DNA from: a virus
Taxonomy: Duplodnaviria > Heunggongvirae > Uroviricota > Caudoviricetes
Virus record (IMG/VR): IMGVR_UViG_2541047708_000006
Reading direction: 5' to 3' (one strand)
DNA: 58,959 nt
Shown here: positions 1 through 58,959 of the stretch, piece after piece
How positions within the stretch are numbered: the first letter of the stretch is position 1
Layout: every line of letters begins with the position of its first letter
Notes under the pieces: generated by a model
Seen by the model: the letters and a program-made list of their open reading frames with translations, nothing else
What the model was told of the DNA's origin: nothing
The model's database searches: none
Position numbers and translations under genes: made by a program

Positions 1-483
1 ATGACGAAGAAAAAAGCACATAAACCTGGTTCAGCGACCATCGCGCTTAACAAGCGCGCCCGTCACGAATACTTTATCGAAGAAGAGTTCGAAGCGGGAC
101 TTGCCCTGCAAGGCTGGGAGGTTAAATCCCTGCGCGCAGGAAAAGCCAATATCAGCGACAGCTATGTCCTTCTGCGCGACGGAGAGGCATTTCTGTTTGG
201 CGCTAACATCACGCCAATGGCTGTGGCCTCCACGCATGTGGTGTGCGATCCTACCCGTACCCGCAAGTTACTTCTCAACCAGCGCGAACTGGACTCATTG
301 TACGGTCGCGTCAATCGAGAAGGCTATACCGTAGTGGCGCTCTCCCTGTACTGGAAAAATGCCTGGTGCAAAGTGAAAATCGGCGTCGCCAAAGGTAAGA
401 AACAGCACGATAAACGTTCAGATATCAAAGAACGCGAATGGCAGGTGGATAAAGAGCGTATCATGAAAAATGCCCACCGTTAA
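1..483 (+). CDS. smpB: SsrA-binding protein SmpB
   Basis: 160 aa ORF; translation matches recalled E. coli SmpB; immediately upstream of tmRNA gene. Confidence 0.97.
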
Positions 484-697
484 ACCTATATAAGCGATAC
501 TAATCAAATCCTCACCGCGCCTCCCTATCCGGTGGCGCGAATGAACATCTTATCGACTGTCAAATCTGACACAGATGTAGCCATCCCATTGCTTAATCGA
601 AAAAAAATCATACTATGCAGGCGCTAATTCCAGGATGATAACGCCTTTTGGGCTAGTCATGCTGCTCATAAATCTGGTATACTTACCGTTACACATT

Positions 698-1060
698 GGG
701 GCTGATTCTGGATTCGACGGGATTTGCGAAACCCAAGGTGCATGCCGAGGGGCGGTTGGCCTCGTAAAAAGCCGCAAAAAATAGTCGCAAACGACGAAAA
801 CTACGCTTTAGCAGCTTAATAACCTGCTTAGAGCCCTCTCTCCCTAGCCTCCGCTCTTAGGACGGGGATCAAGAGAGGTCAAACCCAAAAGAGATCGCGT
901 GGAAGCCCTGCCTGGGGTTGAAGCGTTAAAACTTAATCAGGCTAGTTTGTTAGTGGCGTGTCCGTCCGCAGCTGGCAAGCGAATGTAAAGACTGACTAAG
1001 CATGTAGTACCGAGGATGTAGGAATTTCGGACGCGGGTTCAACTCCCGCCAGCTCCACCA
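698..1060 (+). ncRNA. ssrA: tmRNA (transfer-messenger RNA)
   Basis: Starts GGGGCTGATTCTGGATTCGACGGG, contains tag-reading-frame region, ends GGTTCAACTCCCGCCAGCTCCACCA; matches recalled E. coli ssrA. Confidence 0.95.
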
Positions 1061-1215
1061 ATCATGATTGGACGGTGTAAGGACAACACCAACAAAAACA
1101 GGATGTTAGCAGTCTCAGCAGGACACCGACCAGACGGTGAGGGGACAAAAAAGGATACGCAAAGGAGCCGCGGCTCTTTAGTTACATGAAAGCCCGCTAA
1201 TGCGGGCTTTTTTTA
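1034..1215 (+). repeat. Left copy of ~180 bp imperfect direct repeat (ssrA 3' end plus downstream terminator region); prophage attL
   Basis: Same sequence with scattered mismatches recurs at 57273-57451; about 90 percent identity by eye. Confidence 0.8.
1189..1215 (+). terminator. Rho-independent terminator downstream of ssrA
   Basis: Hairpin AAGCCCGC-TAA-TGCGGGCTT followed by T-run. Confidence 0.7.
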
Positions 1216-1228
1216 TGGGATAAGACAT

Positions 1229-2149
1229 ATGAACCAACTGCAAGAAATCATTCAGATACTAAGTACTGGTGATGAAGGCACAACAAATGCTCTCATAAAA
1301 ACGAAGATCCTTCTTTTCTCTATCGGGAAAAAGGAGCTTGCTGCATGGGTAAATCATGAGATAAACGGTTATCCTGATTCAGTTTCCCTTCCAGATTATA
1401 GAATTGTTGGCACAAGAATTCTTGCAGATCTGAATAACGGCGTTCGCCTATATAGAGCTTTTCCGTTACCGATTGGTTATCTAAGTGAAGATGACTATGA
1501 AGATGCTACAACCAGTAATGTGAGGCTTTCAATCAGTCAAATCGAAGAACTAGTGACCAATGCTGGTGATAGCCATGCTCTTCAGCAGCCAATTCCTTTA
1601 GATTACGCGTTAGTTAAGTACTGCAAAGGTATCGATAAAGGCTATGAGTTAACACGCTGTTATAAAGAGATCGCACTACATAACTTTACTTCCATCTTAA
1701 CTCAGGTCAGGTCACGGCTACTTGATTTTATACTTGAACTTTCTGATCAAGTTTCTGAAATACCAGATGAGAAAAACATGACAGAAAAACTTAAAAATAT
1801 CGACACGTCTTCATTATTCCATAACTCAATTTTTGGAGACAATACTGTCATAAACTTCGGAAATGAAAACTCATTTTCTGTGAATAACCACGTCGTAAAA
1901 AACGACACTGAGTCATTAAAAGAGTTTCTCTCAGCTCAGGGGTTCCCTAAATCTGATGTTAACGATTTAGAAATTGCTATTGGTGAAGATGGCCCGATAG
2001 CTAACAAACGTGGTGAATATGGTCAATCTGTTAGTAAATGGTTGGCAAATATTGCGAGTAAAGCAGCCCATGGTACTTTGGGCATAGGAATAGCTGCTGC
2101 AACTCAAGCAGCTACAGCGGCTCTGAAAAAATACTACGGTCTATCATAA
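1229..2149 (+). CDS. Hypothetical AT-rich cargo protein (306 aa), possibly abortive-infection-like
   Basis: Long ORF with ATG 14 bp after terminator; AT-rich codon usage unlike core genes; no motif I can assign firmly. Confidence 0.7.
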   Translation: MNQLQEIIQILSTGDEGTTNALIKTKILLFSIGKKELAAWVNHEINGYPDSVSLPDYRIVGTRILADLNNGVRLYRAFPLPIGYLSEDDYEDATTSNVRLSISQIEELVTNAGDSHALQQPIPLDYALVKYCKGIDKGYELTRCYKEIALHNFTSILTQVRSRLLDFILELSDQVSEIPDEKNMTEKLKNIDTSSLFHNSIFGDNTVINFGNENSFSVNNHVVKNDTESLKEFLSAQGFPKSDVNDLEIAIGEDGPIANKRGEYGQSVSKWLANIASKAAHGTLGIGIAAATQAATAALKKYYGLS

Positions 2150-2152
2150 CCA

Positions 2153-2197
2153 TCATGGGGTGTCGGGGGTCGGAGGTTCAAATCCTCTCGTGCCGAC
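2153..2197 (+). other. tRNA-Pro 3' fragment (anticodon-stem/T-arm/acceptor 3' strand), likely att remnant
   Basis: TCATGGGGTGTCGGGGGTCGGAGGTTCAAATCCTCTCGTGCCGAC matches recalled 3' part of E. coli proL tRNA; 5' half absent, CCA absent. Confidence 0.55.
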
Positions 2198-2212
2198 AAA
2201 AAATCCCTTAAG

Positions 2213-2240
2213 AACCAGCCTATTATGGCTGGTTTTTTTA
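2213..2240 (+). terminator. Rho-independent terminator
   Basis: AACCAGCC-TATTAT-GGCTGGTT hairpin followed by T7. Confidence 0.65.
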
Positions 2241-2407
2241 TGATTGTTTTTTATGCGGAGAAATACCGGGGAATAATTGGGGTAAAACACCTTTAGGCTA
2301 TTCACTTAGCCTACCACCATCAAAATCTTTCCGAATGTATCCATCTCTTTTTTCTTATGCAGCTAAAACGAAGTCTTGATACTGTTTATTTACACAGATA
2401 AGAATAA

Positions 2408-2427
2408 TACTGTCTACAAACGCAGTA
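2408..2427 (+). promoter_or_regulatory. Putative LexA (SOS) box
   Basis: TACTGTCTACAAACGCAGTA fits TACTG-N10-CAGTA; 14 bp upstream of dinI-like ATG at 2441. Confidence 0.55.
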
Positions 2428-2440
2428 CAAAAGAAGTGTT

Positions 2441-2688
2441 ATGCGTATTGAGATCTCCATAGCCAAAGACAAAATGACCAAATGCCAAACGGTGCTGTGG
2501 ATGCGTTAAAGGAAGAATTAACTCGACGCATCAGTAAGCGTTATGACGATGTAGAGGTGATCGTAAAAGCCACCAGCAACGATGGCCTTTCTGTTACGCG
2601 CACCGCCGATAAAGATTCAGCTAAAACTTTTGTTCAGGAAACTCTGAAAGATACCTGGGAGTCTGCTGACGAGTGGTTTGTTCACTAA
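2441..2688 (+). pseudogene. dinI-like gene with apparent -1 frameshift after codon 14 (ORF track shows only 2482-2688)
   Basis: ATG at 2441 encodes [14 protein letters not shown] (DinI N-terminus) then stops; the rest of the DinI-like protein (PNGAVDAL...[10 protein letters not shown]) continues in another frame from 2482; shift lies in an A-run. Confidence 0.55.
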
Positions 2689-3296
2689 TTAACACGTAAA
2701 ATCGGTAACGGCTGGAAATCATTCAATACTCGCACTATCGGAAGTTCACCAGCCAACCGCAGCACGTTCTTGCATACGACGTGTCTGCGGTTTTTCAACC
2801 ATTTAGATACAGCACTCTCATCGCATTCATTCTTCCGCATTAAAGTATATATGACCATATCACCTTAATATTTTTCTTCTTCAGATAAAAATTGTTATCT
2901 ATGTATACTTTTAAACCGAATCCGTGTAGAGTCTCTACCTAAGTTAGTTCACAGTTACCCCTTCAGTTTGCGCCATTAACCTCCTGACTTTTGCCGCTAT
3001 CTGTAAGCATTCCTGTATACCTGAAACTACAGGGGTCATCTACGAACTTTAAGAACACCCAGGATAAAAATTGTCAACTATATTATATATAACACCATAC
3101 TAATTCGAGGTTATATGAACAGCATACTGATAATCACTTCACTACTTATCATATTCAGCATTTTTGGTCATGCTCTAATAAAATTAGGGATTGGCATATC
3201 CAATAACCCGGACAAAACCGATGTATAAGTCAACATATCCTTAATCAGACATACAATATTGCAATGAAAACCAATAATATTTTAAGGAATATCTTC

Positions 3297-3530
3297 ATGA
3301 AATCAAAAGACACCCTAAAGTGGTTCCCTGCGCAGCTTCCTGAAGTCAGAATTATCCTGGGAGATGCTGTCGTGGAAGTAGCAAAACAGGGAAGACCTAT
3401 CAATACCAGAACATTGCTTGATTACATTGAAGGAAACATAAAGAAAAAGTCATGGCTGGATAACAAAGAATTATTACAAACAGCGATATCAGTTCTTAAA
3501 GACAACCAAAATTTAAATGGTAAAGTGTAA
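3297..3530 (+). CDS. YdfK/YnaE-like small protein
   Basis: MKSKDTLKWFPAQLPEVRIILGDAVVEV... resembles recalled prophage proteins YdfK/YnaE that sit next to pin in Qin/Rac; RBS AAGGAA before ATG 3297. Confidence 0.7.
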   Translation: MKSKDTLKWFPAQLPEVRIILGDAVVEVAKQGRPINTRTLLDYIEGNIKKKSWLDNKELLQTAISVLKDNQNLNGKV

Positions 3531-3904
3531 CCCCCCTGAAAAATAATTTTTTAATGCATTAAAAAATATCAACAACTACGTTATCCCTCAACAACCTACT
3601 TTTTTACCATTTTTCCACTTTAACAACATTTTGCTCCACTTTTCCACGACCAAACAACTTGAAATCTGGTTAAAATAACATACAACACTATTATTCGTCT
3701 TCCTCGAGTCCGCCCGGATTTCGAAAAACAAACCGAGTTAAAGCCATTTTTCAAAAAATCGATTTTGGGTTACACCAAAATTACGGGACTGCATCCGAAT
3801 TCGTTTATTTTCGAACGTATACATACAAATATGTACAATAATAAGCGAAATAATTTTTGGATATGCATTATGATATGTACACCAATTTCGTATAGAGTCT
3901 CACT

Positions 3905-4495
3905 ATGTCTCGAATTTTTGCTTACTGTCGGATATCAACTCTGGATCAGACCACCGAAAATCAACGCCGGGAAATCGAAAGTGCAGGTTTTAAAATCAAA
4001 CCTCAGCAAATAATCGAAGAACACATTAGCGGCTCAGCAGCAACCAGTGAGCGTCCTGGTTTTAACCGGTTGCTTGCTCGCCTGAAATGTGGTGATCAAT
4101 TGATTGTGACAAAACTGGATCGCCTTGGTTGTAATGCAATGGATATCAGGAAAACAGTGGAACAACTGACCGAAACAGGTATCAGAGTGCATTGCTTAGC
4201 ATTGGGGGGCATTGACCTGACCAGTCCAACAGGAAAAATGATGATGCAAGTAATTTCAGCAGTCGCTGAATTTGAACGAGACCTTTTACTTGAACGCACT
4301 CATTCCGGGATAGTAAGAGCCCGGGGCGCAGGGAAACGTTTTGGTCGACCACCTGTGTTAAATGAAGAACAGAAACAGGTGGTATTCGAACGAATTAAGT
4401 CAGGTGTAAGTATAAGTGCCATTGCCCGGGAATTCAAAACCTCGCGGCAAACCATTTTAAGAGCCAAAGCAAAACTTCAGACACCTGACATATAA
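3905..4495 (+). CDS. pin: Serine recombinase, DNA invertase (Pin/Gin/Hin family)
   Basis: 196 aa; N-terminal catalytic serine motif YCRISTLDQ; C-terminal HTH; adjacent to tail fibre genes. Confidence 0.9.
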
Positions 4496-4722
4496 AAAAT
4501 AATCTCGGTGTGAGATGCTTTACGTCTTCCAAGCCCCCTTCCTTGCCGTAAATGGAAAGATACATCTAATTATAGAATTTATATGTTTTACCCTACGGCA
4601 GTGCTGGCCATTCAATATCCTGTGCAGTTGACGTATCAACACGGTTCAGCAACACCCGATACTTTTTCCAGGCTTCCAGCAACGGGGTTTCTTCCTCCGT
4701 TGCATATACAGCTCACCTTTTT

Positions 4723-5016
4723 TCACCCACGATTAACCAACAGCCAGACCAGCAGACACGCCACCACCGGCACAGCAAAATCCATCAGGCTTGCCACATC
4801 CCAAGCACGCGGATCAAAACCGCCCCACCACGGCATATTCATTCGCTTGCCATGCCCGAACATTTCAATCCAGCGATATTCTGCCTGGGTATGTTCACGC
4901 GCAATGAAGAACGTACAACCGGCTATCGCTCCGTAAGCCCAGTTTCCGGTAAAAAGACCAACCAGTATCTGCGCAGCCACAGCACAAAGTGCATGAAGTA
5001 AGGGGCTTATATCCAT
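4723..5016 (-). CDS. Small putative membrane protein
   Basis: 97 aa with two hydrophobic segments; downstream of tail fibre operon. Confidence 0.5.
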   Translation of the reverse strand: MDISPLLHALCAVAAQILVGLFTGNWAYGAIAGCTFFIAREHTQAEYRWIEMFGHGKRMNMPWWGGFDPRAWDVASLMDFAVPVVACLLVWLLVNRG

Positions 5017-5028
5017 TATTTCCTCCTT

Positions 5029-5307
5029 TCAGCTCCATTCCCGAAGCGGTGTTTCCAGCTCCACGACATAATCAGAGAATACAGAAACATCAAACAAGTC
5101 ATCAAGAATGCGAATGTTGACAAAATAACCATCATTCCGGATACAGACAGGTTCTCCCTCTTCTGTTACCCCTGTTTCTGTGTAGGTGAAACCAATTTCA
5201 TCAACTAACAGTTTATTCTGGAGGTCTTCATCTTCCGCCCAGCCAAGAGATGACAGGAAGGCCTTAAACTGCAGTTTGTCATAAAACTTCAAAGTTAAAT
5301 CTTTCAT
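5029..5307 (-). CDS. Small protein downstream of tail fibre gene (possible fibre chaperone)
   Basis: 92 aa ORF overlapping the stf stop by 4 nt (coupled); not a canonical Tfa. Confidence 0.5.
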   Translation of the reverse strand: MKDLTLKFYDKLQFKAFLSSLGWAEDEDLQNKLLVDEIGFTYTETGVTEEGEPVCIRNDGYFVNIRILDDLFDVSVFSDYVVELETPLREWS

Positions 5308-7370
5308 ACGACCTCTTTTAATTGCCTGTCATTTAATTCTTTATGCCATATGCGGAAATTGCGAATATGGCCAAACAGATGTCGTTCTCCAGTATTCGTC
5401 TGCCCTCCAAATCGGATATTTTTATCAGCGGTCACGCCATTATATTCACAATAAACTTCATTAACCGCTTTACCATTTGTCACCACATGAAAGTGACCAT
5501 CAGCTTTTGCAATACATCCAAATGTGGTTTTCTCTGCAAATACATCTGTCGCTGCGCTATTAACATACGAGCCTGAAGGGTTTGACAGACTCATATATAA
5601 CTTACCACTACCTCTGTTGATTGCTGCAATTGCTGATTGCCCGGTATTGGCTGCTGCTATATCCCACACGCGGGGTGCGGCGTTTGGTGCAATATCCCAG
5701 TTTTTATGAATCTCAAGTAAAAAAGTAAATGGTAACTTATAAAGATTATTTCTGGTGGGGATACTAACCAAATCACTGGCTCTTGTCGTTGCGCTGCCTC
5801 CTGAAATAATAAATGATGATACACACGGCCCATTCTCTACTTGTGGGGTGGCAAGATAAATATAGTCACCAGATACTGTTGCCCCACCCTGCTCAGGAGA
5901 ATACTGTATCTGAGAGCCTATTTTTAACTCACCATCAATTGCCTGAATCGTTGCCTCTGCAAAAATCCAGCCTGTGGTCTTATCCTTCCTGACTCGTGCC
6001 GTAATTCTGCCGGCAGCACCACCTGTCATATTAATTTCAAGCGTTTGCGTATCAATGTACGCATCGCCAAGAAAAGTTGTTGCACTACCATCATACTTAT
6101 CAAACCGTATACGTAACCTTACCTGTCGTTCTGTTTTAAAACGGCATGAGGTTGTCACGTACTTGTTATCGCCTGAGACATCAACTGACTTTGTTGCAGC
6201 AATTGATGCCATATTAATAGCCGAAGTTTGCCCAACCAGAGAATCGTTGCAGACAAACTTTCCATAAGTAAAACCAAAACTATCCGTCCCGGTTTCGGGC
6301 ACATCCATGTTTGATGACTTCCCCCAGCTGGCTGGACTTTCCGAATTGAGCATGTAGTTCGTTCTTTGTCCCTCAATAAGCAGGCCATCACACTCAAATC
6401 GCGGCTCATTAATTTCCGCCGTTTTCAGTTCGCCAGATTTGTTGATATATGTTGCCGTTGATGCGCGACTGAAATTAACCTGTTTATCACTGGCGACCTG
6501 AACCACATCGTCACCAATAGCTATTTTTTTATAGCCCGGAGAAAAACCCGCAATCATATCCAGTGAATCGTTAAACGGTATCCACACATCAGGCAGCGGC
6601 GGCACTATATTCGCATAGGGCTCTGCAGTCACTTCCGCTGCGACTTCTGCGCGGTCTGCCGCCTTTTCAGCCCGTGTCGCTGCCGACAGAGCCTCATCCT
6701 TTTTCTGCCCGGCCTTTGTTGCGTCTGCTGCGGCCTCCCGCGCTTTTGTGGTGGCGACTCCGGCATTTTCAGCGGCTGACTCTGCATTACGGCGGGAAGC
6801 CTCTTCACTGTCTGCGGAGGCTTCTTCTGACGCACGGGCATTTGTCTCTGAACGTTCTGCCGCTGTTGCTGCGTTTTGTGCGGCTGTTTTTGAAGAAGCT
6901 GCCGCTTTCGCGCTGTTACCTGCATTCGTCTCTGATGTTTTCGCCGCATTCCTGGACGATGCCGCTGCTGTTTCTGATTTCTTTGCTGCCGCTGCGCTCT
7001 GAGAGGCGGCTTCAGCGTTGCGTGCCACCTCTTCCACCATCTTTTCAAAACGATACAGTGCCTCCGGACGAACATCATCTTCTGTTGCAGCGCCCAGAAA
7101 ATCATTCAATGTCCCCGGCTTAGAATCCTCATACACGGTGATAGCCCCGGCATGTGAAGGCGGAAAACCTTCAACCAGCAGGATAACGCTGTACTGGCCA
7201 TACTCGACATCCATGCTGTAACGTCCGGCTTCATCCGGATTTTCTGAGGCCACCGTGTTCACCACAACCGTGGTGCTGTTACGTTTTGCTTTGAGCTGAA
7301 TGGTGCAGTTCTGTATCGGTTTTCCTGCACCGTCTTTCAGCACGCCTGAAATCTGTACTGCCATATTCAC
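5304..7370 (-). CDS. stf: Side tail fibre protein (lambda Stf-like N-terminus, Ala/Ser-rich shaft, divergent C-terminal domain)
   Basis: N-terminus MAVQISGVLKDGAGKPIQNCTIQLKA... matches recalled lambda Stf; low-complexity Ala-rich middle. Confidence 0.9.
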   Translation of the reverse strand: MNMAVQISGVLKDGAGKPIQNCTIQLKAKRNSTTVVVNTVASENPDEAGRYSMDVEYGQYSVILLVEGFPPSHAGAITVYEDSKPGTLNDFLGAATEDDVRPEALYRFEKMVEEVARNAEAASQSAAAAKKSETAAASSRNAAKTSETNAGNSAKAAASSKTAAQNAATAAERSETNARASEEASADSEEASRRNAESAAENAGVATTKAREAAADATKAGQKKDEALSAATRAEKAADRAEVAAEVTAEPYANIVPPLPDVWIPFNDSLDMIAGFSPGYKKIAIGDDVVQVASDKQVNFSRASTATYINKSGELKTAEINEPRFECDGLLIEGQRTNYMLNSESPASWGKSSNMDVPETGTDSFGFTYGKFVCNDSLVGQTSAINMASIAATKSVDVSGDNKYVTTSCRFKTERQVRLRIRFDKYDGSATTFLGDAYIDTQTLEINMTGGAAGRITARVRKDKTTGWIFAEATIQAIDGELKIGSQIQYSPEQGGATVSGDYIYLATPQVENGPCVSSFIISGGSATTRASDLVSIPTRNNLYKLPFTFLLEIHKNWDIAPNAAPRVWDIAAANTGQSAIAAINRGSGKLYMSLSNPSGSYVNSAATDVFAEKTTFGCIAKADGHFHVVTNGKAVNEVYCEYNGVTADKNIRFGGQTNTGERHLFGHIRNFRIWHKELNDRQLKEVV

Positions 7371-7422
7371 TCCACAAATAAAAAAGGCGCCATTTCTGGC
7401 GCCCGTATCTGGGTTATAAAAT

Positions 7423-10400
7423 TCAACTGATACTGATACCGGCTGTAGATTTCTTCATCACAACAACAAGAAGGTCGCTGATACTGGTCGTTGGCGTCCA
7501 GTTATTAGCACCATATGAAGAAACATTGAAAGTCAGGGTGACATGGCCGTGTCCGGCAGGCATATCAATGACTGATGAAAATACCCTGCTGACATCCGTC
7601 GCGGGTTGCTGAAAGATTTCCTGTCCGTTCTTCAGTACCTGCAGCTTACAGGTTGAATACCAGTATGACTGTTGGTTGTTGCTGTTGAAGTTTTCATGCT
7701 TACCCCCACGAAACAGAACGGGGGGGACTACTATCTGACGGTCAAAAGCCTGGTCATCGTACACAGTGACCGTTATTGTACCGCTGGCATAACTGCCATT
7801 TCTCGGAAAGGCTTTTCCCACCGTTTTGACAATATCACCTTCAATCTGGTTAGCTGACAGTTTTCCCAGAATCCGACAGTTCTGATTAATCGTGACGTTG
7901 TTGAGCGTCCCGGAGTTCGCGTTCACGTTACCGCTGATATCCGCATTTTTCGCAGAAAGTCGACCATCAGGTGTCAGTGAAAACGTTGGGGGATTGCCAC
8001 CGCTGGTAATGGTGGGAGCCGTCAGATATTTCAGGAACACTTCGTTCATGAATATCTGATCGCCCTGCCCAACAAACATCGGCTTTGTGTTGCCATTCGC
8101 AGGATTAATCATCGCAATCCTGTCCGCCGCCAGCAGCACCTGACTCTGCATACCGTCAGGAGTATTCTCAATACCGGCACCAATACCCGCGATATAAAGG
8201 CGTCCGTCCTGCATCTGCTGCAGCTTCACAGCCCACATGCTGTTCAGGTTATTATTTGTATCAACCTGAACCTTCTGTATCTGCTGGATCGCTGCACTCT
8301 GGTCTTCCAGTTTCTTATTGACGGTCTGCGTGATTTCATTGCTGACACCCGTAATGGACGTCCTGATTTCAGCCAGGTCAGGCGCAAGCTGACCGTTATC
8401 AATCTGCGTCCACAACTCCTGAGCCAGATGGGTTTTCCCTATCTCTCCTTTGAAAAAATTCAGATAGCCGGATGCATCATCACTCGGCTGGCCAACAGCC
8501 TCCACAAATGCCGATTTGCCAACGGTGTTCACACTGCGGATGTAAAAATAATAATCATGGCCCGGTTTGATATTGATACTGGCGGCTATCCAGTACAGCG
8601 CCGTGCCAAGATAGCGTGCTGTGGTTTCAACCTGCCTGATATCCGCAATCCGCTTTTCCGAGAACCAGAACTCAAACTGTACCGTCGGATCATAAACCGC
8701 AAGATGCGGCGTGGCGGTTATCTGAAAATACCCCGGTGTCAGCTCAATCTGCGACGGCGCTGCCGGTGCGGCAATCCGGAACGATACCGATGCCGGATCG
8801 CCCTGCTGCCCCCACGCATTTACTGCCCGGACTGTCAGCCTGTAGTTCCCCAGCGCCAGTTGTGTGAAGCGGTATGTGGTTTCCGCCGTCCGGGCTGTGC
8901 TGACCAGCCGCTCACTGCCGTCATCCGCTGCCACGGTCAGGCGAAGCATGAAACTCACGCCCTTCACCACCTTCGGCGTGTCCCAGCGGGCCAGTACCTG
9001 ATACTCCCCGCTGTCTGCGGTGACTTCGGCAGTCAGGTGCTGCACTGCTGGCGGCGTGACACCATTCACCGTGCCGCTCTGGTCGCCGTCAAAGTGCGCC
9101 CCGTTATCCACGATGGCTTCTTTTTCCGGTACATGCTGCACGGCGGTGATGGCATACGTGCCGTCGTCGTTCTCACGGATACTCACGCAGCGGAACAGGC
9201 GCTGGCGCAGCGTCGGCAGCTTCAGCCCCCACACGCTGTATCCGGCAACGCCGTCAGGAACACGGCTAACTTTCACCTTCACGCCGTCGGTGACGGACTG
9301 GACCTCCACGCTGACCGGATTGCCATTTCCGTCAACCAGGCTTATCAGCGTGGTGCCGGAGGATGGCAGCATGATTTCACGGTCGAGCGTCAGTGTCCGC
9401 GCCTGGCTGTTCACCGCCAGCACGCGCCCGCCGATGCTGATACCCGCATAGTCATCATCGCAGATTTCAATGACATCGCCCGGTACATGGCGAAGCCCTT
9501 CTGCGCCCACGCTGAAGTCCACGGTCTGCGTTTCCAGCAGCTCCGTTTTAATCAGCCACAGCCCGGCGCGGTGTGCCTGCCCCCGACTGGTACAGCCAAA
9601 GGCATCCATCTTCGTGACGTTACGACCGTAACGGGCAATGGCCTGCGTGTCCTCCACAAGCTCTGTCGCCGTCTCCCAGCCGTTATCCGGGTCAATCCAG
9701 TTCACCTCAACGGCATTATGGCGGTCTTTCAGGGCGCTGAAGCTGTAGCGGAACGGCGCACCATCATCCGGCATCACCACATTACTGCAGTTATAGGTCC
9801 ACACCTTATCCGATGGTCGGTCCTGCACGAATGTCAGCGTCTGTCCGTTCCATACCGGCATACAGCGCATCGCCGAGCAGAAATCACTGAGCACATCCCA
9901 CGCCTTACGCTGTGTGGTCAGCCAGGCATTACAGGTGATGCGCGGCTCCGTGCCACCAAAGCCATCCGGCACCGACTGGTCGCAATTCTGGCCGATGACA
10001 TACAGCGCCCATTTGTCCACATCCGCCGCACCGAGACGTTTCCCCATGCCGTAGCGCGGATGGGTCAGCATATCCCACAGACACCAGGCCATGTTGTTGC
10101 TGTATGCTGGCTTAAACGTTCCGTCCCAGATACCGCTGTATTGCCGCGTCTGCGGGTTATAGTTCGACGGCACCTGCAGAATGCGCCCGCGAAGATGATA
10201 ATTACGGCTCACCTGCTGACTGCCGAACTGTTCCGAGTCCACCTGCACGCCGACCAGTGCCGTGTTCGGGTAGCACTGTTTCACATCGATGATTTCGGTG
10301 TATGACGACCAGAGCGTTTTGTTCTGCAGCTGGTCTGTGGTGCTGTCCGGCGTCATCCTGCGCATCCGGATATTAAACGGGCGCGGCGGCAGGTTACCCA

Positions 10401-10905
10401 CCACCACCGAGGCCAGATACTGCGAGGTGGTTTTGCCCTTAATGGTGATGTCTTTTTCCGTCACCCAGCCACCGTTACGCTGTATCTGAACCAGCAGGCG
10501 GACTTCCGACGGATTCCTGTCCCCCTTTGAGGTGGTTTCCACCAGTGTCTGCACGCCGAAAGTAAAACGCAGACGGTCAATGTTTGCCGACGTGATGGTC
10601 CGGGTGATCGGCGTGTCATATTTCACTTCTGTACCGAGCACCGTCTCGGAACCGGAGGATTCAAACCCCTCCGGCGGAGTCTGCTCCTGCTCACCTGCCC
10701 GGAACACCACCGTGACACCGGATATGTTGGTATTCCCCTCAGTGTCCAGCACCGGCGTACTGTTCAGCAGCACGCTTTTTAATCCATCCACCGGACCTTC
10801 AACCGGCCCTTCGCTGATGGCATCGATCACACTCAGCAACTGCGTGGACTTCAGGTTGTCCTTCGCTTCGCGCGGGGTATGCCCCTTACTGCTGCCTTTA
10901 CCCAT
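7423..10905 (-). CDS. J: Tail tip host-specificity protein J
   Basis: 1160 aa; lambda J-like over most of length; C-terminal receptor-binding region differs from my recollection of lambda. Confidence 0.95.
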
Positions 10906-10965
10906 TCCTCACGCTCCGTAAACGACAAAACCGCCCGCAGGCGGTTTCACATAAAACATTTTGCA

Positions 10966-11637
10966 TCAGCGACCAATCACCACAACCTGACCACCGTCCC
11001 CTTCGTCTGCCGTGCTGATCTCCTGAGAAACCACGCGTGACCCCACGCGCATTTCACCGTACAGAACGGGCAGAACATTGCCCTGGGCAACCATGTTATC
11101 CAGTGAGGAGAAATAGGTGTTCTGTTTGCCGTTATCCGTTGTCTGTGTACGGGGAGTTCTGGCTTTCGGTGCCAGCATCTGCGCCACACCACCGAGCACC
11201 ATACTGGCACCGAGAGAAAACAGGATGCCGGTCATACCACCGGCCCCAATGGCTGCCCCCCATGCTGCAAGGGTGGCTCCGGCGGTAAAGAATGATCCGG
11301 CAATGGCGGCAGCCCCCAGGACAATCTGGAATACGCCACCTGACTTGGCCCCGGCGACTCTGGGAACAATATGAATCACAGCGCCATCAGGCAGAGTCTC
11401 ATGTAACTGCGCCGTTAACCCGGACGTGCTGACGTCCCGCCCGGCAATCCGTACCTGATACCAGCCGTCGCTCAGTTTCTGACGAAACACCGGGAGCTGT
11501 GTGGCCAGTGCGCGGATGGCTTCAGCCCCCGTTTTCACACGAAGGTCGATGCGGCGGCCAAATCGTTGCAAATCCCCGTAAAGGCAGATGCGCGCCATGC
11601 CCGGTGACGCCAGAGGGAGTGTGTGCGTCGCTGCCAT
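10966..11637 (-). CDS. I: Tail assembly protein I
   Basis: 223 aa, position and sequence like lambda I. Confidence 0.9.
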   Translation of the reverse strand: MAATHTLPLASPGMARICLYGDLQRFGRRIDLRVKTGAEAIRALATQLPVFRQKLSDGWYQVRIAGRDVSTSGLTAQLHETLPDGAVIHIVPRVAGAKSGGVFQIVLGAAAIAGSFFTAGATLAAWGAAIGAGGMTGILFSLGASMVLGGVAQMLAPKARTPRTQTTDNGKQNTYFSSLDNMVAQGNVLPVLYGEMRVGSRVVSQEISTADEGDGGQVVVIGR

Positions 11638-12278
11638 TTGTCGGTATACCTCTCTCGTTTGCTCAGTTGTTCAGGAATATGGTGCAGCAGCTCGCCATCA
11701 CCACAGTAAATGGCGGCATGATTCGGCACCGATGAACCAAAACAGCACAGCAGCACATCGCCCGGTTGTGCTGATGACAACGGCACCTGATACAGCCCTG
11801 TGGCCTCCAGATTATCCAGATAGAGATTCTGACCGTGACGCCACCAGTCATCCTCGCGATGAAAATCCGGCATCTCAATCCCCGCCAGATGATAAGCATC
11901 CCGGAACAGCGTGTAACAGTCCGTCACCCCGTGCTCAAAGCGCCGCCCGGTGAGATGCGGCACACAGCGGAACTTATGAATCGCCCCCCGGCAGACCAGC
12001 CACCACGGCAAATCACTCTGCACCTGCAGCCGCCGGTCGGCCTCACTCAGCCAGGGCAGACCACCGGGGTGACTGTGGACCAGCGCCACAATCTCACCCT
12101 GCATTTCTGCCTGCAGCCAGTCTTCCGGCGACATACGGAAATACGCCTCCGGCTCACCGGAGATATTCACGCAGGGGAAATATCTTTCCCCCTCCGGCGT
12201 GCTTACCACGAAGCCGCACGACTCCGCTGGCGCACATCGCCGGGCGTGCGCCAGAATCGCTGATTCTGTCTGTGTCAT
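11535..12278 (-). CDS. K: Tail tip assembly protein K (NlpC/P60-like)
   Basis: MTQTESAILAHARRCAPAESCGFVV...; ORF overlaps I start by about 100 nt. Confidence 0.9.
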   Translation of the reverse strand: MTQTESAILAHARRCAPAESCGFVVSTPEGERYFPCVNISGEPEAYFRMSPEDWLQAEMQGEIVALVHSHPGGLPWLSEADRRLQVQSDLPWWLVCRGAIHKFRCVPHLTGRRFEHGVTDCYTLFRDAYHLAGIEMPDFHREDDWWRHGQNLYLDNLEATGLYQVPLSSAQPGDVLLCCFGSSVPNHAAIYCGDGELLHHIPEQLSKRERYTDKWQRRTHSLWRHRAWRASAFTGICNDLAAASTFV

Positions 12279-12283
12279 GGGAT

Positions 12284-12982
12284 TTACTGCGAAAGTTTGT
12301 TAATGGAAAGGAAGCCGCCAAAGTTGCCGACGTTATTGCGAAACTTACAGCCACTCAGGCATTTGCTGCATTTATCCTTCGTGATATCGGACGTCGGCTG
12401 GTCATATTCATCCGCGACCGCCGGACCGCTATAACCGCACTCATCACCGCGATAGGTCCAGGTGCAGGTGTTGGCCAGCATGATGCGCCCCGGAAAAACA
12501 GCACCATCCGTTTCCGTCGGCGTGGACAGTACAAAAGAGGCACTCACCGCGCTCAGTTCGCTGCACTGCTCAATGCGCCAGCGGCTGATCACCTCCTGCT
12601 CCGGATCGGCGTCACTGTTTCCGTTGACGAAGTTCACCGCATCCAGAAAACGGGCGTAAACCTTACGCCTGACCACCGTTCCGCCGACCAGACTCTGCAG
12701 ATCTTCCGCCATCCCGGTGACCATACCGTACAGGTTAGAAACCGTCAGCGTGGGGCGCGTACTGGTGCCTTTGCCATTCAGTTCAAAACCACTCCCCTGA
12801 ATGGGATACGGCTGATACTGTCGCCCCTGCCAGGTGACCGGCTCACCTTTTTCGTTCTGCTCATTACAGAAAAAATAACGTTCTCCACCGACCTCTGTCA
12901 GATCGATTTCCCAGAGCACCACGCTGGCCGACTGCTCCGCACGGGTGCATTCATTCAGTGTTTCCTGCCGGATATCCTGCAT
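12284..12982 (-). CDS. L: Minor tail protein L
   Basis: 232 aa, lambda L-like, Cys cluster near C-terminus. Confidence 0.9.
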   Translation of the reverse strand: MQDIRQETLNECTRAEQSASVVLWEIDLTEVGGERYFFCNEQNEKGEPVTWQGRQYQPYPIQGSGFELNGKGTSTRPTLTVSNLYGMVTGMAEDLQSLVGGTVVRRKVYARFLDAVNFVNGNSDADPEQEVISRWRIEQCSELSAVSASFVLSTPTETDGAVFPGRIMLANTCTWTYRGDECGYSGPAVADEYDQPTSDITKDKCSKCLSGCKFRNNVGNFGGFLSINKLSQ

Positions 12983-13311
12983 CAGATCACCACCTGTTCA
13001 AACTCTGCGCTGAACTCAACACGCAGCATACTGACCCGCGACGACCATTTTGCGCAGGTCACCTTTATCTGCCGCCACTCATAAGGCGGCGTCCACAGAA
13101 AGGCTTTCCAGCCCCCGTGCTCAGCCAGAAACGACTCCAGCGCCGTGGCCTCCCAACGGGGAACAGAAAGCGTCACGCTGTACGTTTTCAGGTCGGCATT
13201 CAGCCCGGCAGGCGCTCGCTGGGAATAGCCATCACCAAAGCGCACTTTCCTGACGGAAGGGGCCGAAGCCACATCCATACCGGGTTTCACTTTCCAGCGG
13301 AAGGTCTTCAT
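12982..13311 (-). CDS. M: Minor tail protein M
   Basis: 109 aa, lambda M-like. Confidence 0.9.
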   Translation of the reverse strand: MKTFRWKVKPGMDVASAPSVRKVRFGDGYSQRAPAGLNADLKTYSVTLSVPRWEATALESFLAEHGGWKAFLWTPPYEWRQIKVTCAKWSSRVSMLRVEFSAEFEQVVI

Positions 13312-15875
13312 CGTCCACCTCCGGAGAACAGACCACCATCGCGCATCTGTGCCTGAATTTCATCACGGGCACCCTTGCGGGCCATGTCATACACTGCCTT
13401 CAGCATCTGTGGACCTGGCAGACCATTCGTACCGTCGTTCTGAATCACCACGTTGTTGTTCTGCTCAAATCTGATACCCTCTGAACGCCGCATTTGCGCC
13501 GGACTTCCGGTGCCACCGACATAACCACCGGTGGCATAGCCGCGCATCAGCCGGTAAAGATTTCCTACGCCAATCCGGCTGGTTGCCTCCTTCGTGAAGA
13601 CAAATTCACCACGGTGAACAATCCCCGCTGGCTCATATTTGCCGCCGGTTCCCGTAAATCCTCCGGTCGCAAAATGGAATTTCGCCGCAGCTGCCTGAAT
13701 GGCTGTAACGCCTGACGCTGATGCGCCGCCGCCAATGGCGCTGCCGATACTTCCGACAATCCCCACCATTGCCTGCTTAAGCAGAATTTCTGTCATCATG
13801 GACAGCACGGAACGGGTGAAGCTGCGCCAGTTCTGCTCACTGCCGGTCAGCATCGCCGCCATATTCTGTGCAATGCCATCAAAGGTCTGCGTGGCAGCAC
13901 TTTTTACCCGCGACATACTGTCCGTGGTGCTCTCTTCCCACTCACTCCAGCCGGACTTCAGGCCTGCCATCCAGCTCCCGCGAAGCTGGTCTTCAGCCGC
14001 CCAGGTCTTTTTCTGCTCTGACATGACGTTATTCAGCGCCAGAGAATTATCGCCATACTGTTCCTTCAGGCGCTGTTCCGTGGCTTCCCGCGCTGCCTGC
14101 CGGTCAGTCAGCCCCCGGTTTTTTGCATCAATGGCGGCCCGTTTTGCCCGTTGCTGCTGTGCGAATTTATCCGCCTGCTGTGCCAGCGCGTTCAGGTGCT
14201 CCTGATAGGTGACCTTGTCGCCAAGTGCAGCCAGCTGGCGTTTGTACTCCAGCGTCTCATCTTTATGCGCCAGCAGGGATTTCTCCTGTGCAGACAGCTG
14301 GCGACGTTGCGCCGCTTCCTTCAGTACCGCGAACTGACTCTCCGCCTTCCACAAATCCCGGCGCTGCTGGCTGATTTTCTCATTCGCTCCGGCATGCTTC
14401 TCCAGCGTCCGGAGTTCTGCCTGAAGCGTCAGCAGGGCGGCATGAGCACTGTCTTCCTGACGCTCTCCTGCAGACACCTTCACGCCGGACTGCTTCGGCT
14501 TTTTCAGTGTCGCTTCATAGTCCTTTTTCGCCGCCGCCATCAGCGTGTTGTAATCTGTCTGCAGGATTTTTCCGTCTTTCAGGGCCTTATTCAGTTCTTC
14601 CTGACGGGCGGTATATTTCTCCAGCGGCGTCTGCAGGCGTTCATAAGCCTTCTGCGCCTCTTCGGTATATTTCAGCCGTGATGCCTCAGACTCGGCCCAG
14701 TCCTTTGCTGCCATCTCTCTGGCCTTTTCAAGATCGGCCTGCAACGTGGCGGCTGAAAGCCCAAGTTGCGCATTCGCTCTGTCCTCCCATGCTCCCCGGA
14801 GATTAGCAAGAAATGCGGATGTTTTACCGCGCCGGTGGCTCCGGCTCTGATACCACTGCCATTTTTTGTCCGCCTCATCAAAAGCCTTTTCTGCTTTCTC
14901 CAGCATTTCCCGGGCAGTGTCCGGGCGACCAATATCCAGCACCGAATCCCACATGGATTTGAATGCCCGCGCTGTCCTGTCTGCCCAGGTCTCCAGCGTG
15001 CCCATGTTCTCTTTCAGGCGGCGGGTCTGGTCATCAAACCCTTTCGTTGCGGCCTCGTTCGCCGCCTGCAATGCCCCGGCTTCATCTCCGGAACGCTGCA
15101 ACTGAGCAACATACGCAATCTGCTCCGCCGTCACGTTATGGAACTGACGTGCCATCGCTGTCAGTCCCGACGTCGGGTCTGTGGTCAGCTTCCCGAAGGC
15201 TTCAGCGACCTTGTCCACCTCCACGCCGGATGCAGAGGAGAAACGCGCCACACTCTGGCTGATCGCCTCAAACTGCTCACCACCACGCACACCTGCATTC
15301 ACCAGCGCCGTCAGTGACTCGCTGGTCTGGTTAAACGTCAGCCCTGCCGCCTGCCCGGCTCTGGACAGGACCAGCATACGATCTGCCGTCAGTCCTGCCT
15401 GATTACCGGAAAGGACCAGCGTTTTATTGAAACTGGACAGGGTTGAGTCCCCCTGATACCAGGCATACGCCAGCGCACCGGTCGCCACCGCCAGCGAGGT
15501 GGCCCCGACCATCGGCAGGGTGATCGCACCGGCAAGCCCCCTGAACATGGGGATCATCCCGCCGAAGGAGTCCTTCACCTGACCACCCTGTTGCAGCAGG
15601 ATCAGCCACGGACTTTGCCCGCCTGCAAGCTGCGTGGCCACGTCGGTGAACTGCGCAGGCAGCATACGCATGGCAGCTTTATACTGCCCGACGGAAATCC
15701 CCGCTTTCTGTGCAGCCAGTGCCTGTCGGCTCAGCGACTGTTCAACGACTGCCGCTGTTTTTTTCGCATCACTTTCCGTACCGGAAAAATGACGCCTGAC
15801 TCTGGCCATCTGCTCGTCAAATCTGGCCGCATCCAGACTTAAATCAACGACCAGATCGCCTACCGGTTCAGCCAT
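13308..15875 (-). CDS. H: Tail tape measure protein H
   Basis: 855 aa, coiled-coil rich, lambda H-like. Confidence 0.95.
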   Translation of the reverse strand: MAEPVGDLVVDLSLDAARFDEQMARVRRHFSGTESDAKKTAAVVEQSLSRQALAAQKAGISVGQYKAAMRMLPAQFTDVATQLAGGQSPWLILLQQGGQVKDSFGGMIPMFRGLAGAITLPMVGATSLAVATGALAYAWYQGDSTLSSFNKTLVLSGNQAGLTADRMLVLSRAGQAAGLTFNQTSESLTALVNAGVRGGEQFEAISQSVARFSSASGVEVDKVAEAFGKLTTDPTSGLTAMARQFHNVTAEQIAYVAQLQRSGDEAGALQAANEAATKGFDDQTRRLKENMGTLETWADRTARAFKSMWDSVLDIGRPDTAREMLEKAEKAFDEADKKWQWYQSRSHRRGKTSAFLANLRGAWEDRANAQLGLSAATLQADLEKAREMAAKDWAESEASRLKYTEEAQKAYERLQTPLEKYTARQEELNKALKDGKILQTDYNTLMAAAKKDYEATLKKPKQSGVKVSAGERQEDSAHAALLTLQAELRTLEKHAGANEKISQQRRDLWKAESQFAVLKEAAQRRQLSAQEKSLLAHKDETLEYKRQLAALGDKVTYQEHLNALAQQADKFAQQQRAKRAAIDAKNRGLTDRQAAREATEQRLKEQYGDNSLALNNVMSEQKKTWAAEDQLRGSWMAGLKSGWSEWEESTTDSMSRVKSAATQTFDGIAQNMAAMLTGSEQNWRSFTRSVLSMMTEILLKQAMVGIVGSIGSAIGGGASASGVTAIQAAAAKFHFATGGFTGTGGKYEPAGIVHRGEFVFTKEATSRIGVGNLYRLMRGYATGGYVGGTGSPAQMRRSEGIRFEQNNNVVIQNDGTNGLPGPQMLKAVYDMARKGARDEIQAQMRDGGLFSGGGR

Positions 15876-16302
15876 ACCGGACTCCTCCTGCGATCCCTTC
15901 TGATACTGTCATCAGCATTACGTCATCCTCCGTCATGTCCGCCACATCCGGGGAAACGGGGATAACTTCATTCACATCCGGGCCAAAGCGGACGCCTCCG
16001 GCAAGCCCTGCCGCTTTCTGCATCAGCACATCATCTTCAGGCTCTTCGTCAGCCTCACGCCGGTTCAGCAAACTGAAATCCAGCGGATGCATCTCCGGAT
16101 CGCTGAAAAACAGGCTGAGCACGGTGTACGTCAGCCCGGAAAAGTGCATATCCAGCAGAACATCATGAAAATAATGGGTACTGTAAAAGCGGTGCCAGTC
16201 GGCATACTCCGTGGATGACATCCCGGCAAGCATGGCGCGCCAGTCGGGTCGCCCCATCTCACGCGCCAGTTTCAGGGCAAAACTCAGCTCACCGTCGAAC
16301 AC
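15868..16302 (-). CDS. T: T portion of tail assembly chaperone G-T (expressed by -1 frameshift from G)
   Basis: ORF in -1 frame relative to G, begins at slippery site. Confidence 0.8.
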   Translation of the reverse strand: MFDGELSFALKLAREMGRPDWRAMLAGMSSTEYADWHRFYSTHYFHDVLLDMHFSGLTYTVLSLFFSDPEMHPLDFSLLNRREADEEPEDDVLMQKAAGLAGGVRFGPDVNEVIPVSPDVADMTEDDVMLMTVSEGIAGGVRYG

Positions 16303-16706
16303 TTTCCCGCAGAAACAGGCTCTGCAGGCCCGACGTCCTCTGCCTGTTCAGGGGCATCATTCATCACAAACTCATACATACCGGACAGCCGGTACACCAC
16401 GTTTTCAGCATGAGAAATTGCCTCTGTGGGCCAGGTGGTAAGCACTTCCTGCTCAATCTGTTTAACGGCTTCATTCATGGACGGCTGCTTTGTCTTCTGT
16501 GGATGGTTATGCCACAGGGACATCGCCACCACAAAAGCACCGGTTCTGATGGCGTCTTCCACAGTAAACTTCCGGTTGCTGTCTGACTCCGCCTGTTCTG
16601 CCTGCCGTTTCATCAGGGCGAGATGCTCAATACGCTGCAGGGCTGACAGTTCAGAAAGCGTGACGGTCACGCCGTTATGTTCAAATGATTCGGTTTTCAG
16701 GAACAT
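16284..16706 (-). CDS. G: Tail assembly chaperone G
   Basis: 140 aa, lambda G-like. Confidence 0.9.
   Translation of the reverse strand: MFLKTESFEHNGVTVTLSELSALQRIEHLALMKRQAEQAESDSNRKFTVEDAIRTGAFVVAMSLWHNHPQKTKQPSMNEAVKQIEQEVLTTWPTEAISHAENVVYRLSGMYEFVMNDAPEQAEDVGPAEPVSAGKCSTVS
16302..16308 (-). promoter_or_regulatory. Programmed -1 ribosomal frameshift slippery heptamer GGGAAAG (G to G-T)
   Basis: Reverse complement of CTTTCCC at 16302-16308; located at the G/T overlap as in lambda. Confidence 0.6.
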
Positions 16707-16721
16707 CGCTGATTCTCCGGA

Positions 16722-17492
16722 TTAACTGGCGGTGACGTTGATTTCTGCAACCGCAGCAAACTCACCATTACCGGATACGACCGGAATGTTGACCTTGCCT
16801 GCAGCAACACCTTTCACGGTGATGGTCATACCACTGACCGACACGGTGGCTTTTGTTTTATCCGCAGACACCGCACGGAAGCTCTTGTCGGTTGCGCCTT
16901 CCGGCTGGAATGCCACGGTCAGCGTCGTGCTCTGCCCTTTAACCACCGAGGTGCTGGCAGGCGTCACGGTCATGCCGGTTGCCGCTGTTACCGTGCTGCG
17001 ATCTTCTGCCATTGACGGACGGCCCACATTGGTGACCTTCACCGTACGGGTGATCACTTCCTTCGCTGTCACCGCCTTACCGATGCTGCTGACCCAGCCG
17101 CGGAACACATCGACCGTGCCGTTCGGGAAGCGGATTTTATAGGCACGGGTATCACCTTCATTAAACCACGCCAGCAGCGCCTGCTGCCCCTGCTCTCCGG
17201 GCATCCACGCCAGCGTGAAGCTGGTATCTCCGGCTGATTTCTGCCCCTGTCCGGTCGCAGTCCAGTCCGCATCTTCATCATCGAGATAGCTGTCGTCATA
17301 GGACTCAGCGGTCAGTTCGCCGGGCGTCAGGTCTTTAACCTTTGCCAGACGCGACCAGTCAACGTCTGAAAGCGGGTTTGCGTAAGGGTCGCCGCTCCCG
17401 TTATAAACCCACAGTGTGGTCCCGGCCCCTTTCACCGGTGCCAGAGGATTTGGTGTTGGCATATCGTCCTCACATTTCATAGGTAATGACAT
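16722..17492 (-). CDS. V: Major tail tube protein V
   Basis: 256 aa; C-terminal Ig-like region; lambda V-like. Confidence 0.9.
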
Positions 17493-17865
17493 AAGTCAGA
17501 TCGGCTGAACTCCACAGGCCCGCATCATCGTCGCGCCGGTAGTCATAGCCACTGGCCACCATACTGGTGATCAAATCTGACAGTGCCGGGATATCGCTCA
17601 TCACCGGATAAATCCGGGACTCCATCCACGCATCCAGCTCTGAATCCGGCACATGAGCAGGCAGGAAAACTTCGATATGCAGCTCAGCCTGCCAGGTATC
17701 GCTGTCCAGCTCTTCGCCCGTGTATTCAGCGCCGGTGAGATAAACGGCAACTGCCGGAAAATCCGCCTCATCAAAAACAGCGGGGCGACCATCAAAAAGC
17801 GTCGCCCCGGTGTCATGTTTTTCCAGTGCATCCAGTACGGCTGCACGGAGTTCTGTATGTTTCAT
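17470..17865 (-). CDS. U: Tail terminator protein U
   Basis: 131 aa, lambda U-like. Confidence 0.9.
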
Positions 17866-18440
17866 CGCTTTATTACCATCCTCAGTTGATGCTGCAGCGC
17901 ATAGCCCAGCTCTTTCGGAAGACGTTCACGCCGTATCCGCTCAATATTCTGTTTAAACGCCGTGGTCAGCGGCACTGCCATCGGGATTTTCACCACATCA
18001 ATGGGGTAACGGTTTTTCCCGGCCACACGCTGCATGACATGCCACCGGCCATTTTTCAGTTGCTGAATAAACGCGCCGGGAATACGACGGTTTCCCACCA
18101 CAAGCACGCTGCCGCCACCTTTCAGGGATGAACGCTGCCCCTTTTTACGACGCCTGCGTCGGGACAGGACAACCCGCGCGTTACCCAGCTTTATTACGGG
18201 CAAATCCCCCCGGTTAACCTTGATTCTGGCCTGCGGATTTTTGACCGTGGCCCTTTTCAGCCTGGCCCTTTCCTTTACCAGTTTCCGGCGTACCTTTGTC
18301 TCACGGGCAACCTGTGACGCCGACTGCGATATCGCGGATGAAGCAACGCGGTTAATGGCCATTGCGGCGGCACCGGGCACCGCCGTTCTGCTGATACGGC
18401 TGAGGTTTTCAACGGCCTGCTCAAGACCTTTTATGGCCAT
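17862..18440 (-). CDS. Z: Tail completion protein Z
   Basis: 192 aa, lambda Z-like. Confidence 0.9.
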   Translation of the reverse strand: MAIKGLEQAVENLSRISRTAVPGAAAMAINRVASSAISQSASQVARETKVRRKLVKERARLKRATVKNPQARIKVNRGDLPVIKLGNARVVLSRRRRRKKGQRSSLKGGGSVLVVGNRRIPGAFIQQLKNGRWHVMQRVAGKNRYPIDVVKIPMAVPLTTAFKQNIERIRRERLPKELGYALQHQLRMVIKR

Positions 18441-18451
18441 ACATCCCCCTT

Positions 18452-18805
18452 TCAGCGGCGACGGTTAACGGCAGGCGGTACGCCCCGACCAAGCCAGAGA
18501 TGACAGCTTCCGCCATCATCCGGCGAAATCCGGTCTATCCAGAAGTTTTCCTCACCGATGATCAGCGTGTCGCCGCGCCGCAGCTGCCGCACATCATCAG
18601 TCCGGACAAACAGGGACGGGCTGGAGCCTTCAACGCGCACGCCCTGTCCGGCATAGCTGATATTTTCAGGGTCATCAAAAACACCACGTATCACAGCACC
18701 GGACTGCTCACCAGATGTCATGGTGGCTGACGTTCCCATGTACCCGCGTATCGTTTCATCGGCGCAGGCAATGGCAGCATCGAACAGGTTATCGAAATCA
18801 GCCAC
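18452..18805 (-). CDS. FII: Head-tail joining protein FII
   Basis: 117 aa, lambda FII-like. Confidence 0.85.
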   Translation of the reverse strand: MADFDNLFDAAIACADETIRGYMGTSATMTSGEQSGAVIRGVFDDPENISYAGQGVRVEGSSPSLFVRTDDVRQLRRGDTLIIGEENFWIDRISPDDGGSCHLWLGRGVPPAVNRRR

Positions 18806-18816
18806 AGCGCCTCCCG

Positions 18817-19212
18817 TTATTGCATTCTGGCCAGGCCGCGCTCTGTCATTTCAGCTGCCACACCGACAGAGACACGGAACGCCGTTCCCGGCAGCACAAA
18901 TGCCACAGCCTCATCCCGCGTGGCGTGAAGTGCATCAGTATGCAGCGTCACCAGTGCCACAACCGTGACCAGTTCAGCCGTATCAGTCACGGTATCCGGC
19001 TGCGCTGATACAACCTCATTTTCATGTCCGGTCAGCGCATTTTCCGGGCTGACAGATGTGTCCTGACCGGCAGCGTCATCCGTGTCATCAAGCTCCTCTT
19101 CCAGCTCTGCCACACGGAGTGCCAGTTCTTCTTTCGTCCCCGTCAGGCTGACATCACGGTTCAGTTGCTCACCCAGCACCTGAAGACGGGCAATCAGTTC
19201 ATCTTTCGTCAT
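18817..19212 (-). CDS. FI: DNA packaging protein FI
   Basis: Start placed at MTKDELIARL (codon 14 of the ORF) giving about 131 aa like lambda FI. Confidence 0.8.
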   Translation of the reverse strand: MTKDELIARLQVLGEQLNRDVSLTGTKEELALRVAELEEELDDTDDAAGQDTSVSPENALTGHENEVVSAQPDTVTDTAELVTVVALVTLHTDALHATRDEAVAFVLPGTAFRVSVGVAAEMTERGLARMQ

Positions 19213-19253
19213 GGACTCCTCCACAGAGAGAAAATGGCCCCGAAGGGCCATGA

Positions 19254-20033
19254 TTACGCCAGTTGTACGGACACGAACGCATCAGGGTCAGCCAGCAGCA
19301 TCAGCGGTGCTGACTGAATCATGGTGAACTCACGCGCCGGATCGCCGGTGGTCACCCAGTTTTTCGGGTAGCGGGCAGAGGCGTTAATACCTTCGCGCTG
19401 TGCGTCCGCATCCTGAATGCAGCCATAGGTGCGCAGACCGCGTGCCTGAGTGTTCCCCAGCACCATCGTGTTGTCCGGCAGGAAGTTCTTTTTGACGTCG
19501 TTTTCCACGTACTGTCCGGAATACACGACGATCGCCGTATCGCCATACATCCCCTTATAGGACACCGCTTCGCCCAGGTCTTTTACCGCTGTCTCCAGCT
19601 CGGAATTAGAGCCGCGACGGGTATCCAGCTTCTCCTTGACGGCTTTGAAGGAACGGAACAGCGCCCAGCCTTTCGGATCAAACACGATGATATTCACCAC
19701 GCCGCTGGCGTTCAGCGCGTAGGCTTCGATATCGTCGGTCGGGTCATACGTGGACTTGTCACGCTTGCTCCACTCCGTACCACCGGACTGTGTGATGTTG
19801 TTCGCCGCACTGCGGCCCATATCCACTTCAACCGGATCGAAGGCTTCACCGGTCATGGTGTATTTGCCCTTAAGCACGGCAGAAACTGCCTGCATCTCTT
19901 CGACCTGAGCAATGGCCAGCTCTTCGTCTCGCATGTTCTGCATGATGATGCGACGGCGGCGGTAAGCCGGGTCCGCCAGATTCTGTGGATCTTCATCCGG
20001 CAGGCGACGCAGGGTCATCTGCGGATTCACCTC
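19254..20033 (-). pseudogene. E: Major capsid protein E, 3' portion (codons 83-341) separated from its 5' portion by the inserted satellite
   Basis: Translation EVNPQMTLRRLPDEDPQNLADPAYRRRRIIMQNMRDEE... matches recalled lambda gpE from residue 83; no upstream start; stop codon 3 codons upstream of junction. Confidence 0.9.
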
Positions 20034-20034
20034 A

Positions 20035-20044
20035 TGCTTGGGTT
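20035..20044 (+). repeat. Satellite att core, left copy (TGCTTGGGTT)
   Basis: Identical 10-mer at 30768-30777; lies exactly at the break in gene E. Confidence 0.8.
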
Positions 20045-20203
20045 ACATGAGTCAATGGTGTAAGTATGTGAATGATATAAGAGGAAAAATAGAGCATAAT
20101 CTCTACCTGAATGGCTATGTTGCAATACACACTGCAATACACAGAAATCAATGTACAAACCATTCAATTATCAACCCACAAATGAAGTGAATAAAGATTT
20201 GTT

Positions 20204-20965
20204 ATGAATATTATAGATACCCTTCAAAATGACCTAGAGCGCGCAGTAGCGCTTCAAAACATACTAATTGCAAGAGCTACAGGAGCCCAGGATGAAGCTA
20301 ATAATGATTATTTGCTTCTAAGAACATATTTCTTACAAAATCCTCCTTTACATCAGCTATTACCAGAGTTTGTGAGAACTAATCGCTCACTAAAAGAATT
20401 TTGGGGATTTATAAAAAAGACTGAAAAGTATGCCCCCCGGAGAGATTTGATTTATAAGGCATTTCAGCCGATGCTGGACTATCTAGAAGGGAAAAATAAA
20501 GCTCCAGCGGATGAAGACATATCTGATGTATTAAGAAAGTTTAACGAGGATGGAGTCCACGCCGTTTGGATAAAAGCACTTGAACGGCGCCATACAGATC
20601 CGGATGGTGCGATAACCTCCGCAAGAACACTTCTTGAAACAGTTTGCAAACACATTCTTGATGATATGGGCATTCAGTATAATAATAAAAATATTGAAAT
20701 GTCAGAGCTTTATAAAACTCTTTCAAAAGAACTTAACCTATCTGCCGACCAACATACTGAAAATATCTTCAAACAAATTCTCGGCGGTTGTTCTGCAGTT
20801 GTAAATGGGTTAGGTACTCTTCGTAATAAACTCGGTGATGCACATGGAACGAACAGCTCATCAATTAAGCCATCCCCAAGGCATGCCGAACTTGCAGTAA
20901 ATTTATCAGGCTCAATGGCTCTTTTTTTAATTAACACTTGGTTAAACCTTAAAGATGGGAAATAA
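20204..20965 (+). CDS. HEPN-type Abi_C-like (abortive infection C-terminal domain) protein
   Basis: 253 aa, AT-rich; C-terminal motif LRNKLGDAHG (R-x6-H) typical of HEPN/Abi_C. Confidence 0.7.
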   Translation: MNIIDTLQNDLERAVALQNILIARATGAQDEANNDYLLLRTYFLQNPPLHQLLPEFVRTNRSLKEFWGFIKKTEKYAPRRDLIYKAFQPMLDYLEGKNKAPADEDISDVLRKFNEDGVHAVWIKALERRHTDPDGAITSARTLLETVCKHILDDMGIQYNNKNIEMSELYKTLSKELNLSADQHTENIFKQILGGCSAVVNGLGTLRNKLGDAHGTNSSSIKPSPRHAELAVNLSGSMALFLINTWLNLKDGK

Positions 20966-21187
20966 CGTATAATGAAGTAACACGAGCAATTAGTTAATCA
21001 TTATACTCAGTCGATTAATTTATTTTGACGACTCGTAAGCAATTTTTCGATGAGGGCGGAACTCCGCCCTCGGTGCTAACCTATGAGAAACGATATCTCT
21101 TCCACCGATACCATAATATTAGGTATCGCGAAGAAGCCCCAAAATCAGTGTGTTGCTTTTACTACCCAAACTACCTGTAGTTTCATA

Positions 21188-21213
21188 GTCGAGTTGCAAA
21201 TTTGCAATTCGAC
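21188..21213. promoter_or_regulatory. 26 bp near-perfect palindrome (candidate operator)
   Basis: GTCGAGTTGCAAATTTGCAATTCGAC; one symmetric mismatch pair. Confidence 0.4.
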
Positions 21214-21367
21214 TACCAGCCACAAGGCGTAAATTTGCGTCGTCAGGAATATCAACGAGTTAGCATATGAATAGGCCAAACGGCCACAAACCTCACTTTT
21301 GAGGCTTGCTCATTTATTAGCTGGCTATGGTAAGGCCCATTTTGGGGCCGTCGAGAAAATCAAAGAG

Positions 21368-21643
21368 TTATCGCCGCAGTCTGTCAGGCTTCTTCCACTG
21401 GTACGATGCAACGTTCTGGCGTTGTCCCTGCCTCCGCCTAGCTGCCAGTATAGCCAGCACTTTGGTGCGGATGACTAAGCAATCCTGTCCGTTCAGTTCT
21501 ATACCGTCACGCCACATAACCTCAGCAACCACACGAGCGTAATTTTCAGCGGTGACACTGCCCGGCTGCGTGGCCTGTTCGTCATGCTGGTGGCTGACTC
21601 CACCAGCATGGCAGATTACTTTCAGTAGTTCGGATTCAGTCAT
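21368..21643 (-). CDS. Hypothetical protein downstream of satellite TerS
   Basis: 91 aa ORF 12 bp downstream of TerS on the same strand. Confidence 0.4.
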   Translation of the reverse strand: MTESELLKVICHAGGVSHQHDEQATQPGSVTAENYARVVAEVMWRDGIELNGQDCLVIRTKVLAILAARRRQGQRQNVASYQWKKPDRLRR

Positions 21644-21654
21644 AGCGTACTACG

Positions 21655-22182
21655 TTACTTATCCTTATTCAGCTGCAACTTATCCGGTACGTTTCCTGTA
21701 CTTTCCATCAGATAATCAGCCAGTATCTGTGGGAGGTTGTCAGCAACGCCGGCACTGGCATTACAGGCTTTAGCCACTTCCTTTTTAAGTCCATCCAGCA
21801 TAGCCGGAGTCATCTGTGGGAAGCGCCTTTGCATGGTAAGCGGCAGGCTGTCCATGATAGATGAAATCTGACTCGCCAGTTTGGAAAGAACATACATACA
21901 AAACTCTGTATCAATAACGTCGCCGCGTTCGCGCTCGTTTTTAAGCTCCTGCGCCTCTGCCTGTGCTGTCAGTAATCTGATCCTGACGCGTAAAAGTTCA
22001 TCGTCATCAATATCGCCCGTTTCGTTTGTAATCTGGCTGATTGCATTGTTAACCCGATTATCTATTACACTGGCAACATCATAGAACGCCTCACGGCCCT
22101 TACGCTCGACGGGAATCACTCCCCACTTATCGAACGCAGTGGCGCTTACACGGCAACTTTTTGCCATGTTTTTTTTGTTCAT
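21655..22182 (-). CDS. Satellite small terminase subunit, divergent Nu1 homologue
   Basis: Aligns by eye with helper Nu1 (36411-36956) including C-terminal region ...LPLTMQRRFPQM...; start placed at MNKKNMAK. Confidence 0.8.
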   Translation of the reverse strand: MNKKNMAKSCRVSATAFDKWGVIPVERKGREAFYDVASVIDNRVNNAISQITNETGDIDDDELLRVRIRLLTAQAEAQELKNERERGDVIDTEFCMYVLSKLASQISSIMDSLPLTMQRRFPQMTPAMLDGLKKEVAKACNASAGVADNLPQILADYLMESTGNVPDKLQLNKDK

Positions 22183-22309
22183 CAGGTGTAATTTCATTGA
22201 TACCACAACTTAATTACTGTTTCAGGTTGGTGTATTGATTGTATTTTTCTCTTATTATTCATACAGATATAGCGAACAACAAAACCACCACCAGTCCCCT
22301 TAAAATGCT

Positions 22310-22370
22310 CATAAATAGCGAAAACCCGCGCGCCTGACGCCCCGTAGCCTGTCAGATCGCCGGAAAGGAC
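22310..22370 (-). promoter_or_regulatory. Satellite cos site (lambda-like cosN flanks, different 12-nt core)
   Basis: CATAAATAGCGAAAACCCGCG-CGCCTGACGCCC-CGTAGCCTGTCAGATCGCCGGAAAGGACCCG parallels helper cos at 37110-37175, differing mainly in the cohesive-end core. Confidence 0.7.
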
Positions 22371-22398
22371 CCGCCAGCCAGAGCAGGCCCTAATTTCA

Positions 22399-22782
22399 TC
22401 AACCAATCAGCTTATAGCGACCATCCCGTGCATTGCGGCGTACACGCTCAATCTTGAGGCATAGCGCCGCATCTGGCTTTTTTGGGACAGGTACGCGGCA
22501 ATATTCAGAAGCGCGAGGAATATTATTTATCCAGTCGATCACTTCACTTAAATACCAGGCCTTACGCCCTTCCGTAACCTGCACACGCTCCGGGAACTCT
22601 CCACTAGCCTCAAGGTTTAGCAGTGTACGACGACTCAGGGTTGTAATTTCCATCACCTGATTCATATCAACAAGGCGCTCGCTTAAACACATTTTGTCAG
22701 CGATAGCTTTTAATTCCTCTACAGCTTGATTCGGGTACATCATTTCGGCAATTGGCTTAAGGTCATTGTAATCATTCTGCAT
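22399..22782 (-). CDS. AlpA/excisionase-family HTH DNA-binding protein
   Basis: C-terminal half MEITTLSRRTLLNLEASGEFPERVQVTEGRKAWYLSEVIDWINN is an AlpA-like motif; start uncertain. Confidence 0.6.
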   Translation of the reverse strand: MQNDYNDLKPIAEMMYPNQAVEELKAIADKMCLSERLVDMNQVMEITTLSRRTLLNLEASGEFPERVQVTEGRKAWYLSEVIDWINNIPRASEYCRVPVPKKPDAALCLKIERVRRNARDGRYKLIG

Positions 22783-22793
22783 TGTATCCCCCT

Positions 22794-23135
22794 TTACACA
22801 CGAGCCAGCGGCTGAACAGAAATACCTGAGCCAACAAACGCTGCAACCTTTACTGACAGTTCTTTAACAGACTCAGGCCAGTTCAGAGCATCAACATTTA
22901 AGACACCTGTCTTATAGACCTGAGCCTGTGTTTTTTTCGCGGTGTCGATTTGTACAGCGGAAACATAAACCGCTTTACCTACGCTCGAACCATCCCATAC
23001 TACCAGTGCACCTGTTGCATCTTCCTGCATCAGTGGCGTAAATGCAGGAATTACCCCTTTATTAGCTGAAAATATCCCCAGCGTAGTCACCAGTGCTTCA
23101 GTGCCAGCCATGAGTTCAGTGTAATGAGTAGCCAT
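22794..23135 (-). CDS. Head decoration protein, divergent gpD homologue
   Basis: 113 aa; shares TPLM, LVxWDG, AxVGxxAV, LxWP, AFxG blocks with helper gpD (31068-31400). Confidence 0.7.
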   Translation of the reverse strand: MATHYTELMAGTEALVTTLGIFSANKGVIPAFTPLMQEDATGALVVWDGSSVGKAVYVSAVQIDTAKKTQAQVYKTGVLNVDALNWPESVKELSVKVAAFVGSGISVQPLARV

Positions 23136-23144
23136 TGCTCCCCC

Positions 23145-24191
23145 TTAGCCAATGCGAACGGTAACAAAACGATTGATGCGGGCCGGTATTGGCTGTGGTG
23201 CTGAATGTGTCTGCACATATTCAATAGCCGGATCACCAGGCACAATATAGTTTTTCGGTGCAAGTTCGGCTTTAGTCAGCCCCATTCGGATTAGCTCCGG
23301 ATCCTGAATACCGCCATAGGCGACAATCCCCTGAAGAGCCGTATTGCCAAGCACCATCAAATCAGGATCAAGGAAATGTTTTTCTGTTCCGTCCTCGTCG
23401 GTATAACGCCCGCTGTAAACAACAATCGCAACATCGCCCATATACCCTTTAAAACTCACCGAATCACCAAGGTCTTTAAGGGCCGTTTCCAGTTCGGAAT
23501 TAGAACCACGACGGGTATCCAGAGCCTCTTTTATCGCTCTGAATGAACGGTATTTCTTCCATACATTACCGCCCATAATGATAATATTAGTGACGCCCTC
23601 ACTAAATTCTGCGTAGCTCTCAATATCATCATTTGGATCAAAAGTTTCTTTATCCTTACCTGACCACTCAGCACCGCCAGACTGAGTGATGATATTTTGT
23701 GGTTTAATATTCCAGTCCAGCTCATAACGTTCAATACCATCGCCCTCAATGATATTTTTCCCCGTTGTGATTGCCTGAACGGCAAGCCATTCAATACGTG
23801 CACGAATAGCTTTAGCCTGATTTACAATCGCCTGTTTAACTTTAATATTACGCGCTCCAAAAGCATTGTATTGCTCAGGTGATACACCAACAGGGCGCAC
23901 AGCTAACTTATTTGGATCAATGCTGCTTTTCGGCTTCATATAGCCTGGACGAATTGTTTTTGATTCGTACCCTTCGTCACGTGAAACTTTACTACCCACC
24001 ATAGGAGAACAAAACGCTGCAATTGGGATATTTGGATCGTCGATTGTATCAAGAATAATATCGCGCGATTCAAACATTACCGAGCGAGTAAAAAACAAAC
24101 TGGTAAACAACGCATTTAGTTGTTTTTGTACATCTACAGCATTAACCACCTGTACAAGCTGGGTAGGCGAATATAAATCAACCATACGCAT
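23145..24191 (-). CDS. Major capsid protein, divergent gpE homologue
   Basis: Start placed at MRMVDLYSPTQL; C-terminal two thirds align with gpE (ITQSGGAEWSGKDKETFDPNDDIESYA..., LDTRRGSNSELETALKDLG...). Confidence 0.8.
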   Translation of the reverse strand: MRMVDLYSPTQLVQVVNAVDVQKQLNALFTSLFFTRSVMFESRDIILDTIDDPNIPIAAFCSPMVGSKVSRDEGYESKTIRPGYMKPKSSIDPNKLAVRPVGVSPEQYNAFGARNIKVKQAIVNQAKAIRARIEWLAVQAITTGKNIIEGDGIERYELDWNIKPQNIITQSGGAEWSGKDKETFDPNDDIESYAEFSEGVTNIIIMGGNVWKKYRSFRAIKEALDTRRGSNSELETALKDLGDSVSFKGYMGDVAIVVYSGRYTDEDGTEKHFLDPDLMVLGNTALQGIVAYGGIQDPELIRMGLTKAELAPKNYIVPGDPAIEYVQTHSAPQPIPARINRFVTVRIG

Positions 24192-24402
24192 CCTCTTTGC
24201 ATTCATTAAAAATAATTGTGGATATATGCTATCACCGATATTTGTCATGCGAATACATGCAACCGAGTGCAATGTTGTATAAAGTTTTGGGATAACAACT
24301 TCAGCGCGGATAATTAGTGTTAATATCTTCACTCCCTTTGGTCGGGATTTATGTAGCATGCCGGAAAATTTATTTTTTTCCGGCCTTTTTTATTGGCAAT
24401 AT

Positions 24403-24852
24403 TTAAAACGGAATATCATCTCCCCATTGTTCATTATCTCCCACTGGTGGATGGCTTCCTTGCTGATCTGCCTGTTGTTTTGCTCTGTTCAGTGCGTCAG
24501 TAGCCTGACCCTGTTGACCTTTTTTGCCGCCCGGTCGCACCGTTCGCGCACTGATTACGCTGTCTGCGATAACCTGCCAGCCCTGCCGCGTTTCACCGTT
24601 CTGTCCAGTCCACTGGCTCACCTGCATATTACCCGCCACGCTCAGGAGTTCGCCTTTGTGATGCTTTGCCAGCGCGTCGGCTTGTCTGCCAAACGCCAGG
24701 ACAGATAACCACATCGTCGCCTGACCGTCATCCGACTGACTGCAGGGCAGTGATACCGCCATACGCGCCAGCGTCATGGGGGTGCCCTTGCTGGTCTGTT
24801 TTGTCTGCGGGTCGTCCACCAACCGCCCGTAAACTGATATTTGCGCCGTCAT
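24403..24852 (-). CDS. ssb: Single-stranded DNA-binding protein
   Basis: OB-fold-like N-terminal region, Gly/Gln-rich linker and acidic C-terminal tail ending DDIPF. Confidence 0.85.
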   Translation of the reverse strand: MTAQISVYGRLVDDPQTKQTSKGTPMTLARMAVSLPCSQSDDGQATMWLSVLAFGRQADALAKHHKGELLSVAGNMQVSQWTGQNGETRQGWQVIADSVISARTVRPGGKKGQQGQATDALNRAKQQADQQGSHPPVGDNEQWGDDIPF

Positions 24853-25094
24853 GCTGCCTGCTCTCCGGACTTAATATTGATTGTTGCCACTTCCTCCGCT
24901 TCAGCAATCTCCCGTTCGGTCAGAGTGGCAAAGTTTGCAGCCGCCGTTGTCATGAATGCGCTAATCAGTTCGGGATGTGCTTTCGCGTATCCTTCCCCGG
25001 CGTTGCGGTCGATGATTTTTATCGACACCCTTAACCAGTGTTCCGTCAAATCAAGGGCGTGCGATTGTGATTTTTTTGTGTGCTTCGCTGTCAT
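24849..25094 (-). CDS. Hypothetical protein
   Basis: 81 aa ORF between iterons and ssb, overlaps ssb start by 4 nt. Confidence 0.4.
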   Translation of the reverse strand: MTAKHTKKSQSHALDLTEHWLRVSIKIIDRNAGEGYAKAHPELISAFMTTAAANFATLTEREIAEAEEVATINIKSGEQAA

Positions 25095-25146
25095 AGGCTT
25101 TATCTCACAGCAGTAAATTAAAATTTTTGCGTTTTAACCCTTCACC

Positions 25147-25368
25147 TGTTCACCTTTTGATATTTTCTCTTTTAATTCATAATGTTAATGGGTGAACAGT
25201 TTCACAAAAACTATTCACCAACTGTTCACCACTGTTCACCCTTGAAGCTCAATAAACAATCAAAAAGGTGAACAGTGAATAGTTTGGTGAACAGTTCATA
25301 AATAACTGTTCACCCTATAATATACTGATATAAAAGATATTTATGACAGGGTGAACAGTGGTGAACAG
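25147..25368. repeat. Satellite replication origin iterons (GGTGAACAG / CTGTTCACC, about 9 copies, both orientations)
   Basis: Repeated octamer TGTTCACC, the motif bound by phage P4 alpha protein at ori/crr; immediately downstream of the primase gene. Confidence 0.8.
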
Positions 25369-25381
25369 TTATTCCATAAGT

Positions 25382-27202
25382 TTAATTTTTGCTATCGTCA
25401 TTAGTGACCGATACACATGATGGCATCCAGTCTTCTGATTCCTCCGTCAGTGTCACGTTTGAACGCAAACCGTGCTTCGTTTTCCGTTTCATATACTCCC
25501 TGCCATATTCCGCCATTGCCCCCGGCATATCTTTACCGAAGCGCGTCAGTGTTACAGGTTTACCAAACCCATGTGCCCTCATATAAGCCAGATAGGCATG
25601 ATAGAGATACCTGCGTGGGCTGAATGGCACAATTTCAGCATTACCCACTAACAGGCCATCACACATTACCGATGCCATGAGATAGCCGCAGAAGTCCACC
25701 AGCGAATCCCCCTCTCGCTTTATCGCCAGTGCTTCTTCAGATTTCTGCTGCTCATATAACAGGCGTCTGGCTTCGTCCTGATCAGCAAACCGTGTAAGCA
25801 GATGGCGAATCACTACCGCCAGCTCACCTTCTATTTTTTCCGCCAGCATCGAATCGCGTTCGTTCTCCGGTACAACTTCCGAAAAATTGAATATCACCCG
25901 ACGACGTGAGATCCCCCCGCTGCGGTCACTGAATGACATGGCGTTATTGTTAACCGCCAGCACTACTGCCGGAATACGCGTTGAATAGGGGGCTTTGTGT
26001 TTCGGGTCAATTGCCACCTTGTCACCGCCTGTAATGGCCTTAATCCCTGCCCCATCACCAGCGTAGCGGGTCATATCCGGCATGATAATCAGCGAAAAGC
26101 CAACCACTAACGCACGTTCCCTTGCATCTTCCAGCGCCTTCATGCTTGCTGATACTGTATTCGCCTTACCCGCCAGCATGGTGCAAATCTCCGCCATCAC
26201 ACTTTTACCACTTCCCCCCGGCCCTGTTACCTCAATGAATAACTGCCAGTCGTACCGGTTCGCCAGCACCATGAATAATGCCGCCAGTACGCGATCTGCC
26301 TTGCGGTCATTCTCAGCCACCGAACGGCGCAACCACTTCCAGAAATTCGGCGCATGTGTTGCCAGCGTTTCCCCCTCTGCTGGTGGGCTGAAAGGTAATT
26401 CACTGGCAATTAACAACCAGTCGTTTTTGTTATGCTCCCGAAAATTACCAGTTCTGGTATCAAATACCCCGTTACTGAATCCAATCAGGTTACGGGCTGT
26501 ATTCCCCATTACAGGCAAACTTAACTTCATGGTATCTACCGCCGATTTAATGGCGTTCTGCGAATAGCTGATCTCCGCATCAATGAAAATCTGCGCCATA
26601 GCACGCTGTAACTCTTTATCCTGAACCGGCTCCCATACAACGCCGTTGTAATGATGAACGGTGTCAGAGTCGGCATTGATTGCCAGTTCGCCGCCGTAAT
26701 GTGCAAGGAGAACTTCACCGCGCTGGCTGGCCCCCATCTGATTCAACGCCAAAGATGAAGCACGCTCGTCATTTTTGCGCTCTGCCTTCTTCACTGGCAG
26801 TTCAATCACCAGACTTTCCCCATGCTCCGCTTCAGCTTTTAGGCCGACAAGGCGCGGAGTCCAGTCTTCAGGCTCTCGATCAACAAAGCTACGGTAACAA
26901 CGTGCTTCCTTTACGCCTGCAATAGCAAGTAATGTCGCAACCTTCGTCAGACTTTTCTCTGCAATCTTTCCGGCACGATAAACACGCACATAATGACGGC
27001 CTTCATCGATAATTTGCATATCATCCAGGTTTTCCAGTTGTTCCGTACCCAGAATGACTGGTGGTGTATCATCTGCTGCAATATGCTTACCTGCCCATTC
27101 ATTCCATTCTTTTGCATGGCTCCAGGCATCACTGCCAGCAAAAATGATGACTTCCGTCATTTTGTCGCGCGGTTGGTATTTTAAGTTCGGAGCACGTTTC
27201 AT
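25382..27202 (-). CDS. P4 alpha-like primase-helicase
   Basis: 606 aa; Walker A GPGGSGKS in the central region; position next to TGTTCACC iterons. Confidence 0.85.
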   Translation of the reverse strand: MKRAPNLKYQPRDKMTEVIIFAGSDAWSHAKEWNEWAGKHIAADDTPPVILGTEQLENLDDMQIIDEGRHYVRVYRAGKIAEKSLTKVATLLAIAGVKEARCYRSFVDREPEDWTPRLVGLKAEAEHGESLVIELPVKKAERKNDERASSLALNQMGASQRGEVLLAHYGGELAINADSDTVHHYNGVVWEPVQDKELQRAMAQIFIDAEISYSQNAIKSAVDTMKLSLPVMGNTARNLIGFSNGVFDTRTGNFREHNKNDWLLIASELPFSPPAEGETLATHAPNFWKWLRRSVAENDRKADRVLAALFMVLANRYDWQLFIEVTGPGGSGKSVMAEICTMLAGKANTVSASMKALEDARERALVVGFSLIIMPDMTRYAGDGAGIKAITGGDKVAIDPKHKAPYSTRIPAVVLAVNNNAMSFSDRSGGISRRRVIFNFSEVVPENERDSMLAEKIEGELAVVIRHLLTRFADQDEARRLLYEQQKSEEALAIKREGDSLVDFCGYLMASVMCDGLLVGNAEIVPFSPRRYLYHAYLAYMRAHGFGKPVTLTRFGKDMPGAMAEYGREYMKRKTKHGLRSNVTLTEESEDWMPSCVSVTNDDSKN

Positions 27203-27486
27203 TTGTTACCTCCGGCAACTAACATTGCCCGAATTTTACGGATATAGCCTGCGGCACGCCTCTGATTATCTGTCTTGCAATTTTTTACCAGAATGAAATC
27301 TCTTTCGAACTGCTGACGCGGCATAACACATTCAAAATCATAACCATCACGCAAATAAGAGACACGACGATCATCAACCGAAATAATCTTTACCCGATAG
27401 CCATAGCTATCTTTGAAAATATCCCCAAGGCTGATTTTTGAATGAGTTTGACCGCTGGCAATAAAGCCAGAAAATTTATTTTTCAT
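27199..27486 (-). CDS. Hypothetical protein
   Basis: 95 aa, overlaps primase start by 4 nt. Confidence 0.5.
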   Translation of the reverse strand: MKNKFSGFIASGQTHSKISLGDIFKDSYGYRVKIISVDDRRVSYLRDGYDFECVMPRQQFERDFILVKNCKTDNQRRAAGYIRKIRAMLVAGGNK

Positions 27487-27489
27487 TTT

Positions 27490-27714
27490 TTATTCTCCGG
27501 TATAGCTCTGGTCGTGTATTTTTATAGCTTCATCCAGCTCTTTGATGACAGGATCAAGTAACGTAATTAACGCTCCAGCTAAATTAGCATCCCGTTCATC
27601 GTGTTCCGCATTTGTTGTCCCATCAAGCCAGGTTGATAAGATTTCTCGCATATTTTTGCCACAAACGAGCGCGTTTTCAGCATGTGTCAGCACTTTAAAA
27701 TAAAGATCATTCAT
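27490..27714 (-). CDS. Hypothetical protein
   Basis: 74 aa, acidic; tightly packed in operon. Confidence 0.5.
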   Translation of the reverse strand: MNDLYFKVLTHAENALVCGKNMREILSTWLDGTTNAEHDERDANLAGALITLLDPVIKELDEAIKIHDQSYTGE

Positions 27715-28072
27715 GGCACACCTCCTGACGAATACGGGCGGCGAACATCATCACGCAGCCAGTTGGGGATTGCTGGCGGGCTTCCTGTTCGCTGGTGGCC
27801 TCGATGGTAATCACGCGCGGTTGTGCCGTACTCAGGGCGATAAAACGCCAGATGAAATTGTTTTCACATTTCTGAATAAACAGCGTGTTTTCTTCCCGCC
27901 CTTTCCAGAAAGCCGCAGTATAGCCCATCTCCTTAACCATCTTGCGCGCATCAACCAGCGTGTCAGCGGCTACATGTACCGTAGTTGCTCCATCTGCTAT
28001 GCGATCGCGATGTAGCGCCAGAAAGATGTATATAAATTTAGGGTGAGTTTGGGTATGCTGTGTTCCAGCCAT
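27707..28072 (-). CDS. Hypothetical protein
   Basis: 121 aa; first gene of leftward satellite operon. Confidence 0.5.
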   Translation of the reverse strand: MAGTQHTQTHPKFIYIFLALHRDRIADGATTVHVAADTLVDARKMVKEMGYTAAFWKGREENTLFIQKCENNFIWRFIALSTAQPRVITIEATSEQEARQQSPTGCVMMFAARIRQEVCHE

Positions 28073-28103
28073 AGTCGTTACTCCAGTTAACGGTTTGTGG
28101 TTA

Positions 28104-28208
28104 GACGCCCTAGGTGTGTTGCGAGCACCCTAGGGCGTTGTTTATAGGTATAACATCATGTTAATGTGTGTACCTATTCAACACTGATGCTAAGCAATAG
28201 GTACACAC
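28104..28208. promoter_or_regulatory. Divergent promoter/operator region with two inverted repeats
   Basis: GACGCCCTAGGTG...CACCCTAGGGCG and GTGTGTACCTATT...AATAGGTACACAC; the second abuts the ATG at 28209. Confidence 0.4.
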
Positions 28209-28403
28209 ATGTCAACTACAATTCAAAGAGATAAGCAGCCAAAAGGAGCCGGCAAAGCCCCTGCGTTTCAGATCCGAATCAATCCTGAACTCAAAGAACA
28301 GATGGCTGAATCAGCAGCTCAGGAAGGAATGAGCTTGGCCAATTGGATTAAAGAATTAGTTCGTGCTGAGCTTCGCCGTAAAGGTATAGAACCTAAAGGC
28401 TAA
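28209..28403 (+). CDS. Ribbon-helix-helix (Arc/CopG-like) small DNA-binding protein
   Basis: 64 aa; FQIRINPELKEQMAESAAQEGMSLANWIKELVRAEL fits beta-strand/helix/helix pattern. Confidence 0.6.
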   Translation: MSTTIQRDKQPKGAGKAPAFQIRINPELKEQMAESAAQEGMSLANWIKELVRAELRRKGIEPKG

Positions 28404-28435
28404 TTTTTTTAATTTTTATTGAATAGGATATTCAA

Positions 28436-29119
28436 ATGACTCCAACTCCTGACGATGCTGTATTCACTGCATCAAACATTATAAATTTCTTCGTGGCACT
28501 CGGGACTTGCACAGCAGTGTTAGTTGCATTAATTGCTAAAAAGCAATCATCTTTTGAATCAACATTTTCTCTCATGTTATCTCAACATAACAATGCTCTA
28601 AATGATCTTAGAAAAAAATCAAATTACTCAGAGTTAATTAATAAAATGATGAATGGATTGGTTTCTTTAAAAGACACTAATACACTGATGCACAATCATG
28701 ATGCTGTTTTTGGAAGCTACTTCAGAATATTATATCATCTATTGAAGTTCATTGATGAAAATGCTGGATACCATCCCTTTGATCTAGATCGTAAAAAAAC
28801 CTATACAAGCCTTGTCCGTGCACATCTAGATAATGAAATAACGTATTTACTTGCAATAAACTGTGCACATGCTAACAGTGAAAATCAATATCATTTTTAT
28901 AAAACATTGATTGAGCGCTATGCCATGTTAGAACATTTAATCTTGGATAAATCAACGCTATTGGACTATACCCCTCCAGATTTAAATGAATATCAAAAAG
29001 ATTTGCGCGTAGCAACAATAGTGGTTACCGATGATATAAAAACTATTTTTAACGAGATTGCAACAGTATATTATAAGAGCGCATTTGGAAAAAACCCTGA
29101 TTTAAAAAATTTCCTGTAA
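28436..29119 (+). CDS. Membrane-anchored protein of unknown function (candidate abortive-infection effector)
   Basis: 227 aa, AT-rich; one N-terminal TM helix (IINFFVALGTCTAVLVALIA); 33 bp downstream of the RHH gene. Confidence 0.65.
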   Translation: MTPTPDDAVFTASNIINFFVALGTCTAVLVALIAKKQSSFESTFSLMLSQHNNALNDLRKKSNYSELINKMMNGLVSLKDTNTLMHNHDAVFGSYFRILYHLLKFIDENAGYHPFDLDRKKTYTSLVRAHLDNEITYLLAINCAHANSENQYHFYKTLIERYAMLEHLILDKSTLLDYTPPDLNEYQKDLRVATIVVTDDIKTIFNEIATVYYKSAFGKNPDLKNFL

Positions 29120-29145
29120 GATATAGGGAGGAATACCTCCCTAAC

Positions 29146-29367
29146 TTACCATTCACCTCTTATCCAAGCTTGAATCTCAGAGAGTCTATAAGCCACCGCC
29201 GTAGATCCGATTTTGATTCGCTTGGGGAATTTCCCCTCCTTTTCAAGCTTCCAGCGTGTGCTGTTCGCAAGAGTGGTTAGCTCCCGACATTCTTTCTCAC
29301 GGATCATTCGGTCAATGTTAGGAATGTACTCCAGCCCCTTTTTATCAACAATTGCCATTTTTTTCAT
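29146..29367 (-). CDS. alpA: AlpA-family transcriptional regulator/excisionase
   Basis: 73 aa, typical AlpA pattern, directly downstream of integrase. Confidence 0.8.
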   Translation of the reverse strand: MKKMAIVDKKGLEYIPNIDRMIREKECRELTTLANSTRWKLEKEGKFPKRIKIGSTAVAYRLSEIQAWIRGEW

Positions 29368-29368
29368 G

Positions 29369-30604
29369 CTAACCAGCCTTTTGTTTGAGGATTGTCACTT
29401 TTGAATCAGCAGCTGCGATGCTATTGAGATATGTAGTCCAGAGTTCCAGAGCATCCAGTTTTTTAGCCATAAACTTACTCCGGTTGTAAACACCTGCCAC
29501 GCCAGGTAGCGCATGGCCTAACAGTTGTTCTACTACATAAAATTCAACACCGAGATCACTTAGATGAGTAGATAGCGTTCTTCTAAGGTCGTGTAGTGAC
29601 CATTGTTTTTCATGGCCCAAACGTTTACCGATTTTCCCCCCAATCTTGCTTACGCTTTCTCTAATTCGCAGACTTCCCAGCACATAACCAGTATGTTTTG
29701 TCTCTTCGTGAACATCCGTTACCCACTGCCGTAGAATTTCAGGTACTGGCCTGACAATTTCAACACCAGTTTTTGAGTGATCTTTCGGTACAGTCCAAAC
29801 CCAACTTTCTAGATCCCATTCGCTCCATTCTGATAATCGGGCTTCACTCATTCGACATCCAAATACTGTACAAAGCACAAACATTTTTCGCGTGTATTCA
29901 GACATTAGTTTTAAATCAGGCTCGACAAAAATTGCCTTCCAGAGCTGGCCCAGTTCGGCTTCATCCAGAACCCGATCCCGCTTACCTGCAATCTGCCCCA
30001 CATCACTCATGCGCAAATCCTTTAAAGCATCACACGTCGCGTACTGGCGTACCCGACAAAAACGAAGAGCTAATTTAGTGTCAGAAAAAACATACGCCGC
30101 CATAACTGGTGCATTACGTTTAATTCGGTCAAAACAGTCCAGCCATTCATATAGGTGAGTGTCATTTACGGGCAAATGACCGATATAGGGAAAGATATGC
30201 TTTCGAAATCTGCCAAGCGTTACAGCATGAGTTTTACGACGCACCTTACAGTAATTTTCATACCAGTAATTTAGTGCATCCTCCACTGTGACCGGCTTTA
30301 AGCGTTCTTCAGCCTGAATCTTAATCTGAATACGCGGATCACGTTTGTCAGCCAACCAACCACGGCACTCGTCGCGCTTTTCCCTTGCCTGTTTGAGTGA
30401 CATATCAGGATATTTACCCAACGTTAGCCAGACCGGAGCAGCCCGGCCACCTGCTAACCTGTAGAAGAAAACAAAGCTCACAGCCCCCTTGGTACTCACA
30501 CGAATAGAAAGCCCCTTTCCATCAGCAATGGTGATCTGCTTTTCTCTAGGTTTCCCCAGATATCCTTTAAGTGCTTTGTCGCTCAGTTTGTTCTCGCCAG
30601 CCAT
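29369..30604 (-). CDS. int: Tyrosine integrase (P4-like)
   Basis: Start placed at MAGENKLSDKALK (ORF track extends 44 codons further upstream); C-terminal HDLRRT...GH...Y catalytic signature; adjacent to att core. Confidence 0.9.
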   Translation of the reverse strand: MAGENKLSDKALKGYLGKPREKQITIADGKGLSIRVSTKGAVSFVFFYRLAGGRAAPVWLTLGKYPDMSLKQAREKRDECRGWLADKRDPRIQIKIQAEERLKPVTVEDALNYWYENYCKVRRKTHAVTLGRFRKHIFPYIGHLPVNDTHLYEWLDCFDRIKRNAPVMAAYVFSDTKLALRFCRVRQYATCDALKDLRMSDVGQIAGKRDRVLDEAELGQLWKAIFVEPDLKLMSEYTRKMFVLCTVFGCRMSEARLSEWSEWDLESWVWTVPKDHSKTGVEIVRPVPEILRQWVTDVHEETKHTGYVLGSLRIRESVSKIGGKIGKRLGHEKQWSLHDLRRTLSTHLSDLGVEFYVVEQLLGHALPGVAGVYNRSKFMAKKLDALELWTTYLNSIAAADSKVTILKQKAG

Positions 30605-30766
30605 TTTTAGCCCCAAAAAGCAATACAAGCTGCAATACAGAGATGATTGCAACACACAGATAACGAGGAAAATCCAGTGAAAGCGCCAGATAAACTTACT
30701 CTTTATTATCAAAAGATTAAGTGTAAAAACCAGCAACTACACGAAAGCCTCAGAAAGCCATGCTAA

Positions 30767-31012
30767 GTGCTTGGGTTTGACATATCCCGGTGTAAATTCA
30801 GAGGTGGAGCCGCCACGGGATCGGATAACCTCACCGGAAACAATCGGCGAAACGTACAGCGCCATGTTTACCAGTCCCGGAATTTGTGAGAGATAGACTT
30901 TCTCCGTGGTGAAGGGATAGCTCTCACGGAAAAAGAGACGCAGAAACAGCGGATCAAACTTAAATTTCTTCTCATTTGCCGCCAGCAGCTGGGCGGTTGT
31001 GTACATCGACAT
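30767..31012 (-). pseudogene. E: Major capsid protein E, 5' portion (codons 1-82), reads into satellite and stops after 9 foreign codons
   Basis: MSMYTTAQLLAANEKKFKFDPLF...GYVKPKH matches recalled gpE N-terminus, then LAWLSEAFV-stop. Confidence 0.9.
30768..30777 (+). repeat. Satellite att core, right copy (TGCTTGGGTT)
   Basis: Identical to 20035-20044. Confidence 0.8.
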
Positions 31013-31067
31013 AAAAAAATCCCGTAAAAAAAGCCGCACAGGCGGCCTTTAGTGATGAAGGGTAAGG

Positions 31068-31400
31068 TTAAACGATGCTGATTGCCGTTCCGGCAAACGC
31101 GGTCCGTTTTTTCGTCTCGTCGCTGGCAGCCTTCGGCCAGAGCACATCCTCATAACGGAACGTGCCGGACTTGTAGAACGTCAGCGTGGTGCTGGTCTGG
31201 TCAGCTGCAACCGCCAGAATGCCAACGGCAGCACCGTCGGTGGTGCCATCCCACGCAACCAGCTTACGGGTGGCGGTGTCCAGCATCAGCGGGGTCATTG
31301 CAGGCGCTTTCGCACTCAATCCGCCGGGCGCGGTTGCGGTATGAGCCGGGTCACTGTTGCCCAGCGGCTGGTAATGGGTAAAGGTTTCTTTGCTCGTCAT
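31068..31400 (-). CDS. D: Head decoration protein D
   Basis: [27 protein letters not shown]... matches recalled lambda gpD. Confidence 0.95.
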
Positions 31401-31409
31401 AAACATCCC

Positions 31410-32709
31410 TTACACTGGTGTGTTCAGCAAATCGTTAACGGCATCAGATGCCGGGTTACCTGCAGCCAGCGGTGCCGGGGCACCCTGCATCAGACGATCC
31501 AGCGCAGTGTCACTGCGCGCCTGTGCACTCTGTGGTGCTGCGGCCAGAATGCGGCGGGCCGTTTCCACGGTCATACCGGGGGTTTCAGCCAGCACGCGTG
31601 CCTGTTCTTCGCGTCCGTGAGCCTCCTCACAGTTGAGGATCCCCATAATGCGGCTGTTTTCTGCCGCAACCGCTGCGGTGATCTGCGCGTTCACGTCCGG
31701 CTGCGCCGCGCTGGCGTTTTCGCCCTCCGTCGCTGGCACCACGTCAGTAACGTCAGCCTGCGAAGCAGTGGCTGAAACAGTTGTTGATTGAGTCTCTTTG
31801 GTCATTCGCCCTCCTGAGAGACGGGATTTACGTGCATCCAGTGCATCACGCATGACGGTGATCGCATCGGTGCTGTTAACAAGTTCATCAGCCAGTCCGG
31901 CATCAATGGCCTCCTGACCGCTGTACACTGCAGCCTCGGTATCCAGCACAGCCTGCACGGACAGGCCGGTATATGCCGACACCTTCTGCGCAAATATCCG
32001 ACGGGTTGCATCCATCCGGGACTGCAGTGTCTCCCGGACGTCATCCGGAAGATGGCTGTAGGGGTTGCCATCCACCTTATGGCTGCCGCTGTAAATCAGC
32101 GTGATTTCCACGCCCTGTTTCTCCAGCGCAGCACCGTAATTACTGTGAGCCATCATGACGCCGATGGAGCCTGTCCGGGCGGTCTGCGTGACCAGACGCC
32201 GGGAAGCGGCGCTGGCAAGCAGCTGACCTGCACTGCAGTTCATGTCGTTGGCCAGCGCCCATACCGGTTTTATGTCACGCACACGGGCGATGATGTCAGC
32301 GCAGTCAAATGCCCCCGCCACCATCCCGCCGGGCGTGTCCATATCGAGCAGAATGCCGTCCACCATCGGATCGCTGGCAGCCTGTTGCAGACGGGCGATA
32401 ATGCCGTTGTAACCGGTCATTCCCGAATACGGCTGCAGCGCCCGCGTCCGGCTGACCAGCGTGCCGGACACCGGCAGCACGGCGATGCCGTTCATGACCT
32501 GATAACTGCGGGCCTGTCGTGGTCCGTCATCATTAACGGATAACGCCAGCGCCGCGGGTGCCTCTCCGGCAGTCAGGCTGTCGCCGGATACTGCATCCGT
32601 CAGGCGGCTGATCCCAAGCTGGCCTGCAAGCGCACAAAAGAAAACCCGCGCATAGGCGGGTTCAAGCATCAGCGGCTCATTAAAAGCCATGCTGGCAATA
32701 TGCGGGAGA

Positions 32710-32729
<20 letters not shown>
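31410..32729 (-). CDS. C: Head maturation protease C (with nested scaffold Nu3 frame)
   Basis: GTG start giving (M)TAELRNLPHIASMAFNEPLM...; lambda gpC-like throughout. Confidence 0.9.
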
Positions 32730-36410
<3,681 letters not shown>

Positions 36411-36436
<26 letters not shown>

Positions 36437-36956
36437 TCAGCAACCCCGGTATCAGTTCATCCAGCGCGGCTGCTTTGTTCATGGCTTTGATGATATCCCG
36501 TTTCAGGAAATCAATATGCCGGTTATCCAGCTCAGGAAAACGCCGCTGCACCGACAGGGGGATCCCGTCGAGAATACTGGCAATTTCACCTGCGATCCGC
36601 GACAGCACGAAAGTACAGAATGCGGTTTCCACTACTTCAGCGGAGTCTCTGGCATTTTTCAGCTCCTGTGCGTCGGCCTGCGCACGCGTAAGTCGATGGC
36701 GTTCGTACTCAATAGTCCCAGGCTGGAGATCTGCCTCGCTGGCAGCCCTGTAATCCTCAACCTCTTTACGGAGTTTTTCATTTTCGATATCAGCTTCCCT
36801 CTGCGCATACCACTGAATTGCCATGGCGGTATCAAATACAGATTCAACGCCCTTACTACCTCCGGAGACGCAAGGGAGTCCCTGAGACTGCCAGCGTTCA
36901 ATCGTTCGCGGATCCACGTTGAAAATTTCGGCAAGTTTCTTTTTATTAACCTTCAT
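36411..36956 (-). CDS. Nu1: Terminase small subunit Nu1
   Basis: [23 protein letters not shown]...; lambda Nu1-like; about 190 bp from cosN as in lambda. Confidence 0.95.
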
Positions 36957-37098
36957 GAAACAGTCTCACAATAAATACAGGGTCCGACATGAAAGTGCCC
37001 GAAAATGACTTTTTTAGGCGTTTTCATGTCGGACCTTTTACGGATTCGATATTAGAAAAAACAAATAGTTATGTTCGAGAAGTACCGACATGATTTTC

Positions 37099-37180
37099 CC
37101 CGGAAAAATTTCATAAATAGCGAAAACCCGCGAGGTCGCCGCCCCGTAACCTGTCGGATCGCCGGAAAGGACCCGAAAAA
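37099..37180 (-). promoter_or_regulatory. Helper prophage cos site (cosN core about 37133-37144, cohesive end GGGCGGCGACCT on minus strand)
   Basis: Reverse complement reads GGGCGGCGACCTCGCGGGTTTTCGCTATTTATGAAA..., the lambda left end; preceded by ...CCGACAGGTTACG as at the lambda right end. Confidence 0.85.
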
Positions 37181-37343
37181 TGATAATAATTATCATCTAC
37201 ATATCACAACGTGCGTGTACGCCATCAAACCACGTCAAATAATCAATTATGACGCAGGTATCGTATTAATTGATCCGCATCAACTTAACGTAAAAACAAC
37301 TTCAGACAATACAAATCAGCAACACAGAATACGGGACAACCTC

Positions 37344-37538
37344 ATGTCAACGAAGAACAGAACCCGCAGAACAACAACCCGCAACATCCGCTTTCCTAAC
37401 CAAATGATTGAACAAATTAACATCGCTCTTGATCAAAAAGGGTCCGGGAATTTCTCAGCCTGGGTCATTGAAGCCTGCCGTCGGAGACTAACGTCAGAAA
37501 AGAGAGCATATACATCAATCAAAAGTGATGAAGAATGA
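37344..37538 (+). CDS. Small hypothetical protein (possible RHH fold)
   Basis: 64 aa from internal ATG of a longer ORF; weak. Confidence 0.35.
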   Translation: MSTKNRTRRTTTRNIRFPNQMIEQINIALDQKGSGNFSAWVIEACRRRLTSEKRAYTSIKSDEE

Positions 37539-37788
37539 ATATCCCGGTTTCTTTACCTCCCCTCCCACCCCGCACAGGACTGGCGAGCGTGTGGGACAAA
37601 TATGTGAGTCATAAACGCCTTATCCTCAGAAATGCAGTTGGCATCCGAACAGGACGATATTGTAAATTCACCTAATTACGAGGCATTGCAGTAGTTGAAT
37701 TGTAGTTCTGTATTAGCCTGACAGTGACAGAATGCGATATTGACTCTGTCACAGGTGAAATAGTTTGAATGGTTAGCAGTTATGGTGA

Positions 37789-37995
37789 TCAGTCAACCAC
37801 CAAGGAATAATCCTTCGAATTCTTATCGTGCTTCACCAACGCTGCCTCAATTGCCCTGAATGCTTCCAGAGACACTTGATGTTCTATACATGCAATTACA
37901 ACATCCGGGTAACCCATCGAAATGGTGCTATTAAGCATAGTTTTTACACGAACCTGCTCCTGGGAGGGGGCATCAGTGTATTGATCTTTATGCAT
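37789..37995 (-). CDS. Hypothetical protein
   Basis: 68 aa ORF. Confidence 0.4.
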
Positions 37996-38290
37996 TTTGT
38001 CGCTCCATGCGTTTGCTCTTCACTTGCGGCTAAAAATATAACGTCAAATCACTCAGCATGAAAGAGTGAAAGTTTCAGCGCGTTTCCCTTACATAATCTG
38101 TCATTTGTATTCTCTTCAGGTATACCGGAAAGACTAGGTATTGTCACACAACCAATACCATCGACAATCGAGATTTATATCTATTCGGTAATGTTTAAAT
38201 ATAACAAAACCCCGTAAAAACGAGGTTTATGGGTAATTTGTATTGTTGAATAGCATCTGATGAGAAATTGATGCTAATACTATAAACATA

Positions 38291-38464
38291 CTAGATTAAA
38301 TCAATCTTGATATCATAGCTTTCAAGACCAGTCATTTTTTCCCGTGCAGTAAACTGGATACTGGTAACTTCTTTCCCGGTCTTTTTCTTAAGCTCAATGA
38401 TTTTTTTTGTTATATATTCAGAAATATCTGCTTCTGTTTTTGTTTTTAACTCTTCAATGTTCAT
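38291..38464 (-). CDS. GnsA/GnsB-family small protein
   Basis: MNIEELKTKTEADISEYITKKIIELKKKTGKEVTSIQFTAREKMTGLESYDIKIDLI resembles recalled GnsB. Confidence 0.6.
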   Translation of the reverse strand: MNIEELKTKTEADISEYITKKIIELKKKTGKEVTSIQFTAREKMTGLESYDIKIDLI

Positions 38465-38636
38465 CATTTCCTCTTTTAGTCTGTTATGACTGTCCTGGTA
38501 CACAGTAGTGTCAATTATATGGAGCAAACGTATAAAAGATAAGATGAAACATCGCAATAATCAACATACGACGGTCTAAATTTCACACAAACAGATAAAG
38601 ATGATTATCATTTATTATCAATGCATTAGAATCAAA

Positions 38637-38906
38637 TCAATTCAAGAGTCTCATTGCTGCTTCCAGAATTTCTTCTGAAGTTACATGTCGATCCGCTGCT
38701 ACATAAATGACTTTATGATCTCCGGTCAGAGATGGAAACCCTGCAGCCATTACAGTGAGGTGTGTTGTTTCGCCATTTGGATATTCACGCATGATGGTGT
38801 TAACTCCGGTCATCACTGGCACTACCATTGCTGGTTCAGAGTTAAAAAAAACTATTATTTTTTTCATAATGTTACCGTAATATGTGAGTATCCATCGACT
38901 AGACAC
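38637..38906 (-). CDS. Hypothetical protein
   Basis: 89 aa ORF with terminator-like sequence downstream. Confidence 0.5.
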   Translation of the reverse strand: MSSRWILTYYGNIMKKIIVFFNSEPAMVVPVMTGVNTIMREYPNGETTHLTVMAAGFPSLTGDHKVIYVAADRHVTSEEILEAAMRLLN

Positions 38907-39138
38907 TAAGCAAAAAAGCTCCCGAAGGAGCCTTCATTTTCACTTTCTTAAATCTAACGACAGATGGCTAACATTTAAGTATTGTGAAATATTATCAAAT
39001 GTAATCATCATTGATTTACAAAAGATACATTTTGCCCCGAAAGGATTTCTGTCAGAAACATCAAAAGATGATGTTCTATACTGAGAACCATGGCAACACG
39101 GGCATCTAAAGTGAATATGGTTTGTAATATTTTCTACC

Positions 39139-39351
39139 TCAAAGTGCCACTACATGAACAGCTGCAGGGCCTTTAGGTCCGTTCTCAATACCAAATTCGA
39201 CTTCCTGATTCTCAGTTAACGTTTTGAAATCGTTGCTCTGAATAGCTGAGAAATGCACAAACACATCTTTGCTACCATCTTTCGGCGTGATGAAACCAAA
39301 ACCTTTTTCAGGGTTAAACCATTTCACTAAACCAGTCATTTTGTTAGACAT
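39139..39351 (-). CDS. Cold-shock protein (CspA family)
   Basis: [19 protein letters not shown]...[11 protein letters not shown] motifs. Confidence 0.9.
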
Positions 39352-39714
39352 CATTATTACCTTTTGAAGAAGTTAGCCCTTGGGCAGAATGGTCCGAAAA
39401 AAAATATCAGAGAGAAAAACCAACAAGAAAATCTCAAGAGGTACAAATAATAAAATTATAACAATGACTGCTTCAGATAATTTTGTAACAAACCAGAACA
39501 CCATTAACGCATGATTAACCAACCATAGCAAGGATTACTTTTGTAAAGAAAAACACACGAATGAAACAATAGCTTTATTTATTAATAAAACGTGTCATTC
39601 TGTCTAATGACCTTTTATCTTACCCTTAAGATTTCAAGGATTTTGACTCATGGAAGAGTCCTTTTTATTTAAATTTCACATTCAGCGCTAAAAATAATCC
39701 GATTTAATATTAAT

Positions 39715-40742
<1,028 letters not shown>

Positions 40743-40849
40743 GGATATTTATCAGGATTTATCGGCTTCAAATCCCCGGATATGTTAAATCTTACCTCAC
40801 CAGTGATGGGCACTGGCGGGAGGAGGATGTCAATCTGATAAACACAGAG

Positions 40850-41116
40850 GTGACTATGGATTACACAAATCTACCAAAACAAACTTTTGCTGATTTAATC
40901 GCACTCAGGCAAGCAGTCGTAGCTCTAATCAACTTGTTGCCGGAGAAGGAAAAGGAATTAGTTAAAGCGCTTCTTAACAGAACTGCCGCCGATTTTTCAT
41001 CATATCCACTGACAGATGACCTTGCGGACCTTCCTGAATTAATTGCAGCGTCCGCCATTAAGCTTACTGAAGAGATTTACCCTCCTCAAAAATCTTCACA
41101 AAATTCCTGCGAGTAA
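40850..41116 (+). CDS. Hypothetical protein on opposite strand in lysis cassette
   Basis: 88 aa ORF preceded by GAGGTG RBS; overlaps end of neighbour. Confidence 0.35.
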   Translation: MTMDYTNLPKQTFADLIALRQAVVALINLLPEKEKELVKALLNRTAADFSSYPLTDDLADLPELIAASAIKLTEEIYPPQKSSQNSCE

Positions 41117-41636
41117 CTTCAATGCAATAATCGTAAAACGCCGCAAACTGCTCATCGCGGCGTTTTTTTTCATCTTCAGAAGGGATCAGCACCGACAATT
41201 TTTTATTCAGATCAGCGACGCTGCCCTCCAGTTTTTCAATGGGCGATTCAATATCATCTTTTTCTGACCGCAATGCCGTCGGTGGCGTCTTCAGAGAACC
41301 AGTAATTCTTCCCGGTAGCTTTCCTTTGTAGGTTATCCACACATTCTGCGCCTCTAAAATTATGGGGCGCTTTTCCGGCGACTGCTCATCCCCTACACAT
41401 AACCCGGCAGCAACATCCAGGAATACCTGTCTGATTCTCATTCTGGCTGCTGCCTCATAAAACTCCAGCGCGGCACCTTCAACACGGTCCAGCGAGATGT
41501 CCAGGTCAAAAATTTCACCGTCAAAGCGTTTTTTGTCCCGTAAGGCTACAGTTACCGCCACTTTATTCTCAAAATTGCGGACTCCTTTCACAACCAGTTC
41601 ATAGTCTTGTGTCATTGGATTACTCTCTTCTCGCAA
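41064..41636 (-). CDS. Hypothetical protein between holin and endolysin
   Basis: 190 aa ORF translationally coupled to holin. Confidence 0.6.
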
Positions 41637-41835
41637 CCTTACGCCTGTCTTCTTTAATCTTGAAATAAAGGTTTGTCAGATACGTCAGCAGGCCAAAAAC
41701 CAGACTACCCAGCACACCGATTGCAGCCCACTGTGACGGAGTTACTTTATCGAGTAACTGCAATGCCCAGAAACCAGCATTACCAGCCGATGTGCCATAG
41801 GCGATACCTGTTGTTAACTTATCCATTGATTTCAT
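41620..41835 (-). CDS. S: Holin
   Basis: 71 aa, two hydrophobic helices and charged C-terminus; first gene of lysis cassette. Confidence 0.8.
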
Positions 41836-42053
41836 ATCCTCACCCCGATGTACACAGATGGTGCAATATGTTTGAAAAGATCGGAGTCTATGGGTTAGTT
41901 TTTATAGCAAACGTTGTTCTCAACGGCGCTAAAAAACAGACACATTAAAAATGTGGGTAATTATTTTAAAAGAAAATCATATATTAAATAATAATACGAG
42001 ATATGTTTTCATATTTAGTGTACTGTATACGGCCATTTATACAGGAAAAGCCT

Positions 42054-42224
42054 ATGTCAGAACGTAAAGACTCAAAATCACGCCGTAATTATCTCGTTAA
42101 ATGTTCCTGCCCAAACTGCACCCAAGAGTCAGAACACAGTTTTTCAAGAGTACAAAAAGGTGCCCTTTTGATCTGCCCTCATTGCAACAAAGTATTCCAG
42201 ACAAATCTTAAAGCTGTAGCTTGA
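42054..42224 (+). CDS. Small zinc-ribbon protein
   Basis: Two CxxC pairs (CPNC...CPHC); RBS before ATG 42054. Confidence 0.5.
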   Translation: MSERKDSKSRRNYLVKCSCPNCTQESEHSFSRVQKGALLICPHCNKVFQTNLKAVA

Positions 42225-42286
42225 TTGATTTTATTCGTAACAAGTATTTTTTATATTTTAATAACATATTTAAAGCAGATAATAAA

Positions 42287-42312
42287 AAACCCGCCTGAGC
42301 GGGTTTAATATT
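42287..42312. terminator. Bidirectional rho-independent terminator
   Basis: AAACCCGC-CTGA-GCGGGTTT flanked by A-run and T-run. Confidence 0.6.
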
Positions 42313-42587
42313 GTGGTACTTTTTGTGGGAGTCATCCACTTACGCACTTTGTTTTGCTATGCCAGCAGTTAGCTTCTGCTGTAAAACTATTCATGCAGCA
42401 AACCTGCACTTCACCACAATGGTTAGCATACTTTTCCTGATTAAGTTATTGCCAAATATGCTGGCCATTGTTTCATGTATTGGACCTCCTTACTATTTAT
42501 TAAAGAGATCCAATATTCACCACTCTGTCTGTATCTCCACTCAGGCATCAGCCTTCTTCGTTATCGTATACAGACAAACTATGAATT

Positions 42588-42803
42588 TTAATCAGTAATT
42601 ATGACATTTGCTGCTGCAGGACCTTTAGCACCACTCTCTACAGAGAAGGTAACCTTTTGACCTTCAAATAAGGTTCGAAAATTATCATTCTGAATCGCAG
42701 AAAAATGCACAAACACATCTTTACTACCATCAACAGGAGAAATAAAGCCAAAACCTTTATCAGCGTTAAACCATTTTACTAAACCAGTCATTTTATTTGA
42801 CAT
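42588..42803 (-). CDS. Cold-shock protein (CspA family)
   Basis: [21 protein letters not shown]... Confidence 0.9.
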
Positions 42804-43103
42804 TCTACATTCCTTAACTTGAGCCTTTCGGCATAAATGGCTTGTATAACAGAAACGACTTCGTACTTAATTGGAGAGACTCAAAGAAGGAATAAGTGAA
42901 TAACACCTGAAATGAGAACTGCTTTAGTAAACTACTTCGTATATCGTCTGTTCTTCAAACCGACGCAATCATTAACGCATAGTTGAACATATGAAGCAAT
43001 GTTTATTTTAGACATCCAGCCATCTTCAACCCCATCAAAAAACTATAGCTTTCTTCAGGAACGTGTGTATAGTGCGCCCAGTTATCAGTATTAAGGAATT
43101 TTT

Positions 43104-43316
43104 TTGTCCCGTAAAATGACAGGAATTGTCAAAACCTTTGACGGCAAAAGCGGCAAGGGTCTTATCACCCCATCCGATGGTCGTATCGATGTCCAGCTTC
43201 ATGTTTCAGCGCTCAATCTCCGCGATGCAGAAGAAATTACCACCGGATTACGCGTGGAATTTTGCCGGATAAATGGTCTGCGTGGCCCTTCAGCTGCCAA
43301 TGTTTACCTTTCATGA
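43104..43316 (+). CDS. Cold-shock-domain protein (divergent)
   Basis: [23 protein letters not shown]...; CSD-like but lacks canonical RNP motifs. Confidence 0.85.
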
Positions 43317-43599
43317 GCTATATTAAAGCTTTAATTTCAGGCCCCATCGAATCAAACATGGAGAGTTTTCATGAATAACCCCGTCTGTCTTGATGACTGG
43401 TTGATTGGCTTTAAAAGCTTATGCTGTACTTTGACCGTAATAGCTCTGCTAATAATGTAATATGCAGACTCATTGTATCTAGGGACATAGTACTGGAAGA
43501 AAACATTTTAAACATCAGGCAAAGTCACCCGATAAATAATAAGTAAACAAACATGAATCCCGGAATGAGATTCAACATCTCTATTACCCTATTTAAAGC

Positions 43600-43630
43600 A
43601 CAAAAACCCGCTCATCAGCGGGTTTTCTAC
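43600..43630 (-). terminator. Candidate tR' terminator downstream of late promoter
   Basis: AAACCCGCTGATGAGCGGGTTT plus T-run on minus strand, about 40 nt after candidate pR'. Confidence 0.55.
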
Positions 43631-43661
43631 TTTTTCTTAACGTCGGGTATATAAAGCCCAT

Positions 43662-43690
43662 CGTTGAAAAAATTTTATCCATATTTTTTG
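43662..43690 (-). promoter_or_regulatory. Candidate late promoter pR' (-35 TTGCAT, 17 bp spacer, -10 TAAAAT)
   Basis: Read on minus strand immediately downstream of Q. Confidence 0.5.
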
Positions 43691-43731
43691 AAAAATGCAA
43701 GCATTACGTCGCCATCTTCGGCGAAAATCAT

Positions 43732-44526
43732 TTATCTCGTCACTTTTCTTAATTGCACCTCAGCATATGCTTCTTCCTGCCAGCACTTTGTAACCAGTTT
43801 ATCAATGACATCTGCATATCCTTTGTACCACTGATAATCAGTCAGGTCTGGTACCAGCTTCTGGACATGACACCGCGCCAGTGTCGTTGGTAAACGACTA
43901 AACCGGTTTCCATTGCAACGCCCACAAATCTTATAAACAGGCGCGCCATGAAGCCGGGTCCTTTTTTCATCCAGGACAATACCTTTACCCTTACACCCTC
44001 TGCACGCTGTGCTGACTTCTCCCTTACCATGACAATGCTGACATAGTTCCTTCACCCACTCTTCCTTGATAACAGACTCCCCGCTTCTGGAGTATTCCAC
44101 CACTTCGCGCAATACATTATGAAATCCAGTACCAGCACAAGGCTCACAGCGAGCCTTACTTGCCGCAGACCTGGAATAATCAGCAAAGGCAAAACTCACA
44201 AGGTAAGGGATGATCTGTAACCGGATTTCTTCACTCAATTTGTTCAATGTCGGGTTATCCAGTGCCATCGCGTAATTGAGCAGACCTTCAATCGCAAACT
44301 GAGGATCCTGAACGCCAGCTTTTGCCAGGAATAAGGCAAACCCAAGCGGTGCTTTCGACTGCACCATCCCCTGCGCAGCCATCACATCCGTAATCGTTAA
44401 ACCACCTGAGCCTGTCGCCGGTGCGGCATCACTCAATTTTGGAGATTTTGGGGAGTAATATTTTGGTAAGGCTTCAAGGTTCATGCTCGTTCTCCACTTA
44501 CGCCAGTACGCCAATTGCCAGCGCAC
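43732..44526 (-). CDS. Q: Late-gene antiterminator Q (zinc-finger type)
   Basis: 264 aa with Cys clusters (CEPCAGTG..., CQHCHGKG..., CRGCKGKG, CGRCNG); precedes pR' and lysis genes. Confidence 0.85.
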   Translation of the reverse strand: MRWQLAYWRKWRTSMNLEALPKYYSPKSPKLSDAAPATGSGGLTITDVMAAQGMVQSKAPLGFALFLAKAGVQDPQFAIEGLLNYAMALDNPTLNKLSEEIRLQIIPYLVSFAFADYSRSAASKARCEPCAGTGFHNVLREVVEYSRSGESVIKEEWVKELCQHCHGKGEVSTACRGCKGKGIVLDEKRTRLHGAPVYKICGRCNGNRFSRLPTTLARCHVQKLVPDLTDYQWYKGYADVIDKLVTKCWQEEAYAEVQLRKVTR

Positions 44527-45493
44527 GATCGATAAAACGAAATATCAGCTCCAGTTGGGAGCCATACTTCTCTTCAAATGTCACGGTATCCGCATGCAGC
44601 TCGTCGTGATGCTTTCTGCACAAAGGCAACACAAAGAGATCATGCGCTTTTGTACCCATTCCACCCTGACCGTGGCCTATCAGGTGGTGGGGATCATCAG
44701 CTGGCTTTCCACAACATGCGCACGGCTGCGTCTTAACCCAGCGCGTGTACTTTTCATTAACCCAGCGGCGACGTTTGGGGCGTAACATAAAAAACTCCGG
44801 CGACTCCGGATCCACTTTCAGCGCCAGCACCTTTTTCGCTTTATCCTGGATGATGCTGGTGGCAGGAACCGAAGGCACAAGGTCACTTTCCCGGGTGACA
44901 GATGGCACAACAGGCTTCGGTAATCTCAGTGCCTTACGGGCTGCACTTTCCGGTAAGGCATCCGCCAAATCATTACGAACCAGCCACCAGCACAGTTCCG
45001 GCATTGTCACAACGTGACTGTCATCAAAACCGAGATCCCGACGCACGACAGACAACACCCAGCGGGCACAGTTATCCGTTGCCATTGATTCCAGCCGTTC
45101 CGTGAACTGGTCACGCAGCTGGTTATCGCAGTGCCAGCACAGACGAATTGCTCCCGGAGCGTGCCGCATTGTGGTCATGTTCTCGCTGTGCCAGTCGGAA
45201 TGAGGCCACTGACAGCCCTTTTCACGAAGTAACCAGCTTTCAAGACATTCCACGCCACCAGCACGACGGATCACTGCCTCATTGCGGAACACGGCCCGAA
45301 CGGCAGGATCATCCGCCAGCGGTTGTGATGCCGCCGGAACGGCACCACTGGCGAAAGATGAATAACGTTCCGGCTCAGGCTCCAGCAGGACACGCCCCTG
45401 CATAAACAGGGGCATCAGCTCTGAACCTGGCCTGAACAATACAATCCCCATACGCGGGGCAATTTCAGGGGTCAGTAGTGCTCTCACGGTCAC
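44498..45493 (-). CDS. DUF968-like protein with C-terminal HNH-like Cys/His motif
   Basis: CACCGKPADDPHHL...CRKHHDELH at C-terminus. Confidence 0.7.
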   Translation of the reverse strand: MTVRALLTPEIAPRMGIVLFRPGSELMPLFMQGRVLLEPEPERYSSFASGAVPAASQPLADDPAVRAVFRNEAVIRRAGGVECLESWLLREKGCQWPHSDWHSENMTTMRHAPGAIRLCWHCDNQLRDQFTERLESMATDNCARWVLSVVRRDLGFDDSHVVTMPELCWWLVRNDLADALPESAARKALRLPKPVVPSVTRESDLVPSVPATSIIQDKAKKVLALKVDPESPEFFMLRPKRRRWVNEKYTRWVKTQPCACCGKPADDPHHLIGHGQGGMGTKAHDLFVLPLCRKHHDELHADTVTFEEKYGSQLELIFRFIDRALAIGVLA

Positions 45494-45494
45494 C

Positions 45495-46292
45495 TCAATG
45501 AACGGTATCGAGCAGCTTTAACAGCTCAGGGAATCGGGATTCGAAGAAATGCGGCTGCGTCTCGCGCGGATTTGCGGGACTGGTGATGTTCTTGCCGAAC
45601 ATGCAACCTTTCGCTGTCAGCGACCAGAATTTTTTGATGTTGTTAATCGCGGTACGGCTGTATCGTTCGCGCTGCTCGACGATCCCCGGTTTCACCATCT
45701 GGTGATATGCCTGATTAGCCGTCAGGCGGATACCATACTGTTTCAGCAGTGCACTCAGTGACAGTGTCGGGCGACTTGAGCCATCGTGTGCATCAGCAGG
45801 AGCATCAATGGCATAGCGCGGTGCCAGATTCGGTAAGCCAACAGCCTCCTGGAGTTTCTGACAGGCACCAAGCACTGATGAGTTAGACAGGTTTAATTCC
45901 CGGCGCATAAAGTCCAGCAGGATCACGCCAGCCTGCATCTTGTCAGCAGCCTGCCCGGATAATTTTTCCGGTGTGCTGGTTACCATATCGAAAGTACGGA
46001 TCACCTTCAGATGGAATGACGGGCTGATCCACATTGCATAGGCATACACCAGTTCTTTGCAGACATACGTCCCCTGGTTATTTCCGCCACGAATAACGTT
46101 AACTGGCTCTATATTGACCGAGTTGCAAATCTGCAACTCGCTTATTAAACGTTCAGTTTGCTCATTGCGGAGCCAGAATGCAGGCTTATGCTTATCCAGA
46201 GAACCGGCAGCCCTGTGCAGATCGTTCAGGCTGTAACGCCCATAAGCATCACGACGAACTTCAATACCATCAATAACCATCAGATTATTCAT
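45495..46292 (-). CDS. KilA-N domain protein (antirepressor-like)
   Basis: N-terminal ...YGRYSLNDLHRAAG... KilA-N-like. Confidence 0.7.
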   Translation of the reverse strand: MNNLMVIDGIEVRRDAYGRYSLNDLHRAAGSLDKHKPAFWLRNEQTERLISELQICNSVNIEPVNVIRGGNNQGTYVCKELVYAYAMWISPSFHLKVIRTFDMVTSTPEKLSGQAADKMQAGVILLDFMRRELNLSNSSVLGACQKLQEAVGLPNLAPRYAIDAPADAHDGSSRPTLSLSALLKQYGIRLTANQAYHQMVKPGIVEQRERYSRTAINNIKKFWSLTAKGCMFGKNITSPANPRETQPHFFESRFPELLKLLDTVH

Positions 46293-46311
46293 ACTTCGTT
46301 TCTCCTCTTAA

Positions 46312-46701
46312 TCAGGCGGCTGCACCCGCCGGTTTCTCATACTTACTGATAGTGATCTCGACCTTCCCTTCCGGGATAACCGGTCCCCACTCCACCAGCA
46401 TTCTTTTCACCTGACTGTCGTCTTCCCACACACCCACGTGGGTCAGGGCGTCAAACAGCGCCTTGTTATAGTTGTCCAGATCGCGGATCCGGTTATCCGG
46501 AGGAAACAACACGATCTCCACTGAAGCAGGTGCCGACGTTGGTTTCGGCAGACGACGTAACTGCTCAACTATTGCTGCGCACGCCGCGCTCTGGAATTTT
46601 CGCCCCGCCGCGCTTATCAGGCTCTTACCAGCAAACGCCCCTTTGTTAGGGTGTCGCCAGTACGTGTTCACGCTGGGCGGAAAAGGCAGGATCAGCTTCA
46701 T
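46312..46701 (-). CDS. rusA: Holliday junction resolvase RusA
   Basis: 129 aa; conserved IRDLDNYNKALFDAL acidic motif. Confidence 0.85.
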   Translation of the reverse strand: MKLILPFPPSVNTYWRHPNKGAFAGKSLISAAGRKFQSAACAAIVEQLRRLPKPTSAPASVEIVLFPPDNRIRDLDNYNKALFDALTHVGVWEDDSQVKRMLVEWGPVIPEGKVEITISKYEKPAGAAA

Positions 46702-47057
46702 ACTTTCAGGCCCCTCTCATGTAACCAGTGGGCTGCACGCAGCCTGGCGTTTTCCTCACCGGCAAGCAGTGCGCAGATAATCCCGACCGCCTCGCTGTCG
46801 TCGTCCTTCACAGCGGTATGAAGCGTTATCCCCCGTGCCACGCCACGCTTTATCGTGATGACGCCTTTTTTCTCCAGTGCGCGAAGATGCTCCACCGCTG
46901 CATTCACCGAACGGTATCCCAGCATGGTTGCCACCTCCTGATTGGTTGGCGGAAAGCCACGCTCTTTCTGATAAGAAATCAGCATATCCAGCACCTGCTG
47001 CTGGCATTGAGTTAACGTCGTCATTACGCCCCCACGTAATTCCCTGACAGATACCAC
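46698..47057 (-). CDS. LexA-N-terminal-like winged-helix DNA-binding protein
   Basis: ...LTQCQQQVLDMLISYQKERGFPPTNQEVATMLGYRSVNAAVEHLRALEKKGVI... resembles LexA DNA-binding domain; no protease domain. Confidence 0.55.
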   Translation of the reverse strand: MVSVRELRGGVMTTLTQCQQQVLDMLISYQKERGFPPTNQEVATMLGYRSVNAAVEHLRALEKKGVITIKRGVARGITLHTAVKDDDSEAVGIICALLAGEENARLRAAHWLHERGLKV

Positions 47058-47518
47058 TCTTCACCCGATGCAGCGCGCTTGCTGCTTTTCTGTAAGCACT
47101 GCTCACGACGCGCCAGAAAATTGTTTCGTTCTGGCTGGGAGTGGCTTTCACGGAATGCCGCCATCCACACGGTTGCAGCACGACGGTATAAGCCCCTTGA
47201 CTCCAGTTCTTCAGCCTGGCGGGTCAGGCACAAAATCACCCGGGGATCGTTAGTGCCGACATAGAAATTGCGCACAGGTCTGGTTTCACGAACTGGTTGT
47301 GGTTCCGGCTCCTGCGCTCTCTCAGTCAGGCGCGGGAAATGTCTGCGTGTATCTCCTTCACAACGGTGAGCCACACGCCCACTCTGACGTAACTTGCTTG
47401 CAGACTGCAGAACGCGCTGCCGTGAGTAACCTGCAAAAGCATCCGCAATGTCTCCGGAAGTACACCCAGGATGGGCTTCAATGAATTTCTGAACGTCATT
47501 TAACAGACTCATGATCAC
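47024..47518 (-). CDS. Hypothetical replication-region protein (P-like position)
   Basis: 164 aa ORF directly downstream of O-like gene. Confidence 0.5.
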   Translation of the reverse strand: MIMSLLNDVQKFIEAHPGCTSGDIADAFAGYSRQRVLQSASKLRQSGRVAHRCEGDTRRHFPRLTERAQEPEPQPVRETRPVRNFYVGTNDPRVILCLTRQAEELESRGLYRRAATVWMAAFRESHSQPERNNFLARREQCLQKSSKRAASGEEWYLSGNYVGA

Positions 47519-48441
47519 CCCCTGAATCCTGCCGGGATCTGGCTGTAGTCCACGTTGTCGTAACTGGATTTGAAGTACGGGTCTTCGCGTTTTTCGGTGT
47601 ACGTGCTGACGGACGGCGATAAGCGCAGGGAAAGCTCATCCCATTTTTCCCGCAGCTTCGACGGGCTGAGCACGTTACGGCACCAGAACGGATCGCGACT
47701 GACGCGGCTGTACATCTCGCAGATTTGTTTATGATTACGACCATCCTGCACACACATCAGGCGAATTTCGTTTGCCCAGGCTGTCCAGTTCGGTTCTTTG
47801 GGACGAACCACCTCGCCGTCACATTCGGCGGCCTGCTCGTACAGGGCGATGATTTTTTTCCAGAGCCACTGTGCGCAGGTCAAATCATCCTGCGTTCCCC
47901 ACTGGCGCTTTTTAGGGCTGAATACAACCGCATCAGGATGACGAGTTAAAAAATCCTGTTCAGCCGTCTTCGTGTCCGGTTGCGGAGCGTCCGGACGAGA
48001 AGGTTTTTTATCTGACGGATCATGTTTTGATTTTACTGACGGATCCCCGCCAGATTCTGACGGGTGAAAACCCGCTTTTTTGCCAGATTTCGACGCATCA
48101 AATTTTGACGGGTCAGATTTTGACGGGTCAGAATCTGACAGTTGAGAAAATGCCGCTGCCTGAAGCTTCGCAACGTTAAGCTGATAAACATTCGACGCAT
48201 TGCGGTTACCCTGGCGACGCGCCTTACGCGTTAACCAGCCTTCTGCTTCCAGCCGTGCGATAGCCGTTCTGACGGTACTCATCCCTGCGCCAATCTGACG
48301 GGCAATGGTTTCAATTGATGGCCAGCACACACCTTCGTCATTACTGAAATCAGCCAGGCGGGCCATAATTGCCACGCTGGATAACTTCATGCCTGATGCA
48401 GCGCAACCATCCCATACATAGCCGGTTAATTTAGTGCTCAT
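47515..48441 (-). CDS. Replication initiator (O-like, N-terminal HTH) containing internal ori iterons
   Basis: 308 aa; N-terminal HTH; central repetitive DPSK linker encoded by DNA iterons. Confidence 0.75.
   Translation of the reverse strand: MSTKLTGYVWDGCAASGMKLSSVAIMARLADFSNDEGVCWPSIETIARQIGAGMSTVRTAIARLEAEGWLTRKARRQGNRNASNVYQLNVAKLQAAAFSQLSDSDPSKSDPSKFDASKSGKKAGFHPSESGGDPSVKSKHDPSDKKPSRPDAPQPDTKTAEQDFLTRHPDAVVFSPKKRQWGTQDDLTCAQWLWKKIIALYEQAAECDGEVVRPKEPNWTAWANEIRLMCVQDGRNHKQICEMYSRVSRDPFWCRNVLSPSKLREKWDELSLRLSPSVSTYTEKREDPYFKSSYDNVDYSQIPAGFRG
48010..48140. repeat. Iterons within O-like gene (CTGACGG(A/G)TC repeats), candidate prophage origin
   Basis: At least 6 copies of TGACGG-containing repeat in about 130 bp. 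Confidence 0.6.
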
Positions 48442-48450
48442 GACCGACCT

Positions 48451-48789
48451 CTATTTCCCTGAATTTACGACGAAACTGTTCGAGCGGACTGAAGCATTCA
48501 TGCTCATAACCTTCGCGGAGGTAGATAACCCGTTGTGTTTCCGGCTCCCAACGAATGACTCTGACGGGCACTCCGTAGTGATCTTTGAACCAGCGGTTAA
48601 CTTGTCGCAAAGGACTGTCTCCTTCTGCCGGTTGAAATCACCCACAGCCCACTCTGCAAAGCTGTGGGTTACAATTTCCCTGTCACCTGGTACATTCACT
48701 GCATAGCAATATTCCACCTTCGCTTTTCCACCCGGTACAGGAAGCGCAATCAGTTGCGAGCGACGGTAGTGTGTTGTTAAACTGTTCAT
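48451..48789 (-). CDS. Hypothetical protein
   Basis: 112 aa ORF in early-right operon. Confidence 0.5.
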
Positions 48790-49043
48790 GCGTTAGTTTC
48801 TCCACAACCAGAAGCAATCGACGCCACGACGCCCGGAGCTGCACACTCGCGGGCGTCATTACTTTCTGAAATGCAAAAAATTTTGTAGACAAGTGCTGCA
48901 TGCTCCTGCAGCTTCGAAATTGAGAGATACAGCTCGTCGTTAATTGCTGTCTTCTCATGCGGTTCCACTACACCGTCTTCGATTGCTGAACGAATCTGTT
49001 TTGAATAACTGCCGATCTCTACTTTCCAGTGATGCTTACCCAC
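48786..49043 (-). CDS. Hypothetical protein (cII position)
   Basis: 85 aa ORF directly downstream of cro-like gene. Confidence 0.5.
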
Positions 49044-49046
49044 GGT

Positions 49047-49295
49047 TCACCTCCTGTTCCTGTGGTTTAAACCCATTCTGGTTTTGGCTAGATTGAAAAC
49101 GTGCCGGATAAAGAATTTGCATTTCGCTGACTTCACCATTAAAAAATTGGCTAAACGTTCTGCAAGCTCGATAGATGGAATCTGCTCCAGCCTCTCAATA
49201 CGACTCAATGTCGCTGGATTGACTTGAACACCCGCAGCAACATGCTGCAAAGTGAAACCATGCGCCTTACGCACATTTCGTAATGGTGATTGCAT
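49047..49295 (-). CDS. cro: Cro-like HTH regulator
   Basis: 82 aa XRE-type HTH (GFTLQHVAAGVQVNPATLSRIE), divergent from CI gene. Confidence 0.75.
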   Translation of the reverse strand: MQSPLRNVRKAHGFTLQHVAAGVQVNPATLSRIERLEQIPSIELAERLANFLMVKSAKCKFFIRHVFNLAKTRMGLNHRNRR

Positions 49296-49392
49296 ATACC
49301 CTCCAAATATTGCGCGTTATGCATGTTATTTCACGCAATTATTTTGCGCAAGTTGATTTGCTTATCACGCAATAAAGAAATGTAATAAACGC
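49296..49392. promoter_or_regulatory. Divergent CI/Cro operator-promoter region (oR-like)
   Basis: 97 bp AT-rich intergenic with repeated TTGCGC/GCGCAA half-sites. Confidence 0.5.
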
Positions 49393-50085
49393 ATGAACAT
49401 AGGAAACCGAGTCAGACAACTTCGCCAAGCGAAGAACATGAAAATCGCCGATCTCGCTGAAGCAATAGGAGTAGATGCGGCGAACATCTCGCGCTTAGAA
49501 ACGGGTAAGCAAAAACAATTTACCGAACAAACACTGAGTAATATTGCCAAGAGCTTAGGTGTTGATATTGCTGATCTCTTTACCTCTGCCCTCAAAAGTA
49601 ATACTGTATATAAAAACAGTAATAATGAGGATGTTGCGCAGGTGAAGGATGTGTTCCGTATTGAAATGCTGGATATCAGTGCCAGTGCGGGAAATGGCCT
49701 TATCCAGGGCGGTGATGTCATTGATGTGATTCATGCCATCGAATACAGAACTGATAATGCTGTATCAATGTTCGGCGGACGACCGGCCAATCACATCAAA
49801 GTTATCAACGTTCGTGGGGACAGTATGTGTCCAACCATTGAGCCAGGAGATCTCATCTTCGTTGATGTCAGCATCAATCAGTTTGATGGTGATGGTATAT
49901 ATGTCTTTGGTTTTGATGACAAAATATACGTTAAAAGACTTCAAATGATTCCTGACAAACTGCTGGTGATTTCTGATAACCAGATTTACCGTGAATGGGG
50001 AATTACTAGCGAAAACGAACACCGATTCATGGTCTTTGGAAAGGTCTTAATCAGTCAGTCGCAAACCCTTAAGAGACATAATTAA
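49393..50085 (+). CDS. cI: CI-type repressor (HTH plus S24/LexA-like peptidase domain)
   Basis: N-terminal HTH; C-terminal VRGDSM serine motif and later Lys; 230 aa. Confidence 0.9.
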   Translation: MNIGNRVRQLRQAKNMKIADLAEAIGVDAANISRLETGKQKQFTEQTLSNIAKSLGVDIADLFTSALKSNTVYKNSNNEDVAQVKDVFRIEMLDISASAGNGLIQGGDVIDVIHAIEYRTDNAVSMFGGRPANHIKVINVRGDSMCPTIEPGDLIFVDVSINQFDGDGIYVFGFDDKIYVKRLQMIPDKLLVISDNQIYREWGITSENEHRFMVFGKVLISQSQTLKRHN

Positions 50086-50104
50086 CCTCAATATCCCATC
50101 CATC

Positions 50105-50127
50105 GGCCACTGAAAGGTGGCTTTTTA
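50105..50127 (+). terminator. Terminator after cI
   Basis: GCCAC-TGAAAG-GTGGC then T5. Confidence 0.6.
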
Positions 50128-50149
50128 TTACCCATCATTTTGCATATTT

Positions 50150-50186
50150 CGCAAATGCCACTTGCATATCTCGCAATTTAATTTTA
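50150..50186. promoter_or_regulatory. Operator-like direct repeats (TTGCATATTTCGCAA / TTGCATATCTCGCAA), candidate oL
   Basis: Two 15 bp near-identical units with TTGC...GCAA ends. Confidence 0.45.
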
Positions 50187-50351
50187 TCTTTTGTTCCAGA
50201 CCAACTACAGGATTACAACAAAATCTGGTTGCAACACGGTGCACGGTGCATGTGTCGTAAGCGGTCAGTAAATGTCAAAAACGAACAGGCAGGACGCCCA
50301 CGAAGTAGCCGCCTGGGGCATATGAAGTCCAGGATGATTCGTTAGCAACAA

Positions 50352-50385
50352 AAAAGCGCCCTATAGGACGCTTCGCTCTTTAACA
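50352..50385 (-). terminator. Terminator for minus-strand moron
   Basis: Imperfect palindrome AGCGTCCTATAGGGCGCT followed by T-run on minus strand. Confidence 0.55.
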
Positions 50386-50399
50386 ATCTGGATGACTTA

Positions 50400-50912
50400 T
50401 TACTCAGATTTGAACTTTGGTTCTGGCAAAAGAGGAGGAGTTGAGTCCTCGAATCGTAGCCAGTGCTCCCAGATATCGTGGGATTGTAATTCCAGAAGAC
50501 CAATTTGACGTGATGCAACTGCAGTGCCAGCTATAGTTCCTCCTACATAATCAACCTGGACGGACTTTGACGCTTTCTCAATTAATTCTGTCCAAGCTTC
50601 ACTTTCCGCGTTAAAAGAAGCAGTTAATTCCTGCAGACGCTGTGGATCATCCTTGTTGTCTTGTTTCAAACGATTCAGGGCGGCCACCGAATACTTATTC
50701 TTAACCCAACTAACCTGAGCTAACTGAACTCTCTGACAAGCGTCCATATCAGTAGTTGTTTCCTGAGGCATATCAAAGCAGGAAATAAAAAAAGTCTCAA
50801 CACCATCATTTAGACTACTGCTCGGCTGGTTCAAAGCATCAGAAGCATTGGATGCTATCGGTATTATCAGTGCTACCGACAGAATCAAACGTTTAACATA
50901 AATCGCTCCCAT
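50400..50912 (-). CDS. Secreted/periplasmic protein of unknown function (moron)
   Basis: 170 aa with N-terminal signal peptide (LILSVALIIPIASNASDA); opposite strand to surrounding operon; own terminator. Confidence 0.6.
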   Translation of the reverse strand: MGAIYVKRLILSVALIIPIASNASDALNQPSSSLNDGVETFFISCFDMPQETTTDMDACQRVQLAQVSWVKNKYSVAALNRLKQDNKDDPQRLQELTASFNAESEAWTELIEKASKSVQVDYVGGTIAGTAVASRQIGLLELQSHDIWEHWLRFEDSTPPLLPEPKFKSE

Positions 50913-51379
50913 TTAATTATCCCCTCTAAGAACAGAGTCATCCAGATTAGCCGAATCCTTGTTGTTGGGGAATAACCAGGCCCACCTCGCCTGATGTGGC
51001 TAAAAGCAGGCACATAACAGCTAAGTATTTTCAACCAGAGAGAATCCTTAGCGTTGTGGTGAATGCGGCTCAGCGCACGCGGGTTAAGGTTGAGGCTGAC
51101 AGTCGACCTTCTGTGGATACCCACCCGCCTGGTGTGCAACCTTCGCCAGGCACCGGGAGGCCCCGGCACCACAACTTTATGCTGTGTGTAGTCCTGGCGG
51201 TACCAGCTTGTACCCTTGCTTCCGGCTGGTACCGCTCTTTTTACAAAACAGAGAAGAGCATCACCGGACGACGGGCTCATAACCCAATCCACCCGGGCGG
51301 CTGCCACCGCAGGTGTTCTTCTCTGTTTTGTGGAGAAACCAACCGACCTTGCAGGGTCGATATGATGAGGAGCAGCAAA

Positions 51380-51742
51380 ATGGCTAGCGAACGCAGTACC
51401 AACGTGCAGGAATTTATCGGGGAGCTGGACGGCGGCGTATTTGAAACCAAAATCGGCGCAGTTCTCAGTGAAGTCGCTTCCGGTGTGATGAACACGAAAA
51501 CCAAAGGTAAGGTCTCGCTCAACCTGGAAATCGAACCGTTTGATGAGAACCGTGTGAAAATAAAACACAAACTCTCATATGTTCGTCCGACTAACCGCGG
51601 GAAAATTTCCGAAGAAGACACCACCGAAACGCCGATGTATGTCAATCGCGGTGGTCGCCTGACTATTCTGCAGGAAGACCAGGGACAATTACTGACTCTT
51701 GCCGGTGAACCTGACGGAAAACTCCGCGCAGCAGGTCATTAA
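51380..51742 (+). CDS. YfdP-like protein
   Basis: Start placed at MASERSTNVQEF; upstream part of the long ORF has junk-like composition; similarity to CPS-53 YfdP is recalled, not searched. Confidence 0.6.
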   Translation: MASERSTNVQEFIGELDGGVFETKIGAVLSEVASGVMNTKTKGKVSLNLEIEPFDENRVKIKHKLSYVRPTNRGKISEEDTTETPMYVNRGGRLTILQEDQGQLLTLAGEPDGKLRAAGH

Positions 51743-51807
51743 TATCGTTCTTAATTAACTGATTATTTATCTCATCACTGAATATCTTTATATAGTGAGG
51801 ACTTATT

Positions 51808-52632
51808 ATGTCTCAGAACTTAGACGCAACCGCAATTAATCAAATCCATGCCCTTATTTCTGCTCAGGGTGTTAATGAAATTATCAGTAAGATTGGTGCC
51901 GACGCAGTGGCATTACCTGAAAATTTCCGCATTCATGATCTGGAAAAATTTAATTTAAATCGCTTCCGTTTCCGTGGTGCGCTTTCCACTGCCAGCATCG
52001 ATGACTTTACCCGTTATTCTAAAGATCTTGCGGATGAAGGCACCCGCTGCTTTATCGATGCCGATAATATGCGTGCCGTCAGTGTGCTTAACCTGGGTAC
52101 TATTGATGAGTCTGGTCACGCAGATAACACCGCCACTCTCAAACTGAAAAAGACAGCACCGTTCTCTGCTCTGTTGTCTGTTAACGGCGAGCGTAACTCC
52201 CAGAAGTCACTGGCAGAATGGATTGAAGACTGGGCCGACTACCTTGTGGGCTTTGATGCTAATGGTGATGCCATTCAGGCAACAAAAGCGGCTGCGGCAG
52301 TCCGTAAAATCACGATTGAAGCAAACCAGACCGCTGATTTTGAAGACAATGACTTCAGCGGCAAACGCTCCCTGATGGAGTCTGTCGAAGCGAAGACCAA
52401 AGATATTATGCCAGTGGCATTTGAATTTAAATGCGTTCCGTTTGAAGGCCTGAAAGAACGTCCGTTTAAATTACGCCTCAGCATTATCACTGGCGATCGT
52501 CCTGTACTGGTTCTGCGCATTATTCAGCTGGAAGCAGTGCAGGAAGAAATGGCTAACGAATTTCGTGATCTGCTTGTTGAGAAATTCAAGGACAGCAAAG
52601 TAGAAACCTTTATTGGTACTTTTACCGCCTGA
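51808..52632 (+). CDS. YfdQ-like (DUF2303-like) protein
   Basis: 274 aa ORF with RBS; family assignment from recall. Confidence 0.65.
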
Positions 52633-52759
52633 TTTCATTACTGCAAATGCCCCTGCGGGGGCATTTATGGAAACGTAATTGACTCAATAATCGCCGGATG
52701 GTGAGGGCTTTCTTTTACCAGAATTCAGCGCGGTGCAGCGCATATACGTGGAGAACAAA

Positions 52760-53284
52760 ATGTCATTTATTAAAACTTTTTCCGGGAAGCATTTTTATTA
52801 TGACAGGATAAATAAAGACGACATCGTTATTAACGATATCGCGGTTTCTCTTTCAAATATCTGTCGCTTTGCAGGACATCTTTCACATTTCTACAGCGTC
52901 GCCCAACATGCGGTGCTTTGCAGCCAACTGGTACCGCAGGAATTTGCTTTTGAAGCGTTAATGCATGATGCAACAGAAGCGCATTGCCAGGACATCCCGG
53001 CGCCACTGAAACGCCTTCTTCCTGACTATAAACGGATGGAAGAAAAAATAGACGCCGTAATCCGTGAGAAATACGGGTTACCCCCGGTTATGAGTACGCC
53101 CGTGAAATATGCCGATCTCATCATGCTGGCAACCGAACGCCGCGATCTCGGGCTTGATGATGGCTCTTTCTGGCCCGTACTGGAAGGTATCCCGGCAACA
53201 GAGATGTTCAAAGTTATTCCACTGTCGCCAGGCCATACCTATGGGATGTTTATGGAACGCTTTAAAGAGTTAACTGAGTCGTAA
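52760..53284 (+). CDS. HD-domain protein (YfdR-like 5'-deoxynucleotidase)
   Basis: H...H and HD motifs (AGHLSHFYSVAQHAV, LMHDATEAH); RBS GGAG before ATG 52760. Confidence 0.7.
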   Translation: MSFIKTFSGKHFYYDRINKDDIVINDIAVSLSNICRFAGHLSHFYSVAQHAVLCSQLVPQEFAFEALMHDATEAHCQDIPAPLKRLLPDYKRMEEKIDAVIREKYGLPPVMSTPVKYADLIMLATERRDLGLDDGSFWPVLEGIPATEMFKVIPLSPGHTYGMFMERFKELTES

Positions 53285-53392
53285 AAATCAGCACGTACGA
53301 ATTCAAACTCTGCCATAAAAGAACATATAAGTAATTTATTAACATATAGATATAGGTTATATTACAAATTGAAAAATTATTGGAGAGCAACA

Positions 53393-54259
53393 ATGAATCA
53401 AAATCCATTCTCATTCTATGACTTTCTTGGATATTTAATACCAGGTGGTTTTTTTATCCTATTAATGTATTTCTGTGGTTTGACATTCGATCTAGATATT
53501 GTTATTGACTTAAGTGAATTGCTCAGAGGTCAAAGTCAAATCTTTGGCATTTTGAACTACGCTTCAATAGTTATTATATCTTATATAGCTGGACATTTTA
53601 TTTCTATCACATCAGCATTTTTTATCGAAAAATACATGAATAAAGAATTAGGATATCCTTCCAAATATCTATTTAAAAAATTGATAGATACCTCAGAAAG
53701 CATTTGTAGCCCATCATGCGATGAGAGAAGCGCTGATAAAAAAACAAAAATAAAGAATCGCATAATCAAATGCGTATTATGTCCAATAATACTATGGGAT
53801 TTTATAACACAAAAACTATGTTATTCTCAATCTCTACCATTTCATTTAGCTAATACAACATGGTTAATGATCAAAGAAGGTTATGAGAAAAAGTTCATAA
53901 CAAATCGCCAATTATTACAAGATAAAAACGGACTTGATGATGATCTCTTCAGATTGGCATATCATTATGTTTATGAGTTTTCAAAACAACATCAAACAAA
54001 AATTCAAAACTATGTTGCATTATATGGTTTTTGCAGAAACATATGTTTAATCTTTATAATTTCATTTTGGGTATCAGTTCCAACCTTTATTTATCGATTA
54101 TGTACTCATAGTGATTATCTTTATAGTTTACTTTCAATAATGCTTAGCTTTTTCTTCGTCTATGTTTTCTATGTTGGTTTTGTTAAATTTTATAGAAGAT
54201 ATACTTTAGAAGTATTAATGGCATTTGCTGTACTTCAAAGTAACGACACTATTCGTTAA
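53393..54259 (+). CDS. AT-rich multi-pass membrane protein of unknown function
   Basis: Hydrophobic helices at both ends; GGAGAG RBS 5 nt before ATG 53393; low GC. Confidence 0.65.
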   Translation: MNQNPFSFYDFLGYLIPGGFFILLMYFCGLTFDLDIVIDLSELLRGQSQIFGILNYASIVIISYIAGHFISITSAFFIEKYMNKELGYPSKYLFKKLIDTSESICSPSCDERSADKKTKIKNRIIKCVLCPIILWDFITQKLCYSQSLPFHLANTTWLMIKEGYEKKFITNRQLLQDKNGLDDDLFRLAYHYVYEFSKQHQTKIQNYVALYGFCRNICLIFIISFWVSVPTFIYRLCTHSDYLYSLLSIMLSFFFVYVFYVGFVKFYRRYTLEVLMAFAVLQSNDTIR

Positions 54260-54261
54260 TA

Positions 54262-54507
54262 ATGTTGCTCCCGTGTGCAGACGGGATAATGGAGAAACGT
54301 ATGCTGAACCTCGATTGTGTTCCTATCTCAACTTATTGCAAAGAAACTGGCGAAACTCCTGAAGCAATAAACAAACGTGTACAGCGCGGTGTTTGGCGTG
54401 AAGGTGTTCAGGTTTTAAAGGTTGAAGGCGTTAAGGAGAGGTGGATTGATCTTAGTGAGGTTGCAAAATGGGCCAGACAAAACTGCTCAAACTACCGCGC
54501 GGCGTAA
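54262..54507 (+). CDS. xis: Putative excisionase
   Basis: 81 aa ORF overlapping int start; position upstream of int; weak motif. Confidence 0.45.
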   Translation: MLLPCADGIMEKRMLNLDCVPISTYCKETGETPEAINKRVQRGVWREGVQVLKVEGVKERWIDLSEVAKWARQNCSNYRAA

Positions 54508-55640
54508 CAATCAGGAAACACCACCAGGGAGAAACGATCAATATAACTTTCACCTACAAAGGAGTTAGATGTCGTGAGCCGCTTTCCAATCTGGAAGTAA
54601 CACCAAAGAACATTAAATACGCCGAGCGTACACTCGGCGAAATCCATAATAAGATCGAAAGGGGAACATTCATTTATGCAGAATATTTTCCCCGTTCTGC
54701 TCGTTTGAAAATTTTTGGTAATGCTGCTGCAAGCAAAACGGTAAAGATGTACCTAGACGAATATCTTGAAATCTGCGAAACAAGAAAACTTTCACCCTCT
54801 ACGATTGGTGGCTATAAAAAATGCCGTAGTGCGTTAGCCTCACTTCACATTTGCCCTGCAAGTGAATTAACACCAGCAACCCTGAAAGCGTGGATTCAAA
54901 GCCAGAAAACAACCTTAAAAACCATTCGCAACCAGTTATCTTTCCTACGGTCAGCACTTGATGAAGCCGTGACCGATGGGGTACTTCAAATTAACCCCGT
55001 ATCGTTAGTAACAGCTTCGCGCTACCAAAGTGATAAGTCAGAAGCAGAAAGCAGCTATGTGGTTGATCCGCTATCACCAGCAGAAGTTGATGCATTACTA
55101 GCAGCAGCCGGAAACAAACAATGGGAAAATCTGTTCCGGTTCGCCATACATACAGGCCTGCGTAGTTCTGAATTATGTGCCCTACGATGGCATGATATCG
55201 ACTTTGTTGGAAAAACAGCCCATGTTCAGAGCGCAAGTGTTGTCGGAGTTATCAAAGGAACAAAGACAAAAGCCGGTACCCGTAAAGTTGAACTGACTGA
55301 AGAAGCAATGTTGGCGTTGATAAACCAGAAGCCATTTACATTCATGAAGGATGCTACTGTCTTTGAAGATCCAAAGACCAATAAACCCTGGGCAAGTGCT
55401 GATGCAATCAGGAAAAAAGCATGGGTGCCAACATTGCGAAAAGCAGGTATTCGTTACAGAAATCCATATCAAACTAGGCATACATTCGCCACCCGCCATA
55501 TCAGCCGGGGAGCAAACCTGTTTTGGCTTGCAGCTCAAATGGGGCATAAAGGGCCGGAAATGTTATTTCGTCATTATGGTTCATATTTAAAGGAATATGA
55601 CGGTAATACGACCAGCAATATCACAAAAAAAGCCACTTAA
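54468..55640 (+). CDS. int: Prophage tyrosine integrase
   Basis: 390 aa; C-terminal RHTFATRH...GH...FRHYGSY catalytic motifs. Confidence 0.9.
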   Translation: MGQTKLLKLPRGVTIRKHHQGETINITFTYKGVRCREPLSNLEVTPKNIKYAERTLGEIHNKIERGTFIYAEYFPRSARLKIFGNAAASKTVKMYLDEYLEICETRKLSPSTIGGYKKCRSALASLHICPASELTPATLKAWIQSQKTTLKTIRNQLSFLRSALDEAVTDGVLQINPVSLVTASRYQSDKSEAESSYVVDPLSPAEVDALLAAAGNKQWENLFRFAIHTGLRSSELCALRWHDIDFVGKTAHVQSASVVGVIKGTKTKAGTRKVELTEEAMLALINQKPFTFMKDATVFEDPKTNKPWASADAIRKKAWVPTLRKAGIRYRNPYQTRHTFATRHISRGANLFWLAAQMGHKGPEMLFRHYGSYLKEYDGNTTSNITKKAT

Positions 55641-55650
55641 GTGGCTTTAT
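55624..55650. terminator. Bidirectional terminator between int and downstream operon
   Basis: AAGCCACTT-AAGTGGCTT palindrome flanked by A-run and T-run. Confidence 0.6.
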
Positions 55651-55653
55651 CAA

Positions 55654-56043
55654 TTAGGAGGCTCTCGATTTAAGCATTTCCGTACACTTAGCAAAGAGCC
55701 TCTCAGTTGTTAGAATCGCAACTTCAGACTGTTTAGAAGTGACCGATTGATCAAGTCGATAGTCTGCAACAATCCTCTGAGCTTTAAGTTGACTCAGGAT
55801 AAAACTAATCCCTTTTAGATATCTAGCTTCATATACTTCACTTCCTCTTGAAGCATCACCCTGCAAATAATTGATTAGCCCCTGATGACTGTCTTTCGGC
55901 CCGTTTACCATACAAGGCAAGACATGATGGTAAGCGCCATAGTAGGATCTTGCTATAGCATTTCGATAGCCGATTTCGTCATTACGTTGATGACAGTCTT
56001 TTGCAAAACCGAGAAAATCTTGACTATTAACCGGCATGTGCAA
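55654..56043 (-). CDS. Hypothetical protein, possible HEPN-like fold (second gene of two-gene operon)
   Basis: 129 aa; helical; RSYYGAYHH segment; overlaps upstream gene by 17 nt. Confidence 0.6.
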   Translation of the reverse strand: MHMPVNSQDFLGFAKDCHQRNDEIGYRNAIARSYYGAYHHVLPCMVNGPKDSHQGLINYLQGDASRGSEVYEARYLKGISFILSQLKAQRIVADYRLDQSVTSKQSEVAILTTERLFAKCTEMLKSRAS

Positions 56044-56842
56044 CCCTCCGGGTAATCAGACCTAATTCGGAGATAGCATTCTGCTCAATATGAGTGTCTT
56101 TACATTCAAACCAAACAGTAAAATCTTTACCGACTAAACAATCGTGCTCAGCCATTGAAAAAGCAAGCTCAATATTCATATCAGCGATTTGTTCAGCATC
56201 AGAAGACTTTGTCATGAATACAATCGCATTCACTTTCTCTTCCGAAATATTATAAAAACGCATTCCCGAAAGATGAACCTTCTGAGAATCCATGACATTG
56301 GCTACATTATTGAAAATAAGTTCATATTCTAAACCAGAAAGATCGGCACGTTGCTTAAAGGATTCGACCTGGGAAACAACTTCATCAAAATTGTTGTCCA
56401 TTTTTTCAGGCTCCTTATCTCCGAACAATTTAGAGTATGACTGGAAATACTTCTCCGCCAACGCCATTTTCCCCATAAAGAGGGAGTTTTCATAAGCTTG
56501 AAGATAAATAAACGGGGATACGAAGCTTTCAGCAAGCTTAATGCTTGTTTCAAAGCTTTTCTTCAACGTACCGTAATCTGACAAGAAAACAAGAAAATTC
56601 TTTGCAACAACCTTATTATGGCATACCTGCAAGGAACGCTCAAAGAAGCCTATCGCCTCATTCACTTGACCATGTGCACCATAGACCAACGCTAAAAGAT
56701 AGTCCTCAGAGACAGGATCTCTAATTGCTTCAATCTCACGTAACATCCTTCTAAAGTTAAAGTCATCAATCCTCACTCCATCTTTGAGGTATTTAGTTAG
56801 CCCCGCGCTAATAACTGATGCTTTTTTTGCTGGCTGCAACAT
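56027..56842 (-). CDS. Hypothetical protein (first gene of two-gene operon between int and attR)
   Basis: 271 aa ORF, AT-rich, AT-rich promoter region upstream (56843-57270). Confidence 0.6.
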   Translation of the reverse strand: MLQPAKKASVISAGLTKYLKDGVRIDDFNFRRMLREIEAIRDPVSEDYLLALVYGAHGQVNEAIGFFERSLQVCHNKVVAKNFLVFLSDYGTLKKSFETSIKLAESFVSPFIYLQAYENSLFMGKMALAEKYFQSYSKLFGDKEPEKMDNNFDEVVSQVESFKQRADLSGLEYELIFNNVANVMDSQKVHLSGMRFYNISEEKVNAIVFMTKSSDAEQIADMNIELAFSMAEHDCLVGKDFTVWFECKDTHIEQNAISELGLITRRVAHAG

Positions 56843-57272
56843 TAAAAACCTTATCTTACAAATAGTTGGTAATGATGTTGAATTATTTTTTGTTCTTTAT
56901 GGCTAATAAGATTACATGAAGGGACAACTTCTGGCCACCTTAGAAAACACTCACTTTAGTAACAAGAGTCAATAATATTGTTGACAAATCACAAAAAAAC
57001 AAACTTATCCAAAACAATCTGGTTTATTACAAAGCCTCTGTGCATAAATCTGTGTATAACATCATTTTTACACACATTTTTATAAAAATATTTTTTAGCA
57101 AAAAATGCTATCTATCTCCGAAACTGCAACCACAAACCATTAATTCCAAATGAAACTATTTTAAAATAAATAGTAAGACAGTAACAGGACGGAAAAAGTT
57201 CCGCAAAAGAGCCGCGTGTAAAATCAACAATATTTGGCTATTTAAATTCAATGAATTACATAACTATGGACA

Positions 57273-57451
57273 CGGGTTCAACTCCCGCCAGCTCCACCAA
57301 TCATGATTGGACGGTGTAAGGACTACACCAACAAAAACAGGAAGTTATAAGTCTCAGCAGGACACCGACCAGACGGTGAGGAGACAAAAAAGGATACGCA
57401 ACGGAGTCGCGACTCCCTATGACATTAAAGCCCGCTGATGCGGGCTTTTTT
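57273..57451 (+). repeat. Right copy of direct repeat: partial ssrA 3' end (57273-57299) plus downstream region; prophage attR
   Basis: CGGGTTCAACTCCCGCCAGCTCCACCA then sequence paralleling 1061-1215 with scattered mismatches. Confidence 0.8.
57427..57451 (+). terminator. Rho-independent terminator (duplicate of ssrA terminator)
   Basis: AAGCCCGC-TGA-TGCGGGCTT plus T-run. Confidence 0.6.
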
Positions 57452-57882
57452 ATTGGTCCTGACCCGCCCTGAATAGAATTCATCCAATTACAGTCCAGAC
57501 ATATACAGTATCCCTCAGCTCAGTATCAGCTTCTCGACAAATGGTCACTGTTATTTACCCGTTGCCAGAAAGAGAATAATTTGCCCCCATAGCCAGCCTT
57601 CCTGGAATCTGTATATTCATTAATATTGTTATCGATTCCATCAAGTAACATAGGTTGGATGCGATTGATCTTACTCACATTAGTCGACACGGAACTCAGT
57701 AAGTTGAACTCTGAAAAAGCAGTTTAAATAGCATTTAAACAAATGCCACCAGTTCGAAAAAGAGTATAAGCACACTTAATATATTGTTTTAATTATTCAT
57801 TTCCTTTCAACCCAATTCTTATCCCTCACATTATTTGTTATTAATTTGTTGTTTTTGATCACAATAAGAAAACAATATGTAA

Positions 57883-58959
<1,077 letters not shown>

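Follow-up and report, generated by a model that had tools for sequence, protein, structure and literature searches.

The window, by which we mean the whole stretch of 58,959 nucleotides, carries a lambdoid immunity and early region with, read along the + strand, a cro-like gene in reverse orientation, a cI-type repressor gene, a terminator, operator-like repeats, a gene-free leader, and then yfdP, yfdQ, yfdR and further genes up to the integrase gene. The repressor is of the lambda cI type with an HTH and a Peptidase_S24 domain, and the layout is the same as that of the lambda early-left (pL) operon. This gene order is common to the phages SfV, SfIV, ST64B, mEp460, phiNP and phiES15. Half-sites related to the operator-like repeats are also present in the cI-cro intergenic region, and the same arrangement of the repeats is found in ST64B, mEp460 and phiNP. 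The leader would therefore start in the pL/operator region near 50140, where both the promoter activity and the transcription start are putative.

A 501-nt query from the window is 100% identical to E. coli CFT073. Here the leader is broken by an inserted, reverse-oriented gene of 170 codons with its own terminator (50400-50912), whereas in ST64B and phiNP about 700-900 nt without any annotated gene extend from the pL region to the first gene. The 440-base stretch is the distal part of the early-left operon leader, 3' of the inserted gene. The coordinates 50940-51379 given in the first-pass annotation thus cover a true part of the leader, but the real unit is larger, beginning near 50140 and being interrupted by the inserted gene. 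The following features were assigned.

50140..50176, + strand: operator-like repeats TTGCATATTTCGCAA and TTGCATATCTCGCAA with the putative pL, directly after the terminator of the cI-type repressor gene and outside the 440-base stretch
50282..50341, + strand: module A, a part of the leader that is also conserved in ST64B and phiNP, cut off from the remaining leader by the gene at 50400-50912
50989..51018, + strand: module B, the hairpin GCCUG...CAGGC with ACAYAAC after it; many IMG/VR contigs, phiES15 and phage 118970_sal3 have it as well
51020..51052, + strand: P0, hairpin GCUAAG...CUUAGC of the minimum free energy (MFE) fold, directly 5' of module C
51053..51175, + strand: module C, an STnc100-like multi-helix RNA (Rfam STnc100 match, helix parsing, syntenic matches to the tRNA model)
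51053-51061 with 51167-51175, + strand: P1, closing stem of module C
about 51065-51078, + strand: P2 hairpin of module C
51086-51092 with 51137-51143, + strand: pseudoknot of module C, AAGGUUG with CAACCUU, the second strand lying within the P4 loop
51153-51166, + strand: P5 of module C
51176..51195, + strand: single-stranded linker UUAUGCUGUGUGUAGUCCU, conserved, candidate seed or protein-binding segment
51196..51242, + strand: T1, intrinsic-terminator-like hairpin GGCGGUACCAGC...GCUGGUACCGC followed by CUCUUUUU (computed fold)
51236..51340, + strand: module D, three-way junction (covariance model R1, alignments)
51270..51291, + strand: invariant 22-nt core GACGGGCUCAUAACCCAAUCCA of module D, with the hairpin GGG-CUCAUAA-CCC within CGGGCUCAUAACCC
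51332..51339, + strand: conserved GGAGAAAC, just 3' of the basal-helix core, part of it pairing with the U-run of T1
51344..51359, + strand: hairpin E, CGACCUUGCAGGGUCG, of the MFE fold, between module D and the ribosome-binding site
51366..51382, + strand: Shine-Dalgarno sequence GAGGAG and yfdP start codon ATG at 51380 (RefSeq annotation, sequence)

Of 5426 complete E. coli genomes, 2886 (more than half) match the 501-nt query over some of its length or more, and 1314 (about a quarter) carry most of it; these E. coli copies are mostly 95-99% identical. In K-12 the CPS-53 prophage has kept only about 33 nt upstream of yfdP and has lost the leader, so that K-12 transcript data are not applicable to it.

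Folding and coding capacity of the distal leader

The G+C content of 50940-51379 is 0.55, compared to 0.43 and 0.45 in the flanks and 0.48 in the whole window. The elevation described in the first-pass annotation is therefore real, but it is moderate and not 'far above' the surroundings. The 456-nt RNA from 50940 to 51395 has an MFE of -190.1 kcal/mol, while its dinucleotide shuffles reach a mean of -153.7 +/- 6.0 (z = -6.0), and none of 100 shuffles folds as well as the native RNA. All three perfect stems quoted earlier are found in the sequence, namely GGTACCAGC (51199-51207) with GCTGGTACC (51225-51233), CAAAACAGAGAAGA (51244-51257) with TCTTCTCTGTTTTG (51317-51330), and CCGGG-AGGC-CCCGG at 51153-51166; the gap in the second one is 59 nt and not about 45 nt. 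The proposed folding and covariation analysis across homologous prophages revealed compensatory changes in modules C and D. The Rfam scan, proposed as well, gave an STnc100 match below the gathering score over module C and left module D without a match. The idea of a structured RNA, either leader or sRNA, is thereby borne out in the form of an untranslated early-left leader with a relative of STnc100/PasD, a terminator and a second covarying motif; instead of one single element there are at least two separable modules plus the terminator.

The remaining parts of the leader also contain hairpins. In the module A hairpin, by alignment reading, the stem CCUGG/CCAGG gives way to CCGGU/ACCGG in ST64B and to CCCGG/CCGGG in phiNP. 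The position of P0 is taken by GAUAAGAG/CUCUUAUC in ST64B and AUGAAGCGC/GCGCUUCAU in phiES15, and the place of hairpin E is filled in relatives by hairpins with other sequences, which often have UGCAG within or close to the loop. In some relatives module B runs straight into the linker and T1 without module C. A consensus scan for an independent promoter of module C gave one weak candidate (50893-50920) and no convincing one. The sequences 5' of module B look in some relatives more like a leftward extended -10 element of the inserted gene.

RefSeq/PGAP annotates a 'frameshifted hypothetical protein' pseudogene at 51056-51365. On the + strand all three frames contain stops, except for the frame that runs into yfdP. 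In 40 distinct close homologues the variable sites are distributed over the codon positions as 22/15/12 (chi-square ~3.2, df 2, p ~0.2), and the frame is open from end to end in only 4 of the 40. Homologues of module C show 1-nt indels, and the lengths of module D differ from the longest copy by 25, 22, 24, 23, 17, 6 and 4 columns; the indels do not keep to multiples of three. We agree with the first-pass annotation that there is no convincing coding frame, as no frame shows coding constraint. Its second suggestion, the relic of a degraded gene, fails for a protein gene, since there is no third-position excess, the indels are non-triplet and the substitutions in the helices are compensatory. 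In another sense of the word module C is probably a relic, namely a remodelled tRNA gene, but one whose fold is under selection.

A small protein gene, either the frameshifted ORF 51056-51365 or a 49-codon frame at 51216-51365, could be argued from the RefSeq pseudogene, from hypothetical proteins annotated in several phage records and from the module D frame, which gives a similar translation in ST64B (...DGLITQSTR...). However, the nucleotide core does not vary at any of the three codon positions, and this accounts for the similar translation. There is no significant codon periodicity, few variants are open, the indels ignore the triplet and the frame overlaps the terminator hairpin. An intact coding gene in homologous prophages, the finding named earlier as speaking against an RNA, is contradicted by the same 22/15/12 distribution and 4 of 40 open variants, and the authors of SfV and ST64B annotated no gene here. 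A protein gene is thus extremely improbable, and the PGAP pseudogene is an annotation artefact. In CFT073 the P5 loop is one A short (GGGAGGC-CCCGG compared to the common GGGAGGCACCCGG), and this 1-nt deletion likely underlies the 'frameshifted' call. For annotation, this means that the spurious pseudogene is removed.

Module C, the linker and the T1 hairpin

Rfam STnc100 (RF02076) matches 51023-51244 with 37.5 bits (E = 1e-5, model positions 1-206, terminator included), which is under the Rfam gathering score of 47; the core alone reaches 24.8 bits. Homologues in phiES15, sal3, ST64B and phage P1 score 33-41 bits. The helices of module C were parsed sequence by sequence in 14 sequences (window type, ST64B, phiES15, four P1-like elements, HK639, and canonical STnc100 of Stx and Klebsiella phages), as a single MAFFT alignment of all subfamilies mis-registers P4 and the pseudoknot. 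The module consists of P1, followed by an AAU junction, P2, P4 and P5. The P1-P2-pseudoknot-P4-P5 architecture was obtained by automatic parse in 13 of the 14, and the Klebsiella copy Kp4872 fits by eye. The closing stem P1 reads GUUGUGGUG/CACCACAAC in the window, GUUGCGGUG/CACCGCAAC in phage P1 and GCAUGGUG/CACCAUGC in Stx phages, while the P5 hairpin is near-invariant (CCGGG-AGGCA-CCCGG) and abuts the 3' strand of P1.

At a fixed position right after P2 lies a strand that is complementary to the P4 loop, and this pseudoknot occurs in nine sequence versions: AAGGUUG/CAACCUU, AAGGCUGG/UCAGCCUU, UGGUUAU/AUAACCA, UGGUUAGU/GCUAACCA, UGGUUAAU/GUUAACCA, UCCAGCCA/UGGCUGGA, CUGGUG/UACCAG, AUCAGCA/UGCUGAU and CCAGUC/GGCUGG, the last one read by eye. 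As close relatives differ at one pair only (U-A, G-C, A-U), the changes are compensatory. The structure line of Rfam STnc100 does not contain this pseudoknot.

The slot of module C is occupied in two relatives by sequences that match the Rfam tRNA model (L187 with 43.9 bits, L182 with 29.5 bits at a cut-off of 29), each with an insertion of 57-64 nt. Both share the GUUGUGG...CCACAAC closing stem, the linker, T1 and module D with the window type, and the T arm of L182 (CCGGG-UUCGAGU-CCCGG) has a stem identical to P5. In its layout module C resembles a class II tRNA. An acceptor-like stem of 7-9 bp is connected by two to three bases to a D-like arm of 4 bp; the anticodon-like stem has an expanded loop, P4 corresponds to a long variable arm, and the T-like arm has 5 bp. 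The window module C itself gives no match to the Rfam tRNA model at E <= 10, and ARAGORN, run on the window, reports a tmRNA only and does not recognise module C. From synteny and layout, module C is probably tRNA-derived. In other phages the slot holds further subfamilies with the same closing stem; together with the relatives in which module B joins the linker directly, module C so behaves as an exchangeable cassette.

Behind varied subtypes of module C and before T1 terminators of varied sequence, AUUGCUGUGUGUAGUCUU is found in the linker. T1 has a GC-rich stem of 12-13 bp and a loop of 17 nt, which exceeds the limit of a simple terminator scan, and for this reason the scan missed it. In 137 of 139 distinct contexts module D is immediately preceded by a T-run, and the hairpin sequences vary among phages, as would be expected if the terminator is functional. 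With its structured 5' body, its conserved single strand and its terminator, the arrangement resembles the anatomy of an Hfq-type sRNA, which fits the published detection of STnc100/PasD as prophage sRNAs. A search for complementary 10-12-mers across the window, including trans targets of the linker and pairing of module C with the downstream leader, gave only self-pairing and matches at chance level. A nut site was considered as well and rejected: the boxA-like CGCTCTTTTTACAA at 51233 varies in homologues as an arm of T1 with its U-run, and neither a boxB nor an N gene accompanies it.

Module D

Directly 3' of T1, module D forms a three-way junction of a basal helix (about 24 bp, beginning within the T1 U-run), an arm with the invariant core (GAC-GGG-CUCAUAA-CCC-AAUCCA) and a variable hairpin. 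Scored with covariance model R1, the + strand reaches 107.4 bits and the - strand 38.4 bits. The alignment was built from 19 representatives and then from 40 distinct sequences, in which 96.5% of the cells are paired and both sides have changed in 18 of 38 pairs; this set was recovered with R1 and aligned to fit the model, which biases it in favour of the structure. Controls with the partner slid by 1-3 columns are paired to 39-56%, and an independent MAFFT alignment shows 96.8% pairing and 10 compensatory pairs. Rfam holds no match for module D.

The 22-nt core is present once in the window and absent from shuffles. The exact core was found in 23 species-representative genomes, with Escherichia, Shigella, Citrobacter, Enterobacter, Kosakonia, Leclercia, Klebsiella, Phytobacter, Buttiauxella, Mixta, Erwinia and Pantoea among the genera. 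In the Pantoea copy all stems flanking the core are replaced by other complementary sequences, and GGAGAAAC is missing from this divergent copy. The first ORF begins 24-67 nt 3' of module D in all but one of the scored contexts; it is usually a homologue of yfdP/sb37 and belongs to at least four families in total. A second copy of module C or D was sought in the early-right operon of the window and none was found. Module D is probably a previously undescribed RNA motif of Enterobacterales prophages, with strong covariation and an invariant core, positioned ahead of the first early-left gene.

Within the core, the 14 contiguous nucleotides CGGGCUCAUAACCC are identical to 14 nt in the anticodon arm of the E. 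coli initiator tRNA. A check of the tRNA-fMet sequence returned 100% identity at a median of four places per genome, annotated as tRNA-Met. One may speculate that module D is an undescribed class of leader RNA whose hairpin mimics the initiator-tRNA anticodon arm and engages a host machine or, alternatively, that the tRNA-derived pair of C and D is the missing RNA-only early antitermination device of the N-less SfV/ST64B-type phages; we hold this proposal to be unlikely. If the mimicry were true, candidate ligands would be MetRS, an anticodon nuclease of the VapC type, or the 30S P site together with IF3. With the 30S P site/IF3 as ligand, module D would drive or gate translation of the first early gene, and with a VapC-type nuclease, which cleaves tRNA-fMet, it would be a decoy or a sensor of host defence.

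Proposed working of the leader and comparison with known systems

We moderately favor a reading in which the stretch is the promoter-distal, untranslated and modular part of the early-left leader and works as an attenuated leader. Transcripts from pL, or from some nearer promoter, would enter the stretch and fold module C, and a fraction of them would stop at T1, giving a discrete and stable sRNA-like RNA. Module C would either form the structured 5' part of this RNA or provide a tRNA-like signal for processing, directed to RNase P or RNase E, by which the linker-terminator piece is set free. The read-through RNA would carry module D directly before the ribosome-binding site of the first gene, where it may serve in the 5' UTR as an element of control or of processing. 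A conserved host factor may dock at the invariant hairpin and internal loop of module D, and the basal duplex of about 24 bp may be a site of RNase III-type processing or stabilise the RNA, much as in the lambda N leader. T1 and module D would thus gate how much of the yfdP-yfdQ-yfdR...int message is made and translated. The strand, the lack of coding, both folds, the terminator-like hairpin, the modularity, the conservation and the genomic position are shown by the sequence analysis; the transcription start, the termination efficiency, the processing, the sRNA product and the ligand of module D are all putative in this scheme. Against it count the inserted reverse gene with its terminator between pL and the stretch, by which pL transcripts may arrive inefficiently, the repression of pL that should prevail in a lysogen, and the unusually large loop of T1.

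Since the SfV/ST64B-type phages have no recognised N protein, leader RNAs are an obvious place to seek the means by which early-operon terminators are passed. In keeping with the antitermination element considered in the first-pass annotation, the nascent module C and/or D could bind its own RNA polymerase and make it resistant to T1 and later terminators, as put RNAs do, so that the RNA would substitute for the missing N protein. The element indeed heads the early-left operon like putL, which in HK639 is annotated just 3' of pL, and the leaders of SfV and ST64B contain at least two terminator-like hairpins. Module D is also present in phage LLS, for which a put-like mechanism was suggested by authors who report that it has no homologue of N (PMC12315714); the invariant core, too, suggests a conserved host machine as ligand. 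We nevertheless judge put-like antitermination unlikely here, because C and D resemble putL of HK022 and HK639 neither in sequence nor in fold, D lies 3' of T1 and cannot rescue termination there, and D occurs just once in the window, with no copy in the early-right operon. Moreover, relatives of C end at their own terminators as abundant discrete sRNAs, which is a poor fit with efficient self-antitermination.

The position of module C in an operon leader with a terminator downstream would also suit an immunity RNA of the c4/CI kind, excised by RNase P and pairing with sites of the same operon, by which transcription would terminate early or downstream translation be blocked. The acceptor-like closing stem beside a T-arm-like hairpin, the tRNA-like sequences that replace C in relatives and a homologue in the ban operon of phage P1, lying among tRNA genes 20-40 nt 5' of tciA, point in this direction. 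Neither Rfam C4 nor c4-a1b1 matches in the region, however, module C has no extended complementarity to the downstream leader or the window (10-12-mers at chance level), and the exposed strands of the pseudoknot pair with each other and not with an external site, which makes such an immunity RNA quite unlikely. Still less credit can be given to functionless debris of a decayed tRNA cluster or attachment site that is conserved by recent common descent only. The tRNA-like occupant of the slot in two relatives, T-loop-like GGTTCGATTCC fragments in the sal3 and phiNP leaders, the 14-nt identity with tRNA-fMet and the close identity of most E. coli copies would agree with it. Debris would not be expected to show compensatory helix changes in both modules across Escherichia, Salmonella, Citrobacter, Enterobacter, Kosakonia, Mixta, Erwinia and Pantoea, to keep a pseudoknot in nine sequence versions, or to leave the 22-nt core unchanged while the flanking stems are swapped, as in Pantoea.

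Among known systems, put RNAs are V-shaped with two stems and about 70 nt long (PMC9378689). Those of HK022 and HK639 act in cis as structured RNAs 3' of pL in N-less lambdoid phages, with terminators after them, a setting that the window leader may share. HK022 has one put per early operon, whereas the window phage has one such leader only, and its modules C and D lie in the pL leader but about 850-1000 nt away from the putative pL, with D after T1. In a blastn comparison of the annotated HK639 putL with the leaders and in a motif scan, only the 8-mer CGGGCTCA was similar, and model R1 gave no match in the HK022 and HK639 loci.

The c4 RNA of P1/P7 and the CI RNA of P4 are processed by RNase P. 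Like module C they are tRNA-like, closed by an acceptor-like stem and located in phage operon leaders, but module C is larger, with five helices and a pseudoknot, and no target boxes were seen. In ST64B, matches to C4 (RF01695) and isrK lie elsewhere, in the early-right region. The lambda N leader is a long untranslated leader with nutL and an RNase III-sensitive long hairpin right before the ribosome-binding site of N. This hairpin has a position like that of module D, but the window has neither an N gene nor a boxB, and the lambda hairpin lacks an invariant apical motif such as the one in module D. DicF, from the dicB operon of the Qin prophage, is a terminator-ended sRNA in an early-left-type operon 3' of a cI-like repressor, and the genes further downstream are expressed by read-through. 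In T1 the stem GGCGGUACCAG is similar to GGCGGUAUCAG of DicF, while seed and loop sequences differ. Membership in the DicF family was rejected, with Rfam scores of 15.9 bits in the window and 29.6 bits in L182 at a cut-off of 48. The literature on PasB, HnrS and mEp021 concerns other loci.

The closest relatives are STnc100 and PasD, which are prophage sRNAs, PasD having been seen by Hfq RIL-seq and northern blot (bioRxiv 10.64898/2026.05.13.724894); the consensus structure presented in this 2026 preprint is a nested one. Window, Stx-phage copies, HK639 and P1 parse alike, and terminators follow. The blocks GGUGAAU and CACCGGGAGGCACCCGGCACC are invariant in STnc100/PasD and also present in module C, and closing stem, P2, P4 with the pseudoknot loop, T-arm-like P5, linker and terminator are arranged as in C in these likewise prophage-borne RNAs. 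Differences are found in the P2 and P3 regions and in the 1-nt P5-loop deletion of CFT073. Canonical STnc100 lies in the late region, 3' of stx2B or between Q and the holin gene, whereas the window copy stands at the head of the early-left operon, with module D after it. Module C is thus a divergent member or a variant of the STnc100/PasD lineage in an unusual position, and its covarying pseudoknot and probable tRNA ancestry are absent from the Rfam STnc100 model. In the literature these RNAs are treated as simple base-pairing sRNAs; that they share a covarying, pseudoknotted, tRNA-like core and can head an early operon points to a role of their structure or processing beyond that of a seed. 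Taken as a whole, the locus probably combines a structured phage operon leader with a prophage sRNA and, in module D, one new motif.

Conserved segments and a reverse-oriented gene in the leader

Upstream of the STnc100-like module C, the untranslated early-left leader that precedes yfdP in the CFT073 prophage carries two smaller conserved segments and is interrupted by a gene of opposite orientation:

50282-50341, + strand: module A, conserved leader segment, common to phages ST64B and phiNP
50353-50374, - strand (read from 50374 to 50353): the inserted gene's own terminator
50374-50386, + strand (leader strand): boxA-like string CGCTCTTTAACAA
50400-50912, - strand: inserted gene of 170 codons, interrupting the pL leader
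50989-51018, + strand: module B, conserved leader segment, hairpin GCCUG...CAGGC followed by ACAYAAC

The hairpin stem of module A covaries in comparison with ST64B and phiNP. In several relatives a sequence resembling an extended -10 for the inserted gene, TGGTATACT, lies beside module B on the opposite strand; CFT073 is without this sequence. The product of the inserted gene has a signal-peptide-like N-terminus and matches Pfam LprI (lysozyme inhibitor) weakly, under the cut-off. At the same leader position, other phages have different reverse-oriented genes.

The string CGCTCTTTAACAA fits the boxA consensus. It lies barely within the 3' end of the inserted gene cassette, adjoining the terminator of the inserted gene, and neither a boxB-like hairpin nor an N gene was seen to go with it. 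The resemblance to boxA may be due to chance.

Module C homologue of phage P1 and tRNA-like pieces

Relatives of module C, or tRNA-like sequences at or near its position, were found in the following loci used for comparison (L-numbers):

Phage P1 (L002, AF234172), ~70,070-70,200 (locus coordinates 1496-1625): unannotated module C homologue between upl and tciA
L187 (IMG/VR prophage contig), 1077-1203, - strand: tRNA-like sequence in the module C slot, reaching the Rfam tRNA cut-off
L182 (IMG/VR prophage contig), 4364-4488, - strand: the same, also reaching this cut-off
L005 ~2410-2440 and L007 ~2240-2265 (sal3 and phiNP leaders): CTGGTTCGATTCCAG, a perfect tRNA T-arm-like hairpin

The P1 homologue sits in the ban operon, amid three tRNA genes and a 'dicF-like region', and in P1-like elements an ORF begins 20-40 nt downstream of it with no terminator in between. 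The tRNA-like sequences of L187 and L182, on neither of which ARAGORN made a call, contain an insertion of 57-64 nt holding a YCAUAACC hairpin that resembles the core of module D, the three-way junction of the CFT073 leader. In the leaders of sal3 and phiNP, CTGGTTCGATTCCAG stands upstream of the C-type modules; both leaders resemble a series of segments derived from tRNAs.

Other RNA genes and comparison with K-12 and c4-type systems

Three further RNA features were located in the window:

698-1060, + strand: ssrA (tmRNA gene), tag ANDENYALAA, near the window start
39093-39509, - strand: cspA thermoregulator 5' UTR family match, above threshold (107.5 bits)
42525-42964, - strand: match to the same family, above threshold (156.5 bits)

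The yfdP prophage has its integrase ~54 kb further along than ssrA, so two or more inserted elements may be included in the window.

In E. coli K-12 CPS-53 (L217, 7248-7604) the entire leader is lost. The yfdO-yfdP spacer matches it only over ~33 nt before yfdP, and the remainder of the spacer aligns with window positions 48000-48208.

The early-right regions of ST64B and of a Mixta prophage each hold adjacent full-score matches to C4 antisense RNA and isrK:

L003 (ST64B), 1409-1597, - strand: C4 antisense RNA and isrK
L229 (Mixta prophage), 1130-1315, - strand: C4 antisense RNA and isrK

Though unrelated to the CFT073 leader, these matches show that these phages have a c4-type RNA system as well.

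Follow-up and report, generated by a model that had tools for sequence, protein, structure and literature searches.

A four-transmembrane protein in a swappable, AT-rich prophage cassette of Escherichia coli CFT073: a candidate phage-exclusion factor with weak similarity to Csx27

Single-gene membrane exclusion proteins of prophages, such as HK97 gp15, T4 Imm and P22 SieA, together with RexB, the membrane half of lambda RexAB, are among the described systems closest to the gene considered here. The interval between gpQ and gpA of P2-like phages has been recognized as a defence hotspot, whose cargo includes old, tin and the systems reported by Rousset et al. (2022, PMC9122126), and 6 of 8 randomly chosen loci of unknown function from P4 hotspots protected against phage (bioRxiv 10.64898/2026.02.27.708500). 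A further point of comparison is Csx27 (NF040557; PDLC01605), a membrane protein that serves as an accessory to type VI-B1 CRISPR-Cas and that lowered, rather than raised, Cas13b interference in E. coli with two different loci (bioRxiv 10.1101/092577). According to PMC7642515 and PMC11662929, a wider ‘Csx27 family’ of four-transmembrane (TM) proteins was proposed by Makarova et al. in 2019 (FEMS Microbiol Lett 366:fnz088), with competence genes, ubiquitin-like modules and WYL-HTH proteins as partners. A part in DNA uptake has also been proposed for this family.

The gene described here, C_RS15230 of E. coli CFT073, is found in a DNA stretch of 58,959 nucleotides (IMG/VR record IMGVR_UViG_2541047708_000006), referred to below as the window, in which all features discussed lie on the plus strand. 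It is read tentatively, at a rough probability of 0.45, as encoding a membrane factor by which the prophage excludes other phages. Like HK97 gp15, T4 Imm, P22 SieA and RexB, the product is a small polytopic inner-membrane protein without a recognizable enzymatic domain, encoded by dispensable temperate-phage cargo near int or early genes; it differs from them in showing no similarity of sequence or fold in Pfam, PHROG annotations, PADLOC, PDB or BFVD, and in belonging to a family that reaches the chromosomes of many phyla. As for the P2 hotspot, a 42%-identical homologue resides there as an independent gene, but this homologue is neither a validated or named system nor recognized as one by PADLOC.

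The coding sequence occupies positions 53393–54259, from an ATG at 53393 to a TAA, and its 288-aa product is identical to WP_001075212.1, annotated as “hypothetical protein”. An alternative in-frame TTG at 53369 would give a 296-aa product, but homologues all begin at MNQNPFS, and the ATG is therefore taken as the start. C_RS15230 is a real gene under purifying selection: the probability of 288 stop-free codons at the base composition of the cassette is 2.5e-11, the stop-free run of 324 codons exceeds the maximum of 149 seen in 2000 shuffles, and comparison with an allele of 78% identity gives a dN/dS of 0.24. The open reading frame that had been proposed from the letters thus stands. A dN/dS of 1.27 for the turn between TM3 and TM4 comes from only 22 codons in a mosaic alignment and is not relied on. 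The protein matches PHROG 12528 over residues 1–288 of the 288-residue profile (E 8e-174) and so belongs to the same family, but PHROG 12528 has no annotation and therefore carries no functional information. In a collection of 5.8 billion proteins the only name given is ‘hypothetical protein’, and a literature search found no paper naming WP_001075212 or ‘Csx27-like’.

The gene sits in a prophage of ~56 kb inserted in ssrA. Its upstream neighbour is yfdR (52733–53284), which encodes an HD-domain 5'-deoxynucleotidase and is the last conserved gene of the yfdPQR block, and its downstream neighbours are a xis excisionase gene (54301–54507; WP_001331174.1; PHROG 2917, 8e-45) and a tyrosine integrase gene (54468–55640; Pfam Arm-DNA-bind_2, 7.7e-24, and Phage_integrase, 1.2e-16). 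The duplicated 3' end of ssrA with its terminator, which constitutes attR, is found at 57268–57456 (direct repeats D2 and D5), with its partner copy at 1029–1218 and the tmRNA at 698–1060, and this places the prophage end ~3 kb downstream of C_RS15230. Rfam matches in the window are limited to the tmRNA and two cspA leaders.

Together with its leader, the gene forms a cargo cassette of 990 bp (53280–54269; GC 0.28). In blastn comparisons, homology to two sibling prophages, L090 and L091, stops at 53279 and restarts at 54270; these siblings have the same yfdPQR block, an identical xis protein and the same int, and carry instead a segment of ~610 bp with two small ORFs. C_RS15230 is hence a discrete, dispensable accessory cargo gene (a ‘moron’) of an ssrA-integrated lambdoid prophage. 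Its GC content is 0.283 and its GC3 0.21, compared with a GC of 0.462 for yfdR and 0.439 for xis-int. The sequence-only reading had placed the gene immediately upstream of xis-int, with a markedly lower GC than its neighbours and an RBS of its own, and all three points are borne out, the second by 28% versus about 45% and the last by a GGAG at 53382–53385, 7 nt 5' of the ATG.

The leader (53285–53392) has a GC of 0.26 and contains weak sigma-70-like matches only: a scan at 9/12 found no consensus sigma-70 promoter, and the best relaxed match, TTATTA-16-TATATT at 53336–53363, scores 8/12. The leader of the 78%-identical allele is identical to this one. C_RS15230 runs in the same direction as yfdPQR, of the early-left operon, and xis-int, and neither a consensus sigma-70 promoter nor a terminator was found between the early-left operon and the gene, from which it follows that C_RS15230 is probably transcribed with yfdPQR and xis-int on induction and may be expressed only then, not in the lysogen.

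In Kyte-Doolittle profiles, four TM segments are seen at approximately aa 13–35, 52–77, 213–236 and 243–266, and the same four are helices in an AlphaFold model (pLDDT 89.4, pTM 0.88) that was built from co-variation. Hydrophobic ends and a hydrophilic middle, the architecture assigned to the protein when it was first noticed, are also found across 96 family members, and the 135-aa middle of the C_RS15230 protein carries 22 K+R. By the positive-inside rule, the protein is predicted to have both termini in the cytoplasm, as is the family at large, in which the central loop carries a median of 18 K+R, the C-terminal tail 4 and the periplasmic loops at most 1. The predicted periplasmic loops measure only ~16 and ~6 aa, leaving almost no periplasmic exposure.

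Conservation in the family is distributed over several blocks. At the N-terminus lies the motif NPFSxYDFLGYxxPG (aa 4–18; 53402–53446), at least 80–90% conserved across the 96 members, which is the region that matches Csx27 models most often. The hydropathy profile, the AlphaFold model and the alignment of 96 members agree on TM1 (aa 13–35), a short periplasmic loop and TM2 (aa 52–77), encoded at 53429–53623, where Y64, G67, H68, S74 and E79 are conserved. The same three sources delimit the K/R-rich central helical domain (aa 78–212; 53624–54028), predicted to be a cytoplasmic helical bundle; its aa 95–180 are variable, and it gives way to a conserved juxtamembrane block before TM3 (D184, R187, H191, E195, H200, K203, NYVALYGF and R215). 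TM3 (aa 213–236), a periplasmic turn of ~6 aa, TM4 (aa 243–266) and a C-terminal helix follow at 54029–54256, and in this last helix, which is cytoplasmic in the predicted topology, KFYRR..LE..M is conserved. Altogether, 11 residues are invariant and 26 nearly invariant across phyla, and the invariant polar residues D10, H68, S74, E79, H191, R215 and K265 would all lie at the cytoplasmic membrane interface, judging from the predicted topology and helix positions.

The family itself is large, phylogenetically scattered and stand-alone, comprising 937 clusters at 50% identity, with proteins of ~280 aa from many phyla. This breadth bears on the idea that the cassette is hitch-hiking DNA of little or no benefit, encoding a membrane protein that is neutral or slightly toxic and may be silenced by H-NS, and kept because insertions are tolerated in the slot. 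Extreme AT-richness is typical of xenogeneically silenced DNA, and the composition of the gene and the lack of a strong promoter in the leader would fit such an origin. It is nevertheless improbable in view of the purifying selection, of a frame that is intact in the sampled rows of the 203 carrier E. coli genomes, and of a family of this size with so many invariant residues and a confident co-variation-based model.

C_RS15230 is carried, always as a single copy, by 203 (3.7%) of the 5426 complete E. coli genomes, and within prophages in those examined. A widespread core-genome transporter homologue had been named at the outset as the finding that would speak against a prophage-restricted function. 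The polytopic nature of the protein is consistent with a transporter and nothing further is; neither the query nor its 96 relatives match a transporter in Pfam or NCBIfam, the protein has only four TM helices with minimal periplasmic loops, and the gene forms an exchangeable prophage cassette in a small minority of genomes, so that a transporter of this kind is extremely improbable. More generally, searches of Pfam, NCBIfam and PDB sequences with the query and with the 96-member alignment returned no informative family, and the AlphaFold model has no structural match in PDB or BFVD. Apart from the weak matches to Csx27 and tm_4 described below, no homology to a characterized Sie, Abi or other defence protein was found in Pfam, PHROG, PADLOC or NCBIfam.

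The integrase-proximal slot, with the order gene, small xis-like ORF, int, is occupied by relatives in at least four other phage backbones, which differ in their integrases and upstream genes and among which are those of Klebsiella phage P7641 (52% identity) and of many IMG/VR prophages. In vB_EcoM-705R2 and related P2-like prophages, the 42%-identical homologue is placed between gpQ and gpA, where it stands alone between genes of the opposite strand as an independent transcription unit. Distant members are found between hsdS and hsdR in type I restriction-modification (RM) operons (loci L019 and L032) and near a type IIG RM enzyme (L014); others have DpdJ (L079) or a prophage integrase (L175) close by, immediately precede AbiH (L174) or adjoin a ParE toxin (L173). 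At 75 of 77 genomic loci and at 72 of 72 viral loci, the GC of the gene falls below that of the flanking DNA. ORF clustering over the 77 genomic loci, and likewise the viral loci, revealed no conserved partner gene, and no neighbour family is common to more than 8 of the 77; the family gene therefore appears to work as a single-gene unit, and a conserved adjacent partner (sensor) gene of the RexAB type was not found in either set. A recurring downstream neighbour of ~390 aa, which at first seemed integrase-like, proved to be ten unrelated proteins.

Many distant relatives, in turn, lie among housekeeping genes, including fabA/fabB and amino-acid biosynthesis genes, and others adjoin polysaccharide genes (GT2, GT1, GT4 and WecG glycosyltransferases, epimerases, hexapeptide transferases and UDP-GlcNAc 2-epimerase). 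The defence association of the family is accordingly suggestive. These neighbours raise the alternative of lysogenic conversion, in which the protein would alter the envelope of the host or the physiology of its membrane to ends unrelated to phage exclusion, for example by modulating, at the cytoplasmic face, how lipids or polysaccharides are made, or through a role in membrane stress or homeostasis. Serotype-conversion genes, such as gtrABC of P22 and the Sf phages and oac of Sf6, are classically int-adjacent in temperate phages; one family member lies just downstream of fabA-fabB, and a catalytic site, or one that binds lipid, could be made up by the invariant D, H, S, E, R and K residues found at the interface. 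Yet each polysaccharide or lipid Pfam family accounts for at most 3 of 142 immediate neighbours and none is a conserved partner, no similarity to known transferase, flippase, polymerase or acyltransferase families and no structural match was detected, and a conversion gene would not be expected in the P2 defence hotspot, inside RM operons or beside AbiH. We consider conversion unlikely.

Among described proteins, Csx27 is the one to which the family shows a recurrent resemblance. The PADLOC Csx27 HMM matches the query with an E value of 1.4e-5, aligning aa 6–268 with positions 4–188 of the 206-position model, and matches 72 of the 96 members (E <= 0.01; best 2.2e-10), collinearly over both halves; the related PADLOC tm_4 model matches 24 of 96. 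NCBIfam Csx27 matches 16 of 96 (best 2e-6), and for the query its NF040557 model aligns with aa 5–43 only, at 14.9 bits and E 0.02. The protein is not Csx27 proper, the equivalog cut-off of NF040557 being 65 bits and the best of the 96 relatives also falling far below it. No other TM family recurs in Pfam, PADLOC or NCBIfam for the query and the 96 members. Weak PADLOC matches to PDC-M48A and PDC-S47 were also observed, in at most 6 of the 96 members and at E values of ~1e-3 to 1e-4.

This weak similarity suggests that the family is a distant, enlarged relative of Csx27. Both have four predicted TM helices, both are small, patchily distributed and common in Bacteroidota, and their weak collinear similarity covers the N-terminal motif with TM1–2 and the region from before TM3 to TM4. 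They differ in that members of the C_RS15230 family exceed Csx27 by ~80 aa, the extra length being a structured domain, predicted to be cytoplasmic, that separates TM2 from TM3, and in that C_RS15230 is prophage-borne in Enterobacteriaceae, with no adjoining cas13b or CRISPR array. PADLOC found no cas13b in the window or among eight large neighbours of distant relatives, which are RM or Dpd proteins or of unknown function, and no type VI-B CRISPR array was found at the locus, where the neighbours are yfdR and xis-int. Natural-transformation, ubiquitin-like and WYL-HTH partners are absent from the 25 most frequent Pfam families among the 142 immediate neighbours.

The gene might instead serve the phage that carries it, either as an early-expressed factor that readies the membrane during induction or infection or, by analogy with Csx27 and Cas13b, as an anti-defence product holding back an immune effector of the host. 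Such a role would be in keeping with the repression of Cas13b by Csx27 from two loci in E. coli (bioRxiv 10.1101/092577) and with the co-orientation of the gene with yfdPQR and xis-int, uninterrupted by a terminator or consensus promoter. It appears quite unlikely, given that the gene is dispensable and missing from siblings with the same backbone, that the P2-like copy is an independent unit in a cargo hotspot outside the early operon, and that PADLOC detected no Cas13b-type partner in the window or among the eight large neighbours; anti-defence is also difficult to square with relatives that lie within RM operons, beside AbiH or in the midst of chromosomal genes.

Phage exclusion, the function that the sequence-only reading had guessed as Sie or Abi, agrees with the contexts found, namely int-proximal slots, the P2 hotspot, RM operons, AbiH and the remote similarity to a CRISPR accessory protein, and is a reasonable candidate function. 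Against it stand the absence of homology to characterized Sie or Abi proteins, the lack of a consensus promoter that would serve the lysogen, the distant relatives among housekeeping or polysaccharide genes, and the lowering of Cas13b interference by Csx27. The protein would protect the lysogen or the induced cell from other phages, acting at the cytoplasmic membrane. In an Abi-like version, one protein would be both sensor and effector, its cytoplasmic domain detecting a cue of infection and its TM bundle then perturbing membrane integrity or potential; in a Sie-like version, it would block genome entry within the membrane, as HK97 gp15 or T4 Imm does. The former is somewhat more likely, since the conserved surface is cytoplasmic. 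The very small periplasmic exposure makes it less likely that the protein directly touches parts of an incoming phage in the periplasm. A broader and more doubtful proposal is that stand-alone Csx27-like four-TM proteins constitute a widespread and as yet unrecognized single-gene membrane immunity module, shuttled between cargo slots by temperate phages, in which infection would be sensed, and the TM bundle gated, through the site formed by D10, H68, S74, E79, H191, R215 and K265.

Should the protein have no anti-phage activity, C_RS15230 would be an ordinary unannotated prophage moron. The yfdR-xis junction and the adjacent int-attR interval are swappable cargo slots in a common prophage family of uropathogenic E. 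coli. If phage exclusion is its function, C_RS15230 would represent a single-gene, membrane-embedded defence family of ~900 sequence clusters that has been missed by current defence finders, is spread over many phyla and lacks a solved structural analogue, and it would make the Csx27 family, with its role in type VI-B CRISPR immunity, tractable in E. coli.

The open reading frame at 53393-54259 (+) begins with an ATG at 53393, a start placed there because MNQNPFS begins all homologues, and ends with a TAA at 54259, encoding a protein of 288 aa directly 5' of xis and then int. Its own strong ribosome-binding site (GGAG) lies 7 nt 5' of the ATG, its GC content of 0.283 (GC3 0.21) is below that of yfdR (0.462) and xis-int (0.439), and, by hydropathy, four transmembrane (TM) segments surround a hydrophilic middle of 135 aa. 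In every element, the description in the sequence-only reading, that of an AT-rich protein with hydrophobic ends upstream of xis-int, was right. Stop codons are frequent in DNA so AT-rich; the chance of 288 stop-free codons in it is 2.5e-11, and the stop-free run is 324 codons, as against at most 149 in 2000 shuffles. With an overall dN/dS of 0.24 relative to a 78%-identical allele, this is a real gene under selection, and near-neutral hitch-hiking cargo would be a quite improbable account of it.

The gene is identical (100%) to E. coli CFT073 NC_004431.1 3063068-3063934 (locus C_RS15230, WP_001075212.1, ‘hypothetical protein’). At the start of the window, a 160-aa ORF (1-483), presumably smpB, precedes ssrA (tmRNA, 698-1060). 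The ssrA 3' end and terminator are present twice, at 1029-1218 and 57268-57456, as an attL/attR duplication (148 nt of the 3' end, 94% identical; 35 nt of the terminator, 89%), and the DNA between is therefore a ~56-kb prophage integrated in ssrA, with glaH/csiD (57982) beyond its end. Locally, the order is a LexA/CI-like repressor (49393-50085), yfdP, yfdQ (DUF2303), yfdR (HD-domain 5'-deoxynucleotidase), the gene, xis, int, two minus-strand ORFs and attR.

Several other features of the prophage were recorded. Between the repressor and the early-left operon, 50400-50912 (-) encodes a protein of 170 aa that begins with a signal sequence; it is a full-length PHROG 7681 member, weakly resembles the LprI lysozyme-inhibitor family (E 0.0076) and is probably another moron. 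Directly 5' of yfdP, 50885-51742 is a GC-rich patch (up to 0.55) with long overlapping ORFs on both strands, where RefSeq has a frameshifted pseudogene, C_RS29400. Two Rfam cspA thermoregulator leaders, 39093-39509 and 42525-42964 (-), scoring 107 and 156 bits, imply two cold-shock-protein-type genes, which account for a 200-nt direct repeat (39152-39351/42604-42803); another direct repeat, of 79 nt (22295-22373/37097-37175; 85% identical), has its two copies 14.8 kb apart in the structural and late region. Between int and attR, two overlapping ORFs (55654-56842, -) encode 129 aa (PHROG 5176; weak PADLOC HEPN_IX match, 1.4e-3, with the motif R-x5-Y instead of R-x4-6-H) and 271 aa (PHROG 17809; weak TPR match). 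Sibling prophages with the same integrase have pairs of 205/108, 594/299, 237/113 or 283/137 aa there, or an AAA ATPase, and such strong differences in content mark a second hypervariable cargo slot, whose ORFs here are probably another defence or toxin-antitoxin locus.

The gene under study is itself a swappable prophage cassette. yfdR and the CFT073-type integrase are common to many E. coli prophages, and the full order of yfdR, the gene, xis and int occurs in only 179 genomes. Strains 1802D011 and AR_0081 share yfdPQR and int with CFT073 and encode an identical xis protein, and in place of the gene they have two small ORFs, of 120 and 71 aa; the similarity of these prophages to the window ends at 53279 and restarts at 54270, which defines a 990-bp unit composed of a 108-bp AT-rich leader and the gene. 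The 78%-identical allele also follows yfdPQR, in another prophage remnant close to zur/dinF/lexA; its divergence is confined to the coding region, the leader being identical, which points to mosaic exchange. In total, 203 of 5426 complete E. coli genomes carry the gene, one copy each.

The protein belongs to a large, stand-alone family without known fold. When 1.84 billion cluster representatives were searched with a profile, 937 relatives passed E <= 0.001 and 202 passed E <= 1e-30; almost all are of 260-320 aa and match over full length, and they come from Bacteroidota (many Flavobacteriia), Gamma- and Betaproteobacteria, Bacillota, Chloroflexota, Acidobacteriota, Spirochaetota and other phyla. 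All sources name them hypothetical, no member searched has a Pfam domain, and among phages the family is PHROG 12528, of unknown function; a transporter is effectively excluded. Among 96 members, which are 25-52% identical to the query, 11 positions do not vary (F6, D10, Y14, Y64, G67, S74, E79, H191, G212, R215 and K265) and 26 others are conserved in 90% or more. Conservation is concentrated in four blocks, namely the N-terminal motif NPFSxYDFLGYxxPG, the cytoplasmic half of TM2 through YPS, the helix into TM3 (D..R...H...E....H..K..NYVALYGF.R) and the helix after TM4 (KFYRR..LE..M). The predicted TM segments are ~13-35, 52-77, 213-236 and 243-266, with 22 K+R in the middle; across the family, the central domain has a median of 18 K+R, the C-tail 4 and the two short outer loops at most 1. 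These counts predict that the N-terminus, central domain and C-terminus are cytoplasmic, which would place the conserved polar residues at the cytoplasmic membrane interface, and the predicted periplasmic loops are short (~16 and ~6 aa) and variable. The predicted architecture thus has four TM helices and a conserved face on the cytoplasmic side.

One family of membrane proteins recurs in the profile comparisons, and it is the sole tie to known biology: Csx27, which accompanies type VI-B1 CRISPR-Cas as an accessory protein. Its PADLOC model matches the query over aa 6-268 (model positions 4-188 of 206; 1.4e-5) and 72 of the 96 relatives at E <= 0.01 (best 2.2e-10); tm_4, a second VI-B-associated PADLOC model, matches 24, and the independent NCBIfam Csx27 model matches 16 (best 2e-6). 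Some members match with their N-terminal part, some with their C-terminal part and some with the two together, always in the same order. As no other membrane family recurs in Pfam, PADLOC or NCBIfam among the 96 members, the signal, though weak, appears specific rather than an artefact of hydrophobicity. Membership of the Csx27 superfamily is therefore likely, through a relationship that, judged by sequence, is remote. Csx27 proper is excluded: the query scores 14.9 bits with the NCBIfam model, for which the cut-off is 65 bits, and neither cas13b nor a CRISPR array was found in the window, by Rfam scan or among the large neighbours of distant relatives. Compared with Csx27, the family has ~80 more residues between TM2 and TM3. 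Makarova et al. (2019) are reported to assign Csx27 to a broad four-TM family, whose members are linked with competence genes, WYL proteins and ubiquitin-like modules, and to predict that Csx27 forms DNA channels; none of these partners recurs among the commonest neighbour families in 77 genomic loci. The CFT073 protein is probably a novel type among the poorly understood Csx27-like four-TM proteins, larger than Csx27, stand-alone and carried by a prophage.

No conserved partner gene exists either, the commonest neighbour family occurring in only 8 of the 77 loci, and the family works as a single-gene unit; a recurrent ~390-aa downstream gene was rejected as partner, being ten unrelated proteins. 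The order of gene, small xis-like ORF and integrase is found in ~50 of 72 IMG/VR viral loci, which span at least four other backbones, whose integrases (~330, 336, 390 and 401 aa) and upstream genes differ; Klebsiella phage P7641 is an isolated phage with a homologue (52% identity) in this slot. In P2-like phages such as vB_EcoM-705R2, a 42%-identical homologue stands by itself in the gpQ-gpA interval, its neighbours both on the opposite strand; this interval is defined as a defence hotspot (Rousset et al. 2022, PMC9122126). Other homologues are in a Mu-like prophage, adjoin a plasmid Rep3 gene or lie beside a prophage integrase in Sideroxydans. Placement near defence genes also recurs: between hsdS-like and hsdR genes in type I RM operons of Fulvivirga and Aliifodinibius, near a type IIG enzyme, near DpdJ and adjoining a ParE toxin; cytosine methylases, too, occur as neighbours. 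In one locus (L174, 6001-8247), a distant member ~100 bp directly 5' of a co-oriented AbiH-family abortive-infection gene could form a two-gene defence locus with it. Outside cargo slots and defence neighbourhoods, another distant member (L170, metagenome contig ctg340571_9x_l, 5187-12659) sits amid more than 12 small same-strand ORFs, in a layout that resembles a chromosomal integron cassette array; the run includes NADAR, RraB, NTP_transf_6 and acetyltransferases. In all viral loci, the gene has a lower GC content than its flanks (0.30 vs 0.45), as it does in 75 of the 77 genomic loci, where the median difference is -8 GC points; this is only partly owing to an I/L/F/Y/K/N-rich composition, and such lasting AT-richness is the signature of a mobile accessory gene.

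The cargo-slot and defence contexts favour, and thereby partly support, the earlier suggestion of a superinfection-exclusion or abortive-infection factor, and phage exclusion at the membrane is accordingly put forward as a candidate function inferred from context. In a preprint (bioRxiv 10.64898/2026.02.27.708500), six of eight randomly chosen P4-hotspot loci of unknown function were protective, which raises the prior for cargo-slot genes. Since the one domain of any size and the conserved surface are predicted to face the cytoplasm, the favoured form would be a single-protein, Abi-like sensor-effector, which would disturb the membrane once a phage infects; the alternative, a Sie-like block of DNA entry within the membrane, agrees with the data as well. 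Against exclusion, there is no clear promoter: the leader scan gave no consensus sigma-70 promoter (best relaxed match TTATTA-16-TATATT, 8/12), and no terminator was found between the gene and yfdR or xis, so that it may ride on the early-left transcript in CFT073. In P2-like phages, the neighbours on either side are transcribed in the opposite direction, so the gene needs a promoter of its own. Some relatives are also in housekeeping and polysaccharide contexts, including polysaccharide-biosynthesis loci and a position between fabB and amino-acid biosynthesis genes; a conversion function in envelope or membrane physiology is unlikely, if the least so of the rival readings. Moreover, Csx27 dampened immunity in the one published assay, decreasing Cas13b interference in E. 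coli (bioRxiv 10.1101/092577), and a phage-benefit or anti-defence role is slightly less probable than an envelope one. The gene may equally be an ordinary unannotated moron. As a candidate for a defence family missed by current finders, it is concrete and cheap to test, and it offers a possible entry point to the function of Csx27.

Follow-up and report, generated by a model that had tools for sequence, protein, structure and literature searches.

Gene organization of the int-attR interval

The window, by which we mean the whole 58,959-nt stretch of DNA analyzed here (IMG/VR record IMGVR_UViG_2541047708_000006), includes an ssrA prophage of about 56 kb, and over the region of interest it matches E. 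coli CFT073 with 99.9% identity. The tmRNA gene ssrA (698-1060) is found at the left end of the window, and the prophage is bounded by the two copies of a 148-nt direct repeat, attL (1029-1176) and attR (57268-57415, plus strand), which are 94% identical to each other. The attR copy consists of the ssrA 3' end and downstream sequence, a partial tmRNA match is also present at 57252-57299, and glaH/csiD lies outside attR. The recombination functions of the prophage comprise an excisionase gene (54262-54507, plus strand; phrog_2917, 8.3e-45) and int, which codes for a tyrosine integrase (54468-55640, plus strand; Pfam Arm-DNA-bind_2, 7.7e-24, and Phage_integrase, 1.2e-16).

Between int and attR there are two ORFs on the minus strand. 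They had been described in the original prediction as a pair of overlapping AT-rich genes that run convergently toward int, and this description agrees with our results in most respects. The upstream gene (56027-56842) codes for a 271-amino acid protein, the exact sequence of which is WP_021519466, and will be referred to as the partner gene. The downstream gene, c3205 in CFT073, will be referred to as the HEPN gene; it ends at 55654, leaving a 13-nt gap to the convergent int. The existence of this small gene was confirmed, but its start had been placed too far upstream, at the TTG at 56043, which had given a product of 129 amino acids and a 17-nt overlap with the partner gene. We place the start at the ATG at 56037 (55654-56037), which gives 127 amino acids and an 11-nt overlap, because all homologues share the start MPV or MSV, the RefSeq annotation uses the same ATG, and the sequence GGAGG at 56045-56049 is located 7 nt before this ATG and only 1 nt before the TTG. 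The junction between the genes (56027-56049, minus strand) thus consists of the overlap (56027-56037) and a ribosome binding site for the HEPN gene that lies inside the 3' end of the partner gene, an arrangement that implies translational coupling.

The G+C content is 41.1% for the small gene, 39.2% for the large gene, and 28.7% for the spacer upstream of them (56843-57267), which measures 425 bp where about 430 bp of AT-rich DNA had been proposed; the corresponding values are 48.3% for the whole prophage and 54.9% for the flanking glaH. A terminator-like hairpin of 8 pairs followed by a T-run, AAAGCCACTTAAGTGGCTTT, is located at 55629-55648 (minus strand), 5 nt past the HEPN stop codon, and its stem overlaps the int stop codon. 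This structure had been taken for a bidirectional terminator. The terminator scan upheld this function for the cassette strand (minus), but the T-tail on the plus strand is too weak. Both ORFs are real genes and not chance ORFs, as they have distant homologues, with identities down to 28% for the HEPN protein and 13% for the partner, and confident AF2 models.

The AT-rich leader

The 425-bp spacer (56843-57267, minus strand) belongs to the cassette and can be considered its leader, because it is absent from sister prophages with other cargo. The possibility that it is an attP arm of the phage backbone was ruled out on the same grounds, as it is missing from prophages that have the same integrase and different cargo. 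The leader includes an 18-bp palindrome, GTCAATAATATTGTTGAC, at 56968-56985, which is unique in the window, and two putative promoter elements, a -10-like TAATCT (56909-56914) and a weak -35-like GTGGCC/TGGCCA (about 56931-56937). A comparison of 180 nt of upstream DNA from each of nine cassettes, with partners about 33-59% identical to that of the window, showed that GTCAA...TTGAC palindromes are conserved in the leaders, in the window as the 18-bp palindrome just mentioned and elsewhere in the form GTCAA-N3-TTGAC(A) at about -135. Two further conserved blocks, a TGG block and an invariant TGTA..CTT block, may correspond to a weak -35 and a TAnnCT -10 element, respectively, which would result in a leader of about 60 nt. 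A generic sigma-70 scan gave results not above background (5 found, 5.2 expected), and no known RNA family was identified in the leader by Rfam.

Cargo of the int-attR slot

Of 5426 complete E. coli genomes, 394 have the integrase of the window, and only 42 of those 394 include the cassette. Blastn comparison of the window to loci L022-L028 showed that identity to the sister prophages ends at about 55603-55609, within the last 12 or so codons of int, and resumes at 57193-57268, before or at the att site. The swappable block therefore encompasses nucleotides 55604 to 57267, or 1.66 kb including the leader. In the sister prophages the same junctions flank different DNA. In JJ1886 and NWU_1 the slot is occupied by an AAA ATPase and a DNA adenine methylase that match PD-Lambda-5 (PADLOC B component, 5.8e-124), in ECONIH4 by DarT1 and a NADAR antitoxin, in UTI89 and APEC by a three-gene cassette including a STAS-like protein, and in others by a ParA-family cassette or by a single gene for a 265-amino acid hypothetical protein. 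DarTG is a two-gene toxin-antitoxin defense system. The identity breaks and the differing cargo indicate that the block is exchangeable and that the slot carries at least two recognized defense systems, which bears out the earlier view of the interval between int and att as a slot for morons or defense genes. The position in a hotspot is guilt by association; non-defense morons occur in such slots too.

The small protein has a HEPN fold

The small protein had been suspected to be helical and HEPN-like, and both profile matches and structure prediction support a HEPN fold. The AF2 model (pLDDT 93.1) is an all-alpha, up-and-down helical bundle with the HEPN topology. The single sequence showed no match to any Pfam family at E<=1 by hmmscan, none in NCBIfam, and none in a search of the PDB; it was assigned to phrog_5176, a PHROG of unknown function. 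Its PADLOC matches were weak (HEPN_IX, 0.0014), and one of them, to an oMTase, is spurious. A profile built from 23 homologues detected in the PDB the structures 9xbd_A (3.6e-5) and 9xbc_A (2e-4), both described as 'HEPN domain-containing protein', and the UPF0332 protein AF0298 (0.011). The top PDB hits of this profile were polyubiquitin chains and were discarded as artefacts, since they arise from a 3.5-bit match to 'L.D.R.lsDY.i' that is repeated nine times. Pfam PF05168 is precomputed on one homologue of the small protein, and the automatic JGI/UniProt names of the members of its cluster are UPF0332 or HEPN domain-containing protein. Judging from these sequence relationships, the small protein is predicted to be a HEPN-fold protein of the UPF0332/HEPN-T type.

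The position of the canonical Rx4-6H motif reads R88-I-V-A-D92-Y93-R-L in the window protein, with no histidine at +5 to +7. The segment R30-x6-H37 fits the pattern literally, but it sits in helix 2 and not at the junction between helix 3 and helix 4. In the alignment with 9xbd_A, that protein has the same 'R..DY' residues and, upstream of them, the 'SH' that contains H51. Nine residues (E21, R25, R30, Y32, Y33, H37, H51, R88, and Y93) are invariant in 58 unique HEPN sequences with identities down to 28%, and N26 and D92 are conserved in 98% of them. Such polar conservation in a HEPN protein argues for a true active or ligand-binding site.

Structural neighbors of the small protein include the HEPN domains of sacsin and Roquin, neither of which is, to our knowledge, a known nuclease. 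Together with the missing canonical histidine, this neighborhood would suit a protein that benefits the phage itself, in counter-defense or in its life cycle: a HEPN-T protein that binds RNA or nucleotides without catalysis, perhaps as a sponge or as an inhibitor of a host immune component, with the TPR-like partner as an adaptor. We consider this explanation improbable, and the invariant cluster of R, H, D, Y, and E residues, which resembles a catalytic or tight ligand site, speaks against it; its genomic side is taken up below. As for the family in general, the histidine of the motif is replaced in several cases of HEPN-T (PF05168), where a conserved histidine elsewhere could aid activity, and some HEPN domains may be non-catalytic, HEPN-T/UPF0332 being a group without established RNase activity (PMC3710099).

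The large protein is a TPR-like partner

The 271-amino acid protein had been described as lacking any motif that could be named, and indeed no named family was found for it in Pfam, NCBIfam, or PADLOC. Its best Pfam signal is a sub-threshold match to TPR_1 (E=0.0029), and NCBIfam and PADLOC gave no match. It was assigned to phrog_17809, another PHROG of unknown function, and the automatic UniProt name for members of its cluster is 'Tetratricopeptide repeat protein'. A word-indexed search recovered 10 close clusters only, while an exhaustive HMMER search yielded a family of uniform length, with 56 members at E<=1e-10 that were matched, with few exceptions, from end to end (245-290 amino acids); the lower-scoring matches were generic multi-repeat TPR proteins. 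A PDB search using the partner profile produced nothing meaningful. None of 54 members of the partner family showed an NTase Pfam match or any Pfam or NCBIfam signal beyond weak TPR ones, and PADLOC analysis of these 54 proteins returned only scattered, single weak matches.

The AF2 model of the partner (pLDDT 84.6, pTM 0.84), which was generated from a shallow alignment of 9 sequences, shows three parts. Residues 4 to 146, approximately, form paired helices in a TPR-like array. Residues 152 to 247 form an alpha/beta domain composed of two helices (152-166 and 170-187), two strands (191-199 and 204-211), a third helix (216-231), and a last strand (241-247). Residues 250 to 271 are a disordered tail, and the DNA coding for it holds the ribosome binding site of the HEPN gene. 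No polar residue is invariant among 69 unique partner sequences, the best conserved ones being N223 (94%), N82 (91%), K7 (90%), and D215 (88%). The two domains are conserved to an even degree, apart from a peak at residues 221-230 that includes the motif 'DMN.ELA'. This pattern fits a binding or regulatory protein and not an enzyme. As the HEPN protein is the sole component with a strictly conserved polar site, it is taken here as the effector.

The two genes form an obligate pair

To collect related loci, the HEPN alignment and single divergent partners were used as seeds. From the HEPN side, 7 loci were gathered by exact-protein look-up, 12 from contigs representing one genome per species, 77 from IMG/VR, and one from GenBank, in Klebsiella phage ST405-OXA48phi1.3. 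A partner gene is located directly upstream, on the same strand, in 96 of 96 HEPN-seeded loci, a set that includes many near-duplicates and comprises 58 unique HEPN sequences. The junction between the genes ranges from -20 to +19 nt in these loci, mostly as overlaps of 1 to 17 nt. The exception in spacing is L068, where an intact partner gene is accompanied by a decayed HEPN gene; in a Proteus locus (L021) both genes are decayed. An intact HEPN gene without an intact partner was not found among about 100 loci. From the partner side, six loci were found. The three that were read (L108, L112, and L113) cover two partner types far removed from the window partner, at about 20% identity, and in each of them the next gene codes for a HEPN protein in which the motifs are retained; the partner P0085 used as a seed identified no viral locus. 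The original prediction had made its case depend on the two genes being kept together elsewhere and on neither being related to metabolic or structural proteins. They are kept together in all 96 loci found from the HEPN side and in all three read from the partner side, and no homology to metabolic or structural proteins was found for either one. The pair is obligate.

Two kinds of apparent exceptions were set aside. The truncated partners P0054 and P0060, which might have been read as cases of a lost antitoxin beside an intact toxin, are uninformative products of contig-end truncation and noisy assembly, and the short proteins P0088 and others, in which the C-terminal domain alone is matched, seem to be gene calls that were cut short.

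The two proteins have diverged together. Over 69 distinct pairs, the identities of both members to those of the window pair are correlated with r=0.92, and the partner is always more diverged than the HEPN protein, by a mean of 17 identity points.

The TA-like architecture of the cassette, with the partner gene first, overlapping genes, and an upstream palindrome that is a possible autoregulatory operator, is also what could be expected from a pure addiction module, one that stabilizes its host prophage or island by post-segregational killing and has no anti-phage role. The same may be said of its location adjoining int and xis, so that prophage loss removes the module as well, and of the fact that orphan intact HEPN genes were not seen. 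However, a TPR protein of 271 amino acids has a size and a sensor-like character that would be unusual in a simple antitoxin, and the slot-mates DarTG and PD-Lambda-5 are defense systems, although TA and defense roles can coexist. We regard an exclusive role in addiction as unlikely, also in view of some of the locations described in the next section.

Distribution and mobility

The exact HEPN sequence of the window is found on at least 1000 contigs, and the members of its 90%-identity cluster come from E. coli, Salmonella, and Citrobacter. The pair as a whole is spread over Enterobacterales, Aeromonas, Gilliamella, and a Thiotrichaceae MAG. An int-att slot is also used by the pair beside other integrases and at different chromosomal sites in Citrobacter, Enterobacter, and Pseudocitrobacter; these integrases were not detected by phmmer with the window integrase as query. 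In other cases the pair occupies internal sites of phages. In tail modules it either follows the major tail protein or precedes the tape measure (Serratia, the Klebsiella phage, L058, and L062). Elsewhere it lies immediately downstream of the antiterminator Q (L070, L075, and L078), follows a DnaC-like loader in L088, precedes TerL, the large terminase, in L071, separates GemA from lysozyme in a Mu-like element, and precedes an endolysin in Aeromonas. Plain chromosomal sites are occupied as well, between murJ and flgA in Mixta and between frr and an MFS gene in Gilliamella. The prophage borders in the IMG/VR loci are predicted ones. This distribution is the behavior of a self-contained moron, TA, or defense cassette.

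Taking the pairing, the mobility, and the location in the slot together with the predicted folds, our analysis favors, with somewhat better than even confidence, the interpretation that the pair is a HEPN-effector conflict module of the toxin-antitoxin or abortive-infection type, which is autonomous and horizontally mobile and is carried as cargo in the int-attR hotspot. The locations bear on the other explanations as well. Stabilization of a prophage or island by addiction would make less sense at the internal phage sites, such as the tail module, the Q-lysis region, or the site before TerL. A non-catalytic binder that serves the phage would be in keeping with the fact that phages account for most occurrences (77 IMG/VR loci), including late-expressed sites such as those after Q and in tail modules. 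On the other hand, such a function makes the stand-alone chromosomal insertions in Mixta and Gilliamella hard to explain, and both the separate leader of the cassette and its orientation, opposite to int/xis transcription, are what one expects of genes expressed in the lysogen. A third alternative is a regulator of lysogenic conversion, in which an RNA-binding HEPN protein, as proposed for the MtlR and Roquin types, would act with a TPR cofactor to tune host expression or physiology. The spread over unrelated hosts and contexts argues for a host-independent, self-contained function instead, and the fast divergence of the partner and the residence in a hotspot are signatures of conflict; we consider a regulator of this kind highly improbable.

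Comparison to known systems

A close parallel in gene organization is MNT-HEPN (MntA/HepT, type VII TA), with which the window pair shares the order of the genes, a regulator gene first and an overlapping or abutting HEPN gene next. The regulator-first order, with overlap of the toxin gene, has been described for MNT-HEPN systems (Anantharaman 2013, PMC3710099). What sets the window partner apart from MntA is that it is no nucleotidyltransferase: NTP_transf of Pfam does not match it, conserved residues of the GS...DxD type are missing, and it consists instead of a TPR-like array and a predicted alpha/beta domain. Since, in addition, the window HEPN protein lacks the Rx4H histidine, neutralization by AMPylation is not expected.

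The relatives of the small protein in the UPF0332/HEPN-T group are AF0298 (2hsb), TT1696 (1ufb), ST0689 (1wol), and 9xbd/9xbc, for which we found no established biochemical function. The window protein differs from this group in that it misses Pfam PF05168 when searched alone and in its genomic partner.

Single HEPN effectors encoded by prophages offer an analogy for a 'sensor plus HEPN' arrangement. HepS of Gifsy-1 and Tha of S. aureus are located at accessory positions and protect the lysogen. HepS, inactive at first, cuts the anticodon loops of tRNA once it has bound a phage tail-tip protein (PMC13043305), and Tha is activated by tail proteins (PMC11087260). These are single-gene systems with the canonical RX4-6H motif, whereas the window system has two genes and no canonical motif. 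Helical repeats have also been predicted to be associated with HEPN domains in conflict contexts, as in AbiU2-Sel1, LA2681 fused or next to TPR, and C6orf70 (Table 1, PMC3710099). These families keep Rx4-6H and have Pfam models of their own, and the Pfam scan sets the window proteins, which match none of them, apart. DarTG and PD-Lambda-5, which occupy the identical int-attR slot in sister E. coli prophages, show no sequence or domain similarity to the pair.

No significant model match was obtained for either component in PADLOC-DB v2.0 (2023). Literature searches with the RefSeq accessions, UPF0332, TPR-HEPN phrases, or 9xbd/9xbc returned nothing, and those with the old locus tags c3205/c3206 returned nothing useful. 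The main text of DefensePredictor and its supplements, some of which were available in part, do not include these accessions in the portions covered, and the paper on hotspots by Rousset (2022) describes no such pair. We found no paper or database entry on the pair, the public names of which are automatic only.

Proposed function

In the conflict module that we favor, the toxicity, RNA as the target, the direction of regulation between the two proteins, and the trigger are what we infer, and the model can be outlined as follows. By analogy to the superfamily, the HEPN-T protein would act on RNA as a dimer. It could cleave RNA by means of a non-canonical site composed of R88, D92, and Y93 with H51, H37, R25, and R30; alternatively, tight binding of RNA by the HEPN protein could block translation. 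The partner, a non-enzymatic protein in the place of the MNT antitoxin, would bind the HEPN protein and keep it inactive. Binding of a phage protein or peptide in the TPR-like groove of the partner would then release or activate the effector, with growth arrest of the infected cell as the outcome.

Two versions of this model can be considered. In a TA-like version, the partner would neutralize a constitutively toxic HEPN protein, which would be freed by infection or by loss of the partner. In a sensor-activator version, the HEPN protein would be inert by default, like HepS (PMC13043305), and would be switched on by the partner bound to a phage protein. The absence of orphan intact HEPN genes and the state of L068, with its intact partner and decayed HEPN gene, lead us to lean weakly toward the TA-like version.

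A more specific proposal is that the pair represents a new defense family in which a stand-alone TPR receptor for a phage protein directly activates a HEPN-T nuclease with a shifted histidine. We hold this proposal to be possible, if rather doubtful. Were it correct, the widespread UPF0332/HEPN-T clade would have its first function outside the pairing with MNT, and the pair would stand apart from STAND/Avs, HepS/Tha, and HepT/MntA as a 'sensor plus HEPN' system reduced to a minimum of two proteins.

A specialist would hardly be astonished to find one more HEPN candidate in a hotspot of this kind. The module is, on the other hand, unusually well delimited, strictly paired, and widespread. If validated, it would be a compact two-gene defense or TA family common in enterobacterial prophages, one that gives a first biochemical handle on HEPN-T/UPF0332 and adds a new partner family, one without a Pfam model, in place of the MNT antitoxin. 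In this family of ssrA prophages, the int-attR junction is a cargo hotspot with further uncharacterized cassettes, among them the one with the STAS-like protein in UTI89 and the one containing ParA.

Cargo exchange at the 3′ end of int

The junction at which cargo is swapped in the int-attR slot falls within the integrase gene, at its 3′ end (window nucleotides 55604-55640). The last approximately 12 codons of int vary among prophages with different cargo, and in Escherichia coli UTI89 the int stop codon is overlapped by the first gene of the cargo. Because the junction is located inside int and these codons are cargo-dependent, the C-terminal tail of the integrase is effectively encoded by the cassette border.

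Sister E. coli prophages with the same integrase harbor other cargo in this slot. An uncharacterised three-gene cassette is found there in UTI89 (locus L022, 5871-7741, minus strand) and also in APEC E18006 (L023), with products of 199 amino acids, 108 amino acids (a STAS-like protein) and 303 amino acids; a PADLOC search of this cassette resulted in zero matches. The slot includes a ParA-family gene and two genes for hypothetical proteins in the sister prophage L026, and a single gene for a 265-amino acid hypothetical protein in L028. The cassettes of these four prophages can be considered additional candidate systems within the hotspot.

Regions flanking the slot and the xis gene

Several strains carry an additional integrase gene, distinct from the first, directly after attR (L026, 8335-9564; L027, 8947-10188; L028, 6923-8152; and a further collected locus, L106, 1097-2338), which indicates that another element has integrated in tandem at the ssrA site. 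The window differs in having glaH after attR. Just past the att repeat, a strong terminator-like hairpin (57427-57448, plus strand; 9 pairs, 6 of them GC, and a T-run) is presumably the native ssrA terminator, moved away by integration of the prophage.

Another gene with a very high AT content (28.3% GC) lies immediately 5′ of xis at nucleotides 53369-54259 on the plus strand. Its product, 296 amino acids in the window and 288 in the RefSeq call (WP_001075212), matches the PHROGs family of unknown function phrog_12528 (8.9e-174) and, weakly in PADLOC, Csx27 (1.4e-05) and tm_4, which are type VI-B CRISPR accessory membrane proteins. Since the prophages of CFT073 and UTI89 have this gene and two small genes take its place in the JJ1886 and ECONIH4 relatives, this position may be a further variable cargo slot.

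Cassette leader and related sequences

Comparison of window nucleotides 56843-57022 with the regions upstream of divergent versions of the HEPN/partner cassette (loci L002, L005, L010, L012, L036, L046, L054 and L069) revealed conserved non-coding blocks, namely GTCAA..TTGAC palindromes, TGG and TGTA..CTT. One subgroup has a conserved hairpin-like sequence, AAGATTGC-N10-AGCAAC, about 30-50 nucleotides 5′ of the start codon, which in this comparison is missing from the subgroup of the window. The Citrobacter and Enterobacter versions include a separate DnaA-box-like palindrome, TGGATAA-N5-TTATCCA, at about −222.

In Klebsiella phage ST405-OXA48phi1.3 (L009; GenBank MK416008), our ORF call identified the HEPN gene as an intact ORF for 131 amino acids (5752-6147), whose product matches the HEPN profile at about 1e-31. 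This region is entered in GenBank as two small hypothetical CDS (5804-5935 and 5932-6147), a split that is likely an annotation error.

Three more direct-repeat families, unrelated to the cassette, were found within the prophage, at 39152-39351 and 42604-42803 (74% identical), 19522-19656 and 23416-23550 (72%), and 22295-22373 and 37097-37175 (85%).
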